The translations under genes and the position numbers were made by a program. From Octopus bimaculoides (taxonomy: Eukaryota): a stretch of DNA of 64,000 nucleotides. Position 1 is the first letter of the stretch; each line of letters starts with the position of its first letter. Positions 1 to 64,000 of the stretch are shown in pieces. The stretch covers positions 123,316,585-123,380,584 of the forward strand of contig NC_068984.1 in assembly GCF_001194135.2 (NCBI RefSeq). The letters run 5' to 3'. The notes under the pieces are model-generated. The model did no database searches. It was not told where the DNA came from and saw only the letters and a program-made list of their open reading frames with translations.

Positions 1-109
1 TGTGTTTTATATATATATCTATTTTTGTTTGTCTCTTGTCTTTGAAGAAGATAAAAAATAAAGAAAAGGTAAAAAAAAAAAATACAATACCACTTAATTT
101 ACAGTTATC

Positions 110-115
110 TTTATT
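110..115 (-). other. Candidate polyadenylation signal AATAAA of calmodulin 3' UTR
   Basis: tttatt on plus strand, about 380 nt past the stop. The 3' UTR may extend beyond the window. Confidence 0.35.
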
Positions 116-492
116 TGAATGAGATCTGATGGACCAGCATGGAAAAAGATAGCAAAGAGATTGGCTTGGCTGGAAGGCAGAAATTTTTTTTACATCTTTG
201 AAGGAAAGGAAAAATGAATTTGATATAGTGGAGTCTACAGAACTAGGTCAGAGAAAGTAGTCAGATGGGATAGGGACATAATTGGTGATCTTACAGCACC
301 ACTACCGGGAAGAGATAACTGTACAGACCATCCCAGGTACATCTTTTAATTGAATGTGCGACTAAATACAGGACCTTGAGCTGTACACATACAGAAATGA
401 GAGATGCCAGGATGAAACTGCAGTGTGAATAAACTTTAATTTGCTTGTAATAATAATAATAATATAATAATTATAATAATAATTCACCAGTT

Positions 493-1870
<1,378 letters not shown>

Positions 1871-2619
1871 GTCGGAATGTCGTGTTGCTAATGGTAAGGG
1901 TAGGATGTGAAAAAAGAGCAGGTAGCGGTGGGTAAGGCAAGCTAACAGAATTAGACAAGATCTAAAGTAACAATAAAGCAGCTGTAACCTCTCTAGTCAA
2001 ATAAAATCAATGGAAATAGCAGCAGCAGCAGTTGCAAATCAATAACCAGATGGGAATCGAACTATGTCACACAGCAGTACAGATCTTACTCTACTGACAC
2101 TGTCATCACCAACTGCAGATTGGGGAACTACTGAATATATAAATATATATACACACAGTTATATATATATAAGGGGCATGTGGTAGAGAGACAGAAAGGG
2201 CAAGTGGCAGAGAGGCAGAAGGGGCCAGAGACACGCACACACACTGGTGCAGTGGTGAAACGTCGGTGACGCAGTGTGTCGGCTGCTGTGATTATGCTAA
2301 GAGCATTAGATCGAATTAGATGCTGCAGTAATGAAGCAACAGAGGAGGGGGAAAGAAGCGGAAGGGAAAAATTAGATCATTGCGACAAGTGTTGAACCAG
2401 AATCGAACCAATAATCCATACGATATCAGCAACCATCACCAACACCTCCCTGTTAAGGTAATTGTGAGCAGTGCGACGTGATCCGGCAGTGAGTGCAGTA
2501 AATAACAGGTAGCTGTAAGAGCAGCTGGAAGGAGGATGAGGAAGAGGAGATATTAACATATGTTAATGTGGTCAGCGTTGCGTGTGTGTGTATGTGCGAG
2601 CGGCACAAGTGACACATAC

Positions 2620-2665
2620 CTCACACAAATGATATTACACTGACGAAACCAAACAAGTCACATAA
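2620..2665 (-). other. Candidate 46-nt cassette or 5' UTR exon of calmodulin
   Basis: Acceptor ttttctggttttgtcctag (ends 2666) and donor AG|GTATGT (2619-2614). Confidence 0.35.
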
Positions 2666-3079
2666 CTAGGACAAAACCAGAAAACCGATAAATACTTGTC
2701 AGTAACCCCCTTCCTATCTAAGTCCTTAACCCGAGGGGAGACAATGCATCATACAGAAAGGTTAGTAGCTTGTCACTCCACCAACACAATTACAATCGAG
2801 TGAAAGCGCCAAAATACAAGCCTCCCCGCCAATTCGTGTGTGAAACCAGAAACAAAAACGAAATAAAAACTAGTCTGCAGCCACCAGTGACCACTTGAAA
2901 TGAGCTCAACTGACCGACATTAAGGGTAATGGTGAGGTACGGTTTTGAAACCGGCTTTTTAACTGCTTGTTAAGTAGTCTAATTAAAAATTTCTACCAAC
3001 ATGCAACCGTCGCTTCAAGTGTAAAAGCTGGTGGTGCACACACAACCCTAGTGTTCATTTAATTAAATCTGACAAGAGA

Positions 3080-3260
3080 CACCCAACAAGGGTATTTCAA
3101 CATAGGCACTCAACCCTACCGCCTTAGAAAAAGACACTAGCTAGTGCTTTCGAAGATACATTATTGCTGGAAAGAATGATATGGCCACGGCTGGAATGCC
3201 TTTGGCTAGACGTAGGTCTTTGCTCGACCAAGACTGACTTGTGACCGATAGACATATCTA
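3080..3260 (+). mobile_element. SINE-like 3' fragment (related to 4775-4955)
   Basis: Shares ggtcatagctggaatgcctttg-type core with 4775-4955. Confidence 0.4.
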
Positions 3261-3420
3261 CCTTATAGATTTATTGCTCATAACTATATAGCTAACTCCA
3301 GCAAATCTTTTGCACAGCTATATTAGCAGTAGTAGTAACAGCAATGTATTTCGGCATTTACTTTTGAAGACGGAGGAAAAAAAAAAAAAAACCCCGAAAA
3401 GAAAAAAANNNNNNNNNNNN

Positions 3421-3461
<41 letters not shown>

Positions 3462-4774
3462 TATATATATATATTTATATATTCACACGCATACCACATA
3501 GTTACTAAATGTAGCCTGTGTATAGGGAAGTTAAGACATTTCTCAGAACGCAGAGAATGAAAGAGTCGCCTCAGTATATATATATATATGTATTTATAAA
3601 AGGAGGGAAACAAGTGAAATGCTAATAATATAACTATTAGGCATTCATTCCATGATGGAATCCAAAAAGTATGATACAATTTTACAAATATATTCTTTGC
3701 TCGAACAAAAAAAAAAAATACACAAGACGAACTAATCCTACACACACACAAAATGACGTTGAACAAAAGATTTAATAATTAAAATAACGTAATCTACACA
3801 TTGTAATAAATTAGTCACATTTTACAGGAAAGTTTTCTCATCGGGATTTTACATTTGAAACATGTTCGGCAACAGTTTTAGGTCTGATACGAAAACCTTA
3901 AAATAAAGTAGATGCATTTTATCTCAGTAAAAAAAAAAATATCTAGTTGAATGAAAGAATTTTGTCAAATGTTAATAAATTTGAGAAAAATCTGAAAAAA
4001 TTTATTGAAAATGTAAAAAAAATTTCCATTTAACAACCTGCACTTTAAGCGCGAAGTTTATATACATACATGTGTATGATTATATATATATATATATATA
4101 TAATATAATATATATACATATATATAAAATAATAGACAGTTTCTATGGATACAGTCATTGATAAATGAATGCATATTTTTGAAATGTAGACAAATTTCAG
4201 TAATCGAAGAGATGTTATCTCGAGAGAAAAGGACATTTTTGGGGAGGATTTATGACGGTTGTGGCGGATTTTAAAATAGACATTTTTTTTTTCTCCCACA
4301 CATATTTCTATAGAGACGGAGATATTTGCTAGACATTTAAATGCTAGACAGTCATATTCCCACTAGGTCTTCAACTGTAAAATAAGTGAAACCCAGCAAA
4401 TTATGTATGTATATATATTATATATATATATACATACATATATATAAAATGAAAATAATCCTATTAAATTTCTGCGGTTATAGAGATAGGAATTTAAATT
4501 CTTAGGATATCTAAAATGCGCATATCTATATATAAAATACAGATTTCAATCTGCTTACAATAGGCATTTTATTTTCATGTTAAAGCATATTCTGTGGCCT
4601 TTTTTAAACGCTTATAATCACATCTTTCATCACGCAACCGATTTCATGCGACTATATAACCAGACACACACACACATGTGACTAATATATATATAACCCA
4701 CACACCCTATGCATACAACTAAGTGCTTATACGAGCCATTGAGAGAGAGAGAGAGAGAGATAGAGAGAGCCACT

Positions 4775-4955
4775 TCGTGGTCATTCTAACGGCTAGAAAT
4801 AGCAGTCAAACCGCCCTCAAATCATAGGCAAACATCTCGAAAAAGAATACATCGGGCAATGTACTCTTACATGTATCTAGAAAGACAGGATGGTCATAGC
4901 TGGAATGTCTTTGATCATAAAGCCTGTCCAAACAGGGTTGACATGGGCTAAACAA
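4775..4955 (+). mobile_element. SINE-like 3' fragment
   Basis: gctagaaatagcag...ggatggtcatagctggaatgtctttgatcat...ggctaaacaac; homologous to 3080-3260. Confidence 0.45.
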
Positions 4956-6131
4956 CTCTCAAGTGCTACTCAGCCGGCTTTTATTACTGTCTATATAAGA
5001 CATACAAGAAACAAGATCAAACCCGTCTCCATTATTATTTCTTTTTGCTTTTTCCATTTTTAAGCCATTAGTAATACAAAATCTCTTATTCCATCTAAGT
5101 TAAAAAAAAAATGAAAAACTGCCACGGGAAGCCAGAATATAATATATATATATATTTCTATGTATATATAGCCTCAGTAATGGTGAGATTTTGAAAAGGA
5201 AGATGCGAGAACACATATGGTCGTGAAATGTATGGAAATGGAGGAATAGAAAGAGACATATATATGTATATATATATATGGATGCGAAGGATTTTATGTA
5301 AGTCTGTCGTTTATTGAACGAGGAATTTCATTTAAACAAATTGTTCCCATCCATTTTTTAAAAAGTGACATCTTGTTATTCAAGAAAAAAAAAANNNNNN
5401 NNNNNNNNNNNNNNNNNNNNNNNNNNNNNNNNNNNNNNNNNNNNNNNNNNNNNNNNNNNNNNNNNNNNNNNNNNNNNNNNNNNNNNNNNNNNNNNNNNNN
5501 NNNNNNNNNNNNNNNNNNNNNNNNNNNNNNNNNNNNNNNNNNNNNNNNNNNNNNNNNNNNNNNNNNNNNNNNNNNNNNNNNNNNNNNNNNNNNNNNNNNN
5601 NNNNNNNNNNNNNNNNNNNNNNNNNNNNNNNNNNNNNNNNNNNNNNNNNNNNNNNNNNNNNNNNNNNNNNNNNNNNNNNNNNNNNNNNNNNNNNNNNNNN
5701 NNNNNNNNNNNNNNNNNNNNNNNNNNNNNNNNNNNNNNNNNNNNNNNNNNNNNNNNNNNNNNNNNNNNNNNNNNNNNNNNNNNNNNNNNNNNNNNNNNNN
5801 NNNNNNNNNNNNNNNNNNNNNNNNNNNNNNNNNNNNNNNNNNNNTATATAAGTATTAGGGATAAAAACCCCAAATTACAGGTAAAAACTCAATTAAAATC
5901 AATTTATTAAAAATTAAAATTAAATTAATATTGGATTTTCATCGATGAGTTCATGAACCTTGGTTATTTTCTCTAATACTATATACACAGCAAGCTATAT
6001 GAGAATTTTATATCTGAGTATTTGAAATAAAATATGACAGTAAACTTGGAATATGTATAAATATCGAACTGATATATATATGGTGCACCAGCATGACCGC
6101 AGCCACTTGGCTGAAACACATAAATAAATAA

Positions 6132-6166
<35 letters not shown>

Positions 6167-6420
6167 CACACACAACATACATATTGTCATACAGGTTATA
6201 TTTTTGGAAATATATATATCGTATACATATATATATTATGCATATATATATAATATAGGTATTTTACTGATATCAAAAATGAAGATTGATAATATCTGAC
6301 ACATTATATACATTTTTACAATTACCTCACAATATAAAAAAGGAAAAAATTGCTCCGGTAGGTATACATAAATTCAGTCTGTCATTTTAAATAGCTGCTA
6401 CTGTACATATACGACATTCT

Positions 6421-6475
<55 letters not shown>

Positions 6476-7171
6476 CGTTTAAATAACTTAGCGTGTATAA
6501 GATGCCAAAATATTGAACACCATTTATTAATCACAAGTCCATTTACAATATGTATTTATCTTACAAAACATCCGACACATACAATATTATATATATATAA
6601 ATGTATAACAAGCAATAAGACATGGTTCGATCTCAGTTCATGGAACTCGATGGCCTTTTTTGTCACAGATTGGGTCTAATATTTCTTACATCTTATAAAG
6701 ACCATGATATTATATATATATATATACACACACATAATTAGCAATTTAGATATTAATAATACAGACAGATACAGGTATATATATATATATATAAGGTCTT
6801 GATGGGTTGAGAGAGAAGACATTGTTGAAATATGGAATCTCCCCGCCTCACTTTTTTATTGAAATAGGATTAAAGATATATTTATATACAGATATTATCC
6901 TTTATATATATCTATGAAAGATTAAGTTTTAGGTATGATGAATTCGTCTGAATGAAAAATTATTATATATTTTTTTCTTTCATCCATCAAAACGGTAACA
7001 AGAGAAAGAAGGGGGGGGGACAAGCAACAAGATGTCAGCAGACGATAACGAATATATATATATATATATATATATATTAATGTGTGTGTGTGTGTCAATT
7101 TGTATAAGAAATAATGGTTATTAGGCTTAAGAAATGATTGAAAAGAAGAGAATAAACAAGTGTCAACTTAC

Positions 7172-7174
7172 CAT
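7172..7174 (-). CDS. CaM: Candidate alternative (distal) calmodulin initiator exon end (ATG|GTAAGT)
   Basis: Plus strand reads acttaccat at 7166-7174: a perfect donor directly after ATG, in phase with exon 2, with a UTR-like GC-richer block upstream. Confidence 0.5.
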
Positions 7175-7322
7175 AGTGTTAATTATCAATGAAAAAAAAA
7201 AGGGGTATTTTGTAATAATAATAATAAGCCGGGTGTGAGGTGAGCAGTGGCTGGCTTCTTTTACTGTTGTAATGTAATATAAGAGTTAAGACAGCCGCCG
7301 TCCCTTAAACTGAACTGGTTAG

Positions 7323-7815
7323 AGAGAGTGAGAGTGTGCGAGAGAGATAGAGTGATAGATAGACTGGGAAGTGAGAGCGAGATACTAAAACTACAGAGAG
7401 AGTATGTGTGTGAGTAATGAAAGGAGGAGTAATAGTAAAATAGAGAGGGGTACTGATGAAAGCTATAGTGTGATAGAGAGTGTGTGTGAGGATAAATCGG
7501 AGAGAGTGAGAGTGTGCGAGAGAGACAGAGTGATAGATAGACTGGGAAGTGAGAGCGAGATACTAAAACCACAGAGAGAGTATGTGTATGAGTAATGAAA
7601 AGAGGAGTAACGGTGAAATAGAGAGGGGTACTGACGAAAGCTATAGTGCGANNNNNNNNNNTAGACTGGGAAGTGAGAGCGAGATACTAAAACTACAGAG
7701 AGAGTATGTGTATGAGTAATGAAAGGAGGAGTAACGGTGAAATAGAGAGGGGTACTGACGAAAGCTATAGTGCGATAGAGAGTGTGTGAGGATAAATCAG
7801 AGAGAGTGAGAGAGA
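7323..7815. repeat. GA-rich tandem repeat, ~178-bp unit, at least 3 copies (contains a short gap)
   Basis: agactgggaagtgagagcgagatactaaaac recurs at 7361, 7539 and 7663. Confidence 0.9.
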
Positions 7816-8256
7816 GAGTGTGTGTTACAGAGATAGTCGCAAAGGAGGAATGGTAACAGTTATAGTCTAACAGAAAGGGTGTGAATGTAATGCAGGAGGG
7901 AGATGAATAAAATAGAAGCAGAAAAGGAGGGGGAATAGAAATAGTAAGGGGAGGAAGTAAGAGTAAGTACTAGAGGGATAAAGGGAGTAGTAAAGAGGGA
8001 TAGAGATAGATAGGTAAAAGGTTGTAAAGGGAGGGAAAAATGGGTGTGCAAACTTTATTACAAAAGAAGGTACTACTAGTCTTAGTACGACTAGTAGTAG
8101 TAGTATTTACTATTTATTTTTCTCTCTATCTATAACCTGTTTTACACTGGCTTGCCTTACTATAGTATAATAGAGAGGGTTGTCTTTTATTTAAAAAAAA
8201 AAAAGATACAACTGGTAATATAGAGCTCGTAGGGGAATCTTGACTGTTGAATTTAC

Positions 8257-8298
8257 AAGATGGCGACAGCGGCGTTGTTGATGGTGACAAAATGGCGG
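8257..8298. promoter_or_regulatory. Twin YY1-type motifs (AAGATGGCG, AAAATGGCGG) next to a CTG/CAG run
   Basis: Motifs at 8257-8265 and 8289-8298 in a locally GC-rich island. Confidence 0.4.
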
Positions 8299-10071
8299 TG
8301 GTGGCTGCTGCTGTGTTGCTACATACTGTTGCTGCTGCTGCTGCTGTTGCTAGTGCTGGTACTGCGACGGTTGCTGCTGCTATTGTCAGTGTAACGCATT
8401 GATACTGACACACGTATATACACTCATCGATAAAGCCGCGTACATACTCACACACAACGCATACATTTACGTATTAAGCAAACACACCCATGCCTATACT
8501 GATACACACGCACACACATGTGTTCACACTGTTGATAGTGTGACATAATGGGTTATAGTGTAGGACAGCTAGAAGCTACGTCACATTCATAAAACACATA
8601 CATACATAGTCACACACATATGTACACGCGAAGTCCTCTTCCCATTACTCTTACTTTATTCTACCTACATTGAGGAGGAGGAGGAGGAAGGGGATTGTCT
8701 CTGAAGAGTTTGATCGCGGATGGACACGAGATAGACTAAGATAAAGACAAGAGAGAGAAAGAGAGAGAATTAAATTTAAGAGTTAGAAAGTAAACGGTGA
8801 CAACGATAGATGAAGCGTTAGCAAGGAGAGTAAAAGATTAAGACAAATAGACAGATACAAAAAAAGGAAAAGAGAATAAGGTAGATTAAATCGATGGAAT
8901 ACAAGAGAAGANNNNNNNNNNNNNNNNNNNNNNNNNNNNNNNNNNNNNNNNNNNNNNNNNNNNNNNNNNNNNNNNNNNNNNNNNNNNNNNNNNNNNNNNN
9001 NNNNNNNNNNNNNNNNNNNNNNNNNNNNNNNNNNNNNNNNNNNNNNNNNNNNNNNNNNNNGGAGTGAAGCTATCAATAAAGGGAGTGTCTTTAACTTTTA
9101 TGAGGCACACTGTCTTCACTATAACTATGTACGTGCTACATGTTATCCATGTATGTGTGTGACATTTTGTAAGTTTACATATGCATATGTATGTTATTTT
9201 CTGTGCGCGCGCGCACACACGTATATGTATGTATGTATGTATGTTCCTGTTGGTATAACCAAGCGTGTGTATGGTTCCCTGTATGTGTTTGTCTAAACAC
9301 ATATTTGACAACGTTACTTATATTCTATTAAACACATATACACACACACACACAGATACAACAAATATATTTTTGCCGGTATATAAGGGTGTGTGCTACA
9401 ATTTCAACATGTGTCCTCACACACACACACATACACACACACACACACACATATCTCCTTAAACACACACATTTATCACAAATATGTATACATATGTATT
9501 GTATATGTACATATATATATATCTATATATACATATACATATATATATCATGTCAAAGCTTGACTACATATGAAGAAACTATAAATGAATATGTATACAC
9601 ACATACACATATCTATATGTATGTGTGAATACATACATACACAGACACACATACATATAAATACACATACATACATATATATAAATACACACACATACAC
9701 ACATATATATACATATGCATACATTGCCGCAATATAATACACGTATGCTCAAATGTATTGGGTACTTATTACTGATGCAGTTGATATTCATCCGCGTTAT
9801 GGCTCCCTCCCCCAATTATCGATATCCCATTCCTGGCTGCTCTCTTTCTATTTCTATATTTATCTAGTTTATCTCTCTTCTACTCCTCTTTCTATATATT
9901 ACTATTTATCTATTTCGCTTTCAATGCTTTCCCTCCATTTTTACCCCCCGTCATGTAAACGATTTATTAAAATCCTGACTGCCATAAGAGAAAGACAAGA
10001 CAAAAAAATCGAATTGCAGGAAATTAGAGTAGATTTATGAAAAAAAAAAAAAAAAATAAATACGCACACAT

Positions 10072-10104
<33 letters not shown>

Positions 10105-10564
10105 TATTATTTTAATTTAGTTTTGTGATCGGAAGCTTGCTCTATATCACTTTCTTGGGTTTCAACTGAACAGAAGCCATTAAGAATCAGTAAATAACGA
10201 ATTTGCAGGTTTTTATTTCATACTGGAAAAAGAACACCTCCCCCCTTGTTATTCCTTCTCTCAATTTAATCGAACATTAAAAATAATAATAATATTGATC
10301 GATGATATAGCAATAGTGTTGATCATCATGATCAGAATCAACATTAATAGAATTAATAACGGCAATAATGATTATTATTACGAATATCATAATAAGCAAC
10401 CGTAATAGCGTCATTTGCAACGCGGCAAAGTGGACTATTTTTTGTTGCATTTAAAAAAAAACAAAAACATTTTTCTCTCTCTTTCTAATCCTTCATTTTT
10501 TCCTTCTTTCTATCGTTTCCCCTTAAATATTATCACTCTATCGTTTTTCTTTTTTGCTTCATCC

Positions 10565-10698
10565 ACTCACTATGTAGCTTTCTGTTTTTCTCTGTCTCAT
10601 TCTATTTACGCGCGTCAACGTTAGATGATGAAGAGAAAGAAAAAAGAAGAGATGAGAGAATTTGAAAAAAAAAAAGAATATGTATGCGTGTATGTACG

Positions 10699-10747
<49 letters not shown>

Positions 10748-10952
10748 AAATATCTATGTAATTGTATGCGTAAGTGTATAAAACAAGGTGTGCTGCGGTG
10801 CGTCTGCTCAGTGTTAGGGCGCCAACATTTATAACTGAAACCATAGCAACGACGTTTTTCATTGGTCAGTTCACACCTGCAATGCGACAGTAGTCGTCAC
10901 TGCAGCTACAACAGTGGAGCTTCTACTGCTACAGTGATGGCGGCATGTGAGT
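10565..10952. promoter_or_regulatory. Candidate bidirectional promoter with outward-facing splice donors
   Basis: Minus strand: CCAAT 10865-10861, TATAAAT 10833-10827, donor GTGAGT 10570-10565. Plus strand: TCAGTT 10866-10871, GATGGCGGC 10936-10944, donor GTGAGT 10947-10952. RFX-like half site CATAGCAAC at about 10842. Confidence 0.35.
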
Positions 10953-11811
10953 GTCTGTGCGTATGCGTGTGTGTGTTGGTGTATAGCTATATGTGAGAAT
11001 GAGTGCGTCAATATGTATGTATGTGTGTGCGTGTATGTGTGTCTGTGTGCGAATCGGCGTATATGAGGGCGGTTTATGTGATTTTTATGTATGTCTATGT
11101 GTATAACAATATGAATATATATATATGTATGTATATATATATATTTTCATATATGTAGTATACACGTATCTATACAATATATAGCTGCCTCACTTTTTCT
11201 CTATATACATAATTCTGTTACGTTGTTTCAAATACTCGAATCTTTATTCTTTCTTCTCTCCATCTCATATATATATATGTATATATGTATGTATATGTAC
11301 ATATATATACACATATATATATATACATATATACACATATATGTGTGAATGTATGTATGTGTGTGTATAAATATATACGGGTATGTGTATGCGTGTTATA
11401 TCCACGTGTGTAGCGGCGTATGTAGAGAGAAAAGGCGGCTATGGCTGCCAAACATTTAATACACCAAACGACAGCAAATCGACGACTTTTTCTTTCTCTT
11501 GATGGCTTTTTCAATCGGATGGATGGAGGAGACTCCACATTAATTCTCTTAATTACAGCACCACCAGCATTTTGGTGACTATTGTCTTGTCTTTTGTGTG
11601 AATGCATGTGTAGTGTGTGTGTGTGTATGTGTGTGTGTGTGTGTATGTGTGGTGTGTGTGTACGCGTGCATTTTATATATATATTATGTATAATATATGT
11701 ATACATTTCTTCGTATATTGTTTCCTTTACAACACTAGTAGAAACAATTTTGATGCATATATATAATATATATGTGTGTGCGCGTTCGCATTTGGTGATC
11801 TCTCTATCTGC

Positions 11812-11845
<34 letters not shown>

Positions 11846-12036
11846 ATCTATCTGTCTGTCTGATATCTTTATATATACTTCTATGCATGCATATCCATGC
11901 ACTAAACTCTTCAGAAATGTACAAGTATATGAATTATGTATGTATATATATATCACTACTTATCGCTCTCTTTCTCATATATACTCGCATTTTCGTCCAC
12001 ATACGTATACACTTAATTACACACAATATAAATGTT

Positions 12037-12106
<70 letters not shown>

Positions 12107-12404
12107 TATGTGTGTTTATGTGTGTGTATGTGTGTACTACTATGTGTATATTTGTTTCGTAGTTAAGTGCATTATTATATATCGGCGTTTGGTGATGTCA
12201 TTCGGCTGCGAAAAAGATCACATACACACTACGTATGTGCATAATATATACACATATTTAAACATACATTATGGTTGCATATATTATGTACATGTATGTG
12301 CGTATATATATATTTACATGCACACGTATATTGTATGTATGTATATATATNNNNNNNNNNNNNNNNNNNNNNNNNNNNNNNNNNNNNNNNNNNNNNNNNN
12401 NNNN

Positions 12405-12437
<33 letters not shown>

Positions 12438-14872
12438 GTGTTTATATATACACGAATATACGGATTACAACACGAATATGCATACACATGTGTATATGCA
12501 TATACATATGTAAATGCATATATACGTATATATACATATATATGTGTATATTATATACATATATTGTGTGTATATGTATACATACATACATACATACATA
12601 CATAGCACACACACGCGCACATTGATCCAAAGCGTTTGTCGATCAATAAATAATATCTATAAAGAAGTGTGCTCGAGATATAAGCGGATGTGAAACTAAT
12701 CAACCATTGGTTAAGGTGCAACTAAAGCCTGTCTTCCCTGAATCCCCGTAGCATTTTCAGTAACTCTTTAAAAATGACGACTGTAAAGGGCTTTGTACGA
12801 GTCCACATTTCAAATCTCGCTCATATGGTTGTTTTAGTGAGTGGGTGTGTACAGAAGACAACCAGTACACACACACTTATATATAGTAGTGTTCGTGCAT
12901 ACTCTGTTACTCAAACTTCAAAGTGAAACGTGATGTCTGCACATATGTAGATGCCACTCAACTCTTTCACCTGGATATCAGCAACGACTTCCATTTACTC
13001 TGGTTCAAAGTTTCTCTACCTCCCTACTTTTAGAAATATTTCTCTTTTTCTACCATTCCCTGAACTCCTTTAATCTCCAATATTCATATTTCGCCCTTCG
13101 CTGAGTGCATCTATCTCACTTCAATTGTCATGTTTGTCGTTTACCCCTTTCTGAATTCATTGTTCTCTGTGACAACGGCTTTTAGTTCTCACAGTCATCC
13201 TATGATGATGTCGCCGACGTAGAAACCGAATCAAATCTTTAAGCAATCCTTAACTGTCTACAAAAGTTAGTTTCATTCTCTACACGCATCCCTGACTAGT
13301 ACACAGACACTTCAAGCATCCTTGATTTCTTTCTTATCCACGAATCTAATTGCTATCGTCTCCGCATCGATCTTGTCTTTCGACTGCCGCATCGCGACTG
13401 CTCACCACACATCCTCATATGCATTTCCAGTCATATAACTATTTTATGGTGGAATTTGGCGAAGATTGTTTGAGAGTTATTGAAGGAGCGTGCTTTTGCA
13501 TTTAGCGTGATTGTGCATGTGATCGTGAGCCTAGTAGAGTGGAAAGGGATGATACTATATTTATCAGTCTCATGAAGATCATTGCTTTATTTATGGTTAC
13601 ATTTATGCCATAAGGTCGATTATGCCACATTATGTTCTTGTATCTATGTTTAATGCTTTATAGATTTGGTTTTCCCAAAGCATTTCGGCTTTTAACTTTG
13701 TCATTGAAACCACTTCTTGTCAAGGTTCTGTTACAGAGTAGGCAAACATTGATTAAGAATTTTCTTATCTGACTGATAGCTTTGATCTGTTCATATTATA
13801 TGTCACAAAATTTGCTTCTGTTTGGTAATCTACTTCTTTTGCAAAAGATGGAGTGGAGGCATTTACAAAATGCCATTTGGTGAAAAGGAGAGTTGAGAAC
13901 TACTGTGCAATATCTATCGAGGACTTTCTCTTTACTTTCTGAGATAAAAAAAGCACATAAGTGTATGAGAGTGTGAATATGTGCGTGTATGTGTTCATGC
14001 CACACACACACATCGTGTTGTAGATGAGCTCTTGTTGCGTTTTTCATGTCAACGAATCATCTTAAACATTTGTATTGTAGCACGGTTTAGGGCTGTCGCG
14101 AGAAAGATCTGTCTGTCTGTCAGTCTGTCAGTCTGTCTGCCTCTCTGTCTACCTGTATGTCTATGTGTCTGTGTGTGTGCTTGTATGTGTGTGCGTTCAC
14201 GCGCGCGTGTGTATTATATTTTTTGTACATATTCTGTTTTTTTATATCATGCTTTTTGTATAATTCTGAACCACACACACACACATACACACACATACAT
14301 ATATGTGTATATATACATACACACACACATATATTTTACTGTATACACACACATATACATATATATATATGTATATATACATATACACACATATTTTACT
14401 GTACACACACACACAAATACACACCCACTTACACGCAGTGCAAGACTATTTTAGGACTCCACCCATCAATTATTAAAAGCCCAAAACTGCATAATCTTAA
14501 ATATTTATCTATTATCAAAGATTAAGATGGATTTTAAACTTTTTTTCTGAGAAGTACTTTGTGTGTCTTTTTATGAGCTAAGTTTCGTATGATATATCTG
14601 TAATCAATTTTTCGGCTGAATTCCTATTCAATGGTGAAGCTAGCTAATGTTGCCAGACGACCTTGCGACATGATTTTTATGTAATATTTTGTTTCATTAA
14701 TTTAAGGAGGATGTGTGTTATTACATTCATATGAATTTGGTTGTATGCTTTGTAGAGGTTACTGGAATGTCCTGTAGGAATAGACTGACCCCCCCCCCCC
14801 CGAGTCATAAGAAGGGTTCTTGTGATTTTCTAGGTACCACATTGTGATATAACTTACTGTTATATGGTAATG

Positions 14873-15095
14873 TACGAGTGGGTGCTGAAAAGTTCCTGGC
14901 TTTACGGGTATCGCGAAAGGCCTGGTTTGAGGCTCAGCTTTCTGAGTTCTTTTACAGGGCTTTAAAAAAGACTGAAGGGCTGCTGTAATAAGTGTGTGAA
15001 TCTGAGAGGAGAATATGTTGAATAAAATTATAACTAACTGATCCTCCTGTATTTTCTTTTACTCGAAGCCAGAAACTTTTCAGCACACCCTCGTA
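14873..15095 (+). mobile_element. Mariner-derived MITE (~220 bp)
   Basis: About 30-bp TIRs (tacgagtgggtgctgaaaagttcctggctt / aagccagaaacttttcagcacaccctcgta), TA ends; retains transposase C-terminus CNKCVNLRGEYVE*. Confidence 0.9.
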
Positions 15096-15220
15096 CGGCT
15101 GTACAGTCCATCTAGTTGTAAATAAGTTCCACATAGCGGAATAGCTCACTGTAGAAAGTAGGTACTATACGTTAGGTACAACACAAATAACTGTAAAATA
15201 AGTCTCCTCATCATGTGAAG

Positions 15221-15548
15221 GTGCATGCCTCAGTGGTTAGAGCGTGGGGCTCTCAGTGATGAGGTTGTGAGTTCGATTCCCGCACCGGGCTGTGTGTTGT
15301 GTTCTTGAGCAAGACGCTTTATTTCACGTTGCTCCAGTTCGCTCAGCTGTAGAAATGAGTTGCGACATCACTGGTGTCAAGCTATATCAGTCTTTGCCTT
15401 TCCCTTGGATAACATCGGTGGCGTGGAGAGAGGAGGCTGGTATGTATGGGCGACTGCTGGTCTTCCATAAATAACCTTGGCCGGACTTGTGCCTCGGAGG
15501 GGAACTTTCTAGGTGCAATCCCATGGCCATTCACGATTGAAGGGGGTC
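15221..15548 (+). mobile_element. tRNA-derived CORE-type SINE (family C)
   Basis: A/B-box head (cagtggttagagcg...gagttcgattccc) followed by cttgagcaagac...ctgtagaaatgag CORE-like body. A truncated copy lies at about 48610-48810. Confidence 0.8.
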
Positions 15549-15550
15549 TA

Positions 15551-15760
15551 CCTTTTTATCCTCACTTATGATCGTAAATGTTGAGTAATGACCGAAAGAG
15601 CATGATCGTGAATACAAGCGGCCGAAATGGGATTTCTTCGAAGGATCTCTGGAGCAACCTTGCTTAATAGGGTGTATAACTCGGAGATCAGCGAGTCTCC
15701 CAAGTCGAACCGCTACTTCTTATGTAGGATTGGAGTCAAACTAGGACAGCGCTGTGCTGA
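15551..15760 (+). mobile_element. RTE-clade LINE RT fragment
   Basis: Translates ILTYDRKC*VMTER...IQAAEMGFLRRISGATLLNRVYNSEI, typical of the RTE RT C-terminal region. Confidence 0.8.
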
Positions 15761-16046
15761 TGACGCTTATTTTGGCTGAACATTCTCACATCTGTCATTC
15801 TGCTTCTCGAAGAACAAACAGGTTGTTTTTTCCTTCATGGCTTGGTAATTCCAGCCTTAATAGCATGGTAATTCATGATTAACCCTTTGAAGTTATCTTC
15901 TCTTTTATTTAGAATTGGCTGCAACTACCATTAGGTTTTTTTAATCTTCTCTCGAAGCAAGATAGTTTCAATAAATCAAGAATTAATTTTTTATGGTATT
16001 TAGTATACCTTTCTTCATATTTGTTGTCCAAACTAATGGCATAGGC

Positions 16047-16126
<80 letters not shown>

Positions 16127-16129
16127 CTG

Positions 16130-16186
<57 letters not shown>

Positions 16187-16429
16187 CAATTTTTCGAATG
16201 AAGTTTGAAAATTTCCGTGCTCTCATCGAACACTATATTATTGCTCTGCTGTATTACTGTATTCTGAAACGGATTTTAAAAGTAGAATTTGATACTTATG
16301 TTTTGATAAATGTGCTGTCATTGTAAATCTTGTGTTTCCGAGTAGAGATCGTGTTGCTCCGCCCAACCAAATACAATTTGTAATATAACCTCTATATATG
16401 TGGTTACATGACGAGAAAATTTCTGGTGT

Positions 16430-16510
16430 CATGAAGAAAGTAAAATATTAACTTTAGGTGATAAATTGGAAGTTATAAAAGGATTTGAAAATGGCGACGA
16501 TGAAAGCAAA
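16430..16510 (+). mobile_element. Possible Tigger/pogo N-terminal HTH fragment
   Basis: KILTLGDKLEVIKGFENGD resembles the CENP-B/Tigger HTH start. Confidence 0.35.
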
Positions 16511-16611
16511 AATAAACAGAAGCAACAACACGAAAAATTTGAAGGAAAACAGATGTTGATGCAGAAAAAAATTAAATTGTATTAACTTCTGGTCTGCAAG
16601 GAACTAACTGA

Positions 16612-16930
16612 TACTCCGTCGGTTACGACGACGAAGGTTCTAGCTGATCCGACCAATTGAACAGCCTGCTCGTGAAATTGCCGAGCAAGTGACTGGGCAT
16701 TCCACAGATATGCGTACTCTTAACGTAGTTCTCAGGAAGATTCAGCATGACAGAGAAAGTGACCAGACTGGCTTTTTTGAAATACAGGTAGAACTAATTT
16801 TTGCCAGCTGAGTGGGTTGAAGCAACGTGAAAATAAAGTGTCTTGCTCAAGGACACAATGTGTCGTCGGGAATCGAACTCAGTATCTTACGATCCTGAGC
16901 TGAATACCCTAACCACTAAGCCACTTGCTT
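16612..16930 (-). mobile_element. CORE-type SINE with the tail shared by family A
   Basis: tRNA head plus CORE plus gatcgg-hairpin tail, reverse orientation. Confidence 0.75.
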
Positions 16931-17049
16931 TCGTTTCGCAGTGAACTAGAAATAGAAGCAGTATCATTACTGAAATAGAACGTCTTTTGGTCTTCTGGAC
17001 AGAAGATTGCAACCAGCAACGAATTTATCTAAGCACTATGATAATTATA

Positions 17050-17952
17050 TTGCTTTTAAATTTTGGTGCAAGGTCAGCAATTATATTGACCCCAGTGCTC
17101 GACTGAGATATATTTTATCGATTCCGAGAGGACGAAAAGCAAAGTTGATCTCGGCGGAATTTGAACTCAGAACGTAATGAGTCGGAAAAAATAACTCTAA
17201 GCATTTTCTCCAACGCTCTAACGATTCTGCCAGTTCACTGCCTTAAATGGTTTTAAATTTCGGCTCAAGGCCAGCACTTTAAATGGGTAGGGCCAAGTCG
17301 ATTTCATCGACCCAATACTCAAATGATACTTATTTTATCGATCTTGTACGGGTGAAAGGCAAAATCAATCTCGGCGGAAATTGAACTCAGAGCGTAAAGA
17401 GCCGGTAGTAGTGGAGCTAAGAATTTGGTCCGACATGCTAATGACTCACCCAATTACTATAATCCTTTCTACTATAGGCACAAGGCTTGAAATTTTGTGG
17501 GAGGGGACTAGTCGATTATATCCATTCCAGCATTTAACTGGTATTTGCTTGATCGACCACGAAAGGATGAAAGGCAAATTCGACTTTGAACGTTCTGGGT
17601 TCAAATTCCGCCGAAGGCAAATTCGACTTCGGCGGAATTTGAACCCAGAACGTTCAAAGACGGACGAAATATCCTTTTCTACTCTTGGCACAAGGCCAGA
17701 AAAATTTTTTTTGGTGGGGGGAAGGAGCCAGTCGATTAGATCGACCCCAGTACACAACTGGTACTTAATTTATCGACCCTGAAAGGATGAAAGGCAAAGT
17801 CGACCTCGGCGGAATTTGAACTCAGAACGTGACCCTGAAAGGATGAAAGGCAAAGTCGACCTCGGCGGAATTTGAACTCAGAACGTAAAGACAGACGAAA
17901 TACCGCTAAGCATTTCACCTGATGTGCTAACGATTCCGCCAACTCGCCACCT
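17050..17952 (-). mobile_element. Cluster of four head-to-tail SINE family B copies
   Basis: Repeated gaaaggcaaagtcgacctcggcggaatttgaactcagaacg core (Meta/Sauria-like domain on the minus strand). Confidence 0.85.
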
Positions 17953-18089
17953 TAATTATTACAATAATGAAAGTTTAAAGCATTTTCTATACATTGAAAG
18001 ATACAGAAAACGAAAGGAAATTAGATTGGAATAAGAACTGTAGAGTCTTTTATTACTTTTATTCAAAACTGAAAGAGGAACTTTCAGTG

Positions 18090-18375
18090 TTATAGGCGCA
18101 AGCATGACTGTGTGATTATAAAGCTAACTTTGCAATCCCGCAGTTTCGGTTTCAGTACCGTTGCACGAGGGCCGCTGGCGATTTCTTCTCCTCCTTCTTT
18201 GAACTTTTTCCCTTTCTCCTTTCCGACGGAAAGCTATGCTCGAAACGTTCAACTTTCTCCTTTCACCGATCGTCAAGCTTATATACCTCTTGTTCACGCC
18301 TCACGTTCGTTGTTTTTCTTTTCTTTTTTCCTTTTTTAACAGTTTATTTAAATTCCTTGTTTATTTGAACCGACT
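18090..18375 (+). mobile_element. Penelope-like terminal repeat with degenerate minimal hammerhead motif (18220-18253)
   Basis: CCGACGGA-AAGC TAT GCTC-GAAACGTT, followed by sequence homologous to 36970-37060 and ending in (TA)n. Confidence 0.55.
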
Positions 18376-18865
18376 ATATATATATATATGTATGTGTATA
18401 TATATATATATATATNNNNNNNNNNNNNNNNNNNNNNNNNNNNNNNNNNNNNNNNNNNNNNNNNNNNNNNNNNNNNNNNNNNNNNNNNNNNNNNNNNNNN
18501 NNNNNNNNNNNNNNNNNNNNNNNNNNNNNNNNNNNNNNNNNNNNNNNNNNNNNNNNNNNNNNNNNNNNNNNNNNNNNNNNNNNNNNNNNNNNNNNNNNNN
18601 NNNNNNNNNNNNNNNNNNNNNNNNNNNNNNNNNNNNNNNNNNNNNNNNNNNNNNNNNNNNNNNNNNNNNNNNNNNNNNNNNNNNNNNNNNNNNNNNNNNN
18701 NNNNNNNNNNNNNNNNNNNNGTCTCCACCCCACTATTTGACAGTCGGTTTTGATTTATTTACGTCCCGTACCTTAGCGTTTCGGTAAAGGAGACCTGTAG
18801 AATAAGTACCAGACTTAAAAAAAAAAAATGTACTGTAGTCAATTTGCTCGCTCGACAAAACCGTT

Positions 18866-19101
18866 CATCGATTGTATAAAACAGAAATATGAAGCTGAAA
18901 ACTGAAATGTTAAGCCAGAGTAGTGGGGGTGGGGGTGGGGGCAGATTGCGTTCACTGGTAAACGATCTAACCTTTGAATATTATCTACCATTTGTCATTC
19001 AGTCAGTGACTTGAAAAAAATCACTCCGGAGCAAATCTTTTCGCTTGATTATCTACACAAACGAGAATGAAAGCATAACAAATAAATTAACTGTATCAAA
19101 A
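18866..19101 (+). repeat. ~235-bp direct copy of 19825-20059 inserted into a SINE D tail
   Basis: Near-identical sequence; the flanks rejoin into the SINE D tail (aaaaccgtt | ccccaacatggccgcag). Confidence 0.9.
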
Positions 19102-20400
19102 CCCCAACATGGCCGCAGTCCAATGACAGAAACAAGTAAAAGATAAAAACTATAAAAAGTGAGACTTCGAGTGCAGATAAAAACGAGCAACGTTCGGCGT
19201 GGAGAGTGAACCGCGATTCAGAATCCACACTGTTTTAGGGAACAAAAGTGTAGTGAATATAAGCATTGATTAAGTGTTAAGCGTTGTAATTCACCTGACG
19301 AGTGTGAATTCTTTTCCAGAGTCAGTCAATCAAAATTTAAACGCTGATTCTAATGAACGAGCAAGCGACCTATGGATAACGGAATGAGAACAATTCACTC
19401 TCGTGTGTTTTATAAACGGTTTGGTTCGAAATTCCAAGAACGGTACCAACTATGACAGATTTCTGAAAAAGGCTGAGAGTGTAACGAGCGAAACATTGTA
19501 ACTAAACCAAGACGAAGACATTTGTCCGAATAGATCGGTGTATAAGAATGAACATTCCTCGTCTCAGAAAATCGAGCAAAAATTCTTGAACCAATAATTG
19601 TATTTCTTATGTATCATCATGTTAATTTAGCATGGCAAGTTCACTAAACAAGCCAACCGTGCTAATCGGTCTCACAGTGTATCACTAAATATTTAAATGC
19701 CTTCCTCAATAAACACTTTATATTAAGGCGTTGACAACACTTTATATTAACGCGTTGACAAAGCTATAAGTTGTCTGGGTGCATTGCTGAAACAACAATC
19801 AGCTAATGAAAGTGATGTTGGCATCATCGATTGTATAAAACAGAAATATGAAGTTGAAAACTGAAATTTTAAGCCAGAGTAGTGGGGTGGGGGTGGGGGC
19901 AGATTGCGTTCACTGGTAAACGATCTAACCTTTGAATATTATCTACCATTTGTCATTCAGTCAGTGACTTGAAAAAAATCACTCCGGAGCAAATCTTTTC
20001 GCTTGATTATCTACACAAATGAGAATGAAAGCATAACAAATAAATTAACTGTATCAAAATCATTGCAGCAGACACTGTTGACAACGTTCAATTCAGAAGT
20101 CCATACACTGACTGAAGCTAGTTCTGTTGTGTCATAAAATATTTTTCGTGCTGTGAAGGTACGTGGCCTGTATGTTAGAATGTTCTGCTTATAATCATCA
20201 GGTCATAGGTTTGATTCATGGAACAGGCGGCGTGTTGTGTTTTTGAGCAAATTAATTAGTTTCACGTTGATACAGTCTACTCAATTGTAATGAGTACCAG
20301 TCGAGAATAAATGCCTTTCTCTCTCCCTACCGCTCTCTCTCCTTTCTTCTCTCGTACTCTTTTCCTCTCTCGTACTCTTTTCCTCTTTCTCCTCTCTGTC

Positions 20401-20522
<122 letters not shown>

Positions 20523-20840
20523 CTTTTTTCCGATGGTGAATTTGCTAAGACGAATACAGCTGATGTTGGTGCCGTATCAGATCGAAAAACATAAAACTTC
20601 ATTGACTAAATTGCAAAAACATTAGTTTCAGTTCACACTAGCAAGATGAGAGCAAACGCAAAATATTTTAAATGATTCATTTGCATTCGGCTAAGCTCTT
20701 GACATCTCTGTAGGCATAAAAGAAAATTCTCAACTGATTGTTTTTGTTCGGTATATATTGTTTCTGATGTAACTGTCCTAGAAGAGATGTTAGACTTTGT
20801 GATGTCAAAAGAAACATTTGTGACGTTGATATTAAAAATA

Positions 20841-21103
20841 AAAATAATAAATAAATGCGCCCTTCTAAAGCCTAGCCAGGCTCATGGGCCCAGTTTTCCG
20901 GTTTCTATGGAGTATGTGTTTCCTAGCTGGACGGGACGCCAGTCCATCGCGGCGTTACTCATTTTTGCCAGCTGAGTGGACTGGAGCAACATGAAATGAA
21001 GTGATTTGCTCAAGAACACAACGCGCCGTCCGGTCCAGGAATCGAAACCACAATCTTACGGTCATGATACTGAGACCCTAACCACTAAGCCACGCGCCCC
21101 CAC
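20841..21103 (-). mobile_element. SINE family E (tRNA head, CORE, V-like domain) with 13-bp TSD
   Basis: TSD gatattaaaaata at 20828-20840 and 21104-21116. Confidence 0.9.
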
Positions 21104-21664
21104 GATATTAAAAATACACTTAACAAAGCCTTAAAGAATGTTGACGTGCCACTGAACAAACAAACACATCAGTGTTGCAACAAATGGAACACATGCAACT
21201 GCAATGGTATTGAAAATGAAAAATGAGTTGCACTTATAAAAAGGTATTCCCCGCTTTGCAAAATTTCTCCCGGTTGGTTGCATTATTCATTACTAATAAC
21301 TGGCAATCATTTATTTCAAGTGTAAAGGTTTTATGAAATTTGTCCTTCAAATATTAAATTTCTTATGATTAACTGGAAATACCCAGCAACATAAAAGAAA
21401 TGTTTACAAAGTAACTGGAGCTTGAAGACAGTGAAGCTCTTTCAACTTCATTGTGTGGGGGTTGTCAACCAGCAATGTTCTGAGCAGTTTTGTGTATCTG
21501 TTAAAAGCATTTTATTACTTTTCTTACATAGAATAAAAAGACACTGTCTTTAATTGCAATCTGATGTTCCTTACTGAAAAAAATCAGTCGTCTAGGAACT
21601 CTCAATTTTGCACTTCAGAAAAAGATTATTTCCGATCTTACTCAAATAATCTTCAGCTTTCAAA

Positions 21665-21880
21665 ATAATTTTTAATTTCCACATACGGTCAACAATTTTG
21701 AATAGAGGGTATTAGTAGATGTCATCGATTTCAGTACTTCTATTGTACTTTATTTTAACGATCCTGAAGGGATGAAAGGCAAAGTTGACATCGGCGGAAT
21801 ATGAACTCAGAACGTAAAAGTCGAAAAAGAAATACTGCAAAGCATTTTGTCGGACGTTCTATCGGTTCGGCCAGCTCGCC
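21665..21880 (-). mobile_element. SINE family B inserted in the hAT relic
   Basis: Family B core and head. Confidence 0.8.
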
Positions 21881-22312
21881 GCTCTTTTCAGCTTTCAGAA
21901 TAACAGAAGAGTTTCAAAGAGACATAATTGTCAAGAAACATCATTCTTCTCTCCAGCTTCAATAAAAGAATAAATACATTCCTTGACACTGAAATAGAAA
22001 ACCCCAAACAGGAAGACTGTGAAGATAAAACAGAAGGCCTGCATGATAACTTCCTAACTAGGTTTGATGGCTTACAGAAGTCGAAAAATCCTTCCTTCTA
22101 ATTTCATTCAAAGATAATTATAATTATCCGATTCTTGAAGCTCTTGTTTTAAAATCCTCTGTTGTAGAAATAAAGCTAATGGAATTGCAAGAGAACCTGG
22201 GTCTAAAGATAATACATAAATCTTAATTTAAAACTGAGCTCTCGAAAGAAGTTCTAGGAATGAAATATCGCGAATTGGAGAAAACTGGTGTGTAACACAC
22301 CATTTGACCTCT

Positions 22313-22620
22313 TACCTTTTACTTGTTTCTGTCATTTGGCTGCGACCATGCTGGGACACCACTTTGAAGGGTTTTAGTCTAACGAATCGACCTCAGTATT
22401 TATTTTTTTAAAGCCTGGTACTTATTCTATCAGACTCTTTTGCCGAATTGCTTAGTTAGGGGGGAACTAAACAGACTAACACCGGTGTTCAAGCGGTGGT
22501 GGAGAACAAACACAGATGCATAAATAAATATATATAATATGACGGGCTTCTTTCAGTTTCCATCAACCAATTCCACTCACAAGGCTTTGGTCGACCCCAG
22601 GCTATAGTAGAAGACGCCCA
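22313..22620 (-). mobile_element. SINE family D (5' truncated)
   Basis: Tail cttgtttc.gtcatttg.ctgcg.ccatgctgg plus head segment aagggc..ctttcagtttcc. Confidence 0.8.
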
Positions 22621-22769
22621 CCCAAGCTCGGAGCTAATTCGCACAGCCTTGGGTCGGAAGTGCGAGGGTGGAGGAGACAGATGACCAACTACTTCTGAGA
22701 AAAAAGAGGCCATAATAGTAGTGGTAGAAAAGATTCTTAATAGAAGTTCATAATGTTTGTAGTGCCAAA

Positions 22770-23390
22770 GGCGGTGACTGAGCAGAGTCATTAAAACGCT
22801 GAGCAAAAGGGTTAGCGGCAGCTTGCCCCTCTTTATGTTCTAAGTTCAAATTCCTCCGCGTTCGACTTTGCCTTTCATCCTTTCGAGGTCGATAAAATAA
22901 CTACCAGTGAAGCACTCTCTATGGCACTCCGTCGCTTACGACGTTGAGGGTTCCAGTTGATCCGATCAACGGAACAGCCTGCTCGTGAAATTAACGTGCA
23001 AGTGGCTGAGCACTCCACAGACACGTGTACTCTTAACGTAGTTCTCGGGGATATTCAGCGTGACACAGAGTGACAAGGCTGACCCTTTGAATTACAGGCA
23101 CAACAGAAACAGGAAGTAAGAGTGAGAGAAAGTTGTGGTGGAAGAGTACAGCAGGGTTCGCCACCATCCCCTGCCGGAGCCTCGTGGAGCTTTAGGTGTT
23201 TTCGCTCAATAAACATTCACAACGCCCGGTCTGGGAATCGAAACCGCGATCCTATGACCGCGAGTCCGCTGCCCTAACCACTGGGCCATTGCGCCTCCAC
23301 CAGTCAAGCACTACGGTTGATGTAACCAACTTAGTCCCCGCCCACAAACCTGCTGGCCTTATGCCAAAGTTTAAAGCCAATATTTGTAAT
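22770..23390 (+). mobile_element. SINE family B split by a family A insertion
   Basis: B sequence stops at 22916 and resumes at 23301. Confidence 0.75.
22922..23300 (-). mobile_element. Young SINE family A (~380 bp)
   Basis: tRNA-like head gtggaggcgcaatggcccagtggttagggc; TSD cagt(g/c)aagcact at 22905-22916 and 23301-23312; near-identical to the copies at 42633 and 53684. Confidence 0.92.
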
Positions 23391-23404
23391 GTCTACAATC
23401 ATTA

Positions 23405-23625
23405 GCACGTTGGGCAAACTGTTTAGCAGCATTTCTTCTGGCTTTACGTTCTGAGTTCAAATTCCGCCAGGGTTGACTTTGACTTTTTTCCTTTCGAGGT
23501 CGATAAAATGAGTACTATTTGAATACTGGGGTCGATAAAATAAGTACCAGTTGAGCACTGGGTCAATGTAATCGTTTAGCCCTGTTTCCTCTAAATGTCA
23601 GGCTTTGTGCTTATTCTAAAAAGAA
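23405..23625 (+). mobile_element. SINE family B
   Basis: ttacgttctgagttcaaattccgcc...gtcgataaaat core. Confidence 0.8.
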
Positions 23626-23679
23626 ATGTTTGTAGTGCCTGAGTATACATTTACGTATTTACACTCTGAGCAGTACACT

Positions 23680-23717
<38 letters not shown>

Positions 23718-23792
23718 TGAAATGTGGTTTATTGATTGTTGCTGTACGTCAACATTCTTTGAAGCGGTTATTTGCGTATACTTTTACATACA

Positions 23793-23838
<46 letters not shown>

Positions 23839-24068
23839 GTATACATGCATATGTTTAAGGGTTTATATCGATGTGTGCACATATATGATTTCAGACGCTT
23901 GGTATATAAGACTGAGAACTCTCACACACATGCACATAGAAGGTTAGGCCGTAACTGAAAATTTTTCACACACACACACATTATGTATGTTATGTGTTCA
24001 TGTGCATATGCATGCATGAATGTACATATACATACATACATACATACAAACATACATACATACATACA

Positions 24069-24115
<47 letters not shown>

Positions 24116-24683
24116 CATGTATGTATGTCAGGTCACTCGTGAGGACTACTGGCAACATGGAGTCCAATAAAACCTGTTGCATGGTTGAGTGGTCGGTAAC
24201 TAAACTGGCATTCCCACTAGGGTTGCTTGCCGAGAAGGGCTGCTACATACTCAACAAGACTAAAAGCAAGATCATCAGAAATTCCGAGTTAATGTCCGGC
24301 GTGCTGATACACCTCAATTTTTGTTAAAGCATGTCTCTAGAAGGTTAGTCTGATATAAAACCTAACCAGATATGTAGGGAATGGAATCGAACATTTCGGG
24401 GGTCTTTTACTTGCGCTTGAGATTATAGCGCTCACACATTCCTGAGCCTGCGACTCATTTTGGCACTGGACATGTTACCCTAGCTTGTCTCTAGATCATT
24501 TCAGTAGTGTGCAAAGTGTTTGTGAGCTGCTGTGCAAGTTTTGTTAGACCTATCAGCTTAGGTTGTGCAATCGCTGGCGCGACGACTATCCTGTGCCCGG
24601 TCATTGCTGGCATTTTGCGTGGGCAACGGTCAGTGATGGTCTTCTTCGATCACAAGTGGACAATCATCATTATCTTCATCATC

Positions 24684-24716
<33 letters not shown>

Positions 24717-24837
24717 TGTATGTATGTATGTATGTATTATGTATGTTTACATGATGTCTCCACCGAAATGTGTATACACACCTTAACAGCTGATAACTAC
24801 CTTTTCATTTCTTTTAAAATTTAAACCATAATATATA

Positions 24838-25045
24838 ATGGTTTCAAATTTTGGCTCAAGGCCAGAAATTTTGGGGATGGGGTTAAGTCGAATAAATCGA
24901 CCCCAGTGCTCAACTGGTACTTATTTTATCGACTCCGAAAGGATGAGAGACAAAGTCAATCCAGGCGTCATTTTAACGCAGAATATAAAGACGAACGAAG
25001 GCATTTTTCCTGGTGTGCTAACGATTCTGCCAGCTCGCCGCCTTA
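24838..25045 (-). mobile_element. SINE family B
   Basis: Family core and ccagctcgcc head. Confidence 0.8.
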
Positions 25046-25087
25046 AAACTATTAGAAATAGTGAAGGGAGACCAGACTAAGCTAATA

Positions 25088-25385
25088 CATATTTATCGAA
25101 AGTGCTACCAAAAGTTTGAAAATTCAGCTGATGTACAAACAGTGTAGGAGGAAATTTAAAGCAGATCCATCTACGCGAACTACTGTCACTCGGATTAGAG
25201 ATAAGTATGAAGCAGATAGAACTGTTCAGAATGTCCAAATGGAACCAAATTGGAGACCGCGAATATCAACGATCTCCACAAAGCCAAAAAGGGTACTGGA
25301 AACGTATTGTCTACGTTCAAGAAAATCTGTGCGGTGAGTCGTGAGAGGGAAATTTTACAAGCAAACGTCCATCACATTTTGAAAT
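25088..25385 (+). pseudogene. Tc1/mariner N-terminal HTH (DUF4817-like) fragment
   Basis: RKFKADPSTRTTVTRIRDKYEADRTVQNV...RPRIST...RSRKSVR. Confidence 0.75.
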
Positions 25386-26409
25386 ACTGGGATTGGAAGT
25401 GTTTTCATTGCAAAGACGATGCAGTGTGATTTGAAGATATGGCTGCTATTCTTACATTAAACATAGTGAGTGATTGCATAGCAGCCCCATAATTGGTTCG
25501 GCATTTAAAAAAAGTATAGGCGCATTTTTTAACGTCGGCGCTAAATGACGACGGTGACACATAATATTTATGTATATATGCATATGTATTTGCGCTCTCT
25601 TTTCAAGGGTGTGTGCTCCTTTACACTCAGTGACTGTATAGGAACTATTTCATTCTCAGACACCATCTGCATTAAAAAAAAACCAAGATTTAAGTTTGCG
25701 TTAATAGATTTAGTAAGAGAAGCATAAAGTTAGAAAAAATGTGTGGTGATCAAAAAGCCATATTAGTCAATGACATCGCTATTTCAGCAAGTGGTATGAA
25801 GCCTATACTTCATTGACAAGACCATAACAAGAGCGAAGCATGTCTGAAGTGTTAGACGACGTACTTGGATTAATATTAGTCATTGACTATTTTAATTATT
25901 TTAATTATTGCGACTTTTATGGAAGATAAGTTCCAACAATATATCTCCGTGTGTTTATATTTTTTGCCATATATCGGTCGAGGATGTAAACACCAGCGAA
26001 AATTGATGTCACATTTGTTGTCAAAAATGCAGTGGGCCAATTATAATCTCAGTAGAGAACCAACGATTGGATAATAATCTACGACAAAATTGTTCAACAG
26101 AACCGGGAATAAAATATAAGAGAAGTCAGTTAATGAATACTTGATCTGTCAAACTGATTTCCTCAACTGTAATTCTTCATTATTGGAAATTATGCTGCCA
26201 AGGTATTTGCAATAACTCATGTTCGATATATATATATGTGTGTATGTATAATTTGGTTGTTATTCGTTCAATATAATTGCGCTTACAACCTCTCTTTGAT
26301 GATAACGCTGGGTGGAAATGTACTTCTAGCTTTCTTTAAACTAATTCATTAACCAAACAAACTAGCTAGCTGCACAAAGAAATCAATAATGACGGCTTGT
26401 AGATTGTTT

Positions 26410-27520
26410 TTATTATGAGTTATCAGTGAAAGTTATTTACATGGAGTTTCTATAATGAGGTTTACCGTAGTTTGTTACAGAGTTGTGTCAGTTAGAAGTA
26501 AAATACTGAGACATCTAAGCAGTCATTACCAGTTATCTGTTATAGGATCGAATAGTGCCAGATTTTACCTATAGCAGTCATGGGAAAGCTGCGGCTTGCA
26601 TGACTTTCTGAATGGCACGCCTAATTTACCTTAAGTTTTTTCTTTGTAGTGTGATCCACCTAATGCCGAGCCATGTCTCATGCAGCCCGCTTCTCGAAAA
26701 AGCCAATAGGCTTGACAGGCTTGACAGGCTGATTAAGGCCCCCAAATCTCCTCGAGCTTCCAGCCAAGGATATAATATTTCTGACTCTGTGATAGGACTT
26801 TTGAAAGGGGACTTCTCAAATGAAATCATATTGAGCCTTTCTTCATCTAAACACAGTACGGGAGTTGAGCCATGTTAACTGAAATACTGCGACGTCTAAA
26901 TTTAAATTGGTAGATGCTTATAATAAAGTTGAACCATACATAACAAAATAGTGAGGGATTTAAACATTCGTTATAAGGAATTTGTTACAGAGTTGAGCCA
27001 TGCATAATAAAATACTGAGGCATCTAAATATTTACCGTGAAGTGTTTGTTGTAGAGTTGAGCTAGGCACAGCAAAGCAGCGATACACCTAAATATTAATT
27101 TCAGGGTTTTTTTTTAAAGTTGAGCCACTCAATAAAGAGCCTCTATCAAATATTTTTGACATTTTCATAGCCCTTTTTGGGAGGGACGTGGAATAACCTA
27201 AATGAAATAGCCAAAGGCCTCTCTTCACGTAAATCTGGCAAAAGGGTTAAGCCATGCACAATAAAAATAGCGAAACATCTAAACACTCATTATCGGGTGT
27301 TTGTAGTAGATTTGAGCGACACAGTAAAATACCAACTCATCTTCATATTCATTAGTAAGTGTTTGTTGTAGAGCCAAATATCTGTTGAAGCCAAATATCT
27401 GTTGAAGCCAAATATCTGTTGAAGCCAAATATCGTCACATCTAGGCATTCGTTACAAGGTATTTGTTACAGAGTTGAATCAGTGGGAAGCTAAATACTGA
27501 TACATATAAACATTAATTAT
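26410..27520. repeat. Degenerate ~64-bp tandem array with a nested 17-bp repeat (27372-27433)
   Basis: agttgagcc-like anchors at 26863, 26927, 26991, 27055, 27118, ~27246 and 27310. Confidence 0.8.
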
Positions 27521-27834
27521 CGATGTCAACCAGGAATGATCGTTAAAGAATGATAGTACACCTTTGAAGTGTTTCTATTATAACTGGATCAGATCAATAG
27601 CTGGAAGTCAGCTTAGTGCTTGACCACACGAAGAACTCATCGATTTTGTAATACTGACGCTGCTTACAGTTCTTTGGAATCTGCTTCCAGTCAGGTTGAC
27701 TGGGTTGCTGAGAGCTAACTGTCTTGCTTATAGACATAGCATAATGAAGTAAACTACAATATCATATACAAGGTTTGTAACGAAAGTAATGCAAACGTCG
27801 GTATAATTTGAAAAATAAAACAAANNNNNNNNNN

Positions 27835-27863
<29 letters not shown>

Positions 27864-27865
<2 letters not shown>

Positions 27866-28840
27866 GCTCATTTAAACTGCGTGTGTTAGTAGAGTAACTC
27901 TTCCTCTATACAAAGATTCCATTGAACCCATCTCTGGAATCCTCTTTGTAATAACTCAGGTGTGCATTGTTGTATCCATTTCCTCAAGTCAACTTCCATC
28001 TTGTCTCTGTCATCAAATCGTTGTCCTCGAAGACTACTGACCAGCCCAGTCTGCCGAATGTCCGATTTGTTGCCAAAATGTGTGTGGTAGCGCATTGTCA
28101 TGGTGAATGTGGATCGTTTTCGGATTCCTGTTAAGTCTCTTTCTCTTAACGGCTTATATAAGTTTTTTGAGTGTCTCAATGTGCTACTCGCTGTTCCCGA
28201 TACGGCCATGTCCCAGAAAATTAAAGAGAATGACGCCCTTTTCATCCCACAAAATAATCATCCTGACTTTCTGCACCGATCGCTGGCTTTTGAACTTCTT
28301 AGGCTTTGGAGGAGTGTGTGACGCCACTGCATAGACCGTTCCTTAGTTTTTGGATCATAAAAATATGTTCGCGTTTCATTTCACATCACTAGGTTGGAGA
28401 AATGTGTCTTCATCGTTTCAAACGATAATAGCAAAGATCGGAGTAAGGCTTCAACGCACTTTGCACACACTTCCCATTGCAACCCCAGTCTAGCTGCGCA
28501 GCAAGCTCACGGATTGCGCAACTCGTCTGCCCGCACGAATCGATTCGTCCACACGCTGGTGATTCGTATTTGGCGGTCATAGTTGATTGTCTCCCTTCGC
28601 GTAGTTTGTCTTCAATGCTAGTTTTGTATTTTTTAAACTTTTTTCATCCATATAAGTATGTGGGCTCTTGTCAGTGCTGTTATCTCCGTAAACAAATTCT
28701 AAAGCATTCTGTAGTTGTCAGAAGCTCCTCTTTCGTCAAAGACTCTGCTAAGAAGTTATTTGCCGGCAGTGAAAGAACAGGAAGAAGATTTACTATAAAG
28801 GAAGAGTTACCCTATTGACACGTGCGATTTGAATAACCTA
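27864..28840 (-). mobile_element. Internally deleted mariner transposon with ~47-bp imperfect TIRs
   Basis: Fragments KKFKKYKTSIEDKLREGRQST, YDPKTKERSMQWRH, WDEKGVIL, HHDNALPH, LRGQRFDD..GFQRWVQW; TIRs at 27864-27910 and 28794-28840 ending in TA. Confidence 0.9.
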
Positions 28841-28893
28841 TGTCTATTAATAAAAAATTTATGTCCATTTTCGCATTCCTTTCGGTACAACGT

Positions 28894-28949
<56 letters not shown>

Positions 28950-29298
28950 GTATAAAGCCCGACAGTCTTCCATACAGTTTGCTCGGCTCAAGGCCATAGC
29001 AGAAGATACCCAAAGTATCGCACAATGTTGCTGAAACCGAAATCGCACAAACATGCTTTCCCTTTTACAAAATAGAATAACTTGTATCTCACACCTGAGA
29101 CGATTTTAACTGAATTATCGATCTCATCACCAATACAAAAAAACTCCTTTGATGATAAAGTATTCAAAGGTTCAGCTGGTAACACGTGTTTCTACCACAA
29201 TGGTTATCATCAGTACATAATTACATTACCTTGTCTCCAGCAGAAGATGTATTCAGTCATACACAGAAAGAATAGAGCATATTTATAACATAGGTAAG

Positions 29299-29332
<34 letters not shown>

Positions 29333-29634
29333 CACGGAGAGAGAACGTTAAAAGAGTATATGAAAAATATTGTTCAATTCCATTAAATTTAAGCCTATAT
29401 ATATATATATATTAATTGACGATTCCCTGCCCTTATNNNNNNNNNNNNNNNNNNNNNNNNNNNNNNNNNNNNNNNNNNNNNNNNNNNNNNNNNNNNNNNN
29501 NNNNNNNNNNNNNNNNNNNNNNNNNNNNNNNNNNNNNNNNNNNNNNNNNNNNNNNNNNNNNNNNNNNNNNNNNNNNNNNNNNNNNNNNNNNNNNNNNNNN
29601 NNNNNNNNNNNNNNNNNNNNNNNNNNNNNNNNNN

Positions 29635-29668
<34 letters not shown>

Positions 29669-30239
29669 AAAATAAGACAAGGTACAAAATGCTAAAATAA
29701 TTTTATAAAATTAATTTAGCATTTTCTACCTTGTCTTATTTTCCTTATACACATCAACTCGTGTGTTACTTTTCTACCTTCTGCACACACACACACACAC
29801 ACACAAACACACACACCTTATAAAAGAAAATAAATGCAAATTTGTAAATGTTTTCTTTTTATTGCAAGATTTTCAGAAGATATGAAATTGTTGAAATATT
29901 AGAGTTTATTTGCAATTATTATTCAGTTTTGCTTATATTGAATTTTATCTTTCTTTTCATATAAATTTCAGTATTCTGCTGAATATACATTTGAATATGG
30001 AACGATATGAAACTATAAATAAAACATTTATAAAAACATACAATGAACTATTTAATATGATGGCCATAACTTTTAAGTAACAACAGAACAAAAAATATCC
30101 ACCGTTATCAGGAAAATACAAAAGCAAGAATTGAATTTTGAACAATCTATAATGTAAAGCATACTGAAAAAAGAGGAAGCTAATATAATTTAATAAATCA
30201 TGGTAATATTCTCCTGTTGGCCATTGCTTGAAAATGTTT

Positions 30240-31960
30240 ATCACTTCTCCATTATCAAAATGAATGTCTTTCTCTGTCTTTCTCAATGCATAATAGTACG
30301 AAAACAGAGAGTTTCTCTTCTCCACACAGGCTCTGCAGTATATATTTATCTAACTCGAGCTCTGAAGAGAGTGTTCCATAGTTGCTGTTGTTACTGGAGG
30401 TGTTGCATAAAATTTAAGCTGCTTATTATTAACTAGGAAGACAAAATTAACATAGTTTTTCTAGATACATCTGAAAGTGAATTTCAGATTAGTTTTTGGC
30501 AGTGACCAAAATGAATGAAATATCCTTAACCATTTGGCTTTCAGATTTAATACAGTTTGGTTTGCATTGTTTTGAATTAATCATGCATTATCTTGTAACT
30601 ATGATATTGTAATGATGTGATTGTATGTTTTTAGAATTACATTGTAGGGTACGTGTAAGATTTTGACAGTTTAAGCACAAAATAGGTAGATATTTAGGCC
30701 GGATATGGCCATTTTAAACGCTAAAGGGTTAATCCTATCAACAGTTTCTCAACTTCTCTACGATCCACAGAGTTTGTAGAAAATATTTAGATCTTGAACT
30801 TTACTAGATGTTACCGAGTCGCCATTTCCTTTCACCTTGTTGACTCAATTAGGCCACAGGGAATCTTCAGGAATTACTGGCCTAATCTTTATTCTTTCAT
30901 TTAAATCTATCCTTAATTTCTAGCACAAGTGTATCTAGAACCGTATGATACTTTCACACCGTAGGACTCCTTCAAACTCTGCGACGGTTGATCTGTTGTT
31001 ACAGACATAGAGCTTTCCTTGAACCTCGCTAGTGATTTCCTCGATCTGCACTGACCATGATTTTTTTCTCTGATACCTCCGTATCTACATCTTGTTAGCG
31101 TTACATTCTGTTGTTTCTTTCTAGCGATTGCAACCCACTTGTGTTTCATCACCGTGCAAGGAATTTACGTTTTCATTAGCTTTTATGTTGTGTATCTCTG
31201 CCGATAAAATCAATGTAGTTGAATGTTCTATATCCATTTTTTGGTTGCGAAAGTTTCCAAAGTATAGCATCTGATATGGAATAGTGTTCAACCCGAAATT
31301 GATGACCAACAAAGCCAACCTTGCGTTGAGCAACAACAGTAGAGGTGGGTAGAATGCGTCCACAAACCTCTTCTTTGATTTTGCCTCGCGTCTTGAGATT
31401 TTTGGTGCGTGTACAATCAGGGTGATCTTGTAGCGAGGTTACAAACGAAGCGTACCACTTATTTGATATTGAAACGAAACTATAATTTTCTACTATTTTA
31501 ATGAATGAGATGAAACTATTTTAATGAATGAGACGAAATGGTGAGTTCAGTCTGCACTTTCTCCAAGCACAAGGTTCGAGCAGTGTTTATGACAGTGAGC
31601 ATATCAAGCATTTTTATGAAGATTCTCTTTTGTTAGCATCTCTGACACCTTTTGCTTTTTATTAATGAGGCATTTATTTCCAAACAGCCAGGGCCTTTCC
31701 TTCAAGTTCGTCACCTCTTGTAGACCATACATCACACGTTTCAATGAAATGCTCTTTGATTTCATTATAAAACATAAAGCATATGCATATAGAAGACAGT
31801 TTAGTGTGAGAAACATCTGTAGTTTCATCCATTAAAAAAGTGAATATAATGTTGCTGTTTTGGTGTCTTTCAGTATTGATTTTCTGACACAAGTAAACAA
31901 AATCTTGATTGTGTGATTCTGAATACGGTTTGAGAGCACTGGCAGCTGTGGTTTCTTTTT
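30240..31960 (-). pseudogene. Decayed hAT (ZMYM1/DUF4371-type) transposase
   Basis: FTFLMDETTDVSH..EIKEHFI, YAHCHKHCSNLVL (CxxH), TPPVTTATMEHS and EKLSVFVLLCIEKD (C-terminal dimerization domain), with stops and frameshifts. Confidence 0.85.
30526..30732. mobile_element. piggyBac-type MITE
   Basis: TTAA at both ends (30526-30529, 30729-30732); imperfect TIRs CCATTTGGC / GCTAAAGGG. Confidence 0.75.
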
Positions 31961-32751
31961 TAGAATAGGTGCACTGTACAACAAACTAAATGGTTCTTGG
32001 TGGCATTGTTGTATTTAGTAAATAGTCCAGTTCAAGGAAGTTTCCTATATTTTAGCTTGCTTGATACTCCCTTAACAGAGAAGGAAAATAATAACCAGCA
32101 TAATAGACCGCTTCTTACAAATTAACATGAACACCAGACAATTTCATTATACTTTAACAGATACAACCCTATTTCAGTCATTTTTCTTCATACATTTACG
32201 TATGATATACTTCTGATCTTCCTGTGAAAACATGTGGCCTTGTGGTTTAGGTTTTCGGTATACGATCATAAGATCGTGGGTTCAGTTCCTAGACTGAGGG
32301 GCGTGTTGTGTCCTTGAGCAAGGCACTTAATTTATCGTTGCTCTAGTCTATTTAGATTTAAATGAGAACCAGCCGGGTACTGGTGCCACCCACTCTGCCT
32401 CCTGCTGTCACGTCCTGGATTTTCACTGAATAAAGGTTGACAAAATCAAAAGAGCATCTAAGTCCACTCGCGATTACATCAGCGCCCAAAAACAATTGTC
32501 GAAGTCATAGTACATGCTACTAAATCTGGTCGCATGGTTGTAGTGTCTCTGTATTTGAACTTACAGCTTGTCTTGTTCTATTTCTCAGATACACAGTTCT
32601 TAACGGACGAATTTAAATATATTTTGAGGTATTGATAATGTCGAAAAAAGGAAAACGTTCTCTTTATTGCTAGGATGAATTGTATGTTTAGAATTTTGTT
32701 TTGGAAGAAGTAGCATTTATTTTCATTATAAAAACTTACGCATATATTATA

Positions 32752-32961
32752 ACTCTTTACTCTTTTACTTGTTTCAGTCATTTGACTGCGGCCATGCTGG
32801 AGCACCGCCTTTAGTCGAGGAAATCGACCCCGGGACTTATTCTTTGTAAGCCTAGTACTTATTCTATCGCTCTCTTTTGCCGAACCGCTAAGTGACGGGG
32901 ACATAAACACACCAGCATCGGTTGTCAAGCAATGCTAAGGGGGACAAACACAGACACACAA

Positions 32962-33004
<43 letters not shown>

Positions 33005-33173
33005 CATATATACGACGGGCTTCTTTCAGTTTCCGTCTACAAATCCACTCACAAGGCTTTGGTCGGCCCGGGGCTATAGTAGAAGACACTTACCCAAGGT
33101 GCCACGCAGTGGGACAGAACCCGGGACCATGTGGTTGGTTAGCAAGCTACTTACCACACAGCCACTCCTGCAC
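32752..33173 (-). mobile_element. Full-length SINE family D with internal (CA)/(TA) microsatellite
   Basis: Head gtggctgtgtggtaag, microsatellite, then tail ending gactgaaacaagtaaaaga. Confidence 0.9.
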
Positions 33174-33452
33174 CTATAAATTAATTCAAATTTTAATCAA
33201 TCAAGCCTTTCTATGCATTGAGAAAGATAGAGGTAAATATTGGAGTCATGCTTAAATCAGTTTAAGGGCAGTTAGGAGCAAAGCTCTTGACTGTAGGATT
33301 TGATCTCAGAACGTATAATGAACTGGAAGAAACCCTGCAAATCATTTCTTCCACACTCTAACGATTCTATCAGCTAATTATATTGGGTTATCAGATAAAT
33401 TCGTTCGTCCCCACCGCCATGTTAATCCTTTCCAATATTATTTGACCTGCCG

Positions 33453-33750
33453 CGGAGGCGCATGATTTAGGGGTTAGGGCTATTCAGCTTACGATCATAA
33501 GGTTGTGTTCTTGAGCAAGACACTTTATTTCACGTTGCTCCTGTCCACCCAGCTAGTAAAAATGAATAGCATCTACAATTCAAAGGGCCAGCTTTGTCAC
33601 ATTCTGTGTCATGATGAATCTCCCCGTGAACTATGTTAAGGGCATGCGTGTCTGTGGAGTGCTCAACCACTTGCACGTTAATTTCGCGGGCATGCTGCTC
33701 TGTTGATCGGATCAACCGAAACCCTCGTCATCGCAACCGACGGAGTGTCA
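33453..33750 (+). mobile_element. CORE-type SINE with the family A tail
   Basis: CORE body followed by aattcaaagggcc...gttgatcggatcaac...cgacggagtg. Confidence 0.8.
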
Positions 33751-35047
33751 GTTTTTATTCGAATTGACGCGAAGAATTATTTTTATCGTAGCGTTTTATG
33801 TCTTTTAGTAGTTTTATTCTTCCTCTACAAGTTTTGTTTATCGCTTTTGAAATTTGAATAAATTTTGCCTCTTTTTTCAAACATGACGATGGAATATCAA
33901 GTCGAAAGAAAAAAAAAAGCAACAACAGAAAGCGTAAAAAGAAACGAACGAATTTATCCGACAACAATACATCTATTCAGATAGTTTACATTACACATAT
34001 TTCAGTAACTGGTTTGCTTTGTTATTCAAAAAATAATCTGAAGCCAAATTCTTACTTAGTCGAACCGCCTTTGTGTGAAAAATAATGATTTGTAACAGAA
34101 GTACAAAGCGAGGCATGCCGAAGAATAAAGAGTTAGAAGTGCATCTAAGATAAAAGATTCAACCGTAATTGTCACATTTGCGAAAATATTGCGTCATTGT
34201 ATAATAAATAATCTGAGTATTTTATTATTTATTATTATTCCCTTTTAATGTCATTTATATTGTATATAAAAATAAATTTCGCATTAAAATCTGAAGGTTA
34301 TGACGTACTGTTTCATACAATATTAATTAAAAATACATTAATTTTAATATGAACATTTAAGTTTCTGAATCAGGGACATTTTTACATATTGATTTAGTTA
34401 TTGTGGAATCAGTAGGCGGAAGAAAAAAGAAAAATAACAACAATAAAAACACGTGCTAGTAATTCTATTAAATTCTGTTGAAATACATTTTTGAATTTTG
34501 TCTAAAAGAACATGTTTGACATGATGAAGACAAAACAGCAGAAACATATCTCAAGCCTCTATTCTTGTTCACGTCTTTGCGTTTTATGAAAAATACTCAG
34601 TAAAGAATTGATAAAATGTACGACTTTACCAGCAGACAGGCGTTCTGAATATTTGAATTCGGCCATTAATGATTATTTCGTCTCACTAATTCAAGAGAAA
34701 ACTTAAGGTCTGAGAATCGAATATTTCTATACTGTATATTCGCTATGTGTATTTTTACGGAGCTTCACTGAGTCCATATTTCGTTTTTTATGTTTGTGTG
34801 TATGTGTGCATTTTAGAATAGAAGCAGCTTATGAAGAAAAAGTTCCATATGTGGCTTGTCTGTTTTCCTATGTGTTCATTCTGTTGTCCGTAAAACAAAG
34901 TACGTTTTTTGTGCTTTGTTTATGTTCCCGTTCCTTTTTTGTCCACGTTTTTTGACGTCCTGTACCCGGATATGCATCTATATATACATGTAGATGTAGG
35001 TATGTACATATATGTATGTATACATGCATATGCTCATATATCATTTG

Positions 35048-35092
<45 letters not shown>

Positions 35093-35436
35093 TACATATA
35101 TTTACACAGACATATGTATAAGTATATATATCTATATGTGTGTGTGCTATATACACACACGTAAATATGTGTATACACATACACACATATGGTTTTGTTA
35201 AGGCGTAGTAATACTAATGACTTGTTGTTAGAACTCCATATACATATGTTTCAGATTTAAATGCATTCCAAAATAAATATCGACTTAATTTTGAAGGCTG
35301 CTGGCAATCTATGTGACGATGCACAAGCACTCAACTCTGATGGCACTGCTTCTTATAAAAGAAACATCTGTAAACTAATGAAGTTGATTTGGTAATTCAT
35401 GCTTCCTTATCTTCCAATATATATGTATATACATAC

Positions 35437-35509
<73 letters not shown>

Positions 35510-35516
<7 letters not shown>

Positions 35517-35920
35517 ATGGAGGTGGAAATAGCACAGAAGTAAGTCTAAGACATTTCAATTTAAGAGGGAATTTAATAAAAATGATTTTAAAAATTATAT
35601 AAGGAAAATATTATTGGTTTCGATGAATCTCATTTGTTTGCTTCAAATTTTAATAAATTTTTACTCATATTTGATAAGATGAGATTCATCGAAACCGGTA
35701 ATATTTATATGATTTTTATATGATTTTATATGATTTTTTATATGATTTTATATGATTTTTTATATGATTTTATATGAGTTTTTTAAAAATGATTTTATAT
35801 GATTTTTATATAATTTTATATGATTTTTTATATGATTTTAAAAATCAATTTTATTATATTCCCTCTTAAACTGAAGTGTCTTAGACTTACTTCTGTGCCA
35901 TTTCCACCTCCATCTTTTGT
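35510..35920. mobile_element. ~410-bp foldback: head-to-head inverted Penelope-like terminal repeats
   Basis: Outer arms 35510-~35600 and ~35829-35920, inner arms 35607-35632 and 35679-35706; tatgatttt expansion in the right arm; contains a hammerhead motif. Confidence 0.75.
35667..35704 (+). ncRNA. Minimal type I hammerhead ribozyme motif (U3:A8 variant, palindromic stem III)
   Basis: ATAT-TTGATAA-GATG AGATT CATC-GAAA-CCGG-TA-ATAT; all three stems can pair; predicted cleavage after A35700. Confidence 0.65.
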
Positions 35921-35963
35921 ATATAAAATTCTGATTTGTATAGATCTCTAATCTTGTTTCAAC

Positions 35964-36142
35964 TATCGCTAGCTCCAAAAGTTTTTTTTATTCTCTCTTT
36001 GTTTATTTTATCGTGTTCCTTTCTGTTGAAGAGCGTAGGCTCAAAACGTAAAAAACTTTCTTACCTTCCCGAGCGTTAAACTAATACACCTGTTTGTTGA
36101 TTATACACCTGTCTTCGTTTTTTATTTTTCTGTAAATTTCAA

Positions 36143-36145
<3 letters not shown>
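35964..36145 (+). mobile_element. Penelope-like pseudo-LTR copy 1 (hammerhead degenerate, G12A)
   Basis: Direct repeat of 36872-37060. Confidence 0.75.
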
Positions 36146-36184
<39 letters not shown>

Positions 36185-36204
36185 ACACACACACACACAA
36201 ATAT

Positions 36205-36870
36205 ATGGGAACGAGAATAGGCCCCAACTATGCGAACCTGTCCGTTGGTTACGTTGAGGCCCAAATATTCTGAAGTTTCACTGGTCCCACTCCTGAACTA
36301 TACGGTCGCTATATTGACGACTGTATCGGTGCGACCTCACTCTCCCACGAACTTTTAGACTCCTTCCTCTCTTTTGTCAAATCTTTCCATTCTACCTTCC
36401 ACTTCTCCTGCACTATTTCCAACACCTCAGTCGCCTTTCTCGACATTTCGGTCAGCATTCCTCACTCCACTCTCACCACCTCTATCCACTACAAACACAC
36501 AGACTCACACTCATACCTCCTCCATCTATCCTAAACACACCACGCTCTTCATCCCCTATTCCCAAATCCTCCGTCTACGCAGGGTCTGTAGTGACAACCA
36601 CGACTTTGAGACTCACTCTTAACTCATGGTTCGCCACTTCATCCTACGTGGATATCCCCTCACCACTATCCACACCGCCCTTGCCAGAGCATGTTCCGTG
36701 GACCGTGCATCTGCTCTCTCCCCCATGCACCCACCCCACCATCACCCGTTTTCCCTTCCCTTCACCTACCACCCCACCACCTTATTTCTCCAATGCACCA
36801 TTCTCCGAGCCTTCCGCTATATTATCTCCCCTTCTTCCTAGCTCTCCTGTGTGACCCCTCTGTCCGGCAT
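36205..36870 (+). pseudogene. Penelope-like element reverse transcriptase fragment
   Basis: MGTRIGPNYANLSVGYVE..YGRYIDDCIG..FLDISV..YKHTDSHSYL..IPYSQILRLRRVCS..RGYP; one stop and a deletion. Confidence 0.93.
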
Positions 36871-36871
36871 T

Positions 36872-37056
36872 CGCCATGATAGATCGATAGCCACTAAAAC
36901 TTTTCTGTTTTCTATCCGTGTTTATTTCTGTGTTCCTTTCTGTCGAAGAGCGTAGGCTCGAAACGTAAAATACTTTCTCACTTCCTGAGCGTTAAACTAA
37001 TACATCTGTTTGTTGTCTACACCACCTGTCTTCGTCTTTTGTTTTTGTATAAACTC

Positions 37057-37060
<4 letters not shown>
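36872..37060 (+). mobile_element. Penelope-like pseudo-LTR copy 2 with minimal hammerhead-like motif (36937-36970)
   Basis: TTT-CTGTCGA-A-GAGC GTAG GCTC-GAAA-CG-TA-AAA; ends in (TA)n. Confidence 0.75.
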
Positions 37061-37107
<47 letters not shown>

Positions 37108-37968
37108 ACATTCATACATATATCAGTTAATATACACACTGACATGCATAATTTGTTCTCATTTTGGTATAAGGCCATTAATTTTGTGAGGAGGGAGCAA
37201 ATCAATTACATGTCAAAACATTAGACTAGCTACAGTAAACAAATCAACAGCAGTTGCTTGAAATAACAGTGAAAACATTAAAATATACACGAGTAAAGTT
37301 AACATTAAAACTTTCGCGAGCAAATTAAATATTTAAAAGCTACGAACAAGCCAACAGGAGTTGCTAGAAATAACAGTCAAAACATTGTTTAAAACATATT
37401 TATTAGTTTAAAAAATTCAAGAACGAGAGTTTGCAATACACTCTAGGATTTTATAAAATAAATTATCTTTCTCATATCTCCTTCTCCACACAAATTAACA
37501 AAAATAGGAGTCAACCACGGAACGGTGTATCCCACACCGTTCTGTTTCGCTAAAATACACAAATTTTGCAAATTTTAAAGGCTAATTACTTTTAATTATG
37601 GATCTATAGGAAAAATGAATTTCATTTTCATTATTGGTATACAAAGCTTATTCCATATATCAAATTTGAAAACAATTGGAACGAAGTTGTAAACAGTGAC
37701 GAAAACCACAGAGAGCTTGCTAACGATTATGCCAGTTCGCCGCCTAACAAACTCCTACCACACATACTCTCCCACATAAAATATATAACATTTAATATGT
37801 ATTACTATATATAGTATATATTATATAAATTATAAATATAATGATAGAAAGTAAGCACGTGTATCTCCGTCGATTTCAGCTATGACTATTCAATTCTGCT
37901 CCATCGACTAAACTGCCTACTAAATAAATTTCCCTGTAATAAATTTTCCTGCAATAAATTTCCCTGTA

Positions 37969-38288
37969 AAGATATAAAGTTCACAGAAGATATAAATCGT
38001 GAGTGGATACCTATAGAGGTGGGTGATGAGGGCTTAAAACAATTATCATTGCAAACAAACAAATTTCTTTCTTCCGAAGCAAAGTATCTCTTTTGTAAGT
38101 CGTTGACCTCACGTATTATTGGACGTATGAAATGTTGAGTATGAAAGTTCTCACATTTTTATGTAAATTGGCATCAGAGGGTATAGCGAGCTGGAAGAAT
38201 TACTGTTGTGACATATGCGCAAAGCATTATTCATATTCAAATTGAAATTGAAATCAGTGGTGATAATCCCACTGTTGAAATTGATAAG
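37969..38288 (+). repeat. 320-bp inverted duplicate of 39315-39634 (5' part of the Merlin transposase)
   Basis: About 7 mismatches in 320 bp by hand alignment. Confidence 0.95.
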
Positions 38289-38888
38289 TTATGTTGAGAT
38301 AGAATCAGAGTGATAGACAGTGTGCGTGTCAAGGCTGAATCTTGGAATTACTGGTACAGTTCATTCGACATGTTTTTAAACAGTTTGTGTTTACTAGCGT
38401 CGCTCACAAAATTTGAATCTATCCAACAGTAAAAGACACTTGGCAGGATATGTGTGTGTTTGTGTATGTGCGAGTGTGCGTGTGTACATAATATATGCAC
38501 GAACACACGCACACACAAATACACGTGTGCGTGCGTGGGTATGTGTGCGTGTTGAACAAAGCCAAGTTTCAATTAGTACGAATTATAAAATGAAACAATT
38601 GTTCATTTAGTACGAGACTAAAGTCGCTCGAGTAAGAGTGCTTTCCGGATACAAAAATATGAATCTATTCGTGCTTTGTGATTCTGATGACTCAATGACT
38701 CATCCAGTTTGTATTCTCATGACTGTCGTTGTGCGGTAAGTACTGCAGTTATTTTTGAATTTCAAATACAACTGGTATTGTTGTTTCATATAACCCGCCC
38801 CCAGTAAATGCAGAAAGAGAAAAAAATACTTGTTCAGTGCAGTCTTCCATTTCAAAAAGGAAGCGACTAATATACTGGAACTAAAAAT

Positions 38889-39660
38889 CTAATAAGCAGT
38901 TCTAATATATTTGAGTACTTGTTCATATCCATCATTTGGAAAGGACCAGTGCTGCATAAACTCTGTTAGATTAGAATCTAATTGTGTGCACCAATGTCTT
39001 GTTTAATTTGTCTCTTTGCCCAACTGCACAGCGAGTCAACAAGGTTTGTAGTTGCATGAGTAAGTGGATCAACGAAATGTAGAGTATGGCTCACCATCAG
39101 ATGCTGAAAACCAACATGATTAATGGCGTTGTATGACCTCAGAGATTGTTTCCAACTGTTGTTTCTGGTAAAGTAAAAAAAGAAAAACAATCTTGTAGCA
39201 CATTCTACAGTTCTATAATCTACTACAGCCAAAAAACACTTCCTAGAACCGCCCTCAAGACCTCTAAAAGCGCACAGAGTTTTAACTAAATGGCCTGCAC
39301 ATGACAAATGCATTCTTATCAATTTCAACAGTGGGATTATCACTACTGATTCCAATTTGAATTTGAATATGAATAATGCTTTGCGCATATGTCACAACAG
39401 TAATTCTTCCAGCTCGCTATAGCCTTTGATGCCAATTTACATAATAATGTGAGAACTTTCATACTCAACATTTCATGCGTCCAATAATACGTGAGGTCAA
39501 CGACTTACAAAAGAGATACTTTGCTTCGGAAGAAAGAAATTTGTTTGTTTGCAATGATAATTGTTTTAAGCCCTCATCACCCACCTCTATAGGTATCCAC
39601 TCACGATTTATATCTTCTGTGAACTTTATATCTTCTCCGCAGTCAAGACACATTTGAATG
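38889..39660 (-). pseudogene. Decayed Merlin (IS1595/ISXO2-like DDE) transposase
   Basis: CLDCG, PTVEIDKNAF, GGSRKCFLAVVDYRT, SYNAINHVGFQHLMVSHTLHFVDPLTHATTNLVDSL, QLDSNLTEFM..QVLKYIRTAY*. Confidence 0.88.
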
Positions 39661-39775
39661 CAAACAAACGGTACCCATAATTTTTAAGAAAAGCTATTGT
39701 ATCTCGTGTTTTTGTTGTTAATCTCTTCAACTCTCTTCTATTAACACACTTGGTAAGTTAATCATCGTAATTCAT

Positions 39776-39855
<80 letters not shown>

Positions 39856-40134
39856 ATATCAGAATTAATAGAGCGTTGAAAAATTGCTTTCTTGTGGTTC
39901 GCAACGTTCTGAGTTCAAATCCTGTCGAGGTAAGCTTTGCCTTTCATCTCGTTGGATCGATAAGGAAAGAACACAACACACTGCCCGGTCCGGAAATCGA
40001 AACGAAGTCCTTGCGATCAGTGAATGTAACATCCTAACCACTAGACCACGCGCCTTCGACAAGAACTGCAATTATTTGGATAAAATCACTTCCTGGCCGA
40101 TAGAATGCAGTTGTCATATGTGAAGGAGGTTGTT

Positions 40135-40740
40135 AGTCGGCAAAATACGTGTGTTGTTCCCTGTAAAACCGTAAAGGCCCCTATTCTTTTAATCTTTTGT
40201 ATAAATCAACTGGAATATGAGGCTTATCAAAATAAAGTAATATTCTTTGATCTGAATCTGCGAAAAAGAAACAAATACACAAATCGAAGCCAACGAACCC
40301 CTACTTCAATACCATTGAAGCTATTATCAGATGGTTTGGCAAGAACAATACGAAACTAAATGAGAATAAATTCGAACAACTCCAGTTTGGTAAAGGAGAT
40401 AGTATAAGAGAAACCAATTTTCTTTCTTCCATTTGGCAAACCCCGAGGCCTTCAAATAACATCCAGGAGTCATTATTGATGGAAAATTAGATTTAAATGT
40501 TTGCGTTATAAACACAATTGATATTTCCAAAAAAAGAAAATGTATTCTTGGTTAGTCAGAATATTCCATTCAAGATAATGTAATATAATTTATTTGTACT
40601 TTGCCTTTGTCCGAAAACTTCTAGAACAGTGCTGTCCATTATGGATATTATACATCAAAAAGAAGAGAGCATAATGAAAATCGAAGCTCTGCAGAGATCG
40701 ATCTTAGTGAAAAATAAAAGGCCTGGACAGTTTGAAATGT
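40135..40740 (+). pseudogene. CR1/L2-type LINE RT C-terminal fragment
   Basis: VKAPILLIFCINQL, IIRWFGKNNTKLNENKFEQLQFG, GVIIDGKL, LEQCCPLW, KIEALQRS. Confidence 0.8.
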
Positions 40741-41139
40741 TTCGGGGTCACTTAAAAACATTTATATTTTCAATGTATTTGGGAATAATTTGTAAATTTA
40801 CCCAGTGCGCAAAATATAAAACGGATATTTTAACGACATATAAATACAGTTGAAAAAAATAACAAAAGAATAAAAAACAAAACAAAACGAAATAAAACAT
40901 CCAAGAGCAAAATTTTGCATCGCTAAAACTCTGGCAAAATAAAACCTGAAAAGTAGTCTCTGTGCCTTTATCCATTCTGCTGTCTCCGCCACTCACCTTT
41001 CTTTCCTGGGATATTAGAAACAACTTCCAGTAATTCTGCTTAAAGGTTTACCCCCTCCCCACTTCTCCAAATGCATCTACTGCCTCTCTAATGCTGCCCG
41101 AAATTCACAAGTGACCAACAACGTTTTAACCATATCTTT

Positions 41140-41440
41140 TCTAGTATCACTGACGTGTATTTTGAATTACTCTGTTCTGAAGACGTCGTCCACGGTGACT
41201 TCAAAGTTTATACCTCTCATTGGCTTTTGTACTCGTTCCACATCAATGCTGCAGAAATAACCTTTTGCAATCCTCAACTCTCAACAACAATTAGTTCCAT
41301 CTCTTTCGTGCATCGCTGATCGACGTATAGGAATTTCTAACACCCTTAATCTCTTTCCCACGTCCAAACCAGCCTCTGCCAAAATCATCAACCGTCTTTG
41401 CACCTATTACTTGTACGATCACTTTAGCATGATTACCTAC
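41140..41440 (+). pseudogene. LINE APE-type endonuclease fragment (CR1-like)
   Basis: VVHGDFKVYTSHWL ... NTLNLFPTSKP ... YDH. Confidence 0.55.
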
Positions 41441-41832
41441 AACACATTCACATACACTGCAACGCTCACTACCGCCTGAACCTTGTAGCAGTAGAGCAGC
41501 TGACTGGCTTTCGTCAGGTCTACGCTAACTAACCCTAGATAGTATACGTGCATAAGCTTTGGCAATCGGAGACAGCTAAGCAGGTGATGAATGCCATCCG
41601 CTTAAACAGGACGATCCAGATCTCGCACACAGCCAAAACAAATCCGAATCCTCTAAAGGGTTCATTTGTAGCTGTATTGCAGCAGTGCAAGCAAAGAACA
41701 CGGCCTAGAACACATTAAAAATTCCCCTCCCCAACAAGCAAAATCGTTTCTACCTATTTACCTCTGTTGCGGAGCAATACCCCCAACATTTACTGTTCAC
41801 TTGGTACTAATCTCGTACTTTTTTTGATTAAG

Positions 41833-42160
41833 AGGAGTGGAAGTGCGTGACTTAGTGGTTATGGATATTCAGCTCACTATCGTGAGGTCGTGAGTTCGAT
41901 TCCCGGTGGCATGTGGTGTCCTTGAGCAAGACACTTTATATCATGTTGCTCCAGTCCACTGAACTGGCAAAAATGAGTTGTACCTGTAATTCAAAGGACC
42001 AACCTTGTCACATTCTGTGTTACCCTAAATTTCCCTGAGAGCTACGTTAAAGATATACGTGTCTGTGGAGTGCTCTGCCACTTCCACGTTAATTTCGCGA
42101 GCATGCTGTTCCGTTGATCGGATCAATTGAAACTCTTGTCGTCGTACCCGACGGAGGACC
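41833..42160 (+). mobile_element. CORE-type SINE with the family A tail
   Basis: tRNA head, CORE and hairpin tail. Confidence 0.8.
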
Positions 42161-42632
42161 AGTTAAGAGGAAAGACAGTGCCAATGGCCCCTTATAGAGA
42201 ATCTGAGACTGGTCAGAGCAAAGGCAAAGTATAAATCTTGTTCGAATCTTTGCAATAGAGTAGACTCCATTAAAGTTACCCACGGTAACAGGTGGCGGTG
42301 TTACATCGGTCGATCGATTAAGTCTACCACCCACATCGACCATGGCGGGATTTGAACTCAGAACGCAAAAAAAACCCTCCTAAAATTCTGGAATAACTAT
42401 CGCATCTGGTCCGGCGTCCAAACGAATCCGACAACACCGCCTTGGATGGAAACTTTTATATCGCCCTCGAAAGGATGAAAGTCAAAACTGACCCAGGTAG
42501 GATTTGAGTTCAGAGAGCAGAGAGTAAGAACAAATACTACGAAGCATTCTGTTCGGCACTCTAACAACTCTGTCGCTGCTTGCACAGACCAAGTAAAACT
42601 GTAAGATTTTCTTGCTCCACTCAACTAAGTTC

Positions 42633-43018
42633 GTTGTTGGCACTCCGTCGCTTACGACGTCGAGGGTTCCAGTTGATCCGATCAACAGAACAGCCTGCTC
42701 GTGAAATTAACGTGCAAGTGGCTGGACACTCCACAGACATGTGTACCCTTAACGTAGTTCTCGGGGATATTCAGCGTGACACAGAGTGTGACAAGGCTGA
42801 CCCTTTGAATTACAGGCACAACAGAAACAGGAAGTAAGAGTGAGAGAAAGTTGTGGTGGAAGAGTACGGCAGGGTTCACCACCATCCCCTGCCGGAGCCT
42901 CGTGGAGCTTTAGGTGTTTTCGCTCAATAAACACTCACAACGCCCGATCTGGGAATCGAAACCGCGATCCTATGACCGGGAGTCCGCTGCCCTAACCACT
43001 GGGCCATTGCGCCTCCAC
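42633..43018 (-). mobile_element. Young SINE family A
   Basis: TSD caac(t/g)aagttc at 42622-42632 and 43020-43030; (CAA) tail. Confidence 0.92.
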
Positions 43019-44564
43019 ACAACGAAGTTCACAACCACATAAAAATACACGCCAAATGTAAAAGCACCTAATGTTATTTTCAACAAGCAAGTCCATCAAC
43101 TCTCACAGTGTCCCTTCCTTTATTCTCAAGCCAGGTTTCACAGAACTCCCATCCGCGCCATAATATTTTCCCCATGATTTCATACTTTATGAAAAAGCAA
43201 CTTTTTTCAGCTCGCCAACTTTCACCCATTGTTCTCTCATTTCCAACATCTCAAAGGTGATAGATACAGTCATTAACATTATATCCTCCAACGCCTTGAA
43301 TCCATCTCCTTCGTTGGTCGTCAATACGGTGCAGTCTACAGGAGGCTTGTTTTCTGCTATCTCATTCACCAGTGGGCTCTTCTCCGTCTCTCTTCACGGA
43401 CACACACACACACACACATACGTGCGCACGCAATCACACACATACACACACACACACACACACAAACACAAACACACACAGAGTTATGTATACCATGTTT
43501 CTTCTTCTTCTTCTTCTTCTCCTCCTCCTCCTTCTCCCTTTCCTTATTTGTCTCCTCCTCCTTCTCTTCATCCCTCTTCTTCTCCTCCTCTTTCTCCCCC
43601 CTTCTTCTCCTCCTCTTTCTCCCCCCTTTCTTCTCCTCCTCTTTCTCCCCCTCCCCCTTTTCGAGTTTACTTACAACAGCTATAGTGGAACAAAACAGCT
43701 GATGTGTATACAAGATATCGGAATAGCATGTTTAACCAGTTGGTTAAACACGGTCTCTCATTATTAACGTGTGAATTATTGTTTCAGCAAAAACTCTTTT
43801 AAGAGAGAGAGAGGAATATCTCACATACGACAATCACAGTGAGATAAGTGAAAGTGACCAATAAATCAAGAAAAGTGAATATAAAATATAAAACAAAGCG
43901 AGGTGAGATATGGTTAAATAAAACAAATATCAGTACGAGGTGATATGAAAGCGGTTGCAGTATGCATATCATTTTGGCGGGTGGGGTACTTATGTGTAGG
44001 AGATACATGTGAGAGGGGAATGACTTAGAGACTATATCCTTTTGATTGGGTGTTTATTAAAAATTAGTAAAGTGGTAGTAATTAAATAAATTATTGATCG
44101 AAAAGATGATTAAATAATAAATCACTAAACGTATAAATTCAACAGTAAATAATTTAAACGAAATAATCGATAGTCGAGCAAATACTTAGTTGCATTATTA
44201 AATTATTGGCTAATGATTAATAATCGATCGATAAACAAAACAGGGATAAAGTAGGACATATCAAGACAATACGTGACAAAGTAGTGATATATGATATGGA
44301 TATATTATATCGAGTGAACACGCGTTGGAGGTGGATGTGATTAGTGAGTATCCGGAAGACAAGAGAAAGATATACGGTGTTTCATGATGTTACATGATGT
44401 TACATGATGTGGCATGATGTTACATGATGTTACAAATTTTCATTGCAGCAGCATTCAGAATTCATATTTTATAAAATTTTATTTTATTATTTTAATATTT
44501 TTTTTTGTACTTGTTCCACCACTTTGAAGATTTTAGACGAATGAATCGAATCCGGTTCTTATTT

Positions 44565-44676
44565 TTGAAGTCTGGTACTTATACTATTGGTCACTATTGT
44601 AGAACTGCTAAGTTACGAGGACATAAACAAACCAACACCATATGTCAAACGGTGGTGGGGGACAGACACAACACAG

Positions 44677-44712
<36 letters not shown>

Positions 44713-44952
44713 GCATATACATTACATACATACATGCATGCAAGCATACATACATACATAATACATACATACATACATACATATGCAATGGGTTTTCTCA
44801 CAGTTTCCGTCTACCAAATTTTGTTAAAAAGCATTAGTCGGCTCGGGGATATAGCGAAAAATACTTGCCCATGGTGCAGTATGGTGCAGTACAGTGGAAC
44901 AAAACTCAGAAACACATGGTTGTAAAGTGAACTTTTTAATCACACAGCCATG
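44565..44952 (-). mobile_element. SINE family D with internal microsatellites
   Basis: Head and tail of family D separated by (CA)n and (TACA)n. Confidence 0.8.
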
Positions 44953-45706
44953 CTTATGCCTATACTCATAGTTAAAGCGCAAAGCACGAACAAAAATGAT
45001 GACCAACGCAGGAAACTGGTTGCTTCGGTGGAGTCGCTGGAATGGACTCATCCCCATTTTTGCGAAGTGCAACGATACAATCCTACAATAAGGGCTTAAA
45101 AGCTTCGCTGGTAAGCACCAGCGTATTTAGATTCAATAATGCATGGTTGTTTGAACCAATCCAGTATGCTAAACGAGTATGTGGGCAATGAAATTTAAGG
45201 TTAAGTATGAAGTTCAGTCTACAAATCTTCAACTTTGATTCTATATTACATAATATTTTGGGCATTAACTCTGTATCATGCAACACAATGTAACTCCATA
45301 TATTTTCATCTCAAAGGCCCGACTACTCACTGATCATCTCAGCCTCCTCAAGTTCCATTAGTTTATCCCCTGTCGTTTTCCCAACTCTATCGTGTGTTGT
45401 CTTCACATATCCATCACCTTCCCCGTATCATTTATTAATCAATAATTAATCAATTATTAAGCATTAACCAATATGTAATTATGCAACTAACCATTTACTC
45501 AACAATCGATCTATTTACTTAATCTATTTCTTAACTTATTTATTTATTCATTTATCCATTTAGTTATTTAACTGTGTATTTAATCATAAATTAATCTTTT
45601 ATTTATTTAATCAAACATTAATCTTTTATTTATTTAATCAAACATTAATCTTTTATTTATTTAATCCTCATATTATTCAGTTTCTCGTTTTGATAATTTC
45701 TCTTAA

Positions 45707-45775
<69 letters not shown>

Positions 45776-46140
45776 ACTATTAAGCTTCGAAGATATTTTC
45801 CCTCTCACAAGTAATTCTCAAATAGGTATCTCAAACACTTAATATTATTCAGCTACATCTCACATTCACATTATTATATTATCTTATTTTACCTCTTCTT
45901 ATCCTCAAGTATTCAGCATTTCATAATTATTTAGATAATTCATTGACCACTTCCCCTTACCTATTATTGATTCTGATCTGAAAGTTACCAATCCTTCTCT
46001 GAGGATTTTGATGAATTATAAAATATTTCACACTTTAATGATGCATTTAACCAATGAGATGCATGTGTTCTGCAGTCTTGTATACATAATACATACATAC
46101 ATACGTACATACATACACACACACATACACATATTTATAG

Positions 46141-46304
46141 GCACAGGCATGGCTGTGTGGTAAGAAGTTTGCTTACCAACCACATGGTTCCCAGTTCAGT
46201 CCCACTGCGTCGCACCTTGGGTGAGTGTCTTTTTCTATAGCCTCGGGCCGACTAAAGCCTTAGGAGTGGATTTGGTAGACGGAAACTGGAAGAAGCCTGT
46301 TGTA

Positions 46305-46341
<37 letters not shown>

Positions 46342-46702
46342 GAGTGGCTGTGTGGTAAGTACCTTGTTTATCAACCACATAGTTCCGGGTTCAGTCCCAC
46401 TGCGTGGCATCTTGGGCAAGTGTCTCCTACTATAGCCTCGGGCCGACCAAATCCTTGTGAGTGGATTTTGTAGACGGAAACTGAAGGAAGCCCGTCGTAT
46501 ATATGCGTGTGTGTGTGTATTTTTGTGTCTGTGTCTGACAACTGATTCTGGTGTGTTTACATCCTTGTAACTTATAGGTTCGGCAAAAGAGACCGATAGA
46601 ATAAGTACTAGGCATCCAAAGAATAAATCCTGGGGTCGATGTGCTCGACTAAAGGCGGTGCTCCAGCATGGCTGCAGTCAAATGACTGAAACAAGTAAAA
46701 GA
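46141..46702 (+). mobile_element. SINE family D with duplicated head (46141-46295 and 46342-46500)
   Basis: Two ggctgtgtggtaag heads, each followed by (TA)n, then one tail. Confidence 0.85.
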
Positions 46703-46823
46703 GTACATGTATAATGCGCATCTACGCACGTACTTAGACACACACATACACATACACACACACACAGACACACATACACGCACGTATATACGTATGCATG
46801 TCACTACTCAGAGAATATAATCA

Positions 46824-46851
46824 TCTATATATATATAAAAATGAGAATGTG

Positions 46852-46882
<31 letters not shown>

Positions 46883-48280
46883 GTGAATCCCTAAAACTCG
46901 AGAACTACGCAACCAATTTCATTCAAATTTTACAGATGCCTTACTTAGGGTTCCAGTTGTGTTTTAGTCAAAAAACATTTTAATTCTTGCAGAGTTCGAG
47001 CCCACAGCAACATAATATTTCCTCCACTATTTAAGTATTACGTGTCAAAAGTGAAACAAAAACACTCATGTCAAATACTTTCACTTTAAAAATGAAACTA
47101 TTCTACTAACTGAAACAATCACATTTCGATACTGTAATGACAGATACTTTCAGAGAGAGAGAGAGAGAAAGAGAGAAAGAGAGAAAGANNNNNNNNNNNN
47201 NNNNNNNNNNNNNNNNNNNNNNNNNNNNNNNNNNNNNNNNNNNNNNNNNNNNNNNNNNNNNNNNNNNNNNNNNNNNNNNNNNNNNNNNNNNNNNNNNNNN
47301 NNNNNNNNNNNNNNNNNNNNNNNNNNNNNNNNNNNNNNNNNNNNNNNNNNNNNNNNNNNNNNNNNNNNNNNNNNNNNNNNNNNNNNNNNNNNNNNNNNNN
47401 NNNNNNNNNNNNNNNNNNNNNNNNNNNNNNNNNNNNNNNNNNNNNNNNNNNNNNNNNNNNNNNNNNNNNNNNNNNNNNNNNNNNNNNNNNNNNNNNNNNN
47501 NNNNNNNNNNNNNNNNNNNNNNNNNNNNNNNNNNNNNNNNNNNNNNNNNNNNNNNNNNNNNNNNNNNNNNNNNNNNNNNNNNNNNNNNNNNNNNNNNNNN
47601 NNNNNNNNNNNNNNNNNNNNNNNNNNNNNNNNNNNNNNNNNNNNNNNNNNNNNNNNNNNNNNNNNNNNNNNNNNNNNNNNNNNNNNNNNNNNNNNNNNNN
47701 NNNNNNNNNNNNNNNNNNNNNNNNNNNNNNNNNNNNNNNNNNNNNNNNNNNNNNNNNNNNNNNNNNNNNNNNNNNNNNNNNNNNNNNNNNNNNNNNNNNN
47801 NNNNNNNNNNNNNNNNNNNNNNNNNNNNNNNNNNNNNNNNNNNNNNNNNNNNNNNNNNNNNNNNNNNNNNNNNNNNNNNNNNNNNNNNNNNNNNNNNNNN
47901 NNNNNNNNNNNNNNNNNNNNNNNNNNNNNNNNNNNNNNNNNNNNNNNNNNNNNNNNNNNNNAATGAGACGCATTTTTGCCTCCACTGATTCACTTGCAAA
48001 GTGTTGAGTAAAATTATTTCGTTGCAGACCTCCTTTGGGTCTTTTTATTATCACTACGACACACATAGTCCCCAGTTGGTAACATTGATTTCAAGGCCCT
48101 CCTAGATGAGAGACTGGCATTCCACTTAATGTCTATGTTCCATGCTGGCATGGATTGGAGAGTTATTAATGTAGAAATATGGTATCGTAGCTACTAACAG
48201 TTGAGGGTTGCGTAGTCTAGACAGCGTTTTTAGATTTCATTATTCTCTTTAACCCGGGCAAAGCCGGGTATTTCTGCTAG
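46824..48280 (+). mobile_element. Non-autonomous Helitron (spans a gap)
   Basis: A|TC start, (GTCT)n near the 5' end, 3' hairpin ACCCGG-gcaaag-CCGGGT at 48252-48269, CTAG|T end, no TSD. Confidence 0.75.
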
Positions 48281-49107
48281 TGTTCTATAAGCGTCTATCG
48301 CTATAATCCATAGACGTACAGATGTCACTTTATAGTGATCGCATTTGTGAGCCCATCTACTGAAAGTCGTATGGCCATGCATGAGTCGCGAGCTGTGCTG
48401 GTACAACCAGTTGGAAGTGCACAGTTACAAAATCTGCGCATAGGTGGCGGGTGTATAATTCTAACATCGTTGTTGTGTCTTCATGTGGTGGGGATCAACT
48501 CTGGTGAAAATTCTTGTGACCGAGCAGACCTTTTTAGGAAGAGCGCTGTTCCCCAGATCATTGATAACAAGGAAGCACAGAAAGGCGACAATCAATAATT
48601 GCATTGTTCAGTAGCTCAGTGGTTAGAGCGTCAGGCTTACAATCGTGCGGTTGTAAGTTCGATTCCAGGACCGGGCCTAGTGTTATGTTCTTGAGCAAGA
48701 CACTTTATTTCACTTTGCTTCAGTTCATTCAGCTGTAGAAATGATTTTTGACGTCACTGGTGCCAAGCTGGATCGGCGTTTCCCTTTCCCTTGGATAGCA
48801 TCGGTAGCATGTGCGCGCGCGCGCGTTTGAGCGCGTGCGTGTGCTTGTATGTGTGTATGTATGTGTGTGTGTGCGTGTGTTTGTGTGTCTCTGTTTGTCA
48901 CCCCACGGTCACTTCACAACCGATGTCCCCTCAACTTAGCAGTTTAGCAAAAGAGACCCATAGAATAAATACTAGGCTTACAAAGAATACGTCCTGGGGT
49001 CGATTTGTTCAACTAAAGGCGCTGCTCCAGCATGGCTGCAATCAAATGACTGAAGCACGTAAAAGAATAAAAGAATGTATATATATGTAAGAAATCGAAG
49101 GCGCTTT

Positions 49108-49342
49108 CCGAGCTATAGGCTTATGAAGCCGGTTTCCCGGGTTCCGTGACGCATACATATCCCAGCTGGACGAGACGCTGGTCTGTCGAAGAAGAACTCA
49201 TTTTTGCCTGCTGAGTGGACCGGAACAACGTGAAATGAAGGGTTTTGCTCAAGAGCACAACGAATCGTCCGATGCTGGATTCGAAAACGCATTTTTACGA
49301 ATACGAGTGCAACGCACTAACCACTAAGCCACGCGTCTCCAC
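49108..49342 (-). mobile_element. SINE family E
   Basis: Homologous to 20841-21103. Confidence 0.8.
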
Positions 49343-49489
49343 GTATATGCACACACACACACAAAAAGTACCCCCACTTTCTCTCTCTCTGCGCCTCTCT
49401 CTGTATATATTTATATATGTGTGTATATATATATATTTTATTTTCTATATATACACACATACATGCATTAATACACACACACGCACATA

Positions 49490-49578
<89 letters not shown>

Positions 49579-49871
49579 TACAGTATATGAGGATGGGCTT
49601 TCATGTTGATATGCCAATACCTAAAAGAATTTGTCTGTGTTTCTTTGTTGGTGTGTATATGTGTGTGTATGTGAGTATGTGTATGTGAGTGTGTATATGT
49701 GTGTGTGTGTGTAAGTGTGTGTGTGTGTGCACGCCTGTATGCGTAAGCAGTATACACAGAATGTAACGAATACGTGTTGTTTTTCGATTTTCTGCTAGTC
49801 TCTATCGACCTCTTTAGCTATCGACTTCTCAAGCCTTGATATGTATACTTATACTCCCCCCCCCACCGACG

Positions 49872-49921
<50 letters not shown>

Positions 49922-50081
49922 CATACACACACACACAAGCACACACAAGCACACACACCGACACACACACGTGCATCAATGAATTCAGAACATTTGTGCG
50001 AGAATGCAAACGCATATACATATATGCATACATGCATGTATGCATATGTATATATATAAATATATTAATACTTACACAAAC

Positions 50082-50157
<76 letters not shown>

Positions 50158-50313
50158 GTATGTATTTTTCTGTGTTCATACTCTTACGGGAAACACTTAC
50201 ATATACAAACACATACATATATGTATGTACATGAGTGCCAATACATTAAACAAATATTTATATCTCTCACTATATAATATACATATATATGTATATGCAT
50301 GTGCACATATACT

Positions 50314-50367
<54 letters not shown>

Positions 50368-50425
50368 TAGTAACGTATGTGCAGACATATATATGCTCAT
50401 ATATATCGCTATGTATTAGTATATT

Positions 50426-50457
<32 letters not shown>

Positions 50458-50498
50458 CATACATAAATATATAGATACACACACACACAGACACGCAT

Positions 50499-50540
<42 letters not shown>

Positions 50541-50569
50541 TCAACAGATGATATCCCGAGATTCTCAGG

Positions 50570-51045
50570 GCGAACACGTGGTATAAAACCGACAAATGTC
50601 AAGGGGTGATGTTTGTAGAAGCCATAGCCTATGGAGAACTAGCCCGTAGATTTAGAAAAGCTCTGAAGGAGACCAAGCTCAACATTAAGTTTGTTGAAAA
50701 GCCAGAGAACTCCGTATGATCACAACTATGTAGGACGTACCCCTTTCAGAATACCTTGTGCACCAATGATAACTACATGGTATGTACGATTAGCCCTGGC
50801 ATTAACTGTAGAACTAGAAATGTAGTTTACAGCATAAAATGCATAGAAATTGCTTTTAAAGACATGAACATGACATACAAAGGGGAGACATCTAGGAGCA
50901 TTGCGGAACGACTAAATGAACATCTGAGACAATATGACGACAAAAAATAGTCCTCCATACAATACCAACATGCTAAAGACCAGCATGGATGCAACCTGGG
51001 TCAACTTGATATCCGCATCTTATTCAAGCACCCAAAAGACCCAAC
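50570..51045 (+). pseudogene. Penelope-like element linker and GIY-YIG endonuclease fragment
   Basis: TWYK..VMFVEA..GELARRFRK..CRTRNVVYSIKC..YKGETSRSIAERLNEH; two in-frame stops. Confidence 0.88.
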
Positions 51046-51670
51046 GGGAGTACGTCCTTATAAATGAAATTTCTCCAATACTAAATAGGAAATATACATA
51101 GTAGATATCATACGCCCATACTCACAGTTTACACAGGTAGAGCAGAATAGTTAGTGGGCTGTTATGTAGATAGATGTATCTATGTATGTATGTATGGGTG
51201 GGTGTACGTATGTGTATATGCACATGTATGCAAGCATATGGATATGAAAATAAACAGGTCAACATACAGACGGATAGGTACATAGGTTATATGAACAGAC
51301 AAGCACACATACGCGAATGGATACTGAAACACATGACCATATATACACACACTTTACTTCACACAAGGACACATATGGAAACATGTGTCTACACGTATGG
51401 AGATGCACATCCATACATACAACCATGGTACAAAACACACAGACACACACAGACTCAGACATGCACACACAAGGAGACAGCGGTGCATACATATATAAAC
51501 ACATGTACACACATACATAAAAAAAACACACAAACACGGACACGCAAGCACATGAATATGCAGAATACATACAGATGCACACACATGCATACATATATAT
51601 ACATATGCATACACACATGTATACCTACACACACTTACATACATACATACATGCATGCATGCATGCATAG

Positions 51671-51705
<35 letters not shown>

Positions 51706-52642
51706 CGCACAAATAAACAAAAAGGAACGCAGTATAAATAACGGACAAAGTCTATTGAAAAGATTGCAAGACGCAACAAAAATTTTAGGAAAATAAAAAT
51801 AAGAAATAAGTGGATAAAAATAGATTTTACCGGTGAGTGTGTTAAATTATAAGGCACGAAAAGAAAATGACTCTCCCAAGACACAACAGTATATATATAT
51901 ATATNNNNNNNNNNNNNNNNNNNNNNNNNNNNNNNNNNNNNNNNNNNNNNNNNNNNNNNNNNNNNNNNNNNNNNNNNNNNNNNNNNNNNNNNNNNNNNNN
52001 NNNNNNNNNNNNNNNNNNNNNNNNNNNNNNNNNNNNNNNNNNNNNNNNNNNNNNNNNNNNNNNNNNNNNNNNNNNNNNNNNNNNNNNNNNNNNNNNNNNN
52101 NNNNNNNNNNNNNNNNNNNNNNNNNNNNNNNNNNNNNNNNNNNNNNNNNNNNNNNNNNNNNNNNNNNNNNNNNNNNNNNNNNNNNNNNNNNNNNNNNNNN
52201 NNNNNNNNNNNNNNNNNNNNNNNNNNNNNNNNNNNNNNNNNNNNNNNNNNNNNNNNNNNNNNNNNNNNNNNNNNNNNNNNNNNNNNNNNNNNNNNNNNNN
52301 NNNNNNNNNNNNNNNNNNNNNNNNNNNNNNNNNNNNNNNNNNNNNNNNNNNNNNNNNNNNNNNNNNNNNNNNNNNNNNNNNNNNNNNNNNNNNNNNNNNN
52401 NNNNNNNNNNNNNNNNNNNNNNNNNNNNNNNNNNNNNNNNNNNNNNNNNNNNNNNNNNNNNNNNNNNNNNNNNNNNNNNNNNNNNNNNNNNNNNNNNNNN
52501 NNNNNNNNNNNNNNNNNNNNNNNNNNNNNNNNNNNNNNNNNNNNNNNNNNNNNNNNNNNNNNNNNNNNNNNNNNNNNNNNNNNNNNNNNNNNNNNNNNNN
52601 NNNNNNNNNNNNNNNNNNNNNNNNNNNNNNNNNNNNNNNNNN

Positions 52643-52724
<82 letters not shown>

Positions 52725-52735
52725 GATATATATAT

Positions 52736-52766
<31 letters not shown>

Positions 52767-53456
52767 GTGAAGGATATTTTACACGTATAAATATAGGAGA
52801 CGCTATATGAGTGTAGAATAAAATATTTTTACATTGCTTTAGTCAATATATGGATTAAACAACGTAACTAATGGTTACTGCTACTGTTGTTGGTGTTGTT
52901 AGTTTACCCCAATAACGCTAACCTAAATGCATAACCTGTTAGAGCATCGATTTCTATTCAGTTTATTTAAAGGTGTGTAATAATTCTTTTGTTTCCAGTA
53001 TAAAGCCGCATCAACTTTTGTCTACTGCCACTTGAGTATACAATACACTTGATATTACCTTCAATGACGTTACTAAATCTGACGTCCCAGAGTTCAACAA
53101 TGTAGTTTCTCGACAATGTCACCCTAGGTGACAATTCTATAAGTGATATATTCTCTTATGAAACTTGTTTTCCAATTTAAAATAGAAGTGCAAATGGCCG
53201 TCTTTTTTAGTCATACATTCGATGTTTGCTAGAAAACAATATGTTCCACAACGTTTTTCCTTCGATTTTCGTGTCGGAAAGTCTCAGGTAGGACTGACAG
53301 ATGCTCTTCATACACTTGACATCCTGTCATTTCTGTTCAATAACTGAAATCGTTTTCACGCATGACCGGCGATCTTAAAAATATTAAACCACACCACTCA
53401 TATTTCTTGCTAAGAAAGCATTTAAAACTTTCCTCTCACAATTCACCTTCTTTAAG

Positions 53457-53655
53457 ACTGCGAGCTGGTAGAATCGTTAGCATGCCGAACAAAATGCTTT
53501 GCAGTATTTTTTCTGGCTTTACGTTCTGAGTTCAAATTCTGCTGAAGTCGACTTTGCTTTTGATCCTTTCGGGATCGATAAAATAAGTACCAATTGAGGA
53601 TTAGGGTCAATGTAATCAACTAGCCCTCTCCCTCAAAATTTCAGGTCTTGTACCT
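53457..53655 (+). mobile_element. SINE family B
   Basis: gcgagctggtagaatcgttag head plus core. Confidence 0.82.
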
Positions 53656-53683
53656 ATATACCTTCTTCATATATACCTTCTTC

Positions 53684-54077
53684 GTGGAGGCGCAATGGTC
53701 CAGTGGTTAGGGCAGCGGACTCGCGGTCATAGGATCACGGTTTCGATTCCCAGACCGGGCGTTGTGAGTGTTTATTGAGCGAAAACACCCAAAAAGCTCC
53801 ACGGGGTTCCGACAGGGGATGGTGGCGAACCCTGCTGTACTCTTTCACCACAACTTTCTCTCACTCTTACTTCCTGTTTTTGTTCTGCCTGTAATTCAAA
53901 GGGTAAGCCTTGTCACACTGTGTCACGCTGAATATCCCCGAGAACTACGTTAAGGGTACACGTGTCTGTGGAGTGTTCAGCCACTTGCACGTTAATTTCA
54001 CGAGCAGGCTGTTCTGTTGATCGGATCAACTGGAACCCTCGACGTCGTAAGCGACGGAGTGCCAACAACAACAACAA
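53684..54077 (+). mobile_element. Young SINE family A
   Basis: 13-bp TSD atataccttcttc at 53671-53683 and 54078-54090; (CAA)n tail. Confidence 0.93.
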
Positions 54078-54574
54078 ATATACCTTCTTCATACCAGCAT
54101 ATTGCTTGCCTGCTCCAATTCCCTGCTGTGACATGGGATTACTTCTCTACTAGTATCAATGTCGAAAAGTTCGAATCGGACTCTGACTGCTGCCCTTCAT
54201 ATGTACAGTTTTGTCTGTCTTGTTCAATAACAAAAATCTTTAGAATATTAAACCACATCAGGTTTTTCTCTTGCTTCGAAAACAGCTTTAACCTCGCTGC
54301 CAATATACAGGCGGTACAGGCTAAATTTGATGATCTTTTGCCTACTTTTGTCAGGAACAGCTTCATGTATTAGTGAACAATCAATGGTGTTGGAGAGCAT
54401 AAATATTAAAGTTGTAGTTGAGAAGAAGTTAGCTGACATGGAGGACTGGAAGCTATCTGAATATTGGAAAAGAGTTAACTCTATCATGATGATTCGCGCC
54501 AGGTAACAAAATGCCGACATTATGACTATGGCTCAATGCTTTTTGAACACTGCAAAAGCTGTAAGATGTGACAT

Positions 54575-54805
54575 GGATATCATGAAAACCAAGTTCTCCA
54601 AAACTGTTATGGTTATTGGGTGTGTTTCCAGTCAGAGTGACGTCATGCCGCCCACATCTTTGAACAAAGTCTTAGGCTCAATTCAGACACCTATGTGAAA
54701 CTGCCGGAAACTGTGGTCCTGGCTGGAGATGGTTGAAGCCCATATGCGTGGCATCCGGATTCGGCTTCTTGTCATACTTCCGGAAACAGTCAGAAGTGAT
54801 GGCTT
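54575..54805 (+). pseudogene. maT/DD37D-like Tc1/mariner transposase fragment
   Basis: IMKTKFSKTVMVIGCVSS..VMPP-HIFEQSLRLNSDTYV..PYAWHPDSASCHTS. Confidence 0.65.
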
Positions 54806-55190
54806 TCACTTTACACACGCCAGCTCAATTTGATTCGTCGTCAGTCGAAAGACACCTGTTGCTAGATTCTTGTTGTTTGTACTTGTAACTGTGTACTATG
54901 CTCTCCGTTTTTTGTCTCTGTTGTCGCATACATTTGCTAGCTTTCTTACAAAGAATCTAATGCTCTTAGCTTAGACTTTTTTGGGGGCAACCAGATCGAA
55001 CAGTCTCAAGTGTAACTACCCAAAACTGTAAGGACATCTGGTAACTTGACTGACGAAAGAAGGCCACGAACGAACCGTCCTTTTTTCCTGCCCCTTTAAT
55101 TGTTGTTTTTCTTGTCCGCCTTTGTATCGTCTATCTGTCCGGTTGTTTTATTGTCCTCTATTGCGTTTTTGTTTCATTATATATATATAT

Positions 55191-55269
55191 CGCCATGATA
55201 GATCGCTAGCCACTACACATTCTTTTTCTTCTTCTCTCCTTGTATCTATATGTGTTCCTTTCTCTAGAA
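55191..55269 (+). mobile_element. 5' part of the same pseudo-LTR as 36872-37060, truncated by a gap
   Basis: cgccatgatagatcg.tagccact...tgtgttcctttct. Confidence 0.7.
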
Positions 55270-55746
55270 NNNNNNNNNNNNNNNNNNNNNNNNNNNNNNN
55301 NNNNNNNNNNNNNNNNNNNNNNNNNNNNNNNNNNNNNNNNNNNNNNNNNNNNNNNNNNNNNNNNNNNNNNNNNNNNNNNNNNNNNNNNNNNNNNNNNNNN
55401 NNNNNNNNNNNNNNNNNNNNNNNNNNNNNNNNNNNNNNNNNNNNNNNNNNNNNNNNNNNNNNNNNNNNNNNNNNNNNNNNNNNNNNNNNNNNNNNNNNNN
55501 NNNNNNNNNNNNNNNNNNNNNNNNNNNNNNNNNNNNNNNNNNNNNNNNNNNNNNNNNNNNNNNNNNNNNNNNNNNNNNNNNNNNNNNNNNNNNNNNNNNN
55601 NNNNNNNNNNNNNNNNNNNNNNNNNNNNNNNNNNNNNNNNNNNNNNNNNNNNNNNNNNNNNNNNNNNNNNNNNNNNNNNNNNNNNNNNNNNNNNNNNNNN
55701 NNNNNNNNNNNNNNNNNNNNNNNNNNNNNNNNNNNNNNNNNNNNNN

Positions 55747-55787
<41 letters not shown>

Positions 55788-56319
55788 ATTCGACTTCATT
55801 GAAATCAGTGTTCCATCTTTCACCATACCAAACTATTAACTAATATAATTATCACTCTCTGCACCCTTTGCAAATCCGGGAAATTTCGTTTGGTAATTAA
55901 GCGGATTTTGTACAAAATGAAATTTCCGGGAAGGGACGGATTGTGTAATCGGAAGTACATCATTCAATGTATCCTTCTTTTTCAGATAGTCGGGCACAAT
56001 TTGAGAGAGATGTAACTACCTTTTTCTAGTGAGTTGGGTGACTATGTAGCAGTTTTTTTATTGACTTGGTTGCTCCTTCCAGTTATTGCATCTCCTCTTT
56101 ACTGGCTTGTTCTTATAGCGGTGTCCGTAGTGTTTTGTGGCTGAGAGACATATCTTTACGTGAATAGAACATTGGTTTATTACAGATGACTTTTGAACTT
56201 GATAGGAACTAAACTCGGTGCTGAAAGCCAACCAATAAAGTTCTACCATTGGTTCTAGTGTTGAACTGTGCCGCTCTCTAGTACTATCTATCTATCCATC
56301 TTCGCTCACTATTTATGGA

Positions 56320-56612
56320 CGGATTGTTGGGAGTAGATTCCTCATTCACCTCCTCCATAGGGTCTTATCAGAAACAACCATCATTACACTTTCAGGCTAG
56401 ATTCCCAAGCGTGACCAACTGAGATTTTGGACATTATCCAACCCTCTCGTTCTTCGTTCACCTCTAGGTCCCTGCAGGTTAGCTCAGTTCGAAGAATCCG
56501 TCTTCTGATTCTTTCCTGCGACGTTCTTATCGCATGTCCGTAGTTCAGGAGCTGTGACCTCTCAATGCGGAGGAATATCTCGACCGGCAGAAACTCCCTA
56601 ATCTTCGACCTG
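56320..56612 (-). pseudogene. RTE-clade LINE ORF C-terminus
   Basis: IFLRIERSQLLNYGHAIRTSQERI..WLDNVQNLSWSRLGI..DKTLWRR. Confidence 0.8.
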
Positions 56613-56627
56613 TAGCCTGTTGAATAA

Positions 56628-56842
56628 AGATTTCAAATTATGGCACAAAGCCAGTAGTTTCGGGGGCAGGTGTAAGTAGATTACACCGACTCCACTGATC
56701 AACTGGTACTTATATCTATCGATCCCTAAAGGATGAAAAGTAAAGTCGGCCTCGGCGGAATTTGAACTTAGATCGTAAAGACGGACGAAATGCTGCTAGG
56801 CATTTTTCCCGGTGTGCTAACGACTCTGCCAGCTCGCCACCT
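56628..56842 (-). mobile_element. SINE family B
   Basis: Family core and head. Confidence 0.82.
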
Positions 56843-56884
56843 TGAGCCTGTTGAATAACGTTACTGTCGAGATCCTTCGGGTTG

Positions 56885-57117
56885 AGGCGCGTGGCTTAGT
56901 GATTAGGGTGTTGGACCCATGAACACAAGATTGTGGTTTTGATTCCTGGACTAGATAGCGCGTTGTTTTCCTTGAGCAAAGCGCTTCATTTCACGTTGCG
57001 CCACCCCACTCAGCTGGCAAAAATGAGTAATCCTGTGAAGGACCGGCGTCCCGTTCAGATGGGGAATTTATACGCCACGGAAACCGGGAAACCGGGCCTC
57101 ATGAGTCAGCATGACAC
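56885..57117 (+). mobile_element. SINE family E
   Basis: gcgcgtggcttagtg head, CORE and gaccggcgtcccgttcag domain. Confidence 0.8.
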
Positions 57118-57214
57118 GAGAAGCTAACTTTACTTTTTTACTTAGAGGTCCTTCGGAGAAACCCCATTTCGGCTACTTGCATTGGCGATCGTGCTCTTTC
57201 AGTCATTACCCAAC

Positions 57215-57525
57215 ATTCACAATCATAGGTGAAGATACTTATTTTAGAATTACTTGTTTTGTACTAACGCATGATATCTACTTTCTGCAGCGAGTTCTAC
57301 CACTATGTGATACTTATTTACGATCAAGTGGACTGTACTACCATACATTAGATATTACAGTAACTTATATCACAATGTGCTGCCTAGAGTATCACAAGAA
57401 ATCTTCCTATGACCCGTTTTGTTTCTCAATCTATTCTTATAGAATATTCCAAAAACCTTTACAGAACATACGAGCTCATATGAAAGTGATAACACACATC
57501 TTCCTTCCTTTCTTCAAACACCAAT
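57215..57525 (-). repeat. Old unclassified interspersed repeat, homologous to ~14700-15215 (+)
   Basis: Shared cacattgtgatataa.ttactgt and gtacagtcca...gtaaataag; lacks the mariner MITE (empty site). Confidence 0.7.
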
Positions 57526-58972
57526 GCTCAACGACTCCGAAATATTTAACAGCTTATAAATATCCTAAAAATTATGGCTTTACAGGAATAAAACAACAAA
57601 CACTGATATTATCTCCCTTTCCGAGCATCACATGATCAAACAAAATATATTTAATGATATACGCTTTACTCACAAACATCAACTTTATAAACTTGATACA
57701 AAAGGACTAAAGTTCTGCAGTACAACGTTAACGTCATTCATAACATTTTTATGGATGTAAAAGATGTTATCATCATTTGCGACAATCATAAATGATACTG
57801 CACCAGAAATGCGGTTTTCAAACCCCACACCAGTAACACGAAGTACTTTAATACATATATACATACATACATACATACATACATACATGCATACATACAT
57901 ACACACGTACGTACGTACATTCACGAATGCATACGTGCAAATATCCAACGCCTCCATAAGAGTTTGGAGAAAGAGACCAACAGAAAATATACCAGGCTTT
58001 AGAAAAGTAAGTACTGAGGTCGATTCGTTCGACCTAGAATAATAAAAAGAAAAAAAGAATTCTTCAAGGCAGTGTCCCAGCATGACCGCGATCTAATGAC
58101 TGAAATAAGTAGAACATTGATATAAAAGTTGTTCCCCACATCATTGTCCCCTATCTCATTAATGTTTTGGTGCATTGTATTTCCACTTAATGGATTCATT
58201 TTTGAATAGACTGAAATAATATCTTCATAAGAGTTTACCATCATTTCTTTAATTGATCGTATTTTTATTTCCCCAGTGACACACGATTGTCCTTACTGCA
58301 TTATATTAAAGGAGATATTGTATGATGTCCTCCGCCCTGCTTCATTAACAGAATGTTTTTGAATTTATTCAATTTCATTTTCTTTCTTTCAGCACCTGAA
58401 AAGGAATCATTATCTTTATTTTTCTTACAAGAAAGGCAAACTCGAATGAGTTTGCTTTTCATCTTCGCAGATTTCTTGACATTATTAATACAAGTCCTCC
58501 CCCACAGCAGATTAACTGGCATTCCGTCGGTTATGACGATGGGGGGTCGAATCCAGTTGATCGAATCTATGGAACAGCCTGCTCATGAAATTAACTTGCA
58601 AGTGGCTGAGCACTTCACAGATACGTATGCCCTTAACGTAGTTCTTAGGAAGATTTTAGCGTGACACAGAATGTGACAAGGCTGACCCTTTGAATTACAG
58701 GTACTATTCATTTTTACCTGCTGATATTGATGTATTGGTAAAGGAAAGATATGAATCCAAATTTTCAATGGTCTTGTGAATATTGTCTGAACTTTTTAGT
58801 ACCAGCTTCTACCTATTATAATTAGTAGGCATTTTGACCGCTTTACACAAATTCACATCTCTCAGTTCATCTACATCTCTCAGATATCTATGGGTGTTAA
58901 GCATTCGGTGGTTATCTCTAAACTGCATTTGCTCTCAACATGGAGTAATCGCACAGAAAGTGACGCAGCCAG

Positions 58973-59189
58973 TACGAGTGGGTGATGAAAAGTTCCTGGT
59001 TTTAAGGGTGCAGCGAAAGGCCTGGCTGGAGACTCAACCTTCCGAGTTCTTTTACGGGGCTTAGAAAAACTGAAGGACCGCTGCATTGTGTGATTCTAAG
59101 AGGGAAATATGTTGAATAAAATCATAATCAACTGATCCTCCAGTATTTTCTTTTGCCCAAAGCTAGAAACATTTCAGCACTTACTCGTA
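58973..59189 (+). mobile_element. Second copy of the mariner-derived MITE
   Basis: Same TIRs and internal sequence as 14873-15095. Confidence 0.88.
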
Positions 59190-60444
59190 TATTTAGCTTA
59201 GCTTTGCCACAAGTCAGATTTTTCCCTACACACTTGAACATGAAGCTGAGAGCAAGCCATAAAATTTTGTTAAAGGCCAGAAAACTACAACGTTCATGAG
59301 AAAATATAATTAATTTGTTTATTGGATATAAAAAACAATAAAACAGCATATGGCCGAAGAAAATCTAAGTCAAGACACCCATTTGGAAACAGGTATTACA
59401 TATAATATTTCACTGTCTGGTGATTCCAACTATTGATAAATTATTAAAACTATGTTTTAGGAAACAATAAGCAATGAAAGCTAATTATATATAAATAAGT
59501 AATGCACATCAGCAAACTATATTTTATTGCATTATTTGATGTATTTTTTGGTATTTATTTTAATGCGAATGTCAGCTTTCGACCGCAAGAGTTCCATTGA
59601 CCTTCTTTTGATCCCCAGATATTTATCGACTCCTAAGGATGGTTCCATCTATCCTGAGGGATAGATCGGTATCGATCACTTTGAGTTGAGGAGAGAGAAA
59701 TCTAATGCAGGAGTGAGAGGTTGAAAGGAAGGGTGGGGGTGATAGAGGATTCAGGCAGAAGTAAAGTAGGGAATAATAAAGAAAGAAAAAAAAAGAACAA
59801 GAACTAAACAAAGAAAAGATTTGTCTGAATGACGACCTCGATTGGCTGTCACGTACACGTTTGTCTTTGAGCTCATTCAACTGTATCTTGAAGATACGGA
59901 AGACTGCCAAATGAACACAAAAGACCAACAGCCAAGGTCAACAGACGGTCAAAGTGAGAGTGTGGCTCTGAGAGAGACAGAGAAAAAGTGAGAGAGCGAG
60001 AAAGGGAGAGGGAAAGAGAGTGTGTAAGTGAAGAAGGCAGAAGAAGAAGAAGAGAGAGAGAGAAGGAGAGAGAGAAAACGGAGCGCGCCGAAGGATGCCA
60101 GCGTTCAGATGGAATAACAATCTCGTATCCGCCTGTATATCTGCGGTAATGAATATGTATGATCTCCGCTGCTTTATCATGCAGATTTGTTGGAGAATGA
60201 TCAAGAGTGAGACAGAAAAACTGAATTATGCTTAACAAATTCCAATGAAACAGCCCTGTCTCTTCAACATTCGGTGGCCAAATAAAATCCACATCACGCA
60301 ACAGAACCTGATAAAATTACAAAAATGCACCTAGAATACACAGGATTTTGTATTTAAATCACTTCGCTCACCAAATATCTTCAATTACTTGCACTTAGCG
60401 ATGTTAAATTTCAAGAAATTAGAAACTAAGCAAAATTATAATTT

Positions 60445-60640
60445 ATTAGTTTCAAATTTTGGTACAAGGCCAACAATTTCGGGGGAAGGAGTAAATCAAT
60501 TACATTGACCTAAGTGTTCAACTAGTACTTATTTTATCGACCCCGAAAGGAGGAAAGGCAAAGTCGACGCCTGTGGCATTTGAACCCGAAGCATTTTGTC
60601 TGGAGTGCTAGCAGCAATTCTGCCTGCTCACCGCCTTCAG
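60445..60640 (-). mobile_element. SINE family B (internally deleted)
   Basis: Family core. Confidence 0.75.
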
Positions 60641-60907
60641 CAAAATCATAATTTATTGCCCGAAACAAAACAACTCTAAAAGAGTGGACCTCTGCAGACA
60701 CAACACACTGCTACATCAGTCTATAAAGATTCCTTCTTGAAATCACTGAATCACTCATTCGCCTCTCAAGATTACAATACAGATTACAGTAGAGTTTCAT
60801 TGTTTGGGTTTTATGTCAGAAGCTAGAGTTTAGGGTTGAAGTTACATAGAATAATACTTAAAAAATTGCAGTTCATTTCTATTTCTACACGCAATCATAA
60901 ATTCCAG

Positions 60908-60985
<78 letters not shown>

Positions 60986-61059
60986 GAAGTAAAAAAGGAA
61001 TTAAAAAAATTCAGGCAGATATCAATAAATCATTCAGTTTTAAACGAATTTGGTTAACT

Positions 61060-61670
61060 ATATCAAACAATCAGACACCGATATGTGCAAGGAGAATAAA
61101 CATCCAAGGTAATTCCTCATGTATTAGGGAAAATTTCAACTCAAAATCTGCACACAAGAGTAAAATCGTTTATGTGAATTGTGAAATTAACTCTAATGAT
61201 CATTTTCCTGAACTAAATTTCGATGACTCTGATAATACAGTTAACAACAACAACCACAACAACAACAACAATCCTGCTTTAACACCTAATTCTGAGAGGA
61301 GGACTTGTATGAATTCTTTTAACCACGAGTACCGAATACAATTGAATAAATGACTGTAATTATAAAAACAAAATTGTCTGTCCTTTAAAAAATCAGTGTT
61401 TAAAGAAAAATATAGTGCATCAATGTAAGGGTATAATAGGTTTATCTGCTACAATTTGGAAATCTAGATTTCATAATCATTCTCATTTATTTAAGTATAA
61501 AAGAAAAAGTAATTCTGCAAATCTTAGTAAATGCATTTAGGATTTAAAAGACAGAGAGATTAAGTATGATTTAAAGTGGTCCATTATTAATTACGGACCA
61601 CTGTATAATATTGGCAATTTTAAATGTGATCTTTGCCTTGAAGAAATACGTTATATAATTATTCTTGGAT
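61060..61670 (+). pseudogene. Penelope-like GIY-YIG endonuclease fragment (Naiad/Chlamys-type cysteine pattern)
   Basis: CNYKNKIVCPLKNQCLKKNIV..IGLSATIWKSRFHNH..NSANLSKCI*DLKD..WSII..CDLCLEE. Confidence 0.85.
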
Positions 61671-62071
61671 TAATTTTATTAAATTATAATGGTAATTTTA
61701 CAAGGAAATGTTATCACAAAACTAGGAAGGCACATAAATATTTCAATTCTTAATTATAATTGTTTTTCATATATTATACAATAAGCATAGATTTTCTAAA
61801 AATGTTTAGCATATTTAATAAGCAGGTAACTAATTGTCGTGACGTCGAATCTCTCTTTCTAACTGTCGTAACGTAGAATTCATACGTTAATTTTTTATTC
61901 TTTGTTATCCACTGACGTCACTAAAAGTTGAATACTAAACTAGCTTTTCTTAGAATATATTTTCTTAACGTTCTTTTTGTATGCATTCGTATACTGGAAA
62001 TATTTTCTTAGTTCACTTTAAATTTAACTAATTTTGGATTGCCTTGAAAACGCGCTAACATGTATTTTCGG

Positions 62072-62112
<41 letters not shown>

Positions 62113-62192
62113 CGTGCGTATGCCTGCGTGCGTGTGTNNNNNNNNNNNNNNNNNNNNNNNNNNNNNNNNNNNNNNNNNNCATGTATTTTCGG

Positions 62193-62233
<41 letters not shown>

Positions 62234-64000
62234 CGTGCGTGTGCAGCTTGAACGTTTTTGCTTATTCTAATCCAGATAACGCTCCAGGTAACGTTTTCTC
62301 ACAACTATTTTACATATGGCTACATCTTGTTACATTAACGTCTTATTATATAATTTTACATGTATTATTTTGTATTATCTTATAACAATGTTAAGGCTCA
62401 TCGCCTTTATATATCAGAGTTGATAAAATAAGTACCCCTAAAGTACTGAGATCGTTGTTATTGAATTGACTTTCCTCTCAAAATTGCGCCAAAATTAGAA
62501 AGAATTATTACGTAATGTTGTTAGCAGATTACTCATCGAATGTATAAAAAGGAATTCACAAAGTTGAAAATTGCTGAAATTATTTTCGTTGAGATTTAGC
62601 GTCTGGCGTACGAAACCGCGAATAACAACTTCAACCAATAATATCAGCAGTAGTATTTTAAGTGTCCATCTATCTATTGCAATAAGAGTTAGGTTTCTTT
62701 CTCTAACGTCTTACATAGTTTAACCTACTCAAGTTAATGTTTGAAAAACAAAATAAGAATTTTGAAAGAAATATCTATAAATTTAGCTTATAAACATCGA
62801 ATGGCTATGAAGGTCCACCAGAATAAAATAGTAACCAAAGGAGTTCATAGATAAAAAATGGTTGAGAACCATTGCTCTAGGTTCTCTTGATACTGGTTTG
62901 TCATGCTTCTGTCTCGTCTTCCTCCTTTCTTCGTCATTTGATGAGAAGTTGCAAAATATGCTGTCGGAGGTTGTGGTAGAGATTCGTTGTATATGTGTGC
63001 GTACGTAGTTATTAATCAGTTTAGGTGAGTATTTGATAATTAGAATCTTTTATCTTTTGTCTTTTACTAGTTTCAGTCATAAGACTGCGACCATGCTGGG
63101 GCATCGACTTGAGGAATTTTAGTTCAACTAATCAATTTCAGTACTTTTTTTTTCTTTTTAAAATAAAAAAATTAAAAAAACATTTTTCTATATCAGACAA
63201 TGGTTCATGCAAACCATACTACTCTATTATTTTAACCATTTTAACCATTTCAGCGATTAAGGGAGACAACGTGGGGGGATGCTTTGATCTATTAAAACTC
63301 ACTTCAGTGAAATATAAAATACACTATATTTGGCGAAGTAGTGAAAAGAGTATCACTCAGTAAATAATGTACAATATTACACACAAATGAAAAAGAAAAA
63401 TTAGCATATTTAAAAAGAAAAAAATTAGCATATTAAAAAAAAATCATTGACATTAGTTGCTCAGGGACGCTATCTGTATAAGAAATAATAGCTAACTCAG
63501 TGCTAACACATTTGATATAGTGAGCATTCGAAATCTAATTATAAATAATTAGGCGCTGTCGGAAAGACAACATTAGCTCAATGACTAATATTACTTGTAA
63601 TCATTTCTGCAAGTACAGGAAACATCTCCAGACATGTTTCGGTTTTATTTGATGTTAAGAGGTGAGTATTGGACAAGTCTATTACTGGATTTGATTGCTA
63701 TCTTCTGATTATGAGCGTCTGTCTATAGCGTCTAGAATGTGAAGGCTGTAAAAAAAATCCTTCTGACGTTAAATTCATCAATTAATTTTTTTTTGGCTCA
63801 CAAATAAATTAGAAACTATGCTCATTAATGCTTCTACATTATTGTCACAAGACCTCGTGACGATGACTCTCTCACACACACACACACTCTCTCTCTCTCT
63901 CTCTCTCTCACTCTGCGTGTGTATGTGCGTATATATACATATATAAATGTATATATATACATAATACATATATGTATATAAATGTCCATATAAATATATA

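What the first reader, a model, noticed from the sequence alone, without database searches (positions are those of the whole stretch)
1868..7174. Calmodulin may have two alternative ATG-only initiator exons
Seen: ATG|GTAAGG at 1870-1868 and ATG|GTAAGT at 7174-7172 can each splice in frame to exon 2 and give an identical protein. Known: calmodulin intron 1 falls right after the ATG, and vertebrates diversify CaM regulation through three genes encoding the same protein. Inference: one gene here may achieve the same through alternative promoters and 5' UTRs, for example neural versus ubiquitous.
Basis: partly seen in the sequence, partly recalled or inferred. Interest (0 to 1): 0.7.

Follow-up and report, generated by a model that had tools for sequence, protein, structure and literature searches.

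The report
Calmodulin start exon, doubtful second copy
This is an ordinary five-exon calmodulin gene whose ATG-only first exon sits 175 bases upstream of exon 2. The second "ATG plus splice donor" motif 5.5 kb further up is about as frequent as chance allows and has no independent support as an alternative start exon.

Summary
Either one, joined to exon 2 (1692-1662), gives the same 149-aa invertebrate-type calmodulin.

The proximal one is very probably the real exon 1:
- Such a motif within 300 nt of exon 2 has a chance probability of about 1e-4.
- The 235 nt upstream contain no ATG (P=0.008).
- A TATA-like box and an Inr-like TCAGTA lie about 260 nt upstream.
- The CpG-depleted, gene-body-like zone (o/e 0.33-0.37) ends at about 2140.

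The distal one rests on the motif alone:
- Chance gives it in 7.5-11% of shuffles of the intervening 5.3 kb, and about 1.3 copies per strand of the whole window.
- Its ATG-free upstream run is explained by G-poor composition.
- The would-be 5.5-kb intron has background CpG content (o/e 0.82 against 0.83), unlike the real introns.

Both assembly gaps fall inside that would-be intron, so reading frame is not at issue. Only the placement of the 1.8-kb contig carrying the motif is.

No transcript or orthologue data could be reached, so alternative use is unproven and, in my estimate, unlikely (about 0.2). Interest is low.

The parts
1..492 (-). 3' UTR of the calmodulin gene, at least partly. AATAAA starts at 115 and ATTAAA at 440 and 350 (minus-strand coordinates). 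It may run off the window.
   Evidence: CpG o/e is 0.17.
493..521 (-). Exon 5 coding part ([12 protein letters not shown] stop)
   Evidence: acceptor ttatttcag|AGTTCG
632..874 (-). Exon 4 (GNGTIDF...QVNYE)
   Evidence: acceptor tttcag|GAAATG, donor ATGAAG|gtgagt
1031..1174 (-). Exon 3 (EFKEAF...VDADG). Its donor CTGATG|gtaagc is the third minus-strand ATGGTAAG in the window.
1662..1692 (-). Exon 2 ([10 protein letters not shown] + first base of E), the common acceptor exon
   Evidence: acceptor ctttcttag|GCTGAT, donor TTGCTG|gtaagt
1693..1867 (-). Intron 1 for the proximal first exon (175 nt). It contains a long T run, is GT...AG, and has no assembly gap.
   Evidence: Its size is in keeping with introns 2-4 (487, 156, 110 nt).
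1868..1870 (-). Proximal initiator ATG, last three bases of exon 1 (donor ATG|GTAAGG). Best-supported real start exon.
   Evidence: Chance of ATGGTRAG within 300 nt of exon 2 is about 1e-4.
1871..2132 (-). Putative 5' UTR of the proximal exon 1 (5' end inferred, not shown). It is ATG-free from 1871 to 2103. A 6-codon uORF ATG lies at 2106-2104.
   Evidence: 0 ATG observed against 3.98 expected in 235 nt, P=0.008. CpG o/e 0.35. uORF MTVSVE*.
2129..2167 (-). TATA-like TATATATAA (2167-2159), followed about 30 nt later by Inr-like TCAGTA (2134-2129). Candidate core promoter; consensus match only.
   Evidence: Only 2 distinct loci with this pairing on the minus strand of the 64-kb window.
2141..3408 (-). 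GC-richer block (0.40-0.48), unique in the window, upstream of the proximal exon. Probable promoter or regulatory region.
   Evidence: GC; no repeats; CpG o/e 0.68
3409..3420 (.). Assembly gap (12 N) between an A/T run and an (AT)n microsatellite
5395..5844 (.). Assembly gap (450 N, estimated length). Continuity across it is untested.
7172..7174 (-). Distal candidate initiator ATG (ATG|GTAAGT, -3 A, +4 G). Unverified, and compatible with chance.
   Evidence: It is the only ATG|GT upstream of exon 2 that matches GTRAGT fully.
7322..7812 (.). 178-bp tandem repeat (about 3 copies), CT-rich on the minus strand, just upstream of the distal ATG. It spans the 10-N gap 7652-7661.

Best explanation
The window holds one compact, canonical five-exon calmodulin gene on the minus strand. 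Its real first exon is the proximal one. Transcription is inferred to start near 2130, the 5' UTR runs to the ATG at 1870-1868, and a 175-nt phase-0 intron is spliced out to exon 2 at 1692.

The distal ATG|GTAAGT at 7174-7172 is most likely a fortuitous match in AT-rich, microsatellite-laden upstream DNA. It is probably not a regularly used alternative first exon.

Shown here: the exon structure, the protein, the motif statistics and the composition patterns. Inferred: the transcription start, and non-use of the distal site.
For: (1) Exon structure and protein. The 450-nt CDS gives a 149-aa calmodulin with GT/AG at every junction. It is 100% identical to many invertebrate calmodulins. The layout matches abalone and sea-squirt genes: 5 exons, exon 1 is ATG only (PMC6171432).

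(2) Proximal motif. P is about 1e-4 for ATGGTRAG within 300 nt upstream of exon 2.

(3) Upstream ATGs. There are 235 ATG-free nt upstream of the proximal ATG where 3.98 are expected, P=0.008. Only 1.7% of ATG-to-ATG spacings on this strand are that long.

(4) Core promoter. A TATA-like box and an Inr-like TCAGTA with canonical spacing lie at 2167-2129. This is one of only two such loci on the minus strand.

(5) CpG observed/expected by region:
- introns 2-4: 0.37
- 3' UTR: 0.17
- 1868-2140: 0.35
- 2141-3408: 0.68
- 3421-7171: 0.82
- rest of the window: 0.83
The 53 CpGs in 3421-7171 match the background rate (P=0.50) and are far above the rate of the real introns (P=2.5e-7). Octopus bimaculoides shows gene-body methylation of highly and constitutively expressed genes (PMC9476566). 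That would produce exactly this depletion over the transcribed unit.

(6) Distal motif. P(at least 1)=0.075-0.107 in the intervening 5.3 kb. The window-wide count is 4 against 2.62 expected. Its ATG-free upstream run is expected from composition, P(0)=0.24-0.53. There is no TATA at -30 of its single Inr-like TCAGTT. It shows no similarity to the proximal exon flank.

(7) Intron sizes. The other introns are 110-487 nt, so a 175-nt intron 1 fits this compact gene.
Against: - No RNA evidence of any kind was obtainable, so non-use of the distal donor is an inference.
- The distal site is a perfect GTAAGT donor with a good start context (A at -3, G at +4). It lies at a composition boundary, in sequence that is unique within the window.
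- An alternative first exon of this gene would have to end in ATG, which this one does.
- Mollusc calmodulin first introns of 2 to >13 kb are documented, so a 5.5-kb intron is not unusual.
- The CpG argument bears only on transcription in the germline and assumes the source species methylates gene bodies as O. bimaculoides does. A promoter used only in somatic tissue, such as neural tissue, would leave no CpG trace.
- The CpG count in the 273-nt putative UTR is small (4 against 11.3).
Confidence: 0.7

Rival explanations
1. Both ATG-only exons are real, mutually exclusive first exons driven by separate promoters. They give the same protein from mRNAs with different 5' UTRs, for example a ubiquitous proximal promoter and a tissue-restricted distal one.
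For: Both motifs are present and both splice in frame. The distal donor is the only full GTRAGT match among 44 ATG|GT sites upstream of exon 2. It has a good start context, no upstream ATG, and an Inr-like TCAGTT 143 nt upstream. Its surrounding sequence is unique in the window. Long first introns are known in mollusc calmodulin genes.
Against: The motif is within chance expectation. The ATG-free run is explained by G-poor composition. There is no TATA-plus-Inr pairing. CpG content across the would-be intron is at background, unlike the real introns. The carrying contig is bounded by gaps, so its placement is unverified. No transcript or orthologue support was found, though those searches were not able to give a meaningful negative.
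Confidence: 0.22
2. The distal exon is the main or only first exon, and the proximal ATG|GTAAGG is a chance motif inside a 5.5-kb first intron.
For: Long first introns are typical of mollusc calmodulin genes. The proximal putative 5' UTR is itself CpG-depleted (o/e 0.35), as expected for sequence inside a methylated gene body instead of at an unmethylated promoter.
Against: The chance of the proximal motif so close to exon 2 is about 1e-4. There is significant ATG depletion upstream of it (P=0.008). CpG across 3421-7171 is at background. In octopus, one class of highly expressed genes is methylated across the promoter as well (PMC9476566), so a CpG-poor UTR does not argue against a start site there.
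Confidence: 0.02
3. The 5' end of the gene differs from both proposals. Three versions are possible: a further first exon hidden in the 450-N gap or further upstream; a non-coding upstream exon spliced into the proximal 5' UTR; or a misplaced distal contig (5845-7651), so that the distal motif does not lie upstream of this gene at all.
For: About 460 bases in gaps are unread within the interval. The contig with the distal motif is only 1.8 kb and is bounded by gaps on both sides. AG dinucleotides preceded by pyrimidine runs exist upstream of the proximal ATG (read, not scored).
Against: Nothing positive points to such an exon. The tandem repeat continues in the same orientation across the 7652-7661 gap. 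Gaps flanked by homopolymers or microsatellites are ordinary assembly breaks.
Confidence: 0.06

Closest known systems
Mollusc and tunicate canonical calmodulin genes (abalone CaM A-D, sea squirt; PMC6171432)
   Same: [quoted passage not shown] There is no intron within the long fourth exon. All junctions are GT/AG. The protein is 149 aa.
   Different: Intron 1 here is only 175 nt for the proximal exon, against about 2 to >13 kb in abalone. The inferred 5' UTR is about 260 nt, against 64-89 nt in abalone, but the start site here is only inferred.
Vertebrate CALM1/2/3: three genes encoding one identical protein (established knowledge; recalled, not tested here)
   Same: Exon 1 ends with the ATG. 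Regulatory diversity is achieved without changing the protein.
   Different: In vertebrates the diversity comes from separate genes with different promoters and UTRs. Here only one gene is visible in the window, and a second promoter is unproven.
Genes with alternative 5' first exons spliced to a common exon 2, e.g. human CASR exons 1A/1B (PMC5020072)
   Different: In CASR the AUG lies in the shared exon 2, so any upstream exon will do. Here exon 2 has no ATG, so each alternative first exon would need its own ATG exactly at the donor. That is a stricter requirement, and the distal motif meets it, but at a frequency chance also provides.

Membership tests
Canonical metazoan calmodulin gene (five-exon mollusc/tunicate type) | Encodes a 149-aa calmodulin | tested here: met
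   The spliced CDS translates to a 149-aa calmodulin. It is 100% identical over its full length to many invertebrate calmodulin entries carrying the EF-hand Pfam families.
Canonical metazoan calmodulin gene (five-exon mollusc/tunicate type) | First exon contributes only the ATG; phase-0 intron directly after it | tested here: met
   ATG|GTAAGG at 1870-1868 and the exon 2 acceptor at 1692. Chance P is about 1e-4. The family feature is as described in PMC6171432.
Canonical metazoan calmodulin gene (five-exon mollusc/tunicate type) | Five exons and four GT/AG introns, none inside the long fourth exon | tested here: met
   Exons 1692-1662, 1174-1031, 874-632 and 521-493, plus exon 1. All junctions are GT/AG.
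Gene with alternative first exons / alternative promoters | Transcripts exist that join each first exon to the common exon 2 | not testable with these tools
   No transcript data for the source species could be reached. Window ORFs were not on record. There was no match in the metagenome collection or in paper full text. The exact look-up also failed for human calmodulin, so its negatives are uninformative.
Gene with alternative first exons / alternative promoters | The second exon's ATG-donor motif occurs more often than chance would place it | tested here: not met
   P(at least 1)=0.075 for ATGGTAAG and 0.107 for ATGGTRAG in the 5.3-kb interval. There are 4 in the window against 2.62 expected.
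Gene with alternative first exons / alternative promoters | Independent promoter or UTR signatures at the second exon (ATG depletion beyond composition, core-promoter pair) | tested here: not met
   The ATG-free run is expected from composition, P(0)=0.24-0.53. There is an Inr-like TCAGTT but no TATA at -30. These are consensus matches only and make a weak test.
Gene with alternative first exons / alternative promoters | Sequence between the two exons behaves as transcribed gene body (CpG depletion like the other introns) | tested here: not met
   CpG o/e is 0.82 in 3421-7171, against 0.37 in introns 2-4 and 0.83 in the background. This is informative only for germline-active transcription.
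Gene with alternative first exons / alternative promoters | Conservation of the second exon in orthologous loci | not testable with these tools
   No cephalopod genome or transcriptome is among the searchable collections. A protein search with the exon-4 open frame returned no cephalopod genomic ORF.

The most novel reading that the evidence does not exclude
The distal ATG|GTAAGT at 7174-7172 is a genuine, tissue-restricted (for example neural or embryonic) alternative first exon with its own promoter next to the 178-bp CT-rich tandem repeat. A single cephalopod calmodulin gene would then produce one protein from mRNAs with two different 5' UTRs. This would be a one-gene counterpart of the vertebrate three-gene arrangement.
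Probability: 0.2. Interest if true: 0.35.

Novelty: already known. Interest (0 to 1): 0.12.

Why it matters
If the distal exon were real, it would show how an animal can diversify calmodulin regulation from one gene through alternative promoters and 5' UTRs. It would also be an unusual case in which each alternative first exon must carry its own ATG at the splice donor. Alternative first exons are nevertheless very common in animal genes, so even then it would be a modest, gene-specific annotation point.

As things stand, the useful result is practical. The proximal ATG-only exon, which gene predictors easily miss (a point made in PMC6171432), can be annotated with good confidence. The distal motif should not be annotated without RNA evidence.

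Tried and rejected

(2) Look-ups of window ORFs that might have been called on transcript or genomic contigs of the same species were all not on record. These were the 3' UTR ORF 235-342, the exon-4 ORFs 546-845 and 546-839, the promoter/UTR ORFs 2377-2559, 2106-2240 and 2064-2186, and the distal-upstream ORF 7261-7572.

(3) I looked for in-frame 5' UTR read-through among the N-terminally extended calmodulins in the big protein database. None resembles the in-frame translation of either candidate UTR. Neither UTR has an in-frame ATG or GTG. Only the distal one has a TTG, which would give MIINTMADQ.... That sequence was not found.

(4) Exact-sequence look-ups also returned "not in the collection" for human calmodulin. 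I therefore treat all of these negatives, including, as uninformative.

(5) A protein search with the exon-4 stop-to-stop frame, including its intron-derived tails, was meant to pull related cephalopod genomic contigs. It returned only ordinary calmodulins.

(6) An exact 44-mer across the exon 2-3 junction found nothing in JGI metagenome contigs. Junction strings found nothing in paper full text.

(7) Duplication or transposon origin of the distal exon is rejected. Self-BLAST shows no similarity between the two exon flanks and no other copy in the window, apart from microsatellites.

(8) Rfam found nothing in 1-12000.

(9) Pfam found nothing in ten long ORFs upstream, so no neighbouring protein-coding gene was recognised in 9-64 kb.

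(10) I did not compute a weight-matrix splice score. Only matches to the GTRAGT consensus were counted.
Full report
**What is there.** The low-coordinate end of the window carries a calmodulin gene on the minus strand. I fixed the exon coordinates by exact string matching and translation.
- Exon 2 is 1692-1662, exon 3 is 1174-1031, exon 4 is 874-632, and the coding part of exon 5 is 521-493 with a TAG stop.
- All junctions are GT/AG with good pyrimidine tracts.
- With an ATG in front, the 450-nt CDS gives the 149-aa protein MADQLTEEQ...TMMTSK.
- That protein is 100% identical over its full length to many invertebrate calmodulins in the large protein database.
- The layout is the one described for abalone and sea-squirt calmodulin genes: five exons, a first exon contributing only the ATG, and no intron in the long fourth exon (PMC6171432).

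**Checking the observation.** Because the intron follows a whole codon, either one joined to exon 2 gives the same protein.

**The gap question raised by the scan program.**
- The proximal join (1868 to 1692) contains no N.
- The distal join crosses 3409-3420 (12 N) and 5395-5844 (450 N). Both would lie inside the intron, so reading frame cannot be disturbed.
- The open issue is placement. The distal motif sits on a 1.8-kb contig (5845-7651) with gaps on both sides.
- The 178-bp tandem repeat at 7322-7812 continues in the same orientation across the 7652-7661 gap. This ties the contig to its upstream neighbour.
- Nothing ties it across the 450-N gap to the gene.
- The gaps at 3409-3420 and 5395-5844 abut homopolymer or (AT)n runs, as ordinary assembly breaks do.

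**Is it more than chance?**
- ATGGTAAG occurs four times in the window on both strands, against 2.62 expected; 29 of 100 shuffles give at least four.
- On the minus strand the three copies are the two candidates plus the genuine exon-3 donor at 1033.
- Dinucleotide-preserving shuffles of the 5.3 kb between the candidates give at least one ATGGTAAG in 7.5% of trials, and ATGGTRAG in 10.7%.
- Over the whole 62 kb upstream, roughly one copy per strand is expected, so finding one somewhere upstream is unremarkable.
- In contrast, ATGGTRAG within 300 nt upstream of exon 2 arises in about 1 in 10,000 shuffles.
- The proximal motif is therefore far beyond chance, and the distal one is not.

**Independent signatures at the proximal exon.**
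- *Upstream ATGs.* The 235 nt upstream of the proximal ATG contain no ATG where 3.98 are expected (P=0.008). Only 1.7% of ATG-to-ATG spacings on this strand are that long. The next ATG, at 2106-2104, opens a six-codon uORF.
- *Core promoter.* TATATATAA at 2167-2159 is followed at canonical distance by TCAGTA at 2134-2129. Only two distinct loci on the minus strand of the window show such a pairing. This is a consensus match in a genome full of (TA)n, so I treat it as a hint for a start near 2130 and nothing more.
- *Composition.* Upstream lies a 1.3-kb GC-richer block (0.40-0.48) that is unique in the window.
- *Intron size.* The 175-nt intron fits a compact gene whose other introns are 487, 156 and 110 nt.

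**The same tests at the distal exon.**
- The nearest upstream ATG is 1150 nt away. However, the minus strand there is CT-rich and G-poor.
- Shuffles give zero ATGs in 24-53% of trials for 100-477 nt, so this is not evidence of a UTR.
- There is an Inr-like TCAGTT at 7318-7313 but no TATA about 30 nt upstream of it.
- Self-BLAST finds no similarity between the flanks of the two candidates. It also finds no other copy of either in the window beyond microsatellites. The distal motif is therefore neither a duplicated exon nor part of a recognisable interspersed repeat.
- Rfam finds nothing in 1-12000.

**CpG pattern.** Observed/expected CpG by region:

| Region | CpG o/e |
|---|---|
| 3' UTR | 0.17 |
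| Introns 2-4 | 0.37 |
| Coding exons | 0.45 |
| 1868-2140 | 0.35 |
| GC block 2141-3408 | 0.68 |
| 3421-7171 (would-be distal intron) | 0.82 |
| Remaining 55 kb | 0.83 |

- TpG+CpA is in excess in the depleted parts.
- The 53 CpGs in 3421-7171 fit the background rate (P=0.50). They are far more than the rate of the real introns would give (P=2.5e-7).
- In Octopus bimaculoides, highly and constitutively expressed genes carry gene-body methylation, in one class including the promoter (PMC9476566). Methylated CpGs decay over evolutionary time.
- My inference is that the habitually transcribed unit ends near 2140 and does not extend to 7174.

Caveats on this inference:
- The species is not known to me.
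- The signal reflects germline methylation only.
- A promoter active only in somatic tissues would leave no such trace.
- The count in the short UTR is small (4 against 11.3).

**Attempts to obtain decisive evidence.** Junction reads, 5' ends or orthologous loci would settle the matter, but I could not reach any.
- The contig index refuses spliced proteins.
- Seven window ORFs chosen to tag transcripts or genomic contigs of the same species were not on record.
- N-terminally extended calmodulin ORFs in the database, which are translated 5' UTRs, do not match either candidate UTR.
- A search with the exon-4 open frame plus intron tails gave no cephalopod contig.
- An exact exon 2-3 junction 44-mer is absent from the metagenome collection, and junction strings are absent from paper full text.
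- The exact-sequence look-up also denied the presence of human calmodulin. Its negatives therefore carry no weight.

**Conclusion.** The proximal ATG-only exon is real with high confidence (about 0.9 or more) and is simply the known calmodulin gene architecture.

The distal motif is a legitimate candidate in form: a perfect GTAAGT donor, A at -3, G at +4, and the obligatory ATG at the exon end. It has no support beyond the motif itself, it occurs at a chance-compatible rate, and the CpG evidence argues against habitual transcription through the would-be intron. I put the probability that it is a genuinely used alternative first exon at about 0.2.

Even if true, it would be one more case of alternative promoter use, which is very common. 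Interest is therefore low. The practical outcome is a confident annotation of exon 1 and a flagged, testable candidate.

Noticed in passing
window 1-2140 against 3421-64000: The calmodulin transcription unit is strongly CpG-depleted (o/e 0.17-0.45, with TpG+CpA excess) relative to the rest of the window (0.83). The boundary lies near 2140-2250. This is consistent with a methylated gene body in a constitutively expressed gene.
   Followed up: partly
window 32741-33181, 46133-46705, 48848-49087, 22312-22626, 44532-44877: An interspersed repeat family of about 250-400 bp, with copies 70-87% identical on both strands. The motif GACGGGCTTCTTTCAGTT at 22529 and 32993 belongs to it. It was not classified.
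   Followed up: partly
window 17080-17902, with copies near 21718-21818, 22829-22908, 23319-23574, 24834-24991, 53471-53632, 56662-56790, 60450-60585: A second, more abundant short repeat family with an internal inverted repeat (17581-17662 matches its own reverse complement at 93%). It was not classified.
   Followed up: no
window 1-9000: No copy of either interspersed repeat family lies within about 9 kb of the gene, in contrast to 17-64 kb. Only microsatellites and the 178-bp tandem repeat occur there. This could reflect constraint on calmodulin regulatory DNA, or chance.
   Followed up: no
window 1817-1846 (intron 1 of the proximal exon): An uninterrupted T run of about 35 nt on the minus strand inside the 175-nt first intron. 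This is unusually long for such a short intron, and its length may be unreliable in a short-read assembly.
   Followed up: no
window 9001-64000: Ten of the longest ORFs upstream of the gene have no Pfam match, and most long ORFs are microsatellite translations. No neighbouring protein-coding gene was recognised in the 55 kb upstream.
   Followed up: partly
tool behaviour (not sequence): The exact-sequence cluster look-up reported that human calmodulin and the invertebrate calmodulin are not in the collection. Yet many 100%-identical extended versions are listed by the homology search. Negatives from that look-up should not be trusted for this family.
   Followed up: yes
proteins P0029-P0056: Many database 'calmodulins' of 190-240 aa are the normal protein followed by ...TSKW plus translated 3' UTR. 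That is, a TGA stop was read as Trp by the gene caller. Others carry translated 5' UTRs. These are gene-calling artefacts and not isoforms.
   Followed up: partly
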